Positions 1-64,000 of a DNA stretch of 64,000 bases are shown here, one piece after another (position 1 is the first letter of the stretch; each line of letters starts with the position of its first letter). The DNA is taken from assembly GCA_010015805.1 (NCBI GenBank), contig ML978132.1:372001-436000 (forward strand). Reading direction: 5' to 3'. Position numbers and translations under genes: made by a program. Origin of the DNA: Rhizodiscina lignyota (Eukaryota). The notes beneath the pieces are model-generated. The model saw nothing but the letters and a program-made list of their open reading frames with translations. It was not told where the DNA came from and ran no database searches.

Positions 1-1136
1 AAGAACTACTCGCCCTAATCAAAGATGCATTCCCTCCAGACTTCCTGCTAGAGCAGTCCCATCCGTCCAGAATGACATCTCCGAGCCCAGCGAGCGACTA
101 TCGAAAAAAGTGGCTATTAAAACGCAGCGGATATTACAGCATGTATAAGCTAAATTGCATCGATAACGAAAGATCAAGAAGCAGATAATATCAAAAATCA
201 AAAAAGCGTGTCAGAAACCATCAAGAAGTCGAGAAGAAAAAGCACAACAAGCTTGCTGGTGAAGGCGTGCGGATAAAATGCGACTCGTAACCGTCATCAT
301 GAAGATCGCCTGCGCCACTCCCCAAAACTAATCGTAGCTACGCACCGACCACAAGAGTCGCCTTTGGTGCGTTGCTTGATGCTCGTCGTCGAATCATTAG
401 GGGGTCGTGAAAGACCAAAAACAAACAAAAGCTGTAAGGGGGCAAGTGGAGTCGTCAGAATGTTAGGAGGAAGCGGATAAGCCCAGCAGTTTGCCATCAG
501 AGCATCAGCCATCAGTGATTAAAAGATCCAGAGTAATGGATCTGGCGAACGAAAGCACCGAATACAAGCAAGTATGTAATACACGCGTCAGAAGGCACGT
601 TCAGATAAAGAGTCAGATGAGCCAGTGAGAGGAACTCCCATCCTATGAAATGTGTAAAAATCATCAGAAAACAGAGTACAAAATGCTGGAAGCTGAAAAA
701 CATTCGATATTTTCGCCGTTTACATGCTTCGTTTTTCGTGGTTGTCTTTTCCTCTGTGCAGTTAAATCAAAATTTCAAAAGGACCCGGAATCTTTCCCAA
801 ACATGTCGGAATTGGTCCGGTTATGCCTTTCGCAGTGTTTCCGTAAATGGTGAGTGTCGTTGTCGTGGACGGCGTGAGTTTGTTTCGAAAGAAATAAAAC
901 AGCTTTCTCTCTTGAGGGCGCGAGCCCTTTAGGTGGTGGATATTTGTCTACGATGTTTGATAGTCGTGACGGTCGTTTTACGTCGTATACGTCGTGATGA
1001 GGGTTGAGTTGGTACATGTGTGTGATTTCTTTCCCAAGATCGTCCGAAGTTGTTTGAGGGGGGTTTCGTATCGACTCGTTCGGACGCCATACACGGTCTG
1101 CGGCTGCTAGGTATGTGGATATTGTGTACGTCATCC

Positions 1137-3055
1137 TCATTCAACTACAATCTCGACCCCAGAGACACCTGAGTGACTGGAGGCGTCGTCACTTCCTCGG
1201 CCGTGATGTCCGTTGGTGCGTCTCGAGTTGGACGGATAGCCACCGCGTTCTCCCATGGGGCCACGAGGCTGTCGGGACGGCATGGCACCGGCACGGTCTC
1301 GGCCAGCATCATCAAAATTGCTGAACGAACGATGGCCGCCAATCGGACCCGGCGTGTCGCGCTCCCATGCCTGACGCATGCCTCGAGGACTGCCACCCGT
1401 GCCAAATCCGCCGCCCAGTGTCATACCACCGAGTCCATTGACAAGCAAGCTCTCATCGCGGTTTTGCATGCTCGCAGTGGTGGGTGTCAAGCTCGGGTTG
1501 GTCGAAGGGCCGCTTTGGAAGCCCATATCGAATCGAGAGAGGTTCGTGTTCAGATTGGCAGGGAAGCTTGCAGTTGACTGAGCCGGCGAAGGCGTGTACG
1601 AGCGAAGATCAGCGTAAGACTTTGCAGCACGAAGGTTAGGATGGGTATTGAGTCCACCAGGTTCAGAGAACCCAAGGAATCCAGAACCCTGTCGGCCGAG
1701 TGTGCCTGAAAAGTCCTGACCGCGCACATCGCTGAAGTCTGTAGTCGCAGCGCGGTTGAGCGCACGCCGATGCGGATCGTGAGGCATCTGAGGAATGGGA
1801 GGACTCATGTTCTGTGGCATGTCGCGGACACGGAAGACGTGAACTTGACGCTGGTCTCCAAGACCTTTAGCAACATGTGCAAGGTTCATGTGATGCGCAA
1901 GCGTATGTACTGTTCGCCGTTCGTGCGGAGTAAGTGTAGGCGGGAAGGTCATCGTGTCTCTGGCCTGATCTTCTTTAAACAGCAAGAGCTGCGAGTAGTA
2001 TTTCAAGACTTGGGGATCGTTAAGGTCGCAATCTGAAACATAAGTTAATGGTGCGTCGACAGTGACGCGTAACGCGCATGGAGCAGACGTACCAAGCTTC
2101 ATGTTATTGTTCCTTGCGGAAACAGGAGATGGAGATGGATTTGGGACGTGAGACGACGAGATGGACTGAAGAGACGGTTGTTGATGGAGGCCGGCTGGCA
2201 CACCCGGTTGCTCATGTTGTGACTGCAACTGGCCTCGTCGCTCTCTCTTCTCGCGTTCGATCCTCTCTCGTTCTGCAGCTGGAAGCATCTTCTTGTACTC
2301 AACCCTGAGTTTGCGACCTTGAAGCTCAATCTGGTTCAACGACTCAATAACCATTGCAGTCTCTTCTGGTGTTGTGAAATTTGCAAAAGCAAGACCACGG
2401 AAGACTCCATTATCGAAGTGATAGTTGAACGCATAAGGCAGCGGCAGGCGCATGTCCGTCATGAGCTGAACAAGTTGTTCCTTCTTCACAGCGAACGGAA
2501 TGTTCTTGATGACTATGGCCGTTGGAATAAGCTCTTCGTCAGGATCAGTACTGAACATGTGCTCTCGAGTCAGCTGTGGCATGGGCGGAAGGCCAAGGCC
2601 GCCAGGCATTATTGGCATCGGTGGCGGTGTCTGTTCGAGTCCCCAAGCCTGCGACCGTGTCAGCATATGTCAAATTTTAATGTATGAAGGTTGTGGAGAC
2701 ATACAGGAGGCAGCGCAGTTCTTCTGCTAGCAGACTTTGACCTCATCGGCGCGCCAATAGTTTGGTTCTGGTTGTAAGGCATATGGTTAATGTTCCATCC
2801 GTCGTTGGAGCCAGCGAAGTCGCCGCCATAGTTTGGACCAAACGCAGTGTTGATTCTGTCTCCAGTCAACCTTGGAAGACTGCCAAAGCCTTGCGAGCCG
2901 TGGTCTCCTCCGAGGCCATACAGGCCCGTATTCATTGGCACATTTCCATAGTCTTGAAATCCACGCGAGGGCTGTCGAGGGAGCGCTGGATGACGAAGAG
3001 AACCAGGAGAGCGCGGGGCTTGATTGTCGTGATACATGTCTTGGTAGCTGCTCAT
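1137..3055 (-). CDS. RRM + R3H RNA-binding protein (PIN4/Cip2-like), 3 exons
   Basis: RRM motifs TAIVIKNIPF and FRGLAFANF; R3H motif ERRTVHTLAHHMNL. Introns at 2649-2704 (GTATGT..CTGAC..CAG) and 2033-2092. Start taken at MSSYQDM. Confidence 0.85.
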
Positions 3056-5615
3056 GTTGGGCAGCAACGGAGTTTGTACTTGTGAAGTGAAAGGCTTCAG
3101 AGGTAATGACAGTGGGTTCTTCGCGTAGACGTCGTGAAAAGTCGTCGTGAGCTTCGTTAGAGGGTTACAGCGACGGAGTCATCCGCTCTCGAGTTGTGAG
3201 TACGCCGTGAGTTGGATGGCTAGCTGCGCGAGAGGGTGGAGGAGTGGCGGGATGGAGGGCGTTGCGTGTGCAGCGAATGGGCAGGTGGACAGCAGGGCCT
3301 CTGCTCGACGTGTCGCCAAGGCAGTACCTATTTCGAAGTACCGTCGGCGACGCCCCAGGGTGCCTGGAGCTCTGATGCAGATGACAGGCGGCTGCTCTCA
3401 GTGCGGTGCGTTGCACCTTGTGGGACGCACAAGGCACAAGGACAACAAGAACTGCAGCGCGCTGATCGCCAAGCGAAGCCGCTGTTGCTGCGGGAGGCGT
3501 TTGCTGGCGTGGACCAGGTAGCACAGGCTCGACGCAGCGACTGCACGTGTGCCGTGTGGAGCGATGCTGGAGTGAGAAGGGGAAAGGCCGTGAGAGAAGA
3601 GATGGAAGAGGTGCAGAGGTGGAAGAGTGAAGCGACAGGCAAAACGCTCACGGCGGTCAAATTTGCCCACAGACCGCACCCGAAACGGACTAGCGCGCTC
3701 GGTCGTCTGCCAGGTGCTGGCAGGTGCTGCGAAGGAGGTGGAGGGCACGAGAACAAAGCGCGGCGGTGCAGCTCTGCACGCAATTCTCGCGGTGGGTGTG
3801 AGAGCTCTGGTGACGCTCAGGACGAATATGAAAAGATGCTGCTGCCGCTCTGGGGGTGTGGTGTGCAAAAGGGCGACAGGGGAGTCTCGTAAGTTATTTA
3901 TTCGAGCTCCCCTTATGACGACGCCGGATTGGCCCCTTTTCGCCTCGACAGATTCGCGGATGGGCAGGGCAAATGAGATGCGCTGCTCGATGCCTCCCCA
4001 TGCCGCTCCGCAAGTCGTATTGCGAATGGCCACGCCCACACAGCTCGCTGAGGCACCGCTTGCTGCCACTCCTCGACGCTCCTCTGCTCCACCACCCTCC
4101 CCCTCCGCAAGCAGCGACTCGCAGCAGCCCCGGTGCCTGCCAATAGTGTAAGGGGCTGCTCGAGCGTCCTGCCATGCAACCGCAACACGGCGAATTAAAA
4201 CGCACATCTCGCCTGCGCTTAGGCGGACTGCCCAGCACCTTCAAATGATCGCCCTTTATTAGCTCGCCATGCACGCCGGCCTCAGGGACGCTCAGGGAAC
4301 CTCAGCTGCTGACTGCGGCTCAAAGCTACCCGCGCATGCACTTGAATGACTCTGTCGCCTCGTGGCAACGCGAGCAGCTTCCAAAACCGCGCGTTTTCAG
4401 CGCGCTCGTGTCTTCGCGACTCACCATCCTCTGGCAGAATGTCGTTTGCGCGGTGTGCGGAAAGGGGCTAGTGATGGAGGGTCAGTTAGAGTCAGTTCCT
4501 TGTCCTTCCACACGCTCCACGCTCCGGGCCGTGAATAGCGTAGCAACGGCGTGGAGATTTAACACTCTGCTCAGACGAGTGCATGACAGAGCCCAAAATC
4601 GGATTTGCAAGCACGGGGCCCCCGGCACCGCCAGACCCAACGGGTTTCCGTACGCTCCATGCCTTGAGGGGAGCGGCTTGCTTTTTCTCCTGCAGGCGAC
4701 CCGACAAACTCGACAGAAGACATCGGAAAGTTTAAAGCGTCCCCGAAAAGGAGCGGCCTGTCCGTATAGAGAAGTGCAGAAATTAGTGAGATCACGAACA
4801 TCACATCGAAAGAAATGAGCCGCCGGGGTGTTTGACAAGCTTCTGAATGGACTTCAATAACGGCCCTCGAATTTGCCAGCTTCATCGACGGCAAGGTTTC
4901 AACAGCCGTCTCCACAGCCGTATCTTACCAACACTCCGGTCCGGGAGACGGGCGAGGATCAGAATCGACGCCACAATCACAGGGCGTTCTGCATGTCCAG
5001 ACGAAGCGGGACAAGGCTGTAGAGGTTGTCGCAGGCCTGCCGCACAGCTCGAGGAAAAATTCTTCGAAGGAACACATCCGAACCTTCTGCCGCTCCGAAG
5101 CTGCGAGAATTTTCTTGGGCTGCCCGTGCCGTGTGACTGGTTGGCCGACACGCCGTAGCTGTTTCCAAGCGTTCCACTGGCCGCATATCAAGTCAGACCC
5201 GTGACTTTGTGGAGGGACGTTCGTGCATCTGACAGGACACGACTCTCAAACATAACGCCCTTAAAGTGACTAAAGGAGGCCGTCTTGCAGAAGATATGGG
5301 CTTAGAGAGAGCATTTTGCATCGTAGCCGCTCATGGGTTGAAAAGTAAGGCTGTATTTTACTGCTTGAGGAATGGCCCTGCGGGCATAAATTGCAAATCG
5401 GGTATGAACCCCTCGGAAGGATTTCATACCTCGAGGAATCAAATCGACGTATATCCGTGTCTCATAGCGATCGTCTGCTCCCTCGGGCCTCACTTAAACG
5501 GTTTCATGGTTGTAAAACGCAGATCTTAGCGTCAAAACTAGGTCAGTTCAGCAAATTTATTGAAGGTCATTTGAAATGGACTATTGTAACGCACGCAGAC
5601 ATGAGGCGCCATGTC

Positions 5616-6995
5616 TCAGACAAAGTCGACAGATCTGCTCCACTCGTCGTCCCCTATCTGACGGAACTCTACGCCTTCACCAAAGTATCCTGCATCGTTC
5701 CACGCCGACATCGTATGCCCGTCATACGGGCCGTGGTGCTCCCCGCCGTCGCGTGCATCAGACCAACGGTACTCCCATTGCTTGATATCGTCTGCTGCAG
5801 CGGCTGCTGTGCCGTTCTCATGCCCTGCATGCGCCGGCTCGGCCCAGTCCTCACCAGTCTCGCTGCGATACTGCCGCATCAGTAGCTCGCGCTCTGCGTC
5901 GTAAATCTCTGTCTGACCCCGCGTGAGAAGTTGATCTGCCGCACCTGTGATGGTTTCGACTTCCTCCTTCCGCTTGACCTCGTTGGGATCTTCCGCCTCC
6001 TTCTCCGCATCAACGTCCATGGCGTCGCCATTGTTCTTCCGCTTGTTCTTCTGCCACTTGGGCTTCGGTTTTGACTTGCCCTTGCCGAGCCTCTGCAGAG
6101 CTTCGAGTACCGTTTCGCCCTTCTCGAGCCTCGAGATGAGTGTATTCAAGATGTCGCTGGTCAAGAGAGAGTCCTGCTCAACATCCTTCCGTCTGCGCTC
6201 CTCGTCCCTCTTCTCCTGTGCCTCCCTCGCCTTCTTTATGTCTTTCTTCGATAGCCCTTCCAACCACGAATCGTGCACGGCATCCGGATCCGCCGCCTTC
6301 CTAACATAGTTCCCACTCTCATCGAACCTGCCCTCCTCTCCCTCCTGCTTCATATTGAATGCATCCAACTTCGGCGCATGCTTCTTCTTCGCACCCGCGC
6401 CCAGCTCCTCATCAACATCGCTGCCCACCCTGTCCCTCTCCTCCTCCCCACCACTCTCACTACTCTCCTCCACCTCCTGATCCCTCGCCTTTGCCTTCCC
6501 ATTCAACGTAAAATCCGCCGCGACATGCCCCCCACTCTTACTACTCGAGACCTGACCCTCAATCTCATCCGCATCCAGAAATCTAACCGCCTTTTTCTTC
6601 CCCTTCCCCTCCTTTGCCAAATCCTCATCCTCGTCCCCATCTTTGAACTCCTCCTCCAAGTCTGCGAACATGTCGTTCTCCTCCTCATCCTGCGTCTTCG
6701 TCTCATTCTTCGCCGCTTTGGCCTTCTGGTCCGCTCGTGCGTCGAAATTGTCCGTGCTACTGTCCGAATCGTACCCATCGATGTTCACGGCGCTGCGCTT
6801 GGTCGCCTGCCCGCCCTTGCCAATTTCGTCGAGCTCGAGGATCGCATCTTCTTCGGGGGCATCGGGCGCGAGGGTCGATGGGTTTCGGGCGTCGAAGCGC
6901 GGCTTTTTCGAGCTGGGTTCGGAGTCATCGTGTGTGTGGAAGCGAGCGAAGTCGTCGCCGGCGCGTTTGGGACGGGGGACGCTGCGAGAGGACAT
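5616..6995 (-). CDS. LIN1: U5 snRNP 52K / CD2BP2 / Lin1-like GYF-domain protein
   Basis: Intronless 459-aa acidic ORF with AFNMKQEGEEGRFDESGNYV, a DSWL motif and a C-terminal GYF domain (WEYRW..HGPYD..MSAWNDAGYF). Confidence 0.85.
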   Translation of the reverse strand: MSSRSVPRPKRAGDDFARFHTHDDSEPSSKKPRFDARNPSTLAPDAPEEDAILELDEIGKGGQATKRSAVNIDGYDSDSSTDNFDARADQKAKAAKNETKTQDEEENDMFADLEEEFKDGDEDEDLAKEGKGKKKAVRFLDADEIEGQVSSSKSGGHVAADFTLNGKAKARDQEVEESSESGGEEERDRVGSDVDEELGAGAKKKHAPKLDAFNMKQEGEEGRFDESGNYVRKAADPDAVHDSWLEGLSKKDIKKAREAQEKRDEERRRKDVEQDSLLTSDILNTLISRLEKGETVLEALQRLGKGKSKPKPKWQKNKRKNNGDAMDVDAEKEAEDPNEVKRKEEVETITGAADQLLTRGQTEIYDAERELLMRQYRSETGEDWAEPAHAGHENGTAAAAADDIKQWEYRWSDARDGGEHHGPYDGHTMSAWNDAGYFGEGVEFRQIGDDEWSRSVDFV

Positions 6996-8014
6996 TGTAG
7001 TGGTGGGAACAGTGTAGGAAGGGTAGCGGAGCTATTATCCAAAGTAGTGGTGGAAAAATCAAGTTGAATGAATCCCGTGCATAATGAGGGAGAAGGAATT
7101 GTAGGTATGGATTGCGTGGAGGAAGCTCACGGTTCACCTTATGGATTCAGGTTGGAGCTCTTCTCGACTCTCGTCATAGCGCGGACGCTAACCCAAAAAT
7201 GGCAAGCCCTCAGCAACATTGTCCTCTCGAGTACTTAAGACAGCACGTGTTCAACATAAATGTAAGATATCTTTATTAATTCGCATACGATTTTCATGTC
7301 GCAATAGAATGCATGATCACGAGGATTTGCTCATGCTGGAAGTCAAGATGGTCAACGTTTCCCTCTTCCTTTCGCATGTCTACAGTCTACTGTCTTGTAT
7401 CCCCCAGTTTCGCCAGGTCTCATCCTGTGTGGCTTAATTTACTCGTTAGCAATCGTCATTCAGCCTAACACTTCTCACACATATATGCAGAAGGTATAAA
7501 ATGGGAGATGCTTTTTCTTGAACCTCCTCGCTACCTACTCCTCCAAGACAACCCAAACGGAAGTTCAAGGATGCGGATATGCCCCTATTACGCTGTTTGA
7601 CGCGCTAACGGTTGCAGCGGCGCCCAATTTCCTTTTCGGTGAGCTAGGATTTCGCAGATGTACGAAGGATATGCCAATTGTTGGAAGCCAGAGCGCCGCG
7701 ATAAGCGCTTCTTGTCACTCATCTGCGAGCAATCTCAATGCCACATACAGGCCACTCAAGTAGGACACGATAACCTCATACATATACGAGATTGATCAAG
7801 TGTCTACCCTTGCTGAGACGACGAGAACATAAGCCCAGATAGAGAGGGGCCCTACCGCTCACGCAACGGCCTCTCAACGTAAGCACCTTGGAGTCACTGG
7901 AATGATATAAAGAGAGCGCTTACGCTCCCTCGCATAGAAGCAGTGTTGAGATCTGTGTCGCAAACTTTCCAAGCTATCCCCGGCAGGCGTATCTGTTCGT
8001 TTTCAAACCCGAAA

Positions 8015-8632
8015 ATGCTGGACGCTGTTGTGGCGTTACCTGAGTGTCAAGAGGTCGGGTCACCGATTCCAGGGAAGTCTTATGTGTAGTATTATGCATA
8101 CTGAGTTAAATGTCTCGGATTTGTGGTAGATTCTCATGAGAATTTAATGCTAATATTCAAGTTCCATTCCGCCAAGGCAAGAGAATGAGATGGTACAGGC
8201 CGTGGGTAGAGTGCAAAGCCAGACAACACAGTATCCATCGGAACCCGCCCGCAGCTCGATAGCGCGGTGACCAGGTTCGATCAGCACTTTGTGAACATCA
8301 GCTGGCATGCGACACTAGGCCCTTTTGCGGATGATGCCGACAAAAATGGGTTGCGTCATGGGCAGCAAGATGCGCACGAATTCTTGCTGTTCGTCGCGGA
8401 TTATTTGCGCCAGGATAACCGGCCACTGCATACGGATACCATAGGGAATTCCTCTCAGATTTATGAAGGCCATCACCATGGCCTCAAGGTGATGATGTTC
8501 GGCGGCGGTCCGCATGTTGTTGCCGAATATCAGCACTACGCGACCGTGATGTGGGTGCTTCAGTCGGATTGTGGGGTCGCCATGTTCAATCACGGCACCA
8601 ATTTCTGCCGAGGACAAGAGTCTTTCGAATAG
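8015..8632 (+). pseudogene. Probable ubiquitin-specific protease (USP/UCH) gene remnant
   Basis: Contains GQQDAHEFLLFV, a USP-type motif, but has in-frame TGA/TAG upstream and no Cys box or His box. TATAAA at ~7907, ATG at 8015. Confidence 0.4.
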
Positions 8633-8789
8633 GTGTCTCTTGTGATAATGAGAGGTAGCTTCCTTTATAGAGCTCCCACGTCGCTTGATTGTTAATTGTC
8701 CCTCCTGGACCCCTCCTTCCAGGTCGGCGCCTACTAAAACTCCGCGAGAAATACTATCATCGCCATGCATCTGGAGAATACGAAGGGTA

Positions 8790-9560
8790 TCAAACCAGCT
8801 CCTTCCTCAAGGAACTTGCCCAAAGCATCACTCCGTCTCCGACGGGATACTTCGGCGCACCTTTAAACTTCACATAACCCCTCCTGATATACCAATCTTC
8901 ATTGCTCGTCCCACGTTGCGGGGGCTCCTCGCCCTGCGTCTTCCACCACCCACGCCACTCCTCACGGTCGTCTTCGAAATACCGCCGGTCCAAGGTGTCG
9001 ACAGCAATAGCCTTGCAATTCAGAGTGCCGTATGGTGGGACCCTTGCCCAGGATTCGAGGATGTCCATTGCACGGCTTGCAAGGCCCAGCGAGCGATATG
9101 TCGGGAGGATGAAGAGAGAGGCGATTTTGCATAGCGTGCCATCCGGATTGGCGAGATCTACTTCTAGTGGGTGGCCGGTCCTAGATAGAGCAATGTGGCC
9201 GACGCGAATGTAGTTTTTCTTCTCGTCCTCGCTGTTGGTACTTTCCGTGTTCGAGTCGAGGAGTGGAGCGGTGCTCGTTGTGGTAGTGAGCTTTTGGGAT
9301 GAAGCTTCGACTTTAGTATTTGGTGGGTCCAGCGGGTTCGTCGTTATCCAGAAATTTGAACGGAGGCCATCGTCTTGATCGTTCATCCAATTGTTGAGGC
9401 TGGAAGGTTCCATATCCCAACCACAAATTTTGCGCTGGCGGAGGAGTTCGGCAAACTCAGGCTCATTGTGAAGGTTCATCGGTTGGAGGACACATTCTAC
9501 TTTTAATTTTACATTTTGAGAGTTTTTCTCATTCTTCTTCGTGTAGTTCGACAGGTCCAT
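8790..9560 (-). CDS. GNAT-family N-acetyltransferase
   Basis: Acetyl-CoA motif A-like IASLFILPTYRSLGLASRAM and C-terminal WYIRRGY. Start taken at MDLSNY; the ORF is open up to 9680. Confidence 0.75.
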   Translation of the reverse strand: MDLSNYTKKNEKNSQNVKLKVECVLQPMNLHNEPEFAELLRQRKICGWDMEPSSLNNWMNDQDDGLRSNFWITTNPLDPPNTKVEASSQKLTTTTSTAPLLDSNTESTNSEDEKKNYIRVGHIALSRTGHPLEVDLANPDGTLCKIASLFILPTYRSLGLASRAMDILESWARVPPYGTLNCKAIAVDTLDRRYFEDDREEWRGWWKTQGEEPPQRGTSNEDWYIRRGYVKFKGAPKYPVGDGVMLWASSLRKELV

Positions 9561-10298
9561 GCTAGAAGGTCGACCGGAAGGTGATCCAAGGGACTTCTTA
9601 GCACTCGAGGGTCCGCGGCTTCCAAATTCTACTACGAGCGCAAGTTGAAAGTCTATGTGGATTGCAAGAGTCTCAATCATTTAACGTTCAAATCAAAAGG
9701 TAAATGGCGGGGCGTTTGTGATACCAGTCACAACTACGATGAGTCAACGAATCGGATAAGTTACGTGGACATGCATACAATCTGAATCTGGAACAAGAAA
9801 ATGATAGGCCGGGTGCAAGATTCGACTCAAGAATACCTACTAGTTTTGAAAGCACTGAAGACATAAGCGGAAATTACTTCAGTTGGAAAACATCGCGTGT
9901 GTTCGTATCTGGAACGCGTCTAACACGTTTGGTGTTGAGTAACAGGTTGAGAATAACTCCAACTTCATTGAATAACTTGACCAAAACTCAACTATAGGAA
10001 AAAGAAACACCCGGCTGTAACGAGCGAATCTCGGTGAACGGTCGAGAAGAAGGCAAATAAATTTTAGGAACAGGTCTAGTAGCGCTCCAGAACACAGGCT
10101 TGGCATTCGAAACGTCATCCCGCACGATCGACGCGTGCCCTGGGGGAAGCTATCACCGAGCTTCAACTTTCGACCTTAAGTTTCTCTTCCAACATTAACA
10201 CCACTTCGCCTCCTCCTTGCCCTATAACCTTAACACTACGGACGAGACTAAGCTCTGGTGCCGTAAACTTTCAGCTCTCCCTTCTCACCTCCCTCAAA

Positions 10299-11428
10299 AT
10301 GGTGAGTACCCTTCTCTGTGCCGACTACTGCCGTGACTCTGATACAGCTTCTAGTTCAGTGGCGGGTGGAATGAAGGCGACATGGACATGTATCAACAGG
10401 CAATGTTGCGTCGACAAGGCGGTCCACGTCGATTCGATGAATACTTTCGGTGCTATCCCATCGTGATGATGCCAGGCCCAGAGCGCGACGAGGCGAACCA
10501 CGGCGGCAAAGTCTTCCTTCCACCTAGTGCTCTAGACAAGCTCACACGGCTACACATCTCGTACCCTATGCTGTTCGAGTTGACAAATGGTGCGAAGGAG
10601 AAGACTACACACGCAGGAGTGCTCGAGTTTATCGCAGAAGAGGGAAAGATATACTTGCCGTACTGGCTGATGCAGGTGTTGGGCCTTGAACCGGGAGATT
10701 TGCTGCAGGTCAAGTCGACAGATCTGCCTCCAGGACGCTTTATCAAGCTCCAGCCACAGTCGCCTGCCTTCCTCGAAATATCCGACCCAAAAGCGGTTCT
10801 CGAACGCGCGTTTCAAGGCTTTGCATGTCTCACGACCGGCGACATCTTTACCTTTGCTTACAACGAGAACGTCTATCACATTGCGGTACTAGAAACGAAG
10901 CCTGAAAATAGCAAGAAGGCTATTTGCACACTCGAGACCGATTTAGAGGTCGACTTTGCCCCTCCAGTGGGTTATGAGGAGCCAAAACGAACCAGCGGTA
11001 CGAGTACGCCACGAAGTGTCGCGTCCGGCAGGGGCGCATTGTCAGGGCAGGGTGGCACGTTGCATTCGCATGGCACAATGGCTCAGGCCATCAATTATGC
11101 TGCTATCGCCCCGTCGTCGACTCAAGCAGAGGCCGGAGCTAAGGCCGTGTCATCAAACTTCTTGACTGGTGGCCACAAGCTGGCGAGTAAAAAGGGTAGT
11201 AAGGCTCCGACTCCGAAACCATCGACCCCAGTCGCCGGAGCTTCAACGAACCCATCAACCACAGTACGAAGGCACGGGCCGCAACCCCTGCGGTTGGCAC
11301 CTGGCAAGCTGTTTTTTGGTTACGAAATCAAGCCGGTCAAGAAGAAGGGCGAACCGGCGGAGGATGAAGGAGCGAATCGGTTCCAAGGGGAGGGCCAGAC
11401 ACTGCGAAAGAAGAAGGGCGACAAGTGA
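10299..11428 (+). CDS. UFD1: Ubiquitin fusion degradation protein Ufd1
   Basis: GGKVFLPPSALDKL, THAGVLEFIAEEG, ETDLEVDFAPPVGY and C-terminal SHP box FQGEGQTL. Exon 1 is the ATG alone; intron 10302-10354 joins in frame. Confidence 0.96.
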
Positions 11429-13188
11429 GTTTTGAAACGATGGCGTCACGTTCAGCTGTTCCCCCACTTGCATGGTGCTTTGGCAGGCGGCGGAGCTGAG
11501 CGGATCTGAAACTCATCTTGCATTTCATGGCGTTCTGTTGATCAATGCATGGCATGGCATTTCCAAATTCGGCGCGCCGTCATGGGACGCGGAGCAATGA
11601 CTGGTCAGGACACTTATCGCAATCTAGAAATGGAATCGGCTCGGTTAGAAATAAACGATTCAGAAGCGATCTGCCTGCTGGCCGAATGTGTCGTGTGTTC
11701 CTTGCGTGCGTCCGAAGTAGAGAGCCGCTGCTGGATCGGGCCAGTCTCCGGCAGCAGTGTTCCGCCCAATATGAACAAGTTCCCACGAGCATCCGCTTTG
11801 CTCTGATTACTACGAACGAGCCGCCAGATTACGGATACCTAGGATCGCGAACACCGCCTCGCGAATGAGCAATGCATTGGCACGCTGCATAGTGAATGAT
11901 TCCAACGCGCAGCAGATGACACTCTGACCGCGCAGCTTATGATGTCGCCCGCCACCGCTCTCTATGTATGGAGCACAAGTGTGGCTCGCACGAATGGGCA
12001 GCGCGGACGACGGTGAGCGAACGACCGCTCCCCTGTGAGGCGTCGCTATAACGGGCTACGATTCGTGGCGAGGTGCATAAGGCTGAATTGCCAGGGATCC
12101 GCCCATCCCAGTCGGAGTTCACCTCCAGCTCTCACGACTTCACCTCCTCACCTCCGTCACCCTCAATTGACCGCTCTCCGTCCGTACACGAATGCGAAGA
12201 GACCGCTTCGAAGAAAGTCTGCGATGGCTAGAGAGCAGCGGATCCTCGTCCCCCCCGCGTGGGTTTCTCCACATGCCACGGCATCTCGCGCTTCCTACAG
12301 GCTGGCGTGTGTTCGTCGTCAGACTGCCCTCATACTGCGACCTCGATTGTGCGGTCTATGTGCGCTCTCACGCGTTACTTTTGGAACGGCCGCGGTGCCG
12401 TGAGGCCTCCTCCATCCGCTCTTTATTCGTCTGACCCTTGCCCGCCTGCTCGTTCTCTTGTGGCCCCGGACAATGTCGGCTACCTGCACGTCATCGCGAC
12501 ACGACAAAGTCCACGACCTGAGGCTGGTGCCGTCGCCCGTGCGGCCAGAGTTTCCCCTTTACGGCCGACTTGCGGCTTCCGTGTAAGCTCTCGGGTGGCT
12601 TGAACGCTTGAGAAATCAAATTCACGCCCTATGATATCGCTCCCTTCGTTTGGCTTCTATGCTTAGGCATCTCATTTCTACCTCCGACCCCATCTATCCC
12701 CACACTTGTCAATTACCTTTCTGAGCCCCATTTCTTCCGCTGCCACACACGCCTTTTCCTCCTCTAGGTCGCATTTACTATCCGGGTCTCGATCTGGACC
12801 AATCTCTCTCTCCAATCACGCGCGCCCCTGTGCCTCCGTTCGTGCAGCCCGCACCATCCGTGACAGCACCTATTGTCTCCACTTCCGTTGACCTTTCCTG
12901 TGGCTCAGTCTATCCTCAGATTCTGTAATATCGCTGCTGCTAAGAAGCTTGTCATGCTGCCTAACGTCGTCCTATTCTCTCCGTACACGTCGCTCACTTC
13001 TCTTCCACGCCATTTAAGTCGCTTCCGCCCCTTCTCATAGGGCTGAACTATCACCATCCACCACAATTCTTACCACCTGCTTGACTGCACTTTAATCGCT
13101 TCTGCTTCTCTTTGATACCCTTTGCGCGTTCATCGTTACATTGCTAGCGTCATCGTCCATCTGTTCAATTATCTGCGTTTGACGTTGT

Positions 13189-13212
13189 ATGGGAAGAGGT
13201 GGTTACAATTAA
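13189..13212 (+). other. 7-codon micro-ORF MGRGGYN* (candidate uORF or micropeptide)
   Basis: ATG GGA AGA GGT GGT TAC AAT TAA, a purine-rich island in a pyrimidine-rich leader, 110 nt upstream of the 48-aa ORF. Confidence 0.45.
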
Positions 13213-13322
13213 AGTCGACCTGACAATCACCTGTTCGCTGTCCCTGTCTCTCGGCCGCCGCCTTGTGCTTACATTACCCTAATCCGCCTACAAGCCACAC
13301 AACGCCGATCGCCAACCTCAAC

Positions 13323-13469
13323 ATGTGCTTGCGAATCATCGAACAGTACGCCGTGTGCGGCTGCATCTACCACGTCCACGCCGTTGATGCGTGCGCAGCG
13401 TACGGCCAGCATCCGGTCGTCGATCGCGTCGTGCATGTCGGCTATGCATGCGCAAAGCACATGAAATGA
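13323..13469 (+). CDS. 48-aa Cys/His-patterned small protein (possible metal-binding microprotein)
   Basis: MCLRIIEQYAVCGCIYHVHAVDACAAYGQHPVVDRVVHVGYACAKHMK. Good start context (CAACATG), mostly C/G-ending codons, followed by 3'-UTR-like sequence. Confidence 0.65.
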   Translation: MCLRIIEQYAVCGCIYHVHAVDACAAYGQHPVVDRVVHVGYACAKHMK

Positions 13470-14627
13470 TCGGCCCGCCGGCACGGGCGATCACTGTGGC
13501 TGAAATCTGGGGAAGACGAGACAGTAACTCTGGTCATGTCTCAGACCGCAGAGACCGCTTGCGGAATACTAATCTCCGCCGCTGGCCGGCTCATCCACTC
13601 CTTACGTCTCACGCTCGATGCGGTTTGACCGGGAGTACCGACTCACCGGATCTCATCGATCGCCTAAACCGGGTCGAGCATCATCTTTACCGCGACGGTC
13701 AACTCGTTCCTGGATGAGCGTCCGCAAGCCGGGCTTGGGGGCGCGCAACTCATGCGAACATGTGTAACAAGACTACTTACCAGTCTTCCGGGGCTTGACG
13801 AATGGGAAAGGAGTATCGAGCGTGTTGGGTACGGACTGGGATAGAAGGCCTCGGGAATGGGAGCAGGAACTGGAGTTCTGGGCTTTCATTTGTCGGCACT
13901 GGATGCCAGGCACTGCACGCAGAGCTTTTGGGATTGTACGATCATTTTCTTTTCGGGCTTCTGTATTGCATACATTCATTTCCGTCCGTCTTAGCATTCG
14001 TATTTCATTTAATTCTCTTCTCTGCACTTGCAACCATTTTGATATTTCATTCGCCTTACTGGTACCACCCCTCGGTCACGTGTGAAATGCTCGAGACGGT
14101 TCTGGTCCCCGCATATTTTCAACCACTTCGACAATGGTAATGAGCTATGGCAGTAAAAGAGCATGAATCCTCAGAGTACTTTAACTTCTTTCTTACTTCT
14201 TTCAAATTTTCACGACAGCAATCCCTACCGACTATTGTGGTCTCACACTACGACACCATTATCAAACCCATCAAACAGCAATTAGTACTGGCGCTCAGCA
14301 CCGCCAAGCTTCTCAAATCACGGTTAAGCAATGGAATATCACAGCAATCAACATGTATACCGTTTCAAGTATAGTAAAGTTTAAGCGACCCTTAGAGCCC
14401 AGCGACAAGACTGCGGCAGCACATTCCGAGCCTTAAACATCTGGCACAGTCTCCATGGCATCATATATGCCTCCATCGCAGAAACGGATTCGGAGACCAT
14501 GGACTTGATACAAAATCTCGCATGTCCTGATTGGAACTACCAGGACAGCATTTCCTTCCGCCTACATCACCTCCGGTGAAGACGACACAGCACGAACCCA
14601 TTCTGCGGTCTTGCATTTCAGCTCTGC

Positions 14628-15869
14628 TCAATGCTCCAGACGTCTCCTCTGTTCGTCGGTCCTACCTTTGGCAGGGGTGATCCAGCTCTGCAGCTCCGCA
14701 TCACTCGCCTCCTTGACCGATGGATTGGCGGGCACGTTCACGTCAAGATCGACAAAGTACGGCCGGCGGTGGTTGGCAGCAAATTTCTTCGTACTGCTGC
14801 CCGTGTCGCCGGGATGGTACCCAGCAAACGTCGCCACCCAACCGTCGTTAGGACCGATCTGAGCGACAGTAGGCACGCCAGGCGCCAGAACTTGATCGCC
14901 CACGTAGTGCCAGCCGTCCTGCTTCTCGTCGGCCTGTAGGAGGTAGTAGACCTCCTGCGGCCCCTGGGACTTCCAGAGATGGTGCGGGTTATCCTTCATC
15001 ACCTTGCGGTAATGTTGGCCGTCAGCAGGTAGGAACGTGTCCGAGTAGGCGATGCCCAACTTGTACGACGAGTGGTCGTACGCGCCGACCGAGTAGGCCA
15101 TGAGGAATTTGTTCTTGATGGCGCGGATGTTGCCCGTCTCGATGAGCTTGAAGTGGTCGCTGTCAATGTAGTTCTCCGAGTTTAGACCCTCGCCGGGGAG
15201 CAGTAGGAAATGGGGCTTGCTGCCTGGCGTCTTGGTCGTAGGATTGTCCATTGGCCACGCGACCACGCCATCGCGTTTCGGGTGCTTGGAGTGTTGCTTC
15301 TGGTACACGAGGTAGAGTTGTCCGGCCGGCGTCCGGAAGTACTTGCCGTCGTAGTTGGCATCGACGTCTTCCGAGAAGGATCCAACCAGGACCTTGTCTC
15401 CGACCCAGGACGTGGGAGGCAAGTCGACGGCGGATGCGTTCTCAGGGTGTGCGTGTACAATGACGCTCCAGCCCGAGATGTGCTTACATGTAGTAGTGTT
15501 CTGCACATGCAGCGTTACCACCGCATCCCACGATCGTTTCCCATCTGATACGGTCTGAAACGGGTGAATCCCAGCGGTACCACAGATGGTTGCGCCAGAA
15601 TGGTTCACCGCTTGCTTTATGGCCTGATCGTTATGATATTTGATAGGGAAAGAAGAGGCGCATCCCGGCTGCAGGGAGGTACCGCACTCCAGGTACTGGT
15701 GTGTGGTGCCTGAGATGTAGATGCCCTGATTGTTCTGATAAGGGACGTGGTACGGATCCGAGAAATACTTCGCCTTGTTGGAGTTCGTTATGGGGTGGAT
15801 GGGTATATTGGCCTGGGCATGCGCCCAAAGGGCAAAAATTGTAAGAGTAGTGAGCAAAGTAAATATCAT
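14628..15869 (-). CDS. Secreted GH43-like (five-bladed beta-propeller) glycoside hydrolase
   Basis: Signal peptide MIFTLLTTLTIFALWAHAQA. YFSDPY, NYDG, LIETGNI, AYSVGAYD..YKLGIAYSD and VLAPG resemble GH43 blades. Intronless. Confidence 0.6.
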   Translation of the reverse strand: MIFTLLTTLTIFALWAHAQANIPIHPITNSNKAKYFSDPYHVPYQNNQGIYISGTTHQYLECGTSLQPGCASSFPIKYHNDQAIKQAVNHSGATICGTAGIHPFQTVSDGKRSWDAVVTLHVQNTTTCKHISGWSVIVHAHPENASAVDLPPTSWVGDKVLVGSFSEDVDANYDGKYFRTPAGQLYLVYQKQHSKHPKRDGVVAWPMDNPTTKTPGSKPHFLLLPGEGLNSENYIDSDHFKLIETGNIRAIKNKFLMAYSVGAYDHSSYKLGIAYSDTFLPADGQHYRKVMKDNPHHLWKSQGPQEVYYLLQADEKQDGWHYVGDQVLAPGVPTVAQIGPNDGWVATFAGYHPGDTGSSTKKFAANHRRPYFVDLDVNVPANPSVKEASDAELQSWITPAKGRTDEQRRRLEH

Positions 15870-16832
15870 TTTGGAGTAGAATATGAGGTTTGGGAGAAAG
15901 GGAGTCCCCAAGACGCAGGACTTTTATAACTACTCGTTGGCACATCGAGGCCCCTCATCGCAACTGGAGCAGCGTGAAGGCCTCAAGAGCTGAGGATATG
16001 TATAGCTCGGCCAATCCTGCGAAGAACTGAGAACACAGGCAGCCGAGATTTGCAGCATGGCTTGAAGATCAAAATGAAGCGGTTGGACGTATGTAGCACA
16101 TCGAAATCTTGGCCTCGTAAGGCATAAGCATCGGTCGGATAGAGGCCGGGTTTCTGACGGATCCGAACAAAGTTGCAATGACCGTGATTATCGCGCTCTT
16201 TCGCTGAAGCTGGTTAGGGGCCCTGGCTTAGCGCACATACATACAAACCTCTATATATATAGTTGTGAAGTGAGTGCACAGTTTACATCAGAACCCCAGC
16301 GATGGCTTTTAACCCCTACTAGCTTCAGCTAAAGAGAGAGATGATCACGGGTATGCTTAGCTATATTTCCCTGCATTGCACTTGATATTACAGGCTACAT
16401 CTGGTTTTTGCACTTCATCCATTGTCAGACCGCTACATTTCAGCGTAGAAGATCTTTCGCTTCCATGGAGCCTTTTTCCCGGGTCTGTCTTTGAGAAAGC
16501 GTCGTTCTATACTTGTCTGAGGCTGTATTAATGAACCAAGTTGGGACATGGGTGTGGTTATTTTGTCCGCAACAATAGCGAGACAAATTGGGGACATGCA
16601 AACTTCCATATCTGATGGGTGTCAACACAACCCAAGAGTCACAATGCAGCCACATGATGTCTGCGCAAACACCATTCCAGCACCACGAGTGTCAATGCAT
16701 CTCGTACACCAGTTCCGCAAACAAAATGCGGCAGATATTTAAGCTCCAGAGATTGCTGAAGCCCATCCCTCACCAGCTGAACTCTCGATCCATCAACAAT
16801 ACTAACGCAACGCCTGGGAAGATATCAAGACC

Positions 16833-17357
16833 ATGTCGAACGCCAAGCGAAAGAGTAATTCACAAACAAAGAAGCCCTCGAATTACCAACGGCAGCCAGG
16901 AGACGTAAGATCCCAAGCGGGGAATGCAAACTCTCAGTCGTCGGCGCAACCGAAAAGCCGGAGCCAGGAGAGGAATTCGTCGAACGAGACTCAATCCGTT
17001 GGCAGTTCTCAGAGGGACCTGAGACAAGAACTCCAAGTCGACGCTGACTCCAACTCTATCACAGTGCCGCCGAGCGCGTTCAGCTACGGCCACGGCCCCA
17101 CCGACGCCGATCACAGCCAACCGTCGGCACTGGAAGGACCCTCTCAGAAAGAGTACAAGCAGCGGCAAAGCCAGATATACCTATTCAACAGAGTACGAGA
17201 ACAGATGCCACTCGGGGAACCCGAAGTGAATGTGAGAACGCTAAGTCGAATAATCGGGATCGAGTGGAGGGATCCTGCCGTGAGTAATGCGGAGATGAGG
17301 ATAAATCTGGGAGAACTAAAAAACAGGACTGAGGACTGGCTGGCTAAAGACGGCTAG
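16833..17357 (+). CDS. Hypothetical 174-aa protein
   Basis: ATG in good context (ACCATG), Ser/Gln-rich N-terminal half. No domain recognised. Confidence 0.4.
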   Translation: MSNAKRKSNSQTKKPSNYQRQPGDVRSQAGNANSQSSAQPKSRSQERNSSNETQSVGSSQRDLRQELQVDADSNSITVPPSAFSYGHGPTDADHSQPSALEGPSQKEYKQRQSQIYLFNRVREQMPLGEPEVNVRTLSRIIGIEWRDPAVSNAEMRINLGELKNRTEDWLAKDG

Positions 17358-17721
17358 AATCCGTATGAGATGAGTGAACATGGCGAACTAGTGACGCAGA
17401 TCGAGGAATGTATCTCCGCTTAGACGAGGAGTATATGTCCGCCTTAGAGGCGGAATGGAATATGGTGGATAAAGTAGGGGCAAACGAATCGGGAAAAGAT
17501 GGTGAAACTACAAAATCACTAAAGTCTACAAGGTAACCGCCCAAAACCTCTATGTAATGAAAGCCTTAGCATCCAAAAACAAAGCTCTTAACCCCAGACT
17601 CTATTATCACCGCCTGAAACACCGCCCATGCATTTCCCATTGCCATTGCCAATACAAAACAAAGAGAAAAAGGACCAGCAAAAAGAATTACATGCAAGGT
17701 ATAGAACTCAACTCCGCCAAA

Positions 17722-19734
17722 TCAGATCAGCTTCTTCCTCCTCGCGATGCACATGCAGCAAATGACAAAGAAAGCAATCATGCCCAAGATGCCAAACCAC
17801 CAGCCCAAGCCATCGACACCACCGCCCGGCACGTTGACGTTCATGCCAAACAGACCAGTCACCAGGTTCAGCGGCACCAGGATTGTGGCGACCAAGGTGA
17901 CCTTGCCAAGCGTGTCCTGCACCTTGTTGCCCTGGCTGATGCTATCGACCTGGATCTGCGCGAGGTAATTGCTGTGGCTGCGGCTCAGCATCTTCTCGAA
18001 GTGAGACAAATTGCCGATCATGGTCACCACGTGGTCCTGAATGTCGCTAAGGTACATGCCGACGTCGCCGTGAGGCGCGATGGAGTAGTTCTCGTTGCAG
18101 CGCTTCGCGAAGCCCTTGATGACATCCGCCTTGCCACCGAGGAGGCGTAGGAGCGACATCACACGCTTGCGCGATTCACCAATGGCACGCAGGATGGCGC
18201 GGGAATCAGCCGCGCGGGCGGTGAAAACGTCGTCTTCGATGCTCTCGGTTTGCAGTTCGATATCGTGGATGACGGGTGCGAAGGAGTCGACAATGTCGTC
18301 ACTGAGTGAGAAGTGAGTAACTGATCGTATATTGAAGATAGGATGAAGAGGCACTTACATCAACGCGTAGCAAATCCAGTCGGAGCTTAGCTGCATGTAG
18401 TCCCTAAGACGACCGATTCTCTTGCGCACGTTCATGGCGTGAGGATTCGCGTTGTACGTGAAGGTGAGGAGGCCTTCTCGGAATACGACCACGTAGACGT
18501 TGACCGGCTCGAGGTAGTTCTCATCATGCTTGTCCGTCTGGTAGAAGCTGCGGAAACAGACGAAGTAGTAAGTCCTGAACAACTCAACCTTCTCGCGAGT
18601 CTCTTGGGTGGTGATATCCTCGCGCGTCAAAGGGTGAATGCCGAATGCCTTGCACATGACTGTCACTTCTTCTTCAGAGGGATTGAGCATGTCAAGCCAC
18701 CATACGCCACCCTCCACAGAGCGTTGGAAGAGGTCTCGTGAAGTTTCACCATCAGCGAGGAGGCCATGGAATGTTGGTGAGTAGACGGTGTCATCCATGT
18801 CCGAGGAAAAGAAAGCCCAGAACGGCTTAGCCAGTGGCGGTTCGTTGGGGGCACTGATTGTGTTTGTCTCTTCCTGAGCCTGCGGAGTCTCTTCTGACTG
18901 TTCTTCCTCCTGCTTCTCCTCGTCGAGGTCAACTTCGATTGGTCGAGCGTCTGGTGAAGGAGCGGTGGTGAGGATCTTTGGTGCGCCATTCATCACCGGG
19001 CTCCTCAGGAGCCTAGATGCTTCGGCCTCAGCACGCTGCTCAGCAACGAACTCATCAAGTTCTTCGAAATCAATGGGACCAGCCTTGCCCTGTTCTTCCT
19101 CTTGCGGATAACATACATCTTCCTCGGCCGAGCTGTGGCGCGAAGACGCAACAGAACGGGTGACGCTTCGGTTGTCACTGAACGTCGGACGACGTCGGTG
19201 TGTACCTCCAGACTGTGTCCGGTACAAAGGAAGGTCAGTATCGGAGGGCACCTGACTCCGAAGTGTGCCTGACCGATCTCTCCGGCGAGATTCGGCAAAT
19301 GCCTCGACAGAGTTTGGCGGGGAAATTGAACGAGAAGACATCGAAGAAGTCCTCGACTTGGATGGTCCACTGGCCACATGCTCTGGGGCGCGTCGAAATG
19401 TGCTGCGCCGACCCACAACCGAGCCACGGCGGCCCTCTGAAGTGCTCTTCTGAGACATGACGCTCTTTCCATCATCTGCAATTGCATGTTCTGGAAAGTC
19501 GCGAACGGTAATGCCGTTCCACTGGATTGCCTGGGTCTCGCTAGCACTATACAAAAGGTCTGGTCGCTCAGCGTTGCTGCCGATTGTGCCTCGACGCATG
19601 GGAGAGCGATTGTGCGACTCCATCGTGTTGGTTCGTGGCATTGACGATGGCTGGAATCGATGATCGTCCAAATCGACAATTGCAGTTGGGCTCAGGCCTT
19701 CTTCGAAGAGTTCAGACCGTGGAGAGTCGCCCAT
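17722..19734 (-). CDS. CorA-family Mg2+ transporter (Alr1/Mnr2-like)
   Basis: WWLD, FGIHPLTREDI, REKVELF and GLFGMNV (GMN signature), two C-terminal TM helices. Intron 18302-18358. Start is uncertain because another intron lies at ~19754-19845. Confidence 0.92.
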
Positions 19735-20807
19735 CTTGATGGTATTTCTTGACCTGTACAAAGGTACCTATGAGACGTAAATGCTATTTGATGCCAGCTT
19801 GATAGCGGTCGTTGAAACCCAAGTGAGCCGCTTACGAGCGCTCACCGCGTAGAGGTGTTCAACTTGTCGGTAGGCTTCGCGTAGGGAACCGCCCTACACT
19901 CAGCCCAGTGTTTATTGTTCACGGAGAGTTATCCTCCGCTTCGCGATCACCCCTCAGAAAGGCTTTGATGGTGTTCAATGTGGCAGAAATTTCGTTTGGT
20001 GTCGTCCGAAGTCCAGTTATGGAGGTCGAGTGCTGTCGCCTCCGTGTACCCTGGCCTTTGGGCCGAGAAGGGGGAGGATGAAGGAGAACTTGAGAAGGAT
20101 GATGCCCGCCAACTTGGTGGTTGTGTCGGTATAGACGCCAAAGCGTCGGGGAAAGCTAGTTTAGGTAGGTGAAAGTGTGGTGAGGGCGCGAATTCGATCG
20201 GCAGACTCCTTTGTCGTCAGTCTGTCAGATTTCGGGTGTTGCGCCTGATGTTTGGCGGGAAACGATGAACTCAATCGGCTCGATCGCAGAGATTTTCAGC
20301 GTGGGAATTTTTTTCAAAGGGAAGACTTCAGAAAGTGTTGACTGGTGTTGTAGAGGACCAAGGCCCGGGTAGACAGTGTTGTGTCTGTGGAAGGAAAGGA
20401 GAGTGGAAGGAAGGCGAAAAGCAAAGGAGGCGAAGAAAGGTTTTGCATCTGGGGGCTTACCGCCCGGCAGTCCAAGCTGGTCTGGCTTGCTGAAAATGCC
20501 GCAAGACAAATACTGACTCAGACAACCAATAGGTGCGCGATTTTAGTGGCGGCTTGAAGGATTTATTATTCAATTGCATACTCTATTTGGATGGAGGAGG
20601 TGATACTGCGATGGCAGCGCTGATTCGGCGATGGATTGTGTGAGATGAGATGCCTTCCAAGTGATGCGCGCAGTGGGTGACGCACGTCGCCGTAAGAATA
20701 GCCCGCCTCGTATTGGTCGGACAGGCGCGCGCCTACTGCCCGCCGAGCGTTCGAGCCACTTGTTCAGCCTCGAAAGCTTAGCGACTGCTTCTAGACACAT
20801 CGTCGAC

Positions 20808-21228
20808 ATGGCAGAGGAACTACTAGAGAAAGCGCGAGACTATTTCGAAGGCCAGATTGTTCGTCTCCACCATAGCGTCTGTCTGATCAAAAGCTAACTA
20901 TACAAACTAGGACTTCGAAGGCCAGCGACTGGCCGAGAATCTGAATGTCGGCATACTAGTTGCAATTGGAGTATGCAATTATATGAGAAGCTCGCAATAG
21001 CCTTGGACAAAGTGTTAACAGCATCTGCAGGCCATCTCTTTCCTGGCCGGCTACATTACACAGGACATTGCCCTCACCCTATGGATCGGTCTCGCAGGCA
21101 CCGCTCTCACCTTCCTCGTCGTCGTTCCGCCATGGCCATTCTTCAATAGAAACGCAGTGCAGTGGTTACCAGCACGGTCTGGTGGAGCAGGGATCACAGT
21201 TGAGGTTGACGGGAAGAAAGTTTCATAA
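20808..21228 (+). CDS. SPC1: Signal peptidase complex subunit 1 (SPC12)
   Basis: Three exons give MAEELLEKARDYFEGQI|DFEGQRLAE..|..VVVPPWPFFNRNAVQWLP, containing the IDFEGQ and PPWPF motifs. Confidence 0.92.
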
Positions 21229-21644
21229 ATATGACGTGTCATTGCTTGGAGTCAAGGCGTCTGAAGAAATTCTGGGTGACATCATATGGAAGGCACATGG
21301 TTAATAGGAAAAGGATTTCGCATTTGCAAATGCTATGCATTGTACCGATGAGCAATACTATCAGCGAGGCTTCGCTCTGAATGCTTCCACTCCTAATGAC
21401 GCTATCATTCCAGTTCTTTTCCGTCCATAACGCCTCCCGATGCTCTGCCAGGGCTATCAACAAGGCCGAACTCAGTATGTATTAATATTGCAGTAAGGGT
21501 TACCGCGACCACATCTCAGCTCGGTCCCTTTGGCCCCAACCACAGCTCTGGCTCTGGCTGTGGCATTGTAACTGGCTTTCGAGCCCTTTCTATCATTGTC
21601 CAGCGTCAGCCACAAGCCAGATGAAAGACATGCCACAGAAACTC

Positions 21645-22110
<466 letters not shown>

Positions 22111-22749
22111 GGTGTTCGTATGAGATATTCGCTTTGTAATGAAGATGCCGAGGGGCAAGTCTCAGGATGGGGTGTGAGGGGTTAGGTAGTCCTTGGTGGG
22201 GTGTGGTTGCCTTGGGAGCGGTAGGTGGGGAAGGAGTAAGAGAGCGAGAAGGAAGCTTCAAAGCTTAAGCCACAGTTTGGGGATCACAGAGCGACACCTT
22301 TCACTAGTGTTGGTGCTGGGGATGTGATGCGTGACTGATGGCGAGGGCAAATTTAAAGCGTGAGCTCGTGCTGCATCGCCATTTGACGTGAATGGAGATG
22401 CGTAGTCAGCACACATCCCTGCGGAGACCCCGGCTCGGCCCTGCCAAGCCACGGCCGCGCGCCAAGGTACTCAGGCTAAGTCACCGCAGTCGCCCGAGCT
22501 GGCTGTCCCTCCTTCCATCACACCTCACTCATCACTCCGCGAAGACAGATTCCGATCATGCTCACGTCGACATCTGTCTCTCACTCTAATTGCTCTCCCT
22601 CACTCTCTAATATTCACATTCAAACTTTAAAGCAGCGTCGATCCCACTCAATCGCATTGTCCGCAAGCCCGAGTCCGAAACCGCGAAGGCCTCCTCTTCC
22701 ACCGTAGCACTGCGCCTCATCCACCTGGTCGCCATACAGCTCAGCCAAT

Positions 22750-24270
22750 ATGGAAGTAAACAGTCCTTCAGCGAAACCACAGCGTACGAAACATCAGCAC
22801 TCGAAGAGTGCGGCGAACGCTACACCTATGAAGGCCAACAACAACAACAAAGAGCAGCTTGCGGGTAATTTGTCCTCAAATCGACGACCAGGTAATAACC
22901 GGAATCGTCGCAATCCGCAGCAAGGCCAGCAAAACCAGCAAGTGCCGGCATGGGACAGCGCTACGGTCACAAACCCTACTGATGGCTACTTCGACGTGAA
23001 CGGCAACTTTGTAATGTCCCAGCCAGGTCAAGCTTGGGATTCAGCTGAAGACTCACCCCGGCAGAACAAGGCGAACAGAAAGACACCGCGGAAGGCAAAG
23101 AATCAACGGCCGAATAATAACGATGGATATGTAAGCCAAGGCAGATCTGATGTCGATCGGCAGAACCAAAATCGAAGGCGCAATTCTCCTGGAGCGGTTA
23201 ATCCCGCAAATTATGCATATGCCGGTCCAACATTCGTAAACTCTCCAGCTGGATCAGCTTTCCCAAAGCCTACTGCGTTCTCAAAATCACTTCCACAATT
23301 GCCTTCAGAAGAGCCTAACGGCAGCATGCAAGCTCGACTAGACCAAGAACCAAATGGCCAAGACCAAAGTCCAGACAACGACATCTCTCCGCTAGCATCC
23401 AATGCCAATTCGATACCACCGCTACCACACCGAGAAGAATCCCCCTTGGACTTCTTCTTTAAAGCAGACAGAGCAGAAAAGGCGAGACTAGCATCAACCT
23501 CGAACGGTCCGACAACTCCGAATGGAAAGCTCGCTCATCTTCCAGTTCAATCAGAACCTCCTCGCGCCAACAATTGGTCTGAGATTTATGGTAATGGCTT
23601 TCGGCATCACTCCCGCACCGGGTCCTACGACTCTCAGCGAGGAATATTTGCACTTGAATTGGATGGTACAAGCGTCCAGCCCAACCAAACAGATATGAGT
23701 CCACCTCGAGACTTGCCCAGGCCCAGCGTGCAACCTCAAGATAGCCAGAAATCGCTTCGCGACTTTCTCCACTCGACTGCAAGTGGAGGTCCATCATCAC
23801 CTCAGTCATTACCGCCAATCAACCGTAATCCTTCAGGCTATTCTTCCGACAGCCAGAACACTTCTCCATTCTTACGACCTCACCCGGCGCAAATCCGCAG
23901 CTCCTCTGGACCCAGCACACCCGTCTCATACCCTCAACAACACAACCCCAATAACCCACTCCACTACGGCAACCGCAATCTCTCACCTCTCTTTAAAGCC
24001 GCCGGGAACGACCGCCCTCTCCCGCGCTCATCTAGCAGTCTAAGACGTGAAGTCACCTCATCGCCCACCTCAGACTCAGTGGAGCTACCGGCTTTTTCCA
24101 CTCCGCCCACACAACCACCCTCGTCGGTCGGCAGGAGCAAGAGCTACGGACACGCGCACACGACACAGCAGAATACGACCGTGGACGTCAAATCCATGGA
24201 AGATGATTTACGACGCATGCTTAAGATCACGGCATTTGGCGGCGGCGCAGGCGCAGGCACGGCTTTGTAG
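22750..24270 (+). CDS. Disordered protein with PNRC/Edc1-type YAGxxF motif (putative decapping activator)
   Basis: 506-aa N/Q/S/P-rich ORF with YAGPTFVNSPAGSAFPKP, SPLDFFFKAD and C-terminal MEDDLRRMLKI. Confidence 0.7.
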   Translation: MEVNSPSAKPQRTKHQHSKSAANATPMKANNNNKEQLAGNLSSNRRPGNNRNRRNPQQGQQNQQVPAWDSATVTNPTDGYFDVNGNFVMSQPGQAWDSAEDSPRQNKANRKTPRKAKNQRPNNNDGYVSQGRSDVDRQNQNRRRNSPGAVNPANYAYAGPTFVNSPAGSAFPKPTAFSKSLPQLPSEEPNGSMQARLDQEPNGQDQSPDNDISPLASNANSIPPLPHREESPLDFFFKADRAEKARLASTSNGPTTPNGKLAHLPVQSEPPRANNWSEIYGNGFRHHSRTGSYDSQRGIFALELDGTSVQPNQTDMSPPRDLPRPSVQPQDSQKSLRDFLHSTASGGPSSPQSLPPINRNPSGYSSDSQNTSPFLRPHPAQIRSSSGPSTPVSYPQQHNPNNPLHYGNRNLSPLFKAAGNDRPLPRSSSSLRREVTSSPTSDSVELPAFSTPPTQPPSSVGRSKSYGHAHTTQQNTTVDVKSMEDDLRRMLKITAFGGGAGAGTAL

Positions 24271-24884
24271 AGCATCGTTGGCGCGTTAAGAATTTTTCAT
24301 GTGTACGTTTTCTCTTTTTGCAGCGGATTTTGGAATAGGATGGGAAACATATCTATGGGCTGTTATTTATCTCTAGCTTCACCTTTTTGGGACTTTGGTC
24401 GAGATACCCCGGGATATGTGCTCTCTGCTTTTTTGGGTCTTCCTGTCCATACTTATGCTACTCTCTTCGGAGTATGCATCCAAGTATTTTATGAAGTAGA
24501 AAGAGCGGGAGTAGTGGAGAGCGGAGCTGAGATGGGCCGCTGAACGGTGGAAGTGGACACAAAAAAAGGAAAAAAACAAAAACAAAATTGGCCTGGGTTC
24601 GAGGGCCTTTTTTGGAAGACATAACTTAGCTATGACAATAAATCTAAGCTATGATCTCCCAACTTCTATGTCCGAGTGAGTTCGTTGTGAAAACACATTC
24701 CCCGACGGCAATATTTGGCTGGGGTTGAGCTTCGAGTCATTACCATGGCCTGGAGGGTAGACCAAAGACACACCACAGTGCGATGTAGATTGGGGATAAT
24801 AACAAGGATGACATTGAATGAAAGAGCCCGGTGCATTGAACAACTGTAGAGCGCTGACTTGAGTGTAATCGCAGAGCAGGGCGG

Positions 24885-25400
24885 GTATGGGTGTAACGCA
24901 GTAAGGTAAGCAAATCTCCCTCTTCAAGCCAATCGAGAGCATCTCCGGAGGGTTGACTTTCTATGCCTTGGAGTGTGTTTGACCTTGTCGCGCGGCTTTG
25001 CATAGAAATTCTTCAATACTGACTCGAGAGTAGTAGTCCTTAATTACAAGTATGGTTGCAACGCAGCAGGGTAGACATATCTCCCTCGTCGAGTCAAGGG
25101 AGAGCATCTCTGGAGGTTTGACTGTCTATGCTTCGGAATGTATTTGACTTAGTCGCGCGGCTTTGCATGGAAGTTCTTCAATGCTAACCCGAGAGTAGCA
25201 GTCCTTAATTGTAAGTATGGCCGCGACGAACAGTGTAATTGAGTTTTTCTCTTTAAGACAATCGAGAACATCTCTAAAGGTTTGATTGTGTACACTTCGG
25301 AGTGTATTTGACTTGGCTTCTCGGCTTTACACAGGAACTGTTAAAGGCTAACTCGATGGTAGTATTCATTGATCGCAAGCGTAGTCGCAACGCAGCAGCG
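24885..25400. repeat. Degenerate ~165-bp tandem repeat, about 3 copies
   Basis: Unit starts at 24885, 25050, 25215 and 25379. Recurring blocks GAGAGCATCTC, GTCGCGCGGCTTTGCAT and GAGAGTAG..GTCCTTAATT. Confidence 0.85.
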
Positions 25401-25607
25401 TCGTAGTCCACATCTATCGTAGTGCGCACGGCTGACCTGTAAACCAGGAGGTCTGCACCGATAATGTTAAGGAATATATATACACTATTCGAATCTAACC
25501 ATGAGCATGCAACTTGACTCTTCGTAAATACATGAAACATTAGATTACTCATTAATATCATTCTCAGCCAGAAGGGTATAAGAATCTCATTGCTGCTCGT
25601 CAGAACA

Positions 25608-26693
25608 TCACCGAAGCTCCAGTCCGCCACTGGATGTCTGCTGGCTCCCATCCAGCTCCGAGGCGAGTAATCTCGAGTCTGTCGCCGTAAATATATTCCG
25701 ATTGTGAGTCCCCGCCGGTACAGCTGGCCCGTTGTAATACTGGATCATCCCCTGGTTCTCGGGCTCTACCAGCTGCGGTCGCCGTCTCCATCGGAAGACA
25801 GCCCAAATGGCAGAGGCTATGAGAGCTAGCCCCGCTAGTGATACGCCGACGCCGATTCCGGCTTGGGCGCCTGTAGATAGAGACTCGTGCGTTGATGCTG
25901 TGGGGGATGCGGATGCGGATGCGGATGAGGATGTTGACGATGTAGATGCGGATGTTGATAATGCGGATGTTGATGATGCGGATGTTGATGATGCGGATGT
26001 TGATGTTGAGGATGTTGATGACGCGGATCCGGATGCGGATGTTGATGATGTGGATGGAGTCACAGTAGCGGAAACGGTTTTGGCTGGTCTGGGGGTTTGT
26101 GACGAGACGGTGCTCTTTGATGAGACGGTAGACATAGTGGTATGGGGTAGGCGCGAAGAAGACGTCGTTGACGTAGTCGTAGAAGAGGACGTGGTAGTTG
26201 CGGGCAAGACCTTTAGGTCGCTAGACGCATATTCTATGTATATGCCATGCATTGCAACTAGCTGGCCACTGCTAGCCACCATAGGTCCATCTGGGAGTTG
26301 TAGTACCATTGGGTCTGAGAGCGCTGTAGAGCATCCAAGTCCCCCGTCAAGAGTTTGCCATGCTCTATTAAAATAAATTAGCTCCTGACGACGTTCGGAT
26401 CGGATCGGATCGCCTTACCCTGGGCAACAGAGCACTCCAGTAGCACCCGGATTGATGGATGTAGTCCTTGTTGCCGCCGAAACGTATCCCCAGGGACAAA
26501 CGCCAGGCGAGTATGGCGTAGCGACGGTAAATTGGGCGTGGTAGTTTGGGGGATAACACTCAGTAGACTGAATGTTTACATCCTTCACCAATATTGAAGA
26601 TTGGCCATTTCCGTATGTTGAGGCCGCTGTAGACCAGGTATAATCGTAATTGAAGCACGACGAAGGTGGCGTGAAGATTGTAGTTAATGCCAT
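25608..26693 (-). CDS. Cys-patterned, Ser/Thr-rich single-pass membrane protein (Mid2/WSC-like architecture)
   Basis: LTTIFTPPSSC..CYPP..YSPGVCPWGY..CCP, intron 26365-26418, S/T stalk, TM segment GAQAGIGVGVSLAGLALI..RWRRR, tail with ELDG. Confidence 0.8.
25906..26050. repeat. Coding low-complexity repeat (GATGCG/GATGTT units) encoding the Ser/Thr/Ala stalk
   Basis: Iterated gatgcggatgttgat units inside the membrane-protein CDS. Confidence 0.8.
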
Positions 26694-28979
26694 AGTAAAC
26701 CGAGTTTAAGGCAAAATTAATTCACTGACATGGACAATTGCAAAAAAATTAGGGAAACCTCATGAGGTCTGCCTACTGATAGTATAAGTGCCTACAGAGT
26801 GGGTGGGTGGATTGCATATTTCTCGCAAGGCTGGATTGAGGCGGAGCGAACCATGCTGCCCATGGGGAGGCACCAGAAAGGCAATGAATATGCAAGCTTG
26901 ACAACGAGGCTGCAGCCGTGCCGCAATTTATATTGGAAATATGCAAGATAAAGCCACGGTTTGGGTTACATCCTGTGCTATCGATCGCAGGAAGACATAT
27001 GTTCGCCTCAGGCTGTAGGTTGTCCACCAGCGGTAGATAGGGATGAAATACGAGCAAGCCAATGCCATGGAGAGACTGAAGTACGTATCACACTATCATG
27101 GTGAATACTGACGCAATGCAAAGCGTTCCAGCATGATTATTTTTGGATACAAGAAAAGCGTATCGCAGTTGTCGTCTTCTTGTGAAATCTAGGAGCCTTT
27201 ATGAAGTCAGTCGGTTATATTTCGGAGAAGCCGCTCGATGGGAGTCTTCCCTCCCTGCCTCCCCTACCCGTCTCATTCTTTCAATTCACTCACTACATCT
27301 TTCAGGAAGTCGGTATTACCGTCATAAACCAGTTGAGCCCAAGTGAATCCGGGAATCGGTCTCACAATGACATTCTCTCCAAACTCGAATTTTGAATCTG
27401 CATGATCTGAAACCCAGTCGGAAGCATTGGAGGGGGCTGAGTCCTCTGCCGCAACCCTCCTGCAGGTGCACGTTTATCGAAGCAAACGCGATATGCTGCA
27501 GGTCTTGACGAATTCGTGTCCCTACTACAGTTTCCAATTGTATTACTTAGGAGAATTACATGGATGTATGAAGCGTTCTCTCTGTTTGTACAGTTGGTAA
27601 AGACAGGCGACTTAATTGGTATGTGTAGCTCAACCTGAGCCGTTATTTCCTGAGAGCGGGATTCCGCAAGGTGGACTCGCTCTTACTGTGGATGTATGCT
27701 TCTTAACCTCTTCCAATGTTCAATCCTCTCCATTGAGTCATCTAAAGAAGCCAGGACCTTCCAGTATGCCGTGCCTGCAAGGAGTTTCAGCGCCACCATT
27801 ATTCCACAGTGCAGTAGCAATGATAAACACCATCAATGCAACGAAGCATTGGCTACTTATCTAAGGCATGCTCAATAGCATCTCAGTCATCGCCCCCAGC
27901 CATGGCGTTGGCAGAATCATCTGGATACAAAAGCAGTTCGTCATAGTCTGCTAGACTTGGGCCCCAGAGCTATACTTGCGCCCGGGCAGTTACCTGGACA
28001 TTTAGTTCACCCGGATATCCACAGCTGTCAAATCAGTTCTGATGGGTCGGCGAAAGAGAAGGCCTTTAAACATCATAAACTGATGTGAGATATAGGCAAT
28101 CGAGCTAGCTGGATGAGCTGCCGCTCCAGTTGTTACTATTTCTCAAGTCTTTGGCTAGAGATGATAGAATAAGTGCGGCCCGAGCCCACAGGGTATCTCA
28201 GTGGGCATGCGAGGGCATCGCTAGAGACATGCCTTGAGTTGGTGTCGTGTTTCAAGCGGTCGTGTGATGACTGTGGAAAAGGGATGATGAAAGGCCAGCC
28301 TGAACTTAGAGCAATAGTACGATCACGGCGGAAGAAAGATGACCAGACTCGGAGTTGCACTTCAAACGCTCGTGCGAGCACCGCGGAAGAAGGATGACTG
28401 AAGTTAAAATTGTGCTCGTGCTATTAGTACGAGGTAGACGGAAGAAAGGCCATAAGCGTCGAGGAGAAAGGGGGCAAACTTAAAGTCTCAGCGATGAGTT
28501 CGTCATGGAGTGTATCATGAAATTAGTTGCCTGGCAGTGGGTACGACTAAGCTATACACGCAAATCTTTCTTCATTCGGGATGTCGGCCGTTGTTGTCGT
28601 TGGCAAACTTCGTACACATCCTTGGCGAGTTGGTCGCCTATGATACTGTCAAAGGTGTGCCAAGCCTCTGGCGGCGCTCGCACCACAGCCCACTTCAAGG
28701 CGCTGCCCCTCCAAGCACCTCCAACAATAAACATTCCTCTTGCACTGTCGACCTCATACGTCACCTCCACCTACAACCACTTGATTCCTTATCTTGTAAG
28801 TTGGCGCCTTGATTAGTCACCTACGTCCTGCATGACACAGTTGCGCACAGCCTTATTCCGCTGACGACTTCGAGGGGCTGACCGAGTTTTTGATAGCGTG
28901 CTGCCTTGACCTGACACATTGAAAAGTGCGAATAGCACCTTTTCTTCGAGCGAATTTCCCGCGCACATAATCTACGATC

Positions 28980-29775
28980 ATGGTAAGTAGTTCAGCAAAT
29001 ACATTGAGAGAATCTGCATGCTAACGACTCCTTTGCAGGCTCAATCAGGGTATGTAAACACTCATTATCTTGCGCAACTGCGCGACATCAACAGAGCCTC
29101 GCAGCACACCGCATGCTCCAATCGATCCTCTCTCGAACCCTATTCTCGCATGTGTCGCAGCCCACAATTGTCGCCTACCCTTTCGCAGTGATTTACTAAC
29201 TAGAATCGTCTTTCAATAGTGTCTCCGTGGCCCCCGAGTGCATCCAGGCCTTCAACGAGCTGAAGCTGGGGAAGGAAATAAAATGGATCATCTACAAGAT
29301 TAGCGACGACTGGAAGGAGATTGTCGTCGAGGAGTCGAGCAAGGAGGCCGACTTCGGTGTCTTCCGCCAGAAGCTGCTCGACGCGAAGAGCAAGGATCGC
29401 AAGGGCAAGGAAGGCATCGGCGGCCGCTATGCGGTGTACGACGTTGAGTATGACACTGATGGAGAAGGAAAGAGGTTCGTCACATCTCGTAAAGGGTCTC
29501 AAGCAAGACTAGACTGGAAACTGATGCAATGCAGGAGCAAGATCACATTCATCTCATGGGTACCTGATGATGCGCCGCAATACGTGAGTCTTTTGTTCCA
29601 CGCCCCTATCTCTTGTTCTTCACAACGCTAACTGAGTCAGCCCCGCATGATGTACTCGTCCTCCAAGGAAGCCATCAAGCGCGCCCTGAACGGCCTGGCT
29701 GCCGACATCCAGGCCAACGATGCCGATGACATTGAGCACGACACCATCATCCAGAAGGTCTCCAGGGGACGCTAA
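28980..29775 (+). CDS. COF1: Cofilin / actin-depolymerizing factor
   Basis: M|AQSG|VSVAPECIQAFNELKL..RYAVYDVEY..R|SKITFISWVPDDAPQY|PRMMYSSSKEAIKRAL. Five exons, including an ATG-only exon and an 11-nt microexon. Confidence 0.95.
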
Positions 29776-30265
29776 ATCAGTCAAGCACAACCTTTACTGA
29801 TGTTGCACGACTGCAGCCGTAGCGGCTATGCACATATTGGTCGGTCATGGAGAGCAGAGGCGTGCTCATGACCTGAATGGACTAGCAGATGAGGCATGAC
29901 GTTTAAGCAGGTTGGGAGTTGTAAGCGATGGGTTTGGCAGATGGGTCGGATAGATACATTGGACCTGAAATTTCATTTGTATCATTCACCTCGAAAGAAT
30001 ACGAGCAGGCCTTCGCCCGATACCTACTATTTGCGCGATTTGACATTCAAGTGCATCGGTATTTGTGCCCTTTAACTGAGAACGATCCACTTCATTTCAC
30101 GAATGTGCATGTAATAAGCTGCAGAATGATCTCGTGGGTACTATTTGGATTCATAGACACGGTCGTACCCTCATGGACCATGTCTCAATGCTACCTGCTG
30201 GCAATGAACAGCAAAATTTTGTTCCACGACAAACTCCCCGAGCCCTGTGATGAAAAGACAAGAAT

Positions 30266-30970
30266 CTAGACGATCGACAGCTTCGTGGCCGCGATATCCA
30301 GAGCATCGACGTCCGGTGTGAGCCTAGCGAAGGCCTTCTTCGTGCCGTCGGGGCTGCCCTATAGTTAGCGCATGGTCCTCAGGCAACAAGTCTGCAGTCT
30401 CTTCATACCGGATGAGTGTATTGACCTTGATGCAATCAACGTCGTACAGCTTCTTGATCGCCTCCTTAATCTGCCTCTTGTTCGCCTTGACGTCCACGAT
30501 GAACACGAGCGTGTTGTTCTCCTCAATCTTCTTCATCGCGCTCTCCGTGTTCAGCGGGTGGACGATGATCTTGTGCTGGTCGAGGCGCGGCTCATGGTTG
30601 ACGGCCTTGCGCGGGTACTTGGGCGCGCGCGAGAGCTGCAGCGTCTTCGGGCGGTGGAAGGTCGTGGATGTCCGCACCTTGCGCACCTTGTGCGAGTTGA
30701 CCTATATTGAACATAGGCCGTCAGCGATGCGGTTGCTGACACGCCTCTGGTAAGGTGAAGGTGCTTGAACGTACGCCTTTGAGCGTAGCCTTCGCGGCGG
30801 CGGAGGCCTTGCCGGCTGGCTTGCTGCCCTTTTTGGCGCCTGTGTGGGAGAGATATGTTAGCAGCAGTTTCAACGGGAGAAGTGGGATTGGTATGTATTG
30901 CTGATAGCTAAATCATTGCGGCGAGCTTTAAAGATGTTGCCATACCCTTCTTGTCTGTTTTCGGTGCCAT
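30266..30970 (-). CDS. RPL25: 60S ribosomal protein uL23 (L25/L23a)
   Basis: [45 protein letters not shown]..|[22 protein letters not shown]. Four exons. Confidence 0.97.
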
Positions 30971-31180
30971 TGCTGGATGTGTGTGATGTAGATGTCGTTC
31001 AAGAAGAATTTGAAGGTGTGAATTTTGGATATGGTTGATGGAGAGTGCGAAGCGAGACGCTAGTGCCAAAAGAGGTATAGTCATTTTTTTTATCCGAACA
31101 TCAATCCTTATGTCTCAAGCGACTCGTCTAAAAACATTCAACCACAGTTCGATCATGTTTCTCAAGTCCATTTCGCATCA

Positions 31181-32047
31181 ATGGCAGTCAAGAGGCGGAA
31201 GAGGAAGCCTGGTAGTCTCTCTCACGGAAGGCCTGCGACGCTGAAGAAACCAACGCCATCGCTTTCCGCTAAAGCGACGAGAACATTAATTAGAAGCCAC
31301 CATCGGCTTGAAAAGGCTCTTACAAAGGCCGAAAAAGAAGGAGATGCTGAAGCGATTGCCCAGATACGGAAGCAGATTTCGGACCAAGGAGGCTTGGAGA
31401 GTTATCAGCAAGCTAGCATCACTGGCCAGTCTACGGAGCGCGGTGGAGACTCCTCTAAGGTCTTGCTCGAATGGCTCGAGCCGCATCTGAAGGATGCAAG
31501 AGCAGCACGTAAAGCTAGAAAAGTAACGGTCCTGGAAGTCGGCGCACTTTCAATTGAGAATGCGATTTCGCAATCTGCCCATTTCGAAGTCACCAGGATC
31601 GACTTGAACTCGCAGCACCCGCAGATCAAGAAGCAAGATTTCATGGAGAGGCATATCCCAACGAAAGACGAGGACAAGTTTGACGTCTTGTCCCTTTCGC
31701 TCGTACTCAATTATGTCCCAGATGCCGGGGGCAGAGGGAAGATGCTCGCTCGTACAACTCCGTTCCTCAGGATTTTACCGAAGCCCGAGAGTCAGGGCCT
31801 CTTTCCATCTTTGTTTCTTGTCCTACCAGCGCCATGTATGACCAACTCGCGCTACATGAATGAAGAGGTCTTGGGCGACATGATGAAGAGTCTGGGGTAC
31901 ATATTGCAGAAGCGGAAGCTCTCCTCAAAGCTGGTATACTATCTCTGGGTGTATGAGGCAACAAGCCCAAGACCGGCTACTGTTCATTTTCCAAAGAAGG
32001 AAGTGAATCCAGGGAAGACCCGGAATAACTTTTGTATCACTCTGTGA
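31181..32047 (+). CDS. BMT2: 25S rRNA adenine-N1 methyltransferase Bmt2
   Basis: GGLESYQQAS..RGGDSSK, VLEVGALS, RIDLNSQ..QDFMER, LSLSLVLNYVPD..RG, NSRY, RNNFCI. Confidence 0.9.
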   Translation: MAVKRRKRKPGSLSHGRPATLKKPTPSLSAKATRTLIRSHHRLEKALTKAEKEGDAEAIAQIRKQISDQGGLESYQQASITGQSTERGGDSSKVLLEWLEPHLKDARAARKARKVTVLEVGALSIENAISQSAHFEVTRIDLNSQHPQIKKQDFMERHIPTKDEDKFDVLSLSLVLNYVPDAGGRGKMLARTTPFLRILPKPESQGLFPSLFLVLPAPCMTNSRYMNEEVLGDMMKSLGYILQKRKLSSKLVYYLWVYEATSPRPATVHFPKKEVNPGKTRNNFCITL

Positions 32048-32181
32048 TGGTCGCTTTCTACATGCTTCATGGCTTCTAAGATCCAGTGATCTTCCGCAGT
32101 TTAGATACCCCTTAAGCAATCAAGACCAATAGCATTTCGTAGAATCCAATGATCAAACTCATACGGCTCCCACTTTTTGCA

Positions 32182-33447
32182 CTATACCGCCGTATCAACT
32201 TGCATCTCCCAGCTCCCCAACCACCGCCACGTCCTGGCGACACCCTGCAAATCCCTGAGTGCAGCATTGACACTTCCCCTGCCATGTCGCTCTCTCTTTC
32301 CCACCATCTCCACAAAGAACAGATAATTCCACGGTTCAACCAAACTCGGCCGCGTATTAATGCTCGTGAGATTCAGTCCATGATCGCCAAAAACCCCCAA
32401 CCCCTTCGCCAGTGCGCCGGGCGAGGTATGCGGGATTGTGAACGAAATAAGCGTCTTGAATGTCGGCTGAGAGAAAGGATTTCCCGAGGCGTAGTCAGAA
32501 GGCATAGTAGCAGATGTGAGGATCGGTTCCTCCTCCTGTGAGGTCGGTGATATGGCGGCGTTCAGGGGAGATTCAATCGGGTCTTCTGGCTCCTCTTTCT
32601 TCAGCATGAAGAAGCGCGTCATGTTGCCGCTCTCATCTTGGATGCCGTACGCCAGGATGTCTAGTCCGAATACTTGCGCTGCCGTCTCGCTCGATATCGC
32701 CGCGCTCTCACCGATCATGGTGGTAGAGTAGGCGTCACCACTATCAGGTCCCAGTTGAGTAATGTCGCTTCCACTGGTGAAGTGCTCGTCGCATGGGTTC
32801 TCTTGCGCGACTATCTCGGCGGCTTTCGAAGTAGATGAGACATCCTGCCTTTCCACGCCCTTGAGGTGCTCCGAGAGAAACAGCTCGCACTGGCCCCAGG
32901 CTTGCGGGTGAGAGTACAGCTTCTTAATCCTGTGCTTGATCTTCTTGAACCGCTCCAGATCGTCTCCTGGCCGTGAAGGTTGATCAGGTGAGGGTCTGAG
33001 CTCCTTTGGTAGTCGTCCAACTAGACAGTGCCGCACATCAACATACGCCTCGCCGCAGACCAGCACGTCTTTCAACTCCTTCTTCCGGTCTGCCAGGAGG
33101 TCTAGCGTCATAACAACGCTGCCGTTCGTCGAGTTCTCGAATGGCACAACACCGCGCCATACTGCCCCAGATTGCGCGGCCTGAAAGATGTCTGCGATTG
33201 TGGTGTACGGAACGAGCTCGTGAGTTGCGGCTGGGAAGCTTTCGAGCGCAGCCTAGAGCGCATATGATCAGTACTGTTTTGCGGGGAAGTTTATGGTCTC
33301 ATCAAAGTTGATTATAATTCATGTCGCGCAATTCAGAAGCACGTGTCCCCCTAAAATAAGGGTAGCCAAGTACGAATGATAGTAGTTACGCACTTGATGA
33401 GTATAGGAAGCGACAGGACCGAGGAACGCGACCTTTGGCCTCTCCAT
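32182..33447 (-). CDS. PHA2: Prephenate dehydratase
   Basis: VAFLGPVASYTHQ, VVPFENSTNGSV, YSHPQAWGQC, NMTRF and ACT domain LNLTSINTRP. One intron near the 5' end. Confidence 0.93.
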
Positions 33448-33993
33448 TGTCAATTCGATTGGAAGAGAAAGCCTTCGAATTTTGAGAAGATTTGTTACGT
33501 GTAATTTCAAAGGTGTTTACGCCGCGTCAAGCCTCCAAATAAAATATTGAAAGGCGCGATGAGGGTTAGGGTTGCGGAACCAATGAGAACCCGACGTTGG
33601 GCGACGGCATTTATGGAGCCTCTGAGCTCCTTAAGAGGAATAAGCTGGAAGTAGCAAAGTGTTGCGGATTGCTGGGGTTTCAAGGGATTACAACTTCTAC
33701 AAGGCAGTTCTATAATGCCGTGAGGCATAAGAGCATATGTGATTCTAGTTCAACCTAATTCAACTAATCCCCATTGCTGTTTCACTCAGATCCCCTCTCG
33801 TCTCATCACCAAATGAGTGACTTGGCGCAGAAACATTGCAAAAGCATGCAACTAAACGATTGACTAGGTGCTAAAGATGACTTCCTCTTTGGCCACGGTT
33901 TCACATCGGAAGGGATGTACATGTATCCATTGTTTCTCGCCAACCTTGTGTGAAGCTCCATGACCACTGCCCAACTCATTCAGCAACGCAATT

Positions 33994-34047
33994 CTGTTTA
34001 CATTATCAGCAAATGGCAAAGAGAGGGCTTGAAGAATTACCACTTAC
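33994..34047 (-). other. Predicted 54-nt spliceosomal intron in the eRF1 3' UTR
   Basis: Minus-strand GTAAGT donor at 34047, CTGAT branch site, CAG acceptor ending at 33994. Length is typical of introns in this window. Confidence 0.75.
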
Positions 34048-34085
34048 TAGTGATAACTCCCGTGAGAGCATTTGTCGTTGTTCGC

Positions 34086-34238
34086 TTAGAGCTTTGCCAT
34101 TCCGGCGGCGGGACGTTGCATGTCCTGGACCGCTGGTGCCTGAGCGCTTTCGGAGCGCCCCTCGCGAGGTGCCGTCAGAGACGTGGCCGGAAGGGTCTCT
34201 GGAAGGCTTGCCTCGCCCATTGCGAGGTTACTAAACCG
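34086..34238 (-). other. In-frame readthrough extension of eRF1 (50 codons + TAA)
   Basis: After TGA-CGG the frame reads RFSNLAMGEASLPETLPATSLTAPREGRSESAQAPAVQDMQRPAAGMAKL*. Confidence 0.6.
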
Positions 34239-35658
34239 TCAATCGTCGTAGAATTCATCCTCGTCGTCATAGTCAGCGAGCTGTTCAAAGTTGACCTTGT
34301 AACGAAGGATAGCTCCGATGCCACCGAAACCCTTCACGAACTGATTGCCCTCGCTAGAGCGGTCGGAAACAAACTCTAGAGTAGCGCCAAAGTCGCGGTA
34401 CTTCTCCGCCAGCCATTCGAGGAAGGACTGCTGGTCAACGACTTCCATTTCCTGGCCGGTGGTCTTGTCCATGAAAAGCTCGCGGTTCTCTTCCTGAAGC
34501 TTTGTCGTGTGAACGATAACTTCAGCACCCTCAGATGACTTGAGTGTCCAGCGAGTGATCTCCAGATTTTCGTAAACGATCAGGGTCTCTGCAGCACCAA
34601 GCTCAAGAGCCTTGAGGGTATCTTCAACACCATAGCAGACTTTGCCCGTATCCTGGCTAATTTCGTCAAAGTAGCGGTTGATCAGCTTCTTCTCCTGGAT
34701 GAACTTGACGTTGCTGAGCGTCTCGGCAGACAATTCAATGGCCTGATTGAAGCCGTTCTCACCACCATACGAGACATCCACCACCTTGATGACCTTTGTC
34801 TGTAGACGCTGGTCGAACATGTCGGACTGGTTAAGATCGTTCTTGAAATCCGCAGAACCAGCGAGAATAAGACCAGCCACGTTCACCTTGTCGTTGCTGA
34901 TGAAATTCTGGACTGCCAATTCTGCAACTTTGCGGACATAGTTGTGGCGTTTCTCCTCACGTAGACGTGCAAAACGCAAGGCAGATTGACCACCACGACC
35001 GTGCTTCTTTGGCAGATCGACAGAGAACTTGTGAATGACATCACGAGTGTTGCCGCTGAGAGTGCCGAAAAGAGCACCGTTGCCATCCATGATGATGAAG
35101 CCAAATTTCTGGTCAGATTCCAGCAGCTCGCTCAAGGCCTCCGTGTGAAACTTGTTGTCGCACAAGTACAAGGAGGTGTTGATGGGCTTGAACGGCTCGA
35201 AGTCGATGTTAATCTTCCTCTCTTTGCCCTCTGACGTGATAATTTCACCGCAGTATACGACGAGGCCATTTGGCGGGACCTTGGAATAGAGCTTCAGGCG
35301 CTGCTGGGTGGAGGTAATCGCAGACAACACAGAGAGGCGATTGACGCGGGACTTGATGTTGGAGGCCGTACCCTGCGAATCTTAATTTTAGTAAAACGTG
35401 GTCGACACAGGGCGTGAAGGAACATACGAATTCTTCAGCCAACATCTTCGCTGCTCGCGAGACTTGGTCCTTAGGGGCTACAATCGGGAATCAGCCTCCA
35501 ACCCAGTGGCGCATTTCTGACCGCAGCGGGGCCTTACGAATGATGAGCGAAATCATGCTGGTGCCATTTCCACGCGCCGCTTCAAGGCGCTTGATCAGCT
35601 TCTTCACCTTCCATATCTCGATGTTCTTGTCGGCGTCGTTTGCGTTGGGTGCAGACAT
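34239..35658 (-). CDS. SUP45: Eukaryotic peptide chain release factor 1
   Basis: [15 protein letters not shown] and KKHGRGGQS motifs. Two introns near the 5' end. Confidence 0.98.
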
Positions 35659-36353
35659 GCTGGCCGAATTTCTTAGGCGAAGTGGGCGCGATGGCGATGA
35701 AAGAGTTTAACTGGTAGTTGTCCGTGTGTGGCACACGGAGTAGAAGATGTCGGTCGTTCGCCGGCGATGGGCAGGAGATGGAGAGCGCAATCACGCGCCG
35801 GCGTACTTATGTTGTGGTGTCGAATGCTGGGGTTGGATGCGTTGGCGGTCGACGGTGTTTTTTCAAAATTGTTCGCAGCGCAGGCTCCCACCTGGGTCCA
35901 AGCCAAATTGGGCCACTGCGACTGACTAAAGAGGGACCTGCGCTAGCGACGAAAGAGGGAAAGCCCGGCGAATGATAAAGAGGGCAGGGAAGGCACGAAG
36001 CATGGCATGACCCTTAGACGATGACGACCGTAGACCTATCACAGTGCCCGAAAATGTTCCTTCCGCCCTCCTCTACACTTTCTTTCCTCTTTCCACTCTT
36101 GTGTCCTATCAATTGATGTCATAAGCACGTTGCCATGGAGGCTCTATGATGAGAATATTTTGCCTCCACCCCAGGCTGTCCGTTTACCGTCTCCGCGTAT
36201 AACCGCTATCAAGATTTGACACGGGACCTGGTGCAGTAGCTCCCGTGCCTTGTCCTCCCCGGAATTATTTACCTGCTCTTTCCCCACTCTAAGCTTTCGT
36301 CCCTTATCTCTCATTTATTCGTCTACTCTTGCTGTGCTTGTTCGAGGAACTCA

Positions 36354-38619
36354 ATGAACGTGCCCGGTGGTGGAAAGCAGCCAACAACATGGGAAGAATA
36401 CGAGCGAGGTGGGCGTAGCAGCTCATTCGGCTCTGAAGGAAGCCATATACAATGGGACGAAGTCGAAAGGAATACTAGTGCAACTTCTGGCAGGTCACAT
36501 TTGGGCGTACGTCAAGATGGCCAAGATCAAGACCTGCGACGACGGAGGTATGGTCTCCCTAACTCTCGTCTTAAACCAAGCTGACTGCTGAGCATAGGTC
36601 CTCAATGTCCGTGAGACTCAGTGCTCTCGCACAAGCAGGAGGTCCCAACAGTATAGACAATTTCGCTCGCTCGTGGCAGCGTGCTGCTGGTTTCTTCGAG
36701 ATAACGCCGGTCCGCCCATCCTTCCGAGTCCAGACGGATGATGAAGGCGAAGGGGACGAAGCAGAGTACAGACAAAGTGATATTGAAGAGTCTCCAGTTT
36801 CGCAGAGATCACTGCTCCGAGCGGCATTCGAGGCACGGCGGCCGTCTGAGAACGTCATTGAGGAGAGCAACGGGGCCGAAGAAGATACACATCTAAGTCC
36901 TGGTGCAAGAGATGACAGAGCTGTCTCGCAGAGGCTGTTGGAACGACAAAGATCGCGAGATGAAAGTATCTTCCAAATCGAGCCGTCGTTGGCCTCACCA
37001 TTTGGTGGCAGTTATGGGACGATGTATGGCAGCCTCGCATCGCGGGTCAATGAGTCGTCGATGAGACACGCTGGCAGGCTTTTCACGGAACAGCAGATGA
37101 AAGGTGTCTCTGAGCCGGACAAAGAGCGGGAACCTCTGTTGGTGAGACAGATTGAGGAAGATGGCGTAAAGTACAACATTGTTGTGGGACAATCCACGGT
37201 GCCGCAGACGGTCTTCAACTCTGTCAACGTCCTCATTGGCGTGGGATTGCTCAGTCTCCCACTCGCCCTAAGGTATTCTGGATGGGTTATCGGCATGATT
37301 TTCTTCCTCTTCTCCGCACTAGGGACGCAATACACCGCAAAGGTCCTTGCAAAATGTTTGGATGTCGACAGCTCCCTCATCACGTTCGCTGATTTAGCGT
37401 TTGTCTCCTTTGGACATAGCGCGAGGGTGGTTACGAGCATCATCTTCACAATCGAGCTTGTTGGAGCAAACGTCGCACTCGTCGTTCTCTTCGCCGACTC
37501 CTTGGATGCACTTATTCCTGGACTAGATCTCCTCGCATGGAAGTTGATCTGTGGCGTCATCCTCGTCCCGTTGTCCTTCCTCCCACTTCGATTACTCAGC
37601 TTTACCAGCATCGTGGGAATTCTCTGCTGCTTTGGAAGTAAGTAAAATACCAGGAACTGAAATTGGCCACCTACTGACTGCCGCAGTCGTCCTGGCTGTC
37701 TTCGTTGACGGATTTATCAAACCGCACCAACCTGGTTCGCTTCGCGAGCCGGCAAAGACATACTTGTTTCCGGAAAACTGGGGAACAGTTCCTTTGAGTT
37801 TTGGATTACTCATGTGTAAGATTTACTTTCATTGTGAGGAGAGCATTTTCGCTAATATTTTACAGCTCCTTGGGGTGGACACAGCGTCTTTCCGAATATC
37901 TATAGAGACATGCGCCATCCAAACAAGTACCATCGTAGTGTGAATATCACCTACGTCTTCACTGTATGTTCTCACAATTTGTTTAGGTCTGATCGATTGC
38001 GCTAACATGGAGATAGTATTTAATTGACCTGGCCATGGCTGTTGCTGGTCTGCTGATGTTCGGCAATTTGATTCGAGACGAAGTCACAGCAAACATTCTC
38101 TTGACCGACGGCTATCCCAAGTGGCTTTCAATCTTCATCGTTGTCTGCGTAGCGATTATACCTATAACTAAAGTCCCCTTGAAGTAAGCTCGCATCCCTC
38201 ACATCCTACACTATCTTCAATACTAAAAGCTCTGCAGCGCCCGTCCTATCGTCTCAACCATTGAGATCATCCTCGGGCTGGACGCACGCACCCTTGCAAC
38301 AGCCGCGCCCTCTCTTGTTGGCATTTCTGGCTTGAATCGCGGCATAATCAAATTCTTCGTCCGTGTCCTCACGGTGGTCGTCTTCATTGCTATTGCCGTA
38401 GTCTTCCCCTCTTTCGACCGCATCATGACGCTCCTTGGCAGTGTGTGCTGCTTCTCGATATGCATTATCCTGCCGCTAGCATTCCATCTGAAGCTTTTTG
38501 GCAAAGAGCTCGGAAATTTTGAGTATTGGGGGAACTGGGTAATGATGGTTATCAGCGCAGTGATGGGGGTTGTTAGTACTGTCTTTGCGTTCTTTCCCAA
38601 GGAGATGATTGGGGCTTAA
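36354..38619 (+). CDS. Vacuolar amino-acid transporter (AAAP family, Avt1-like)
   Basis: GGPNSIDNFARSWQRAAGF, GQSTVPQTVFNSVNVLIGVGLLSLP, GGHSVFPNIYRDMRHP. Multi-exon, many TM segments. Confidence 0.9.
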
Positions 38620-39108
38620 TAGCGCACTTCTTGTCTTAAAGACGACTAGACTGTAAGATAATAGGCTACGAACAGGGCTCTTCTTGGAGCATATGGATAG
38701 CCAGCATTAATAAGACTTTATCCATGTCATGAAAAACCACGTTCATGTCATCTATAAAGAAGTCTTCATATGCTTGGACTCACGATGGTAATCAACGAAC
38801 GAGTAAGTACTCCGTATCGCGGGAGTGATATAGGGACCTGGATATCAACTAGTTCTAGGGCCATACCCTACCTAAAATTCGGTACTACCCCACCCACAAG
38901 CGTCGCTGTTGGGGAAAGGATAGGAACGGTCCGTCTCCGGCTCATCCCTGGTTATTTCCGTACAATACCCTGAGCTTGGCCCGCCGAACTCGCCCTCCGG
39001 ACCCCTTCCGCTCTTGATGTCCTGCCGATACCTCTCCGAAGGGCGTCTTCAGTTCATATAATCACGATGTGACCTCTCAATTGATTCTTTTCTTCTCTCA
39101 AACTAGCC

Positions 39109-40336
39109 ATGGCTGTAAATATACCTCTCCGAGCTGCACGTGGACGGGCGCAATTTGCTTGTCAATTCGCGTCATCCACCTTCGCCGGAGCTAACAGAAC
39201 TGCGGCATTCAGCATCGCTGGAGCAAGAAGATGGGCATCATACGACCATCTCGAGGCCGAGCTCACGGCACGTAAATTACCTCTTCTCTATGAAGACTTT
39301 ACTCCTGAGCAATCGCGCCGCCTCTCAATTACTCTCGCGCCATTCATTAAAGCGCAGATTCCGGACACGCGACCCAGCCCTTCGACCTCGAAATACCTTC
39401 TCCCACCTTCCCATCACCTCGTATACGTCAACCCCGTTTTAACGTCCGACAAACTCCTCCCCGATGGCACCGACCCCCTCCAATCGCCTGGTCCGCCCTT
39501 CGTACGCCGAATGTGGGGTGGCGGTTCCCTGCGCCCCGGGCCCAACTACGACAGTATGACGATGGACGGCGGCAAGCTGGTGTGCCTGGAGGGCATTCGG
39601 GACGTTGCAGTGAAGGGCAAGCCGGGCAATGAGAAGGTGTTTGTGGGGATTGAGCGGCGGATGATGAAGCTGGACGATACTACTGAAAGCGAAGATAGTA
39701 TTAGGTCGCGGCTGTGGAAGGATACCGCAGAGGACTTTGGCGATGCCGCACTCATTGAGCGGAGGAATATCGCGTTTATGTATGAGAGAAGCCCGGAGGA
39801 GTTGAAGGCGGTTACGGAGGGCTCGGGAGTGGCGAAGCCGCAGAAGATGCTGAAGCGTAAGTTTGACAGATGGTCTGAAGATTGCATGATATAAGTTTGG
39901 ACTGATGTAATTGGCAGCGCAAAACGCTCCAGACTTCACGCACACTATCGACCAACCAACCGCAAAGCTTCTGTTCCGCTACAGCGCACTCACCATGAAC
40001 GCGCACGCCATTCATCTCGATCCGCACTACTGCCGCACCGTTGAAGGCCACCGTGATCTCCTTTTCCACGGCCCCTTGTCCTTCACCTTCCTCATCTACC
40101 TTCTCGGGCTGCAGAAAGACAAGGCGACTGGCAAGCCGCTGAAGAAGCTGGTAAACGTCGAGTACCGCAATCTTGCACCGCTGTATTGCTGGGAGCCGAT
40201 CAAGCTGTGTGGAAGGGAGATTGAGAGTGGGAAGTATGAGATCTGGGCTGAGACCCCGGAGGGCGGCATTGCGGTGAAGGGAACGGCGCTCACGACTACG
40301 GATGATTCAGCTGTTGGAATTCCTTTTGGTGGGTGA
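39109..40336 (+). CDS. Double hot-dog dehydratase (Htd2 / mesaconyl-C4-CoA hydratase-like), probably mitochondrial
   Basis: DGTD..PGPPFVRRMWGGG and LLFRYSALTMNAHAIHLD..HGPL motifs; Arg/Ala-rich presequence. Intron ~39857-39918. Confidence 0.85.
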
Positions 40337-40946
40337 GTGTGATTGAGACGATATGTCCTTGAATTGGATATCGATGGGACGACTGGCTGTTCACGCAGTT
40401 GAGGAGCTGTCTTTATGTCCTGCCACATATAGGGTGAAAGTGAGCACTATTGCACATATATCGCAAAATATAACTTGTCGATATTGCAGTCTCAAATCCC
40501 AATCAAAAATCGCCGACTCGCTCCTAGACACGTGCCTTTCTCCTATCCCTACCTGACCCCTGCAGCGATCGCAAGCCACAACGGTTGGACGTTGATAAAC
40601 TTAAATTTAGGACGGGACAAGCTCACCTCCAGGATCGAGGACGCGTCCATATGAGCGCGATTGCGCCGCGGACCTCTCCTTTCCTCCGTCATGCTCTTCC
40701 ACTCGCTATGTAAGTTTTCGCTGTACGTTCGTTACAATTGCGCCGCGACCGCCCCCAATTACTTCGCTCCTGCGACCACAGCGCCGCCGATTTGAACCCC
40801 CTTGCTGCACTTAGCCGTAGAAAGGACACGAGCGCAAGACTACTGGGTCGATCTAGTCCATTCCTCTTTCTCAACGCTCCTTTCTTCCAATTCTTGTCTT
40901 CTTGCGCCTTGCTACTCGTTGCGGAAGCACTTGGCGAAATATCACG

Positions 40947-42778
40947 ATGCATTCAGCCGCATCATGGACTGGCACGCCCGCGATCAAGGGCTCAAGCGAG
41001 GCGATGCGCATGGCGTTGCTCACTGTTAGTCTCGTTGGGATACAGTACGCCCTCCGTCTCCAGTCTCCACATTTTAACGCGCATAGCTGACGCGGCACAG
41101 GTTCACATGGGGCATCGAGATGACCTACTGCACGCCATACCTCCTCGAACTCGGCCTTACCAAATCTATGGTCTCCCTCGTGTGGATCGCAGGCCCGCTT
41201 TCAGGTCTCATAATGCAGCCGATTGTGGGCGTGCTAGCGGACAAGTCGCGCTCGAAGTATGGCAGGAGAAGGCCGTACATGGTTGGTGGCACGATCGTTG
41301 TGAGCGCGGCGCTGCTGGTCTTGGGATGGACGAAAGAGATCGTGGGCGTCTTCATCAGCCTACCCAAGGGCGCGAGTAAAGAGGCGAAAGAGTTCCAGAG
41401 AGGCATCACGATTGGCGTTGCGGTGTTGAGCATATATGCTGTGGATTTCGCGATCAATGCGGTGCAGGCGAGCTGCAGGAGTCTGATTGTGGATACGCTG
41501 CCAATCTCGAAACAACAGATGGGCAGTGCGTGGGCGAGCAGAATGATTGCGATTGGGCATTTGGTTTGTATCTCTACCGGTAGTTCACGCGTGAGACTAA
41601 TTGGCGTAGATAGGATACGCCGCTGGAGCGCTGGACCTGAGAGGAATCTTCGGCACAATGCTCGGAGACACGCAGTTCAAGCAGCTCACCGTTATCTCAG
41701 CCATCGCTCTCTGCATCTCGATTGGCATCACGTCGTACGCCATCACTGAGCGCGTTTTGGTCGTCAATGGCAAGGAAGAAGTTCCTGCCTCGGAGGGAAT
41801 CTCAGCAGTTAAGGAGATGCTCATGCAGCTCCTTACGACGGCGAGCAATCTCCCCAGACGCATCCAGATGATTTGCTGGGTGCAATTCTGGTGCTGGATC
41901 GGCTGGTTTCCGTTCCTCTTTTACTCGACGACTTGGGTAGGAGAGATCTATCTGAGATACAACGCCCCAGTAGATGCTCGGGAGAGCAAAGATACGCTGG
42001 GACAGATTGGACGTATTGGGAGCATGTCCCTGATCGTCTTTTCGATTGTTACCTTCCTGGGCTCTGTCATCCTACCTTGGGTCGTGCGCTCTCCTGAGGA
42101 TGAGAAAGTCGAGTTCACTCCGCGGCCACCTGCTGGGATTGCGCCGATTTTGGAGCAAATTGAGAAGTACAAGCCATCGTTGCTCACTGCGTGGATGGTG
42201 TCGCATATGATCTTCGCGTGCTCGATGATCTTGGCGCCGTTCGTGACTTCGCTGCGTTCGGCGACAGCAACAGTTGCAGTTTGTGGAATGTGAGTATCTG
42301 GAAAAGACTGATATCAATGGTCCAATTGCTAAAGCCTCCTAGCCCTTGGGCGCTGGCTTGCTGGGCTCCATTCACCTTCATAGGCATCGAGATCAACAAG
42401 CTCAATGCACCTCTGACGAATAGCCATTATCGGCACGTCTCGACAGCGTCGATTGAGTCGGAACCAGGCGTTCTTCGACTTCATCACTCGGATGATATTC
42501 CATCATCTACGTCCGCTTCCACTGGAGAGCTTGCAGGAGTTTATCTCGGGATTTTGAACCTCTACTGCACTCTTCCACAATTCGTCGGAACATTCATCTC
42601 CTGGGTGGTGTTTTCGCTCCTGGAGCCAGGGAAGAGTCCTGAGTTGGCAAAGGAGGCGCATCCGGACGAGCATCACTCCACAGAGGGGCCGAATGCGATC
42701 GCGGTGTGCCTGTTTATTGGAGCGCTAGCTGCGGTAGGTGCGGCATATGCCACGAATCGATTGAAGCATATACCATGA
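40947..42778 (+). CDS. Sucrose/alpha-glucoside:H+ symporter (GPH family, S. pombe Sut1-like)
   Basis: FTWGIEMTYCTPYLL, WIAGPLSGLIMQPIVG, KYGRRRP, WIGWFPFLFY, GVYLGILN. Four exons. Confidence 0.9.
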
Positions 42779-43428
42779 GTGGATGCGTTTTCCTTTCCAT
42801 TCACTCGGTTGGAATGGTGGTTAATGATTGGATTTGGAGTGACGCGCTGAACGGATGAGATGATACCCTATACGCGATGTACATGTACTATAGGAAGGCA
42901 GCATGATAATTCACACGATTCACATGAAGAAGAGTCGCTTGCTCCAGATAAGTGAATGCCTGTAGAGCGCGTCATGTGTGCGGTCCTTTGTGAGACGCGT
43001 GGGTCCACTTGACATCAGCGACATTGCCCCACTCGCCCGCCAATCGTCGGTCAGGCGCGCCACGCAAACTCTTCACTCTGAGCATCTCTCTCCTCGCATT
43101 TCATCACCGCTTCCCTCTCAATCCGCGCGCTCGCCAGCTTCGAAAGGCCAGAAGACTGCTACCTTGCAGGTTGCATCGCTTGCCGGGATCAGTGACGTGC
43201 AGATTCGTTGAATTCCCTTTGCGGCGCACGCCTTTTCACGCCTCGCATTAGCGGCGGCGACACACCAAAAATTCGAGCAGGAGCTCCCAAAATACTTCAA
43301 CTTGCTCCCCACCTCATCCACTCTCCCGAGCCTACGCAACTCCCATCCTTCAACAAAAAGCAAGCCTGCGCACCACGGCTCCCTGCAGATAACTCACGAT
43401 CTCTACTCAACCATCTCAACAAGCAGCG

Positions 43429-44949
43429 ATGGCATCCGAAATTCCAAACAAGAAGGTGGCTGGCGCACCGTAAGTTCAAGATCCTCTATCCCACTTATAC
43501 GTTCGTTTGTATTACATCAACCACAGTGCCATGCCAAACGGAAAGGAGGATGCCATCATGACTGATGACTTCGACACCAGAACCCCGCAGAACACGCCTT
43601 CTAATAACGCTCCAATCTCTTCGAGGGCTCAGCAGCCCGGCGTGGCGAGCATCAAGGAAGGTACGTAGTGTGAATATCGCGTGTTCATTGCAAATTCAAC
43701 GCGTCAGGACATGGGACTGACCGATCTCGCCATCAACAGAGGACTTCGATCGCGCCGCCGCCGCTTCGATCTTCGCCCAGAATCCTGCGCTCGTCTCGAT
43801 GATTCAAGGCAAGCTCGGCTCCCTCGTCGGCCGCTCTTCCGGCTACATCGAATCTCTCCCGCCATCTGTCCGTCGCCGAGTCGCTGGTCTCAAGGGTGTC
43901 CAGAAGGAGCATTCGAAGCTCGAGGCCGAGTTCCAAGAGGAGGTGCTGCAGCTCGAGAAGAAGTACTTCGCCAAGTTCACACCGCTCTACGAGAAGCGCG
44001 CGAAGATCGTCAACGGCAACGCCGAGCCGAGCGAGGAGGAGGTCAAGATTGGTGAAGCTGATGAAGAAGAAGACGAAGACAAGGAGAAGGATGGCGAGGA
44101 GCCCGAGAAGGTGGAGGAGCCTGCTGAGCCGGTCAAGGGTATCCCCGAGTTCTGGTTGAGCGCGATGAAGAACCAGATCAGTCTGGCAGAGATGATCACC
44201 GACCGCGACGAGCAAGCCCTGAAGAGCTTGACCGACATCCGCATGGAGTACCTTGACCGCCCGGGCTTCAGACTCATCTTCGAATTTGCCGATAACGAGT
44301 TCTTCACAAACAAGACGATCACCAAGACGTACTTCTACCAGGAGGAGAATGGCTATGGCGGCGATTTCATCTACGACCATGCTGAGGGAGACAAGATCGA
44401 CTGGAAGGCCGGTAAAGACTTGACGGTGAAGGTTGAGAGCAAGAAGCAGCGTAATAAGAGTAATTCTACCCACCTATGGTAAAAATGAGTCATACTAATC
44501 CAGCGAACGTAGACACAAAGCAAACCCGCATCGTCAAGAAGACTGTGCCAACCGAGTCCTTCTTCAACTTCTTCTCTCCGCCGAAACCGCCAGCTGAAGA
44601 TGACGACGAGGCCGAAGAAGACATCGAGGAGCGCCTTGAGCTCGACTACCAGCTTGGTGAGGACATCAAGGAGAAGCTCATCCCTCGTGCGATCGACTGG
44701 TTCACTGGTGAAGCTCTGCAATTCGAGCAGATGGAGGAAGAGTTCGATGAGGGCGACTTTGAGGATGAGGACGACGAGGAAGATGATGATCTCAGCGAGG
44801 ATCGCGACGAGGACGACGAGAGTGACGATGAGGTATGAGTTTGCGTGATTTGTTGCGGAAAGGACCGACATTCGTACTAATTTAGATGATAACTGCAGAA
44901 TGATGGGTCGAAACCGAAGCAGGAGGCCGCTGAGTGCAAGCAGAGCTAG
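43429..44949 (+). CDS. NAP1: Nucleosome assembly protein 1
   Basis: [38 protein letters not shown], acidic tail ending ECKQS. Confidence 0.96.
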
Positions 44950-45581
44950 ATGACTCCCCTTGTCCATCTCTCTTCTCGAAGAATCGACATACCCGACATC
45001 TCTCATTGGAAATTGGCAGCTACTGAGAATTCTGGCGCTGCTCATTCCAGACAAATTACTTGTGCTCTCACCCCTTCCTCAACATCAACCCCTTCACCTC
45101 ATGCACTCTAATTCACTCAATGTCAAAATCGTCTCGTGGAAGGAAGGTTTTCTCTTTTTGGCATAGGCAACACAAGTAGATGGCATCCGAACCGACGTTA
45201 CATTCCCCTTCCTGATACTGCACGTACTGCGGAGTTGGCGTCAGGAATTGGGATTCGCTTGTTGCCTTGGTTAAACTCGATCGAACATGTTTTTTCCCTA
45301 CAGTCTTTGACGCTTCAGTCCGATGCTGTCAAAAGTACGTAGAGCGTTAGGTGGGCTAGCAATCGATGCATATCAAATGTACTTTCTCGTAGACTAAGTT
45401 TCTCACTCGCTCATTTGACCCAGACATTAGGACTGATCCTAACGGGAATTGCCAGGAGTACGAGGTCTCACATCGAGATTCGACAGTCTCGTAACATAGG
45501 ACGCTCTCACTCAATACGGTAAGATTTCATCTTAACTCCAGGCAAGAAGCGAAAGAATTTTGGATTACACGGATCTGCTTC

Positions 45582-46325
45582 TCAAAACTCCTTCCACAGC
45601 TTCCAATACCCTCTCTCAGCGTTCTTCCCCAACTTCGGAACAATGCTCAACCTCGCTGGCGTATTATTCGCCTCCTTGAACTCCTTCGTATCCCGGAAGC
45701 TATCATCCTCATACTCATGAATCGCAAGGAACTTTGGTGGCATCTCGCTCTTGCTAAACTCCTTCATGTTCGGCCCCTTCACATCCTGCAGCACCCACCG
45801 GGTGCTCCTCAACCAGCCCGGAACCCGGTGCATGTCGTCGAGGTGCTCGTCGTGATACCATGCGTCGAAGTCGTCATCCGTCATGTCTGAATGGGCGCCG
45901 GGCTCTAGGGCAATGGTCTGCAGCACCCGCTTCTTCTTGATTTCTACGGGGTCCTTCGCGCGCTGCGGATAGTCCTCCCTCGAACGGCGCTGGTACAGCT
46001 TGTACTCGCGCCGGTTCAGGTTCGGGCACTTGTTCAGCAGGTCGCGCTCGTACTGGCTCTGCTTCTTCCACAGCTCCATGTAGCCCTTGCTCTTGAGCAC
46101 GTATGGCGATGTGAGCTCATAGACCGCGAGCCAGCCCGGCGCTGGGGGATCTGAATTGCTGAGCTTGTACCGACGTGCGGAGAGAATGCCAGGGACGGTG
46201 GCGCGCTGGGGCGCGTGCTCGTTGTCATACCAGTTGTTGAATTCATCGGTCGAGACCTCTGGGCCGGGCTCGCCGAGGACGTAGAGCATGTATGTTGCGT
46301 CCTCGAAGGCTGGTGGTGGCGCCAT
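45582..46325 (-). CDS. Tandem EthD/Dabb (dimeric alpha-beta barrel) domain protein
   Basis: Two similar units, FNNWYDNEHAP..VPG..RRY and FDAWYHDEHLD..VPGW..RW. Intronless, strong codon bias. Confidence 0.7.
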   Translation of the reverse strand: MAPPPAFEDATYMLYVLGEPGPEVSTDEFNNWYDNEHAPQRATVPGILSARRYKLSNSDPPAPGWLAVYELTSPYVLKSKGYMELWKKQSQYERDLLNKCPNLNRREYKLYQRRSREDYPQRAKDPVEIKKKRVLQTIALEPGAHSDMTDDDFDAWYHDEHLDDMHRVPGWLRSTRWVLQDVKGPNMKEFSKSEMPPKFLAIHEYEDDSFRDTKEFKEANNTPARLSIVPKLGKNAERGYWKLWKEF

Positions 46326-47054
46326 GATGGAGGGGAATGGAGAGATGACGTTAACTGCTTAAGTACTCCGTATAATAGCGATATCCAACAGTGAAGTCTG
46401 CTAGTTGAGTGAATACCCTTGCAAAGCTCTTTATAATTTATTTCCCCGGACCACGTGCTAAATGCCCTGAGGAAGAGGTGACCAGCATTACTTTTCCTTT
46501 TATAGATGTGTGGAGATGGACGCGGAGTATCACAATCCTTCCCCAGAGAACTTTCCCCTCGGCTGGTGTCTTTTGATTCTCCGCGCCCTTTCTGACCATC
46601 TAGCAGCATTACTAAACGTCATACAGACATCTCCATTAATTAAATACCCTTCTTCCACGGATTTACAGCATTACTTTCACCTTCAGCGGTGAAGATGTGC
46701 CTAGTCCGATGGTTGACGTAGTAAGGAGTCGAAAGACGTATTTACCGTAACTGGCACATTAACTTGGATGAGTTCTCCTGCTGAGTTTTGACTCGCCCTG
46801 ATGAAATAGCTCACCAGTACCTCTATCTAGAGCGACTGAACAGGGTCGCATACCGGATCGAGCCAAATTATACTCCTTACGAGGCGAGGCTGAGTCTAGC
46901 GCCTCGCATTCCCGCCACGCCGGGCACAATTGAAAATTGTGGCAAATCCTCTAGCAAAACTCGAAGACCTCGTCATCTGAAAGCCTCCAACAATGTCTTC
47001 AACCCAAATCTCCATTCACAAACTGTTCGACTGCTTTCCATCATTTGGCTTGAG

Positions 47055-48006
47055 ATGTCGGTCGTCCATCATTGCCCAGAGTCAGCGTTCCAACGCGCCC
47101 TCGATGATTTCAAAGGCGATCAGGCAATAGCTTCATCAGAAGGATTGGAGTTCACGAGGTTTGATTAACTCATTACTCTCATCAGCGTTCTCCAAAGGCA
47201 ATATATGAGCAAGCGCGGAAGTAACTCGCAAAAGTTTTCTCGGTTGATACCCTTTCTCAGTCTCATGAAACATTACGCCAAATAAAAAATTTGGTCAAAC
47301 GTCGTATGTCATATCATTTGTCTGGGTATGATGCAATAGGAACTCCTGTACTTCAAGGTGAATTCTGCTCACGGCATCAGGGAGCAATGAAGTGGCTTTT
47401 GATGGTAGGATATTGCCACATAAATCGAGGTGATGCAGAGTTAAGTTACGTTAGAGGCTGTCGGCAGTATGGAAGCCACATCCAATTCGATTATAGATGC
47501 CTATGATCAGATGGGTCAACAATTATCACCATTTGATCAGCATAAGCAACTCTTCAAAGATCGCACGCACATGTTGAATGTCCTTGCGGAGATTTACAGA
47601 AACATTCTTGACTTTTCTAGAGAAGCCATTCGATATGTTCAAAGAACTAGAAGTGAGTATCTCGTCTTCGACCAAACGCAAGCAGAAATTCATACGTATT
47701 TCAGCATGGAAGGCTCTATTTTCAATCAACTGGAAAGCTTTTCAATCGTCCAAATTCCTCAGAATTTTTGAGAACCTCCATCAGCAGACGACTCAGATAG
47801 AAGATCAAGCAAGTTTGATTCGGTACGAACGAATCAAGGAACTTCGTCAACCACCAGAAGCCAGTTCGGAGGGGATAAAAGAATATGAAGTCCTTCGCGA
47901 TCAGCTTTCCGCACCGAGCCAGAACCCGAGCAGGGAAAGCATTCCGCTGTACGGAGAAATAATCCGACCTCTTGGAGATGGTTCTGGGGCTAATTTAGCG
48001 AGCTGA
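47055..48006 (+). pseudogene. Degenerate N-terminal domain of a fungal NACHT/STAND (NLR-like) gene
   Basis: AFQRALDDFK.., GAMKWLLM, IIDAYDQMGQQL..F...LF....MLNVLAEIYRNILDF..AI..|AWKALFSINWKAF..F..IFENL. In-frame stops; no P-loop follows. Confidence 0.6.
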
Positions 48007-48619
48007 AAATTGAGTCGTAAAATCGAATCGAAGTCACAGTGGAGAGTCTAAAAGGCCTGACCAAAGACCTCGCTAAGCACCTACATTTCTAGACTCTGGA
48101 TCTGATTTCACGACTTCGAATCTTAAGTAGTATATCGAGGCAAAGTTTCCGTAAACTAGAAACCCAAATACTATATAAGCCCCGCGGCTTCGTCAGTACT
48201 GCTTAATTTCTGGATATAACGCTTAAAGCTACGATGAGGTACCCCTGAGCCAACCATTCGAGAACTAATTTCTCAGTCGTCAGATAGTGCAACTATTGTT
48301 GGAGAGCAGTGAATGAAGTAGGCGTTCATTGCCGTGTCTGAAATGAGCTTAAGTGCAGACTGTATCTAACTATCTATAGGTTTATGCTCAAATCATGAAC
48401 GGAAACGGACCATAATAAGCTTATTTTATATCATACACAGGCAGATCTGTGCAGTATCTAGCCTGCTAATTACTCGTTCCTATGCTCTTTCGCTCTCCCC
48501 CGCTACTCTTCGAGATGTCGCTGATCGGTTAGACATCGTTTGTAAAATTGCAATATTTTAGAGTCTCGCTTGTCAGAGGGAGATTTCCTTAGAGTCCCAT
48601 CAGCTCTTTCGACCTATCC

Positions 48620-49684
48620 TTAGGCTCCATCCCAGACCTTACTCGGCTTTTCAAAGAGATAATGGGACACACCCCAAGTATCTCCTCCATCGTACGCGAA
48701 CAACTCTGCACACGCCATGTAAAAAATCTGCCACCTGTTCCACCAGATACTCGCATTCTCCTTGCCGTAAGTCTCTTCCAAATGGGGCAAAATCGCCTGC
48801 TTGCTTCGCACCATCTTCGCCAACCAGTCCTCACATGTTTTGGCATAGTGCTTGCCATTTACCCACCACTGCTCTTTCACCTGCAAGTCCTTCTGGAAGT
48901 ATAGTAGCAGGTCGGCTGACAACATCGTGCCGCCCGTAAAGAAGTGCTCCGTCATCCAGCCGTCCTCGAAATCGTATGGGGTACCACGATGGTTGAAAAT
49001 ATGCACGAACAGTTTGCCGCCTGGCTTAAGAGCGCGAGAAACCTTCGCCAGGAGCAACTCGTAGTTCTTCATGTGCTCAAACAGTTCAATGCTGATGACT
49101 CGATCGAACTTCTGCGGTTCAAACTCGTAGTCGACCACATCACCGGTGATGACTGTGAGATTCTTCAAACCTTCGGACGCTGCGACGGAATCGATGTACT
49201 CTTTTTGCGTCTTTGAGTTTGAGAATGCTGTGATATTTGAATTTGGAAGTCGTTCAGCGAAAAAGAGTGCGCCGGAGCCCCAACCACAGCCCAGATCAAG
49301 AATCCTTTGCCCATCTTTTAGCTGTGCCTTCTCGACGTACGTCTCCAGCATCTTGACCTCTGCTTCTTCGAGTGTCTCGCGCCCTGTAGGATACAGACAA
49401 GAAGAGTACTTCATCCGTGGACCGAGCATTTCAACCAGCACTCCAGTGCCAACCTCATAATGCTGCTCGTTTGCTTTCTTTGTCTCTATGGCGATTGGCC
49501 GGGAACGCAACGCCTCGACATACTTCATCTTGGTTCGCAAGCCATCTTCAAGGGACGTTGAGGCTATTTGTCGGAGCCTCTGTCCTAATTGTTGACGAAT
49601 ACCGACACGGATGATCGAATGTGGAAGGTAGCCAGCATCAAGGATACCATTAAGGTATTCCCCACTGAATATCCATTCTGTCAT
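48620..49684 (-). CDS. SAM-dependent methyltransferase, CFA/coclaurine N-methyltransferase-like
   Basis: ANEQHYEV, LGPRMKYSSC, ILDLGCGWGS, FDRVISIELFEHMKNY, WMTEHFFTGG, YMACAELF. Confidence 0.9.
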   Translation of the reverse strand: MTEWIFSGEYLNGILDAGYLPHSIIRVGIRQQLGQRLRQIASTSLEDGLRTKMKYVEALRSRPIAIETKKANEQHYEVGTGVLVEMLGPRMKYSSCLYPTGRETLEEAEVKMLETYVEKAQLKDGQRILDLGCGWGSGALFFAERLPNSNITAFSNSKTQKEYIDSVAASEGLKNLTVITGDVVDYEFEPQKFDRVISIELFEHMKNYELLLAKVSRALKPGGKLFVHIFNHRGTPYDFEDGWMTEHFFTGGTMLSADLLLYFQKDLQVKEQWWVNGKHYAKTCEDWLAKMVRSKQAILPHLEETYGKENASIWWNRWQIFYMACAELFAYDGGDTWGVSHYLFEKPSKVWDGA

Positions 49685-49946
49685 GGTTCTTGAGAAGTAA
49701 CGAAACCCGAAAGATGTACCGTGAAGCAGGCTCAGGATTTGTTGACGAACGGACAAATGAAGGACGGTCGGGAGAATTGAAATTCACAATCCACTACCTA
49801 AATTTTGCTTGAACCTTGTGTGTATGTAAGACACAGGGATAGGAAGTGGAGAAGTTCACAAGACTGTATGAAGCGACAGATGTTGAAAATGAGAGAAGTA
49901 ATCAAAAGGGAGCAGGTCAGTCTGAAACCAAAAGCGCCACGAAAGT

Positions 49947-49958
49947 GTTGACGTCAAC
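49947..49958. promoter_or_regulatory. Perfect palindrome GTTGACGTCAAC containing the ATF/CREB consensus TGACGTCA
   Basis: Lies in the divergent intergenic region between the methyltransferase and RidA-family genes. Confidence 0.4.
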
Positions 49959-50298
49959 CATTTCTGCAACACTTCCGTCGAGCTTGCAGTTTCACAATAA
50001 TTGCGACTCATGAGATGCATTTTGCTCTCAGATTGCTTGGGCATCTCATGCTCTGAAATTGCGATTAGATATTCAACCGTCTTATGGATAAGTATGCGGA
50101 GTTTGACGATCAAGGCTGGATGCCGGTATTCCGTGATGACTACCTGCGATAGCCGCATCTCACCCACCCCACGCCCTCGGCGAAGTTCCTGATATATCAT
50201 CTTGCTGAGGAACTTCGTTTTTTGCTTCCGCGGAATATCCTTTATAAATTGGACAATTTCAAGCTTCATCTCAATCCTTACAACTCACAATCGACACA

Positions 50299-50885
50299 AT
50301 GGCTCCCACAAAAGAGGTCGTTGAAACGGATAAAGTTACACTCCCCCTTAACCCCTCGCCCTTTTGCCTCGCAGTGAAATGCAATGGCATGGTGTACTGC
50401 TCCGGCAGCGTTGGGATCGATCCGAAGACGAACAAGCTAGTCGATGGCGATATTAAGGAGAGGACTGTAAGATTCATCTTCCGCTTCCATGAGAAATCTT
50501 CGATTCAAGCCTGCCATTCGATATCACATCTTCTTGAATGGACTGAACACTGACATATTTTTCAGCGAGCGACTCTAAACAACCTCAAGAACGTCCTCGA
50601 GGCCGCTGGCAGTTCGCTGAACAACATTGTCAAAATGAACATCTACCTCACGGACATGAAGAACTTTGCGCCAATGAACCAGGCCTACCTCGAGTACTTC
50701 CCCGACTACAAGCCGGTATGTCCAGTCCTCCTTGACTCTTGCTTAGTATTGAAATGCTTGCGTGGCGAGGGTTTCCAGAGCTGTGGGGTCATGCTAACAT
50801 GAATTCTCAGGCGCGAACCTGCGTTGCTGTATATCAGCTACCGCTTAATGCGGATGTTGAGATGGAATGTACTGCGCACCAGTAG
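50299..50885 (+). CDS. RidA/YjgF/YER057c/UK114 family protein
   Basis: VYCSGSVGIDP, NLKNVLEAAGSSL..IVKMNIYLTDM..F..MN, P|ARTCVAVYQLPLNADVEMEC. Introns 50467-50565 and 50716-50810. Confidence 0.92.
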
Positions 50886-51393
50886 GTAGGCACCTTCACT
50901 TTGCGTTCACAGCAACGGGAAGGCCATACTGAAAGTGTTGGTAGGGGTGATGGTCCCGCGAGCAAAATCTGAGCGTTGGAAGGTCCCCCGGGCTCGCTAG
51001 TAGGAGAGCCAGAGATAGGCTAAATGGTTCCCGTATCAGCTAGAGGAGAGCAAGATATAGAAAGAAAAATGTATGACATTGACGCAGATGTACCATTTCG
51101 AGTCATTCCGGACCTGTTCGCTCTCAAATTTGGACAATCCGCGCCAGCGATGCTGCATCCGTATTTCATAAGCACCGTGGTATTCGCTACGAAGGATAAA
51201 TGAAGTGAAGTATGTACAAGCCAAGGTTCATCATCCTAGTAGTGACCTGGAACCATCTAAACGAATGCCCCGACAACATCCTCCGTCGGGTTTGCTATTT
51301 ACAGATTTGCTGTCCCAGCGCCGCGCTATGGGGACACTAATGCGCTCCATTAGAGTCTCCGCCTCCGGCCGATATTGTACCGGATCGTACAGT

Positions 51394-53287
51394 CTAGACC
51401 TGCTGATACTTCTCCATATCCGGAGCGACCTGCTCCTCGTGGCCCACACTCCTCTTGCGCTCCTGCATATCTGCATAATCCGCAAGCGACATCTTGCGGC
51501 CCGCATCGCCCGACTGCTCCACCTCTGTAAACCGCAAGGCAGGGCGGAAGCTGTTAGACTGCCATGCCTTGCCGACAATCTCGTACAGCTCGTCCACTTG
51601 CTCGAGTGTGAGGCCCTTCGTCTCGTAGATCATAAACCACACGAACCCAATACATACGAAGCAAAAACTACCCCATACGAAAAACACTTTACTCTGAAGA
51701 TTTGCGTTGCCAGGGCCGGAGTTGACCATATATGGTGTAGCGTAGGCAATGGCCCAATTGAGCAGCCAGTTGGAGGCGGTGGTCATCGACAGACACTTCG
51801 CGCGCACCTTGAGCGGGTAGAGCTCGCCGGTGACGACCCATGCGCATGGACCCCATGAAGAGGCGAAGAAGAAGATGTAGATACACACGAATGCGATGGC
51901 TGCCTGCTGGGAAGCGTGCTGTGGGGAGCCGTGTTGTTCTGCAGCCGTGCCGACGGAACCAACAATGAATTGGCAAATGCACATGCCGATGGCTCCCATG
52001 AGGAGGAGGTTGCGACGACCGAGAGTCTCGACCATGTACAGACCCTGTGGAGGAGATGTTAGCTTTTCGCACTTAATGTGATGGTGGCAGCTTTAGACAC
52101 ATACAGGGAAGGTAGATCCGACGTTCACAGCGTTGGTGATGCACTGAATGGTGAAGGGGTTCTGGAAGCCAGCGCGCAAGAAGTATTGTGTGCCATAGTA
52201 GAAGATGAAGTTGACGCCGGTGAGCTGCTGCAGAGCTTGAAGACAGCATCCTGTGATGAGCCTCTTGCGAACGGTGCCTTTGAAGCAATCGAGATAGGTG
52301 GCCTTGCCGAGACTCATCTCATATCGATGGTTTGCCTCGATTTCTGCAAGCTCCTCGAGAATCCCCGGGTGGTCTGGTGGTACGCGACGGAGCTTGCTGA
52401 GAGCCTTCGCGGCCTTATCATGATTATCTCTCTTGATCAGATAGCGAGGTGTCTCGGGCAGAATAATTAGACTGGACAAGTTAATAGGTATTTCCTCGAA
52501 TTAGTTTCAGAGAATTTACCCCGACACTAGAATGATAGACCAAGCAAACTGAATTGCGATGGGAATGCGATATGCACCAGTGTCCTGTCTGTCCTTCGTG
52601 CCGTTGTTTACAATTGACGCAAGGAAGAGACCAATGGTGATCGCAAGCTGGTATGCTCCAACGATGGTGCCGCGGATCCACTTCGGTGCGGTTTCTGATT
52701 GATAGAGTGGAACTGCGTTTGGTCAGTACGCAAGGAGACTTCCGGAAATCGCTCGACTCACTTTGCGCAGATACGAGACCAACACCAAGGCCGGCAAAGA
52801 AACGTCCAGCAATAAAAATTGGTCGATCAGTCGCTGCAGTCTGAAGAATGACACCAAGATTGAAAACGATGCCAGCACCAACCATGAGACCTAAACGACG
52901 GCCAATCCAGTCCGACAGCGGAGCAGCAAAGAGAGCGCCGAAGAATGTGCCTTTGGTTACATTAGAATCCCCTTGGCCTAGACACCCTGGGAAGCGGTTG
53001 TCGTACCTGCAGACAAAATGGACACAATGAGAGAGTCTTGGCTCGCAGTAAGAGCCGCCCCATCATCGGTAAAGAGTTTAAGCCAGTATGGCATAGCAAG
53101 GATGCCAGAGATGGTTCCGGTATCATAGCCAAAGAGCACACCACCAAAGGCGACGAACAATCCAATAGCAATGGCGGGCCTAGCAAAATCGTCAGCCCAA
53201 CTCACACATGAGAACTAGCAAAGCTATGTCATACCATGACTTGCCCGTCTCGCCTTCGGGCTTCTTCAGCGTGAAATTGTAAGGCAT
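51394..53287 (-). CDS. MFS high-affinity glucose transporter (sugar porter family, RCO-3/SNF3-like)
   Basis: FVAFGGVLFGYDTGTISGI, PLYQSETAPKWIRG, LPETPRY, QQLTGVNFIFYYG, WGPCAWVVTGE, YETKGLTLE. Multi-exon. Confidence 0.92.
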
Positions 53288-55327
53288 GATGTCGGATGTC
53301 TAGTTGAATCCGAATGTGTAAAAGGACGCGATCAGCACGAGAGACTCTCACAACGTTGTGGTAAGCCCGAGCCGTAGAGCTGGCTGCGATGATTCCCAGC
53401 GCAAAGGTGCCGCCCACCAACTTTATACCTCACAATGATCATCACATTGCACAACAGCTCAAGGTTGTATGGTCCCCCAAACCCCGACCCCGGACTCGGG
53501 TCCCAGTAATTCCCCCTCCACAATTGTTGATCCAATGCCAGGAACTGATAGAAGCCATATGATGTAGACTAGCGTCTTAACAGCAGTCCGCTTGAGAGGG
53601 TGTCTAAGCATGCTACAGCAGGGACCGCGTAGAAAAGCCATATGAGGGACTAGGGTTTCCCCAGACGTTGATCTGTCGCCGTCCCGTGTTGCAGTCCGCC
53701 GGGGCCAATCATGATGCCTTACTACGCTGGACACGGAAAGTTGTGAAGCCACTACGTAGAGGCAAACGATCGAGAATCGAGTTAGAAAAGACGGCTGCGC
53801 TGGCCCTAAGATGCACCAATGTCGGCATGCATGCCTCACCCAAGACGCAAATGCCCTGAGAGATAATGACGCACTTCCGCGCGGGGAAGCCAACGCTTGG
53901 AGGCTTGACAATGACAAAATATGCTTGACAGGAATCGCGAGTAATGCCCATAAGATACGGAGAACAGCCAAGAGAAATTACGCAGACCAAGCGGAGCAGC
54001 TATGACGGGAATGTCCGTACGGAATCTCCAAGTTGAAACATGCCCTACCTGTCAAAGCAAGCAGGTAAGACAAACACCATGGAGCGAGCGCATGCCGCAA
54101 AACGAGCCCATTCTCTCTGTTAGCCCTACAGCAATAGTTCACTCAACAAGGAGCACGGGGCAGCCCGCATAAATGTGGGTTGATGGAGGCGTAGGAGACG
54201 AGGAATGCGCGAACTTGAGTGTGAGCGCTGTATGATGGATGCCGTGGCCTTGTTCGGGCTTCCCCAGACGTTGGATTTCCCCCGACAGCCCTGTTCGAGC
54301 GCTAGCTCGGATGAAAATGCGCGCTTGCTCTTCCGATCGAACGGGTCCTCCGCCGGCGGAAATGCTAATTCGCCCTCCCCGCCGATGCTTGTCTCATTGT
54401 GTGCAAGGACGGCTGGTCGACTTGCAAGTCGGTCCGATGCATGGTAAAGTGGAGGAGCTTCGGCAACTGTTCTGGAAGCATTCGAAATGAAGCCATAGAT
54501 GCTGTTGAGGCGAACTCTGAAGCCACATTCAGCTTGTCGGACCGTGGACGTTAGGTTGAAAGCCCCCTATCTACAAAAGCCACGAAGCCTCCCGGGCCGA
54601 CTTCTGGCGAACAGCGTCAGGTCTCTTGTCCACCGCCACCTCCACTTCTTCAAGCCCTTCCGGCCCTCCTGGAACCGTCGGCCTGCCGTCTCACTTCCTC
54701 TTGGAAAGCGCACTCTTCTTTGACTGGCTAGATTTGAGAAAGGCTGCATACACCCAATACGCAATGGCAAATGCAGTACTGCGTCACGAGACTTCAACGG
54801 AATCAAGATCTGCTGCTCACGCAAGATCCATGCCCAATTGCTAAGTAGTCGGTACGACTGCCTGCACCGAGAAGCAGGCAGCGGATCAGAAACCTGCCGT
54901 GCGATGCATTCCCGGTCCCTTAAGCTTTCTAACTCAATGCGACCAGACGGCCCTCGCTGCCGAATCACGATGAGGATAGGATGAATGAGATTGCCGAAAA
55001 GGACGAAAACTTCCACATTAATTGTTTCAGTCGTCGCAGTGTCGCAGTCAGTGCATGTAGGGAGCAGTTAAGGCTCTCAAGGGATCAATAGGCACTCTGC
55101 TACTCACCTGTTCAGATGAGTCCAATCATTTGGCTAGCTTGATCCCCAAGTCTGCCGAAGGTCCCTCCAAAAGAGTATCGGGGTTTGATCTGATCACAAA
55201 AACCAGCCCAAGTTGTTGGAGCATGGGGAAGAATCGTTTTGTAATGAACAATTATTTCAATTTATGAGCCCAAGGCAACCTTGCCGAAGTTGTGAATTAG
55301 ATGCCTGAGACTTTGATCGAGCTTGCG

Positions 55328-57331
55328 TTACTGCGCTGGACGGCGCTTCAAAGTCCTGGGATCGCGACCTTTTCTTCTAAGCTGCTTCTTCTTCGCCTGC
55401 TCAATGTACTTTTCATCTTCCTCCTCGTCCCATCCTCCAAAATCGTTTTTATCCTCTTCGTCGGTCGTTATCGGCGCATTGTCAACGATGTCCGCACCTC
55501 CGTTCACATGCTCAGACGTTGCTCCACTCGACCCATTTTTCAGAGCCGCATTTGTGGGTCCCATCTTCTTGAACTTCGCAACAAAGAAACCATCCACATT
55601 GTACGCATGGGGGTAATACCGCCTCGTTTCCTTCATGCTCGGATGGAATTTCTTGCTCATGTAATTTGTAAATCCTTCCTTTCCAAACACTAGTCCCGTG
55701 GATACCAATTTCACGTTCGGTCGCTTGTTGAGAGCGTATTGGACCACTTGCTCGTTCTCCTCTACCGTGACACTGCATGTTGAATACACAATGTATCCAC
55801 CTGTCTTGCTTGCATGGTCCACTGAATCTATCGCGGCGAGTAGGAGCTGCTTCTGCAGATGCGGCAAGCGCAAGAAGTCCTGCTCGGTCTTGTTCGTCTT
55901 GACTGATGCATCTTTCGCAATGACGCCGGTACCGGAACATGGCGCATCGAGCAGCACTCGATCAAATCCGCCGATTACTTTTGGAAATTCGAGAGCATTG
56001 TAATTGCAAACAATCGTGTTCTTCACGCCGAGGCGGTGGATGTTGCCTATCAGACCTTTCGTACGCGATTTGTTACTGTCGTTTGCGAAGACGCAGCCGG
56101 TATTCTTCATCAATGCAGAGATGTAAGTTGTTTTGCCACCTGGAGCTGCGGCCATATCCAGAATGCGCTCATGTTCTTGTGGTGCGAGCGCCATGACGGG
56201 AAGGAATGACGATGCCGCTTGAAGAATGTAATGGCCAGCGAGATATTCAGGAGTAGCACCGAGAGGCACTTGACTCTCGAAAACTTGCAATCCAACTTTG
56301 GACCACTTGCCAACAGGCTCCAGGGTAACTCCACGGTTGATGAGCGCTTGAGCAAGCTCCCTTCTGTGAGTGCGTAACGTATTAGTACGGATAACGACCG
56401 GCCGTGCCGTTTCGTTGGCTTCGAAGAACGCAAATGCTTCCCGTGGTGGGAACAACTCGAACAACTTCTCCGCCAGGAACGGGGAGTAACCATAATATGC
56501 ACAAATGTCTTTCAACAATTGAGCCGTATATTCCGCGCGTGACCGTCCGTCTTCTGCAAGCTTCGTAAAGTCGTCAAGAACGCGCACAGTGTCCGTAATT
56601 CTCGTCCGTAGTAATTGCAGGTCTGGCGCGAGCTTCAATGTTCCATCGGCCTCATCATCTTCGTCTTCATCGCCCAGGACTTTTGGCCTGTCTCCAGAAA
56701 TATTTGTCTGCATCGCCGCCTCTTCCAGCTCTGCTTGAGCTTCCGCCTCCTCCACGGCCTGCTGCATGTCCAGCTTCCTCGACAGTCCTTCAATATTCGC
56801 CGCCGTGAGCTTCTCCTCTGCGTTTTCCTCATCCTCATCTTCAGACCATATGCCCTTTTGAATCTCTGTGTCCGAATCCATCACGTCAGACCCGGACTGG
56901 AGGAATTCGTCATCGTCAAGGTCATCTCCGTCTTCCGATTCGCTTCCCAGCGCATCCAGGTTACCAACGCCCACACCATCAAGCTCATCTTCGAGGGCGT
57001 CTGGATCGTCGATGGCATCGCCGTCCGCTGAGGCTTCATCATCCTCTTCGTCTTCTTCATCGTCCACAGGAAGCGGCTTTCGCTGCACTGGTTTTACACC
57101 ATTTGCCCTTGCAGCCTTGCCCACAGGAGCCGTTTCCATTCCACTTTTGGATTGTTTCAGTGCACTCTTTTTCGGAAGCGGTGCCGCATCTTCCTTCGAC
57201 GCTCTTCGCTTCTTCGCTCTGAAGCCATTGGTATCTTTCTCAGGTAGAGCCGCCTTCCTCTTTCTTGTTACAAGCGACTCGTCGAGGGGAGGCGGCGGGC
57301 CCTGTTTCTTCATGCGGCGACCGACACCCAT
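55328..57331 (-). CDS. NOP2: 25S rRNA cytosine-C5 methyltransferase Nop2
   Basis: MGVGRRMKKQGPP start, DMAAAPGGKT, FDRVLLDAPCSGTG, YSTCS, DGFFVAK. Confidence 0.96.
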   Translation of the reverse strand: MGVGRRMKKQGPPPPLDESLVTRKRKAALPEKDTNGFRAKKRRASKEDAAPLPKKSALKQSKSGMETAPVGKAARANGVKPVQRKPLPVDDEEDEEDDEASADGDAIDDPDALEDELDGVGVGNLDALGSESEDGDDLDDDEFLQSGSDVMDSDTEIQKGIWSEDEDEENAEEKLTAANIEGLSRKLDMQQAVEEAEAQAELEEAAMQTNISGDRPKVLGDEDEDDEADGTLKLAPDLQLLRTRITDTVRVLDDFTKLAEDGRSRAEYTAQLLKDICAYYGYSPFLAEKLFELFPPREAFAFFEANETARPVVIRTNTLRTHRRELAQALINRGVTLEPVGKWSKVGLQVFESQVPLGATPEYLAGHYILQAASSFLPVMALAPQEHERILDMAAAPGGKTTYISALMKNTGCVFANDSNKSRTKGLIGNIHRLGVKNTIVCNYNALEFPKVIGGFDRVLLDAPCSGTGVIAKDASVKTNKTEQDFLRLPHLQKQLLLAAIDSVDHASKTGGYIVYSTCSVTVEENEQVVQYALNKRPNVKLVSTGLVFGKEGFTNYMSKKFHPSMKETRRYYPHAYNVDGFFVAKFKKMGPTNAALKNGSSGATSEHVNGGADIVDNAPITTDEEDKNDFGGWDEEEDEKYIEQAKKKQLRRKGRDPRTLKRRPAQ

Positions 57332-57505
57332 GTTGATTGGATTGGAAGGCTTATCACAATTGTTGAAAGCGGTTGCAATTGCAGCTCCGCAAAATTTCGA
57401 CTTGTGGTTACAGAAATTTTGACAGGGATGCGGTTGCAGGGGTTTGCCGAGATTTAAGCGGCGCTGTGCATGACTCGCAGTTTCCGTCAATTCGAACGCC
57501 ATCTG

Positions 57506-57735
57506 CTAAACACATTCTCTAACACACTCTCTAAACACACTCTCTAAACACATTCTCTAAACACACTCTTTAAACACACTCTCTAAAAACACTCTCTAAA
57601 CACATTCTCTAAACACACTCTTTAAATACACTCTCTAAATACACTCTCTAAACACACTCTCTAAACACACTCTCTAAACACACTCTCTAAACACACTCTC
57701 TAAACACACTCTCTAAACACACTCTCTAAACACAC
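57506..57735. repeat. 13-bp minisatellite (CTAAACACACTCT)n, about 17-18 copies
   Basis: Directly visible tandem array with a few C>T and indel variants. Confidence 0.95.
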
Positions 57736-57940
57736 GTCCGAATAGTGTTCAGCTTGTAGTACTTTCGACTCCAAGATCACAGATGTCCATCCCTAACAGG
57801 ATGATAGAGTGTTAGCCTCCTATACAATATTCTGTGTTCTTTCATATTATTTATGAAAATGCAGCCGCAATTTACAAACACTTATAATCAACTTCGGTTT
57901 CAAAGCTCTCAGTTTTACAGGCACTAACTTTGTAGAGATG

Positions 57941-60277
57941 CTATACGTTGTCTTCGCCGGTAACGGAGATATGGAAACTGTCAAGCAGTGATGAAAATGC
58001 CGATAGAAGCTCATCGCAAAAGTCTTCCCGCTTCAACAAATAAGTCTGAGCCTTGAAACCCAACTTATCAGAAACTTCTGGATCGAGGCCAGTCAGCTTG
58101 GCTTGCGCTAATGTTTCAATGCACCGTACGCTCCCATGCAGAGCCGCGAGATGTAAAACAGTCCGCCCAAGATTATTGAGTACGCGATGCTCTGCTCCAT
58201 GGTCCAATAACACCTGAAGGGCGTCGACACAATCACGCTGCACGGCGAAAGACAGCGGAGAAAGTCCACTCCTTAGGAAGATTTCTTTCTCGGCTCCAGC
58301 GTCGAGAAGTTTATCGAGGTTGGCCGAATCGTTGCGCTCCGTTGCCCAAAATACCGGACACCACCTGTTCCTGTCGCAATGATCGATGTCTGCTCCAGCA
58401 GTCAAAAGCAGAGAGCATGCGGCTGTTGAATCGCTTTGCGGCAGCTGCGACGCCCAATGAAGAGCAGTATTGCCGTGGTTGTCCGCAGCATCAATATTAA
58501 TGTGAGACTGCAACAATAGCGTTCTCATGCACTCAATGGAGCCACCTCTGGCTGCATAGTGCAAGGAGTTGCGACCCAGTTTGCAGGCAATAGTAGGATC
58601 GGCACCGAAGGTCAACAAGATACTCATTCGTTCGTTGTCACCGCGCAATGCTGCCCAAGCGACAGCGGTTTTGCCACTTCCGTCCTTCCGATCGATATCT
58701 TCGGCTGACGCATTCAGGAGAGATTCCAAGTCCATGCAGAGAATGTCAAGAACGACTTTGTGGATTAGTGAAAAGCCTTTGCTCTCAATGTACTCTTCAT
58801 CGTAGGTGAGCAAGTTTCGGAACTTATTCTCCGTATCACGACCCGAGAGAATCTTTTCCCAGACTTCGTCGATTGGTCGGCTGCCCACCATTCAGTAAAT
58901 GCTTCAGAATCTCCGAGAGTTATCAAAGTACTCACGTGGTCTCCTCCTCATCATACGGATCAGCACCCGAGACAAGGAGAAGTTGACAGATCTCGATTTG
59001 ATCGTAGCGAATTGCAAACTGGCAGGTTCACATCATGAGCATTCTCGAATGGAAGTGATTAACTTACAGTAAGCGGACTTGTCCCATTCATGATGGACTT
59101 ATCCTGGGGACTCGCAAGCCCTTTTTGGAACAGCGACACCATACTCGTGAACCTTCCATGGCACGCATAACGCAAGACCTCCGCACTTTCCGGAATCACG
59201 GGCGAAACGCTCAAGGATGCTGTGATACCAGAAGCCATCGAGCTGAGTTTGATGGCAATGACCTTTTCAATCAGCCACGATGGAAAATAGTACGTCAACA
59301 CGGCGCTTGCATCGGTACATCGACTGCACCGCTTGCTCTTGAAGAACTTAGCACTCGGAGAAAAGCCGACATAACTCAGAAACATGGCGCCGAAGAGGCC
59401 ATCGAGGGCACGAGCCGATAGCCTAAACTGGTGTCTGATATGGCATTTGCAACCGCAACCGGAGCGACAAGATCGCTTTGTGAGCTGAGGAACCTCTATT
59501 TTGACCATAGAAGACTTGTCGTTAATGATGACGCTATCCGTGCTCGACGTGTAGTCGTTGTCCGCTACTAATGTCGAAGTCATCGAGCTCATACTCTCAC
59601 TTTTCGTCCGTACCAAAGGAAGAAGTGGCTCGTTCCCAGTCTTGTCTACATTTTTATTAAACATGTCGGTCAAGGTGTCGTTCCATTGATCGAGATTGCT
59701 TGTCAAGGAGCTTCTCAGCTCTTTCAAATCTAAGGACATCATATTTGCGGTGATCAAAAGGTCGTCCAAAGTGGTTCGGCTTTGCGCAGAAATGGAGCTA
59801 AAAAGGTGTGAGCGATATTATATAATGCTTCACTACACATGTACAAGTTACTCACGCGTTGACCACCGACCAAGACGCTGTGATGTTGGCTCTACACTCC
59901 CGGACTTTGTTCATCAGGTCCTTAATAGTGGCCTTTTTCCGAACCCATGTCAATCTCTCGACCTTTGACCGGTCTGTGAGCCTAGTGGTCGAGGAAGCCT
60001 TGAGACAGCCTTGTAATACTTCATTCAAGGATTGTAAAGCTACCGTTGCCCGTGAAAGCAGTGCTTCCAACCTCTCCTCAGTATCTGATGAGATATTGAG
60101 TTGCTGCGACCGCAGCACATCAGACACGCCATTCAGAAGCGCCTGAAGATCGCTAAGCTCCTCGATGACTGACGCCACCTCATCCGCAGCTAAAAAAGCA
60201 CCTCTGGCCAACTTCACAGATGCAAGCACTGCTCCCGTCAAGGTGATTGCAGCGGTTGTAAGCGAGAGCGGGTCCAT
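57941..60277 (-). CDS. Ankyrin-repeat protein with N-terminal HeLo-like domain
   Basis: MDPLSLTTAAITL..EVASVIEELSDLQALL N-terminus, a CxCxCH..CxxC segment, several ANK repeats (GKTAVAWAA, GNTALHWAS, GRTVLHLAA). Introns 59798-59855, 59019-59067, 58881-58935. Confidence 0.82.
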
Positions 60278-61059
60278 CCCGTCGCATCGTCGAAGATTCC
60301 AAGTCGGTCCGAGATCTGCAAAGGTGGGTCTTCTGCCGATATTGTCTGATAATAACACCGGGCGTAGGTAGCAGGATCACGCACGGCGTTATTATTGTTT
60401 CATTAAATAGCATCCGTCACTGAAAGTCAGCCTCGTCTGTAGCCTCGTTGCCTTACGATCAGGCAAAGCCGGCGAGAGACTTTCCGCAGATTGGTCGAAA
60501 CCCAGGAGGGCTTTGCTGGGCATTGCACAGCTAGGCCATGCTGCCCAGTTACAAACAACGACGGATGCATCGATTAAATCCTACAGTGTTCCTTTCCCAG
60601 TCACCACGGGACCGCTTGGAAGCAAATGAGCAGGAGTATCCGTATTCTACTGAGACTCATCATAAAAAAAGGCTGACTGATTTCTCCATTATCACCACTC
60701 CTACCCTCACAGTATGTGGATTCTTCCATACAGTCAAAGTGAGTATTTCGCAATGAATCTCCCGGGGACTAATGTTATTTGACGTTATCAAGAATCAGTT
60801 ATTTGTTAAGCCATATCGTATAAGTATAGATATGTATGATGGGGGGTATAGAACTCTTCAACTCATTTTTGTCGCTGAGATCGCTAGCCTTGAAACAGTT
60901 TGCAAGCGCACTATTTGATTCTAGTGAAAGCTGCGAAAGAAATATTAATAGCGCACCAGATAGTTAGACATTCGTATTACGACAAAAATAGTCGAATGTC
61001 TGCATGAATCGTTCGATGTTCTAATATTCGCTCGATTCAAAGGCCTGTCTCAATGAGCA

Positions 61060-64000
61060 CTACATGACTGCCATGCCCTCCAATATAACTTTATACTCCT
61101 TCCTCTTCTTCTTGGTCTTCGACAACTTGACTTTCATCCTTCCAACCCATCCCGCCAAATGGGGAAATACGAACTTCTCGGAGCCATACGAGATCGCGAA
61201 TCCTACGGCCGCTAATATCAACAAGAATATCTTGAAATCCACATCCATCGGAGTCAGCTCCATGAAATTGTAGAGCCACTTCGCCGGTCCGAGGAGCATG
61301 TACGTCGAGATCATGAGCGCGACGACGAGCGTCACGACGAAGGGTAGGTTTGTGCCAATTGGTTGGCGGAAGGGGCGGCCGATACTGAGGACGACAGAGG
61401 AGAGGATGTACTGGTAGCAGGATTCGAGGAAGAGGGCGGTGTTTTCAGAGTTACGTGAGTTGGAGTGGTTCTTGTCGACAACTGGTGGTATGAACCTGCG
61501 AGTAACAAACGTTAGCCTCAAACTAATAGACTATTCCAGGGAGATGATCTTACCAAGGTTGTTTCCTGACAACCTCAAATGTAACCAATTGGATCAGCAC
61601 ACAGAGCACAATCTGCCCAATCAAAGGTGTGAGAACCTTCCTCGACACCAGACTCGCCGTCGGCCTCTTCCGTGAAAGAACCGGATACGGGCCCGTCCAG
61701 CCCATGAAAATCGCAATGGGAAGGATAAGTAATAAATCAATGTACAAGAATTGGAAATCCCCGAGATTCGATGCCGAAGCATAGAGGAAGCTCACAGACG
61801 TGAACTGGATTGCGGAATACAAGCTCATGTACTTGAAGCAGCTAAAGCTCGTCACCAGCGCCGCGCGCCCTTCGCGAATGACTTCCGGGACGCAAGAAAT
61901 GTCAAAGACACGGCTTGTAAATGGCGCAGCGACAGAGGCTTCTGCTTCAGAGAGGGAAATTCCAACGTCGGCGGCTTTGAGAGCGCCACAGTCGTTAGCG
62001 CCGTCGCCACAGAAGCCGCAACAGTAGTCTATGCTTTGCAGCTTCTCGACAAGTTCGTGCTTCTCGTCCGGAGACATGCGAGCGAAAACTTGACCAACGA
62101 CGAGCATTTCTCGAAGGACCTTCTCGGAAGCGAAATCGATGATCCACCGAAAGACTTCGCCTGTGACAGCAACTGAATAATTTCGCAGATTGGAAACGTC
62201 GTAAGGTAGAGAAGCGTCGCCTTCGGGGGGAGGGGGAAGAGGCTTCAATGTGTTTTCGTCGAGCTGATAGATAGGGTTGTCGACGCTCTCCCAGCTTAGC
62301 TTTGCAAGTGGTGTCCGTGAATCGCCTTCTATAAAATGCGGGACGAAGCAGTGCGCAGATTTGTCAATCAAATTGCACTCCCTCGCCACGCTAATGGCCG
62401 TCAAGATGTTGTCCCCAGTGCACATGACCTTGCGGATCCCCGCTCTTTCCAATTCGGCAATGACGCCAGTGGTGCTATCCTTGAGTTTGTTCTCAAAGAT
62501 GATGAAGCCCAAGAAGTCCAGGTCCGACTCGGCCTCTGTGCGTTTCATTTTCTGAATCTTGACCCAATTCAACTTTGGGATATTCTTGGTCGCACAGCCG
62601 ATAACTCGGAACCCGCGATGCGTATAATAGCTCAAGAGATCTTCATAGTCAGCAGGGAATGATTCGGGTCTGCAAATTTCCTTCATCACTTCTGGCGCTC
62701 CTTTGACATAGATATCGCCAGCTTGAGAGCTGAACTGCCGGACGACCACACTGGCTCTGCGCAGCTGCGATATGAATTCAAATGAGCGCAAGACTCCCAG
62801 TTCGATCGGCTGGCGATTCTGCACATTCGGCTCTTCCTCGACATCATATTCCATTCCAGGAGGTGGGCGTGCGACAGATGGTGAAAGCTTGTGATCCTCG
62901 TCTTCTTCGTGAGTCGGTCCTCTTGACTCGCCTTCCTCATATGACCAGCCAGTGAATTCGAACATTTTAACGTCCAGAGGATCACCAACAAGCTCGTCAT
63001 CGATCATGCGCAAGGAATGACAGGTTGCCATTGTATATAGAATAGCCTTGTTGACATTATAATCAACCGTCGGGTCTCTGTTTGTCGCGCCCGGAAGCAC
63101 AGCTGTTGCATCGGTCAATGGTTCACTGAAGTTATTGGTCTGGCGCTGTACTGCTCGCACCCCAAGCACATCTAGGCCATCTTCAGTTAAGGTGCCTGTC
63201 TTATCGAAGCAGATGACATCGAGCTTGCCGCCTACGTTGACTCGCTGCGGACTGATGCAAAAAATCTTCTTTTGCTTGAGTCGGCTCAGAGCAAAATTGG
63301 TCCCAATAGTAAGTGTTGCCGGAAGTGCGGGCGGCACGACAATCGTGATGAGATCCAAGGCTCGGACAACTATGAGGTGCCACGCCAGGCCTAGGCGTAC
63401 AAAGTTGATGAACGATGCAACAAATCCGACGCCAGCTATGCATGCCATGACGGATATGTACCGGAAGGAGTCACGATAGAACTTGAAGCCCGAAGGTTTT
63501 GGGAAGAGCATTGATCGCACGAGAGCTCCTTTGGTAGTGTTGAACCCGGTGCGGATGACCATAGCCAATGCTGCAGCCTCTTCATCAGCCGAATCAGGTT
63601 GAGGTCTCCTTGCTCTGATGATCTTGGTTCCAGAGAACAGGAGATGTTTGGCGACATCCGGATGGATTGATGCAGCGCTGAGATTAAGGAGTTCAAGAGA
63701 CTCATCAGTTATTGGTGTCTTGGTCACGGGAACCGACTCTCCAGTCAGCATACTCTCATTGACTATGCAATCACCGGACAAAAGAAGACTGTCGCACGGT
63801 AGTTGAGAGAGATTTGGGTCCGTGACCTCATACACATCGCCAGGAACGAGATCGCTGGATTCGACCTGTCGCCAGAAGCCATTGCGGATAACGCGTACAT
63901 CGCATTCGAATCTAGATACCTCTCGTAGTCGGCGCATCGTCGTCTTTGTTTCGATCAGAGTCGCCGTAATGCTCACGACGGAGATGAGGAAGATGCAAGC
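61060..64000 (-). CDS. YPK9: P5B-type ATPase (Ypk9/ATP13A2-like), 5'-truncated by the window
   Basis: LTGES, PPALP, DKTGTLT, KGAPE, TGDN, GDGANDCG motifs. Intron 61496-61553. Confidence 0.93.

Follow-up and report, generated by a model that had tools for sequence, protein, structure and literature searches.

MicroProteins are small single-domain proteins that interfere with their multidomain relatives, the plant LITTLE ZIPPER and animal Id proteins being examples. Some upstream open reading frames (uORFs) encode conserved peptides, and these include the fungal arginine attenuator peptide of arg-2/CPA1 and the MAGDIS hexapeptide of S-adenosylmethionine decarboxylase. Among Cys-rich or secreted products, metallothioneins are extremely rich in Cys, contain hardly any or no aromatic residues or His and lack regular secondary structure; secreted effectors and RiPP precursors have a signal peptide or leader/core repeats, with processing enzymes encoded nearby. 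Zinc-finger micro-proteins, e.g. the Haloferax C(P)XCG proteins, have also been described (PMC11241148, PMC10716476).

The window (the whole stretch of DNA analyzed here, 64,000 nucleotides in length) contains a 48-codon ORF between UFD1 and a GH43-like gene, and we compared its product with these systems. The protein resembles zinc ribbons, treble clefs, zinc knuckles and the Haloferax C(P)XCG proteins in being a single domain of approximately 50 residues. As in small structural zinc domains, its ligands are predicted to occupy the turn of a beta-hairpin and the beginning of a short helix. In contrast to those domains, the spacing is C-x9-C-x-C-x4-H-x4-C-x5-H-x12-C-x2-H, a CxxC knuckle is absent, the window protein matched no Pfam zinc-finger model above its cut-off, no fold match was obtained, and the domain is N-terminal with a Met-Cys start and was found in filamentous ascomycetes only. 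Like the microProteins, it is a small protein made up of one domain, and larger paralogues in the same organism group contain a homologous domain, although its stand-alone form is ancient and conserved and not a recent derivative. Protein-protein contact and interference with the long forms are hypotheses here, unlike for LITTLE ZIPPER and Id. The features of the locus are collected in Table 1.

Table 1. Positions, strands and supporting evidence for the small-ORF gene and its neighbours (window coordinates).
Feature	Position	Strand	Evidence
UFD1, upstream neighbour on the same strand	10382..11428	+	Pfam UFD1_N1 1.8e-40, UFD1_N2 8.8e-33
ATTTAAG, candidate TATA-like element	13012..13018	+	sequence only
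Putative 5-prime leader, C+T-rich, one ATG	13019..13322	+	sequence; 5-prime boundary putative
Seven-codon uORF ATGGGAAGAGGTGGTTACAATTAA, MGRGGYN-stop	13189..13212	+	sequence; counterparts in L006-L008
Main small ORF, 48 codons and stop (stand-alone Met-Cys-start Cys/His domain)	13323..13469	+	homologues, purifying selection, AlphaFold2 model
GH43-like gene, convergent downstream neighbour, outside the unit	14628..15869	-	sub-threshold Pfam GH43, 22 bits vs cut-off 32.2

The initial annotation had placed a small-ORF transcript between UFD1 and the GH43-like gene, and both neighbours are as it had claimed, the GH43 match being sub-threshold. The C-terminus of UFD1 was also found upstream of the small ORF in three related loci (L006, L008 and L021) by tblastn, a GH43-like gene adjoined the small ORF in none of the 32 loci, and the neighbours included no metal-related genes. 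The gap had been said to hold no convincing long ORF, which agrees with our finding that the three longest other ATG-initiated frames (107, 112 and 89 aa) were not conserved in related loci by blastn or tblastx; the 112-aa and 89-aa frames also gave no Pfam match. Within 11429-14627, the blastn matches to related loci were confined to the 48-aa ORF, and tblastx returned this ORF, its extensions and a few short linked segments that we judged to be spurious. Nothing was conserved in 13470-14130 by either program, and a search of 11400-14650 against Rfam gave 0 matches. By these sequence comparisons, the 48-aa ORF is the sole conserved stretch of the 3.2-kb intergenic region.

The ORF encodes Cys at residues 2, 12, 14, 24 and 43 and His at residues 17, 19, 30, 38 and 46, which are exactly the five Cys and five His listed at the outset; the reported lack of a signal peptide is matched by the lack, as judged by eye, of a hydrophobic segment at the N-terminus. 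Its GC3 of 0.735 is above the GC of the flanking intergenic DNA (0.50-0.55) and near the GC3 of the neighbouring GH43-like gene (0.715), so the codon bias ascribed to it holds. The frame is open from 13224, after an in-frame stop, with no in-frame ATG in the window between that stop and 13323, and position -3 relative to the main ATG is A. For the main ORF in 20 loci, pS to the window was 0.64-1.11 (saturated) and pN was 0.11-0.26, with a median pN/pS of 0.19 over 202 pairs; as judged from these substitutions, the main ORF is under purifying selection. Homologues with the same Cys/His spacing, proposed as a check on the peptide, were found family-wide and are seldom annotated, which agrees with its description as an under-annotated microprotein. 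Since homologues exist, the main ORF is beyond chance, and the comparative evidence indicates that it is a real, strongly conserved protein-coding gene. The 48-codon frame is thus a microprotein gene whose protein is rarely annotated.

A phmmer search with the 48-aa query revealed 370 cluster representatives at E<=1e-3, with 22 at <=1e-10, and the window frame scored 79.1 bits (E 5.2e-23) against the domain HMM, with which a scan of the 64-kb window found a single copy of the domain. Four proteins of 48-54 aa showed 75-83% identity, and one of these, from Macrophomina phaseolina, is annotated. The M. phaseolina protein KAH7059073.1 and the Aplosporella prunicola protein XP_033398446.1 (both 54 aa) are 77% and 67% identical, respectively, to the window protein across all 48 residues; they start as it does, end nearly so, and carry only the names 'hypothetical' or 'uncharacterized'. 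In 148 sequences, E7, C12, C14, H19, C24, H30, G40 and C43 were invariant, and M1, C2, Y9, Y16, D22, V39 and H46 were kept in at least 90%. The window protein has the full ligand pattern (C2, C12, C14, H19, C24, H30, C43 and H46) together with E7 and G40. The motif was present in 151 of 158 proteins, with Met directly before Cys2 in 147 of the 151, and this Met was also observed in rows with long upstream 'heads'. Of the 151 with the motif, 75 open with the domain and 28 have tails of >150 aa; proteins headed by the domain reach 865 aa. The alignments indicate that the Cys/His domain is nearly always at the extreme N-terminus, as Met1-Cys2, and that the window protein stands alone as one copy of this domain, which is undescribed and approximately 46 residues long.

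The domain was found solely in filamentous ascomycetes, across the classes sampled, and its named members belong to the Dothideomycetes, Pezizomycetes, Sordariomycetes and Leotiomycetes. Many of the 'long' members stem from ORFs called automatically on assemblies of metagenomes or runs, and part of the fusion diversity may therefore be an artefact. Only about 6 of the 148 members contained any Pfam domain, and no Pfam family covered the N-terminal domain in any of them; a match to DUF2322 (16.4 bits against a cut-off of 27, E 0.0098) was judged to be due to chance. A sequence-profile search of the PDB gave no match to the domain, the matches to Huntingtin and Nup155 being low-complexity ones to tail columns. 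The ESM Atlas contained only unnamed Ascomycota clusters of approximately 50 aa (scores 0.86-0.89). Among CC-licensed PMC papers and bioRxiv preprints, we found nothing on the domain family, and the locus tags of the annotated orthologues were not mentioned in CC-licensed PMC papers or bioRxiv; the sequence-string matches in the literature came from unrelated work on GPR133. The initial annotation had missed the identity of the peptide as a stand-alone copy of the N-terminal domain of larger proteins.

AlphaFold2 modelled the 48-aa protein with a pLDDT of 95.9 and a pTM of 0.70 and predicted strands at residues 2-9, 15-22 and 32-40 and a helix at residues 44-47. A fold search with this model gave no significant match; the weak top Foldseek rows were the metal sensors Zur and PerR (E 1.7-6.8, not significant). 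Because eight Cys/His residues are conserved and the model is confident, we infer that two zinc ions hold the domain together, and the topology of the model suggests C12/C14 of the hairpin with C43/H46 of the helix, and C2/H19/C24/H30, as the likely predicted sites. The earlier proposal of a zinc-binding microprotein is borne out in its conserved Cys/His spacing, whereas zinc itself is suggested only by the eight ligands and the model. A homodimer prediction with two copies and four Zn, in which the alignment was not used, gave a score of 0.02 (mark 0.32) and speaks neither for nor against a dimer. A metallothionein was ruled out by the 5 Cys among 48 residues (10%), the 3 Tyr, the 5 His and the three predicted strands. 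A secreted effector or RiPP precursor was likewise rejected, as the N-terminus is not hydrophobic by eye and belongs to predicted strand 1, and the neighbours are UFD1 and the GH43-like gene.

Upstream of the main ORF, the CT-rich leader, the ATTTAAG box near 13012 and the MGRGGYN micro-ORF of the initial annotation were all present. The putative leader has a C+T content of 63%, and the ATG of the uORF is its sole ATG, with the uORF stop 110 nt upstream of the main ATG. The leaders of the microprotein gene are depleted of ATG: over the 200 nt directly upstream of the main ATG, 20 non-redundant loci together had 6 ATG against 36.5 expected, compared with 56 against 50.3 expected in the control region (-600 to -400).

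Counterparts of the uORF, encoding MSRGRYN, MSRSRYN and MNRGRYN (M[SN]R[GS]RYN-stop), were found 87-90 nt upstream in L006-L008. Relative to these three loci, the window has synonymous codons for Arg (AGA against CGA/CGG) and Gly (GGT against GGC), and it also differs in TAC against TAT, AAT against AAC and the stop (TAA against TAG). The window and L006-L008 belong to one supported clade (95/90). The heptapeptide uORF was found neither in L001, L018 and L021, which are members of the same clade, nor in the eight non-member loci with >200 nt upstream (L002-L005 and L009-L012); L013, with 73 nt of upstream sequence only, fell outside the uORF-informative set. Looser patterns (any start codon; M.[RK]..[YFW][NDQS]-stop) added no further lineage. 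Because it is missing from the other informative lineages, the uORF cannot be regarded as typical of the gene and appears to be restricted to two independent lineages; the anticipated conserved upstream MGRGGY-like ORF with synonymous variation was present in L006-L008 and absent from the other informative lineages.

As in the arg-2/CPA1 and MAGDIS uORFs, amino acids and not nucleotides are kept between diverged lineages, and the best-kept residues adjoin the stop codon; this conserved-peptide pattern was found between the window and L006-L008, that is, in two independent lineages only. The uORF differs from those two in its peptide, its downstream gene, its length of seven codons and its presence in two lineages. 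The likeness is drawn from sequence alone, with stalling and an effector molecule being hypothetical here. Within L006-L008, 4 of 24 uORF sites were variable, compared with 23 of 210 and 6 of 63 sites in the surrounding leader, and all four changes keep M-x-R-x-x-Y-N-stop, for which we estimate a chance of approximately 5%.

The frame is short and is known as sequence, and one might thus suppose that it is open by accident, either as a random frame or within a conserved non-coding element. We give this almost no credence. Columns vary with a three-base periodicity (28, 22 and 45 of 46 at codon positions 1, 2 and 3), which stands against such a reading together with the pN/pS of ~0.19, the conserved start and stop, the 370 relatives at the protein level and the lack of an Rfam match; as far as sequences can decide, the family, frame-end and substitution data already contradict it. 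It is also very improbable that the 48-aa frame is exon 1 of a longer gene that is spliced and resembles the long paralogues. Relatives of up to 865 aa do begin with the same domain, some distant paralogues (L029-L032) have an intron inside the domain, and L001 and L002 run on in frame to 130 and 276 aa, but the stop lies 1-3 codons past H46 in 18 of 29 related metagenome loci, proteins of 48-57 aa are annotated in several named genomes, nothing past 13472 is conserved with related loci by blastn or tblastx, and a canonical GT donor near the end of the frame is absent by eye. A different metal chemistry, in which the Cys and His residues bind copper or an iron-sulfur cluster or act as redox switches of a metal chaperone, metal buffer or redox sensor, would suit the five Cys and 3-4 conserved His within 48 residues and the weak Zur and PerR rows. 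It would also suit an N-terminal Cys exposed by Met removal, which is expected of methionine aminopeptidase ahead of such a residue. We nevertheless consider it unlikely, as eight strictly spaced ligands in a regular, confidently predicted fold are typical of structural zinc, fusion to many unrelated tails suits a module better than a chaperone, and the neighbours lack metal-related genes.

The uORF leaves more room for doubt. That the gene is real and MGRGGYN a coincidence, a chance upstream ATG in two lineages with no role, is a credible account, though not the one we favour: only two independent lineages carry the uORF, it is missing from three other lineages of their clade and from all informative lineages outside that clade, nucleotide conservation within L006-L008 is not raised, and the pattern was defined after the sequences had been seen. 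Against coincidence, the frame has the same length in both lineages, with M, R3, Y6, N7 and the stop aligned despite four synonymous codon differences; because the two lineages show saturation at the main ORF's synonymous sites, neutral DNA should not have kept it. M.R..YN-stop occurred four times in 418 kb, all at the window uORF and the L006-L008 sites, and of 214 seven-codon ATG ORFs only the three of L006-L008 (0 of the other 210) had at least 3 of 6 residues in common with MGRGGYN. The leaders are, moreover, otherwise strongly purged of ATG.

We consider it probable that the locus is a monocistronic gene for a domain-only, zinc-held binding module, with a scanning leader and translation modulated by the uORF. 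The main ORF would then be the whole gene, and its product one copy of the domain and nothing else, presumably folded as a three-stranded sheet with a short C-terminal helix held by two zinc ions. Because the domain heads longer paralogues with varied tails, it is probably a binding module. The domain-only protein may act via the same surface; by our hypothesis, it is either a small adaptor or competes with its longer relatives. Ribosomes would reach the main ORF by ordinary scanning through an ATG-free leader, to which the window and one other lineage of the clade would have added M-x-R-x-x-Y-N-stop. We infer that this uORF acts on the main ORF, most likely dampening or conditioning its translation; ribosomes could be captured and then reinitiate, or the nascent peptide could stall them at the uORF stop codon.

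A bolder combination, in which a new two-zinc fold is a universal N-terminal 'plug' of filamentous ascomycetes, the 48-aa protein a trans-acting microProtein that regulates the many plug-bearing proteins and the uORF a peptide-specific gate in Dothideomycetes, seems to us quite improbable. In a further variant, removal of Met would expose Cys2, and turnover dependent on an N-terminal Cys could thereby be linked to zinc or redox state through the domain; the conserved position beside UFD1 would fit such turnover.

Few eukaryotic microproteins are known to be deeply conserved, and this gene is a well-supported addition to them. The domain family that it defines spans at least 370 sequence clusters from filamentous ascomycetes, plant pathogens included; the family lacks a Pfam model and a solved relative, and CC-licensed PMC papers and bioRxiv yielded no literature on it. 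Given its confident model and the lack of a fold match, the domain is well suited to structure determination and to a search for binding partners of the N-termini of these proteins. If confirmed, the uORF would be among the shortest conserved-peptide uORFs. Leaders purged of ATG can serve, when fungal genomes are compared, as a simple mark by which to find further translated small ORFs. TATA-like boxes were also seen by eye in other lineages, approximately 215-235 nt upstream.

A word-indexed search with the product of the 48-codon ORF identified four proteins of 48-54 aa with 75-83% identity, one of which was an annotated hypothetical protein from Macrophomina phaseolina. A search for longer relatives revealed four more proteins (90-208 aa), all of them similar at the extreme C-terminal end only, after an unconserved "head"; this arrangement is expected if an ORF caller extends upstream through the 5' leader. 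A metagenome scan yielded 32 related loci (L001-L032), and the frame ends were examined in 29 of them (L001-L029). The frame stopped 1-3 codons past the last conserved His in 18 loci, and the remaining 11 had in-frame tails of 23 to approximately 230 residues or a frame that left the contig. Across the ungapped domain in 20 loci (the set without L019 and L022-L032, which were gapped, split or distant), pS to the window was 0.64-1.11, which is saturated, and pN was 0.11-0.26; the median pN/pS over 202 pairs was 0.19, and 28, 22 and 45 of 46 columns varied at codon positions 1, 2 and 3, respectively.

When the whole 3.2-kb intergenic region was compared with all 32 loci by blastn, matches were confined to 13312-13472, and the only additions by tblastx were extensions of the sORF match along with a handful of short linked segments judged spurious; the gap outside the sORF showed no conservation in either comparison. 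ATG ORFs in the gap reached 112 aa, and Pfam gave no match for those of 89 and 112 aa, nor did Rfam in 11400-14650. The GC3 of the 48-codon ORF was 0.735, compared with 0.715 for the neighbouring GH43-like gene, and the intergenic flanks had a GC content of 0.50-0.55. The main ATG carried a purine at -3 in most loci, as judged by eye. We conclude that the window ORF is almost certainly a real, conserved microprotein gene. The initial annotation had proposed an under-annotated microprotein, which is borne out by the conserved stops, the low pN/pS and the sORF being the sole conserved stretch of the gap, with orthologues deposited in few genomes and merely as "hypothetical" proteins. Every sequence feature that it described was also found in place.

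Features of the locus and of the related upstream ORFs (window coordinates, or position relative to the main ATG)
Feature	Position	Strand	Remarks
UFD1	10382-11428	+	Pfam UFD1_N1 1.8e-40, UFD1_N2 8.8e-33
ATTTAAG	13012-13018		sequence
C+T-rich stretch	13019-13322		63% C+T, one ATG only
uORF ATG-GGA-AGA-GGT-GGT-TAC-AAT-TAA (MGRGGYN-stop)	13189-13212		uses the sole ATG of 13019-13322
48-codon ORF	13323-13469	+	Cys 2, 12, 14, 24, 43; His 17, 19, 30, 38, 46
GH43-like ORF	14628-15869	-	Pfam GH43 match below threshold
L006 uORF MSRGRYN	-90
L007 uORF MSRSRYN	-87
L008 uORF MNRGRYN	-87

The leaders of the related loci were strongly depleted of ATG. In the 200-nt segments directly preceding the main ATG in 20 non-redundant loci, six ATG were observed against 36.5 expected from shuffles, and CAT occurred 90 times; the region from -600 to -400 was not purged (56 ATG against 50.3 expected). 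This count left out the near-duplicates L007, L008, L015, L017, L027 and L028, as well as L013 and L014 (short flank), L019 (unclear start) and L029-L032. On sequence grounds, the purge independently points to translation by scanning, and such a purged leader is a comparative signature usable for finding translated small ORFs. In L003, a 2919-bp contig, two inverted sORF copies with identical scores were present near both ends, at 87-237 (-) and 2683-2833 (+), which reflects an inverted duplication or else a hairpin artefact of assembly.

We listed all upstream ATGs in the 400 nt preceding the main ATG of the window and of 28 loci; besides the window uORF, three uORFs of seven codons were found, in L006-L008. 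MAFFT placed the four uORFs in register, and the rest of the leader aligned poorly. Within 418 kb (window plus all loci, read on either strand), only these four sites matched M.R..YN-stop or either of two looser forms, and among 214 seven-codon ATG ORFs only these had at least three of six residues in common with MGRGGYN. The window differed synonymously from L006-L008 in Arg (AGA versus CGA/CGG), GGT versus GGC, TAC versus TAT, AAT versus AAC, and TAA versus TAG. Neutral retention of the uORF is unlikely, since the main-ORF synonymous sites are saturated between the window and L006-L008, and conservation with a three-base period speaks against a motif in DNA or RNA. We therefore lean towards MGRGGYN being a selected, lineage-restricted peptide uORF.

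The recurrence of MGRGGYN could also be a coincidence, a possibility that we consider somewhat doubtful yet appreciable. L006-L008 are closely related, so only two independent lineages carry the heptapeptide, and variable sites within L006-L008 were no rarer in the uORF (4/24) than in the leader (23/210), the spacer (6/63) and the main ORF (8/147). However, all four uORF changes kept the M-x-R-x-x-Y-N-stop pattern; because approximately 47% of single substitutions would keep it by our own count, the chance of four such changes is approximately 5%. In a 34-row tree, which had few columns and many open forks, a supported clade (95/90) contained the window, L001, L014, L006-L008, L018, L021 and nearly all named Dothideomycetes; L002-L005, L009-L013, L015 and L016 fell outside it. 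The heptapeptide was present in two of the five lineages of this clade with enough upstream sequence, other uORFs being found instead in L001 (-214), L018 (-154) and L021 (-163), and it was absent outside the clade, where the leaders lacked ATG for 200-230 nt; both points favour coincidence. Thus, the earlier proposal of a MGRGGY-like uORF with synonymous variation held for L006-L008, and failed for L001, L018, L021 and the loci outside the clade. The L018 uORF (784-894) has 36 codons and begins with MSRS like the L006-L008 heptapeptides, using other Ser and Arg codons; it may be a decayed relative or a coincidence.

Were the selected peptide uORF functional, partial capture followed by reinitiation would be in line with its weak start context (T at -3) and its spacing to the main ATG (110 nt in the window, 63-66 nt in L006-L008), and stalling at termination would be in line with the conserved residues adjoining the stop codon.

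At E<=1e-3, an exhaustive phmmer search revealed 370 cluster representatives, of which 22 reached <=1e-10, and in many of the 150 relatives listed the match comprised residues 1-48 of a longer protein of up to 865 aa. In the alignment of 148 sequences, E7, C12, C14, H19, C24, H30, G40 and C43 were invariant, and M1, C2, Y9, Y16, D22, V39 and H46 were at least 90% conserved; H17 and H38 of the window protein were not family-wide. A motif regular expression matched 151 of 158 proteins, and Met directly preceded Cys2 in 147 of these 151, including 76 rows with an upstream head, so the domain effectively always lies at the initiator Met. The tail past H46 had 10 residues or fewer in 24 of the 151 proteins, 11-50 in 67, 51-150 in 32 and more than 150 in 28, counts that are rough because many unnamed rows are automatic ORF calls. 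Named members came from genera that we take to be Dothideomycetes (Macrophomina, Aplosporella, Cryomyces, Trichodelitschia, Aulographum, Patellaria, Bimuria, Bipolaris, Pyrenophora, Lojkania, Elsinoe, Sphaceloma, Dendryphion and Lophiostoma), Pezizomycetes (Tricharina, Pyronema, Ascobolus, Sphaerosporella and Kalaharituber), Sordariomycetes (Thozetella, Fusarium and Hypoxylon) and Leotiomycetes (Acephala). No Pfam model covered the domain in the 148 members; approximately six carried any Pfam domain (kinase, aspartyl protease, SH3/LsmAD, ankyrin or C2H2), always in the tail. No published account of the family was found among CC-licensed PMC papers and bioRxiv. We are confident that the window protein belongs to an undescribed Met-Cys-start Cys/His domain family.

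In L029, L031 and L032, the domain HMM match was split into positions 1-13 and 13-49, which lay in different frames or segments, and L030 gave the second piece only; the split implies that these distant paralogues are interrupted between C12 and C14 by an intron, which the window gene lacks. By eye, the tails of L002:2389-3219 and of two family proteins (P0085 and P0141) had in common a stretch around "LWPQ..." and a C-terminal "R..W.C" with no Pfam match, which looks like a second undescribed region travelling with the N-terminal domain. Two further members, P0065 and P0131, had a common middle region around "ILL.I.R.L..L..F..EGL.D..LPL" (by eye), followed in P0131 by a protein kinase domain (Pfam Pkinase 1e-22), which suggests a recurrent domain-linker-kinase architecture. 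UniRef lists P0018, a 70-aa family member from Lojkania enalia, as "Secreted protein", a name that apparently derives from a 23-residue extension before the conserved Met-Cys start and probably reflects a faulty gene model.

AlphaFold2 with the 148-row alignment gave a model (mean pLDDT 95.9, pTM 0.70) with strands 2-9, 15-22 and 32-40 and a helix at 44-47. A PDB sequence profile gave low-complexity matches only and no solved relative, and Foldseek likewise found none (best E 1.7), negative results that, for a model of 48 residues, fall short of proving a new fold. The presence of eight conserved Cys/His in a small, regular structure points to two tetrahedral zinc sites, and the modelled domain probably binds zinc. 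From the topology, C12 and C14 in the hairpin turn are predicted to form one site with C43 and H46 at the helix start, and C2, H19, C24 and H30 the other. The window protein would resemble a small structural zinc domain or zinc-finger micro-protein, and it belonged to none of the Pfam zinc-finger families; metallothionein, secreted effector and RiPP precursor were each rejected as its identity. As the domain precedes many tails that are unrelated to one another and mostly disordered or without a family, it is most economically read as a binding module. The domain-only protein might act through the surface common to its longer relatives, as an adaptor or competitor, a role that we propose with low confidence; its relation to longer paralogues is like that of plant and animal microProteins.

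In L006, L008 and L021, the sORF was likewise preceded on its own strand by the UFD1 C-terminus, at a spacing of 1.9-3.7 kb of DNA without conservation. Being shared with these loci despite saturated synonymous divergence, the adjacency is old, and a functional link between both genes would be conjectural. The GH43-like gene was not a conserved neighbour of the sORF in the related loci compared. Its 413-aa product has a hydrophobic N-terminus resembling a signal peptide and scored 22 bits against the GH43 cut-off of 32.2, and might represent a divergent secreted glycosidase of the five-bladed-propeller type.

Follow-up and report, generated by a model that had tools for sequence, protein, structure and literature searches.

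A conserved 3' end of the eRF1 gene in Rhizodiscina lignyota: a probable readthrough/NMD autoregulatory 3'UTR

The window, by which we mean the whole stretch of 64,000 nt that was analysed (Rhizodiscina lignyota, GCA_010015805.1 ML978132.1:372001-436000), carries on its minus strand a gene for eRF1, and it is the 3' end of this gene, together with what lies beyond its stop codon, that concerns us here. Pfam recognizes eRF1 domains 1-3 in the window protein (eRF1_1/2/3; E 8e-49, 3e-35, and 2.5e-15, respectively). A preliminary description of the sequence had claimed that the gene is closed by TGA followed by CGG, that the frame then stays open for 50 codons up to a TAA, and that an intron-like string of the form GTAAGT..CTGAT..CAG follows both stops; all of this is borne out by reading the minus strand (Table 1). 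Three of the features listed in the table, namely hairpin 1, hairpin 2, and the conserved end of the tail encoded between the two stops, go beyond that description.

Table 1. The eRF1 gene of the window and the features of its 3' region, numbered from the first nucleotide of the window
Feature	Position	Strand	Details
eRF1 gene	34239..35658	minus	start ATG at 35658; 434 aa; C-terminus ...DEFYDD; spliced model with a single stop, which is terminal
eRF1 coding introns	35537-35478 (60 nt), 35427-35373 (55 nt)	minus	from the spliced gene model; both 5'
Stop 1 and context	34236..34241	minus	TGA (34241-34239), then CGG (34238-34236); preceding codons GAC GAT
Putative readthrough extension (tail)	34089..34238	minus	50 sense codons in frame 0; RFSNLAMGE...QRPAAGMAKL
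Hairpin 1, predicted	34211..34227	minus	CCUCGC (34227-34222), loop AAUGG, GCGAGG (34216-34211); begins 11 nt past stop 1
Hairpin 2, predicted	34176..34201	minus	CAGAGAC (34201-34195), 12-nt loop, GUCUCUG (34182-34176), then ACGG
Second CCUCGC	34164..34169	minus	can pair with the GCGAGG arm of hairpin 1, a possible alternative fold that would enclose hairpin 2
AKL, end of tail	34089..34097	minus	last three tail codons, GCA AAG CTC; PTS1-like tripeptide
Stop 2	34086..34088	minus	TAA, upstream of the candidate intron
Candidate 3'UTR intron	33994..34047	minus	54 nt; GTAAGT from 34047, CTGAT 12 nt before CAG, CAG ending at 33994; top score 9.7

Every termination event depends on eRF1 for its efficiency, and how the level of the factor is held steady is therefore a basic question. 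Circuits similar to the one discussed here have reportedly been proposed in many fungi. The preliminary description read the 3' end as a readthrough/NMD autoregulatory switch and held that this design had already been described in plants and in Neurospora crassa, and here it was right: the plant case is set out in Nyiko et al. (NAR 2017, PMC5397192), and the title of Kurilla et al. (FEBS Lett 2020) names autoregulation of N. crassa erf1 through stop codon readthrough and 3'UTR-intron NMD. Judged by that title, the Neurospora system involves the same gene, in the same kingdom, with the same logic; a search of the non-subscription literature found no text detailing the erf1 circuit. According to PMC10578600, N. 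crassa 3'UTR introns that are spliced out elicit EJC-dependent NMD.

For plants, the available passages of PMC5397192 define an RT-NMD 3'UTR by a leaky stop, an intron more than 50 nt past it, and a next stop that is too near the intron for NMD. According to the same passages, experiments on eRF1-1 have demonstrated that the 3'UTR intron makes the mRNA an NMD target, that readthrough can partly relieve this, but only if the next stop lies near the intron, and that the eRF1 level sets readthrough. At the level of sequence, the window has a counterpart for each of these elements. The putative leaky stop is UGA-CGG, with C at +4 and a conserved hairpin behind it; Arabidopsis eRF1-1 also has C at +4 (TGA CAATCA), and TGA CAA is found in 17/81 of the loci compared below. 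The candidate intron begins 191 nt past stop 1 (130 nt in Arabidopsis), and the TAA lies 38 nt upstream of the candidate 5' splice site (<25 nt in Arabidopsis); both distances in the window are those given in the preliminary description. There are also differences from the plant system, as far as these passages go. Plants retain additional eRF1 copies whose 3'UTRs are ordinary, their stop context is CARYYA rather than UGA-CGG, and the passages make no mention of a 3' hairpin.

One should ask whether a stop codon could be followed merely by chance by an extended open frame and a string resembling an intron. Taken singly, the features of the window are not extremely rare, as the probability of at least 50 open codons is 0.08 at the local composition and TGA-C is common. 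Strict intron-like strings are expected at 0.09 per kb per strand and GTAAGT-type candidates at only 0.01 per kb (30 dinucleotide shuffles), and no strict candidate other than 34047-33994 lies between 33000 and 36500 on the minus strand. The low expectation for GTAAGT-type candidates speaks against chance, and the comparative data contradict it, since the combination recurs in related loci; we give this explanation practically no credence.

The comparison set was obtained by using the C-terminal 173 residues of the window eRF1 as the query in one scan of metagenome contigs, which returned 516 confirmed relatives. The best 80 of these, with 69-89% identity, were kept; together with the window they make 81 sequences, 71 of which are distinct over 150 nt. 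The 80 loci are interrelated, metagenomic, and without taxonomy, so the counts given here are not counts of independent events. In addition, a small intron interrupts the last Asp codon in 30/81 sequences (..YD G/GT..AG/AT TGA; 25 distinct introns of 47-88 nt), and all stop and frame counts across the 81 sequences were made with this intron modelled. The window has no intron inside this codon.

The preliminary description had suggested aligning the eRF1 3' regions of relatives as a check, and among the best 80 of the 516 relatives the stop context, the open frame, and the intron layout are indeed kept. In these 80 and the window, the stop is TGA in 81/81 and the +4 base is C in 79/81, with CGG (32), CAG (19), CAA (17), CTG (5), and others (8) as the codon after TGA. 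TGA is directly preceded by T in 81/81, the last codon always ending in AT, even though GAC encodes Asp too. Past the stop, frame 0 continues uninterrupted for 48 codons or more in 71/71 distinct sequences (median 72, maximum 198), a length that the other two frames reach in only 5/71 and 3/70.

The most regular element of this region is hairpin 1, which in the relatives takes the form CCTCG[C/T], loop, [G/A]CGAGG and begins exactly 11 nt past TGA. All six pairs (6/6) are present at this fixed spacer in 65/71 distinct loci, as compared with 27/852 at control offsets. The loops vary in sequence; 54 of them measure 5 nt and 11 measure 8 nt, so the reading frame is kept. The stem barely covaries: 94.4% of the cells are paired, and the closing pair alone changes (CG 52, UG 9, UA 5), and a stem so nearly invariant may be recognised by its sequence. 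A pattern search for the composite motif gave a single match in each of 70/80 loci, invariably located at the eRF1 stop, and a single match in the 64-kb window, where 0.11 matches are expected. In five loci (L038, L041, L042, L045, and L049), almost the same position is occupied by another hairpin, GGCUC/GAGCC.

At the place of hairpin 2, CTGACG is found in 34/71 distinct loci, and at least 5 contiguous outer pairs can be formed in 20/34. This hairpin does covary, with 11 distinct arm sequences among the 20 (e.g., CAGUC/GACUG vs CAGUU/AACUG). With the 71 sequences aligned, RNAalifold recovered no more than 2 pairs, since its columns are disrupted where loops differ in length and where the hairpin is shifted, as it is in five loci; hairpin support was counted in fixed register instead. 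A search of Rfam gave no family matching 33700-34400 at E up to 1, and no literature on an eRF1 stem-loop with readthrough and UTR in filamentous fungi was found in a search of the non-subscription literature.

The second CCUCGC adds a complication. When the window RNA is folded alone, the alternative pairing is the MFE choice, with a probability of 0.99 versus 0.01 for hairpin 1, and a 165-nt fold of the window is no better than shuffles (z -1.07). Among the 65 sequences with hairpin 1, the predictions favour hairpin 1 in 36 and the alternative pairing in 29. A downstream CCTCGC at +40..+130 occurs in 12/71 sequences, with a mean of 3.1 and a maximum of 9 in 200 shuffles. The alternative pairing may be a regulatory switch or may be a by-product.

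The codons that overlap the hairpins, in the first ~90 nt past the stop, do not vary synonymously (Leu is CTC and Glu is GAG throughout, and CTG ACG is invariant), which indicates that the constraint there acts on RNA. Such conservation as nucleotides, a stem that is near-invariant instead of covarying, and an alternative pairing predicted in 29/65 sequences are all what one would expect if the 3'UTR intron led to NMD with readthrough negligible, and if the hairpins and open frame served some other RNA role (stability, localisation, protein binding, or splicing control). We nevertheless consider this very improbable. It fails to explain a frame that is open in 71/71 sequences, and in frame 0 only, or loop lengths that differ by 3 together with an invariant TGA-C, and it does not account for the wobble-type variation in the C-terminal motif described below.

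UGA-CGG followed by a hairpin is also found among viruses. The available passages of Firth et al. (NAR 2011, PMC3159437) describe a type II signal, in alphaviruses and several plant viruses, that consists of UGA-CGG or UGA-CUA and a 3' stem-loop, the stem raising readthrough 3- to 14-fold. The window has the first of these two stop contexts, and it shares with the viral signals a short spacer, a conserved stem, and conservation ~100 nt past the stop. The viral stems begin 7-9 nt from the stop, extend over 11-12+ bp, and show compensatory changes, whereas the window has a spacer of 11 nt and a local hairpin of 6 bp, near-invariant where it is found in relatives, followed by a second hairpin that covaries. 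Furthermore, the type II signal is viral, whereas the window holds a cellular gene, in which the hairpin may stimulate readthrough.

Turning to the intron, one public sequencing run contains the stretch as a single near-identical, DNA-like contig that shows no joints and may itself be the source of this DNA. Among the relatives, certain short contigs are missing precisely the 3'UTR intron predicted for a close relative. Contigs L016 and L013 show a single mismatch over 597 nt, but L016 is without exactly the 48-nt GTACGT..CTAAT..AAG that begins 29 nt past stop 2 in L013. Similarly, L036 and L080 lack the 55-nt GTGTGT..CTGAC..CAG present in L030, and L059 lacks the 54-nt GTAAGT..CTGAC..CAG present in L058. 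These intron-less short contigs, which represent three lineages, continue for 448-582 nt after stop 1 and so clear the junction by a wide margin, and on the simplest reading they would be transcript-derived assemblies. As for the coding introns as a marker of transcripts, L016 ends before them and the L059/L048 lineage has none. A blastn screen at >=93% identity revealed no gaps of intron size because they had been absorbed into single alignments, and they were seen instead from alignment lengths. In alignments of close relatives, conservation within the 3'UTR is lowest in the interior of the intron, and both flanks are nearly invariant.

The relatives show two layouts. In the window's clade, the tail has 48-57 codons and ends in TAA, the intron starts 23-38 nt later, and the distance from stop 1 to the 5' splice site is 179-209 nt; stop 2 precedes the intron by 29 nt in L013 and by 35 nt in L015, L024, L035, L050, L071, and L075, with the window at the upper end. 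In other lineages, the frame enters the intron, and the spliced contigs cross the junction (98 codons in L036 and 119 in L059). Both predicted layouts satisfy the published rule that the next stop should be outside an NMD-inducing position. For counting, the rule was taken as an intron >55 nt past stop 1, with stop 2 either <=55 nt upstream of it or absent because the frame runs into the intron; the distance of 50-55 nt comes from plants and mammals.

An automated search of 70 distinct loci found no intron candidate in 6, three of which are the contigs that are already spliced. Its best candidate fits the rule in 52/64 distinct loci, and among the 12/64 misfits there are several with weaker 5' splice sites near stop 2, by eye. 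Permuting the intron positions gave a mean of 43.7 fits and a maximum of 50 in 2000 permutations, though this control is weak because all the frames are long. Beyond ~90 nt, the 3'UTR of the window gave no alignment with its nearest relatives, with which its putative second UTR exon has only the layout in common.

What, then, is the tail itself? Differences at codon positions 1/2/3 number 70/68/80 in one set of tails, as opposed to 6/3/99 in the adjacent coding sequence (a further coding control, the "50-codon set", was unusable owing to indels in the acidic tail). Without an overall codon-position bias, most of the tail behaves as a spacer, in agreement with what is reported for plants. Its end does not. 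The sequence RPSPLRS[VM]MTAS, or a close variant, closes the tail in 23 distinct loci, with codon positions 1 and 2 invariant and the third free, and with Ser codons switching between AGC and TCG and Arg codons between CGN and AGG. This wobble-type variation argues for selection on the peptide, and hence for translation of the tail end.

The window's clade has an end of its own. The tail closes with [SA][RKH]L in 15/17 rows, these being SRL (9), ARL (3), SKL (1), AHL (1), and the AKL of the window, and the Leu and Arg codons vary synonymously; the exceptions are L028 (SML) and L046 (SLL), and L016 and L013 are one source within the 17 rows. Fourteen of the 17 fit the PTS1 expression of Stiebler et al. 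(PLoS Genet 2014, PMC4207609), AHL falling outside it. The fungal cryptic PTS1 of that paper, which does not mention eRF1, resembles the present case in its UGA stop with C as the next base and in closing the tail with a conserved PTS1-type tripeptide, which in the window is AKL. The differences are that the cryptic PTS1 enzymes have UGA-CU, short tails, and metabolic roles, whereas here we find UGA-CGG, a 50-codon tail, and a translation factor. Among the 81 sequences, CT at +4,+5 is found in only 6 (CTG 5, CTT 1).

It could be argued from these tail ends that readthrough mainly yields a C-terminally extended eRF1 isoform with a fate of its own (peroxisome via AKL/SRL, or regulated/unstable), with the intron being secondary, and this would be compatible with an NMD circuit. 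In its favour are the peptide-level selection at the tail end, the tripeptide with its synonymous codon changes in 15/17 clade rows, and the fit of AKL, SRL, SKL, and ARL to the expression for fungal peroxisomal isoforms derived by readthrough. To these can be added the contrast with plants, whose extensions are, in the available passages of PMC5397192, reported to be unconserved and without motifs. The spacer-like character of most of the tail points the other way, as does the limitation of the PTS1-like end to one clade in which two rows deviate, and the isoform reading would not explain why stop 2 keeps so closely to the intron. No literature linking eRF1 to peroxisomes or PTS1, and no peroxisomal role of eRF1, turned up in a search of the non-subscription literature. 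We therefore regard an isoform as the main product of the arrangement as unlikely, and we recommend that peroxisomal targeting of extended eRF1 be treated as a lead, not a finding.

Taken together, the window probably contains an eRF1 readthrough/NMD autoregulatory 3'UTR, in a version that is conserved across a wide set of related fungi. The basis shown here is the anatomy of the 3' end, its conservation, the absence of the intron from transcript-like contigs of relatives, and selection on the peptide at the tail end. In terms of anatomy and conservation, the readthrough/NMD reading of the preliminary description is supported, and the plant RT-NMD sequence criteria match, with the intron as a candidate. 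By analogy with the published systems, the stop would be leaky, the mRNA sensitive to NMD, and the outcome dependent on the eRF1 level.

The circuit would work as follows. Splicing of the 3'UTR intron would place an exon-junction complex ~170 nt past stop 1, and termination at UGA-CGG, by leaving this complex where it is, would expose the mRNA to Upf1-dependent decay. With eRF1 in short supply, the UGA would be read by a near-cognate tRNA, aided by the C at +4; hairpin 1, at its distance of 11 nt past the stop, would be at the mRNA entrance of the ribosome and may also aid readthrough. The ribosome would then translate the 50 further codons, stop 38 nt before the junction, and clear the complex, and the mRNA would be stabilised. 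That high eRF1 should lead to NMD and low eRF1 to rescue is what one would expect for this gene from the plant experiments already published and from how the Neurospora paper is titled. The available passages of PMC5397192 also bring in bacterial RF2 (prfB), which is similar in that a release factor senses its own abundance at its own stop, in its case by a +1 frameshift. In the RF2 case recoding makes the functional protein, whereas in the eRF1 circuit normal termination would make the protein and recoding would just protect the mRNA.

If this is correct, the window adds a further fungal genome to a published readthrough/NMD circuit, one that would be held by strong selection in all 80 related loci (the best 80 of the 516 metagenome relatives). 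These loci also offer natural variants for studying how a hairpin may tune UGA readthrough, as they combine the 11-nt spacer with loops of 5 or 8 nt and with a stop 2 located before or beyond the junction. If the conserved tail end is functional, the extended isoform would itself be part of the biology, something that the plant work, in its available passages, argued against for plants.

A more elaborate proposal, which we put forward tentatively and regard as doubtful, is that the fungal tail is more than a spacer for stripping the EJC, in that a dedicated RNA element drives readthrough and the tail ends in a selected peptide, of PTS1 type in the window's clade. The element would comprise UGA-C, the 11-nt spacer, the CCUCGC/GCGAGG hairpin, the second hairpin, and a downstream CCUCGC capturing GCGAGG. 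AKL-ended eRF1 made under scarcity would end up in peroxisomes, whether to clear it from the cytosol or to let it act within the organelle. With such an arrangement, the fungal circuit would differ from that of plants, in which the tails are reported as unconserved. In the other clades, the tail ends observed are ..MTAS, ..QNN, and ..THST, and the selected tail end there would be RPSPLRSVMTAS.

Before its stop, eRF1 has GAT as the final codon in all 81 sequences compared, namely the window (at 34239-34243) and the best 80 of 516 related eRF1 loci from metagenome contigs, and GAC occurs in none; among the Asp codons slightly upstream, both GAT and GAC are seen across the loci. The GAT-only final codon suggests that position -1 of the putative leaky stop (stop 1, TGA) is constrained at the nucleotide level. 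This same Asp codon is interrupted by an intron of 47-88 nt in 30 of the 81 sequences, with the split two bases upstream of the stop (..YD G|GT..AG|AT TGA), so that in these loci the putative leaky stop and its context would be put together by splicing alone. The window eRF1 is without this intron.

Base +4, directly after stop 1, is T (TGA TGG) in only two of the 81 sequences, L076 and L077; in both, hairpin 1 (CCUCGC/GCGAGG in the window) is retained, the frame runs for 48 codons, and a candidate intron lies 14 nt downstream of stop 2, the stop that ends the putative readthrough tail.

Stop 2 has the sequence TTG TAA G.. in much of the clade to which the window belongs, and there a GTAAG 5' splice site overlaps the stop. 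If this GTAAG were spliced to the same 3' site, stop 2 would be lost; in the transcript-like contig L016, it is the downstream 5' site that is used and not the overlapping one. Stop 2 of the window reads CTC TAA GCG, with no overlapping GTAAG splice site. In 23 loci, the tail has the conserved end RPSPLRS[VM]MTAS followed by TGA GTT GAA, which is conserved too, with an intron approximately 18-23 nt past it. The SPLR within this end is similar to a proline-directed kinase site, and it is also conceivable that the peptide acts as an arrest peptide or degron.

Features of the window and of the related eRF1 loci
Feature	Position or loci	Strand	Location
Prephenate dehydratase with ACT domain	32185-33516	minus	downstream of eRF1, same strand
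Amino-acid transporter (Aa_trans)	36575-37645	plus	upstream of eRF1, opposite strand
GCGAGG arm of hairpin 1	34211-34216	minus	window
Second CCUCGC	34164-34169	minus	window
Asp-codon intron	L001-L005, L017, L018, L020, L021, L023, L025-L029, L043, L056, L057, L060, L062-L071, L076, L077		end of eRF1 coding sequence
TTG TAA G..	L013, L014, L028, L031, L032, L034, L043, L050, L075		stop 2
RPSPLRS[VM]MTAS (examples)	L047, L051, L053, L055, L064, L073		tail end

With the prephenate dehydratase gene downstream, the remainder of the eRF1 3'UTR has roughly 500 nt available.

The GCGAGG arm of hairpin 1 is also complementary to the second CCUCGC, 42 nt downstream, a pairing that would enclose hairpin 2. 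The lowest-energy structure predicted for the window, and for 29 of 65 relatives, is this alternative. Five loci (L038, L041, L042, L045, and L049) have a stop 1 context of TGA CTG or TGA CTT, and a GGCUC..GAGCC hairpin replaces CCUCGC/GCGAGG approximately 3 nt further downstream; this element is one whose shape is retained and whose sequence is exchanged.
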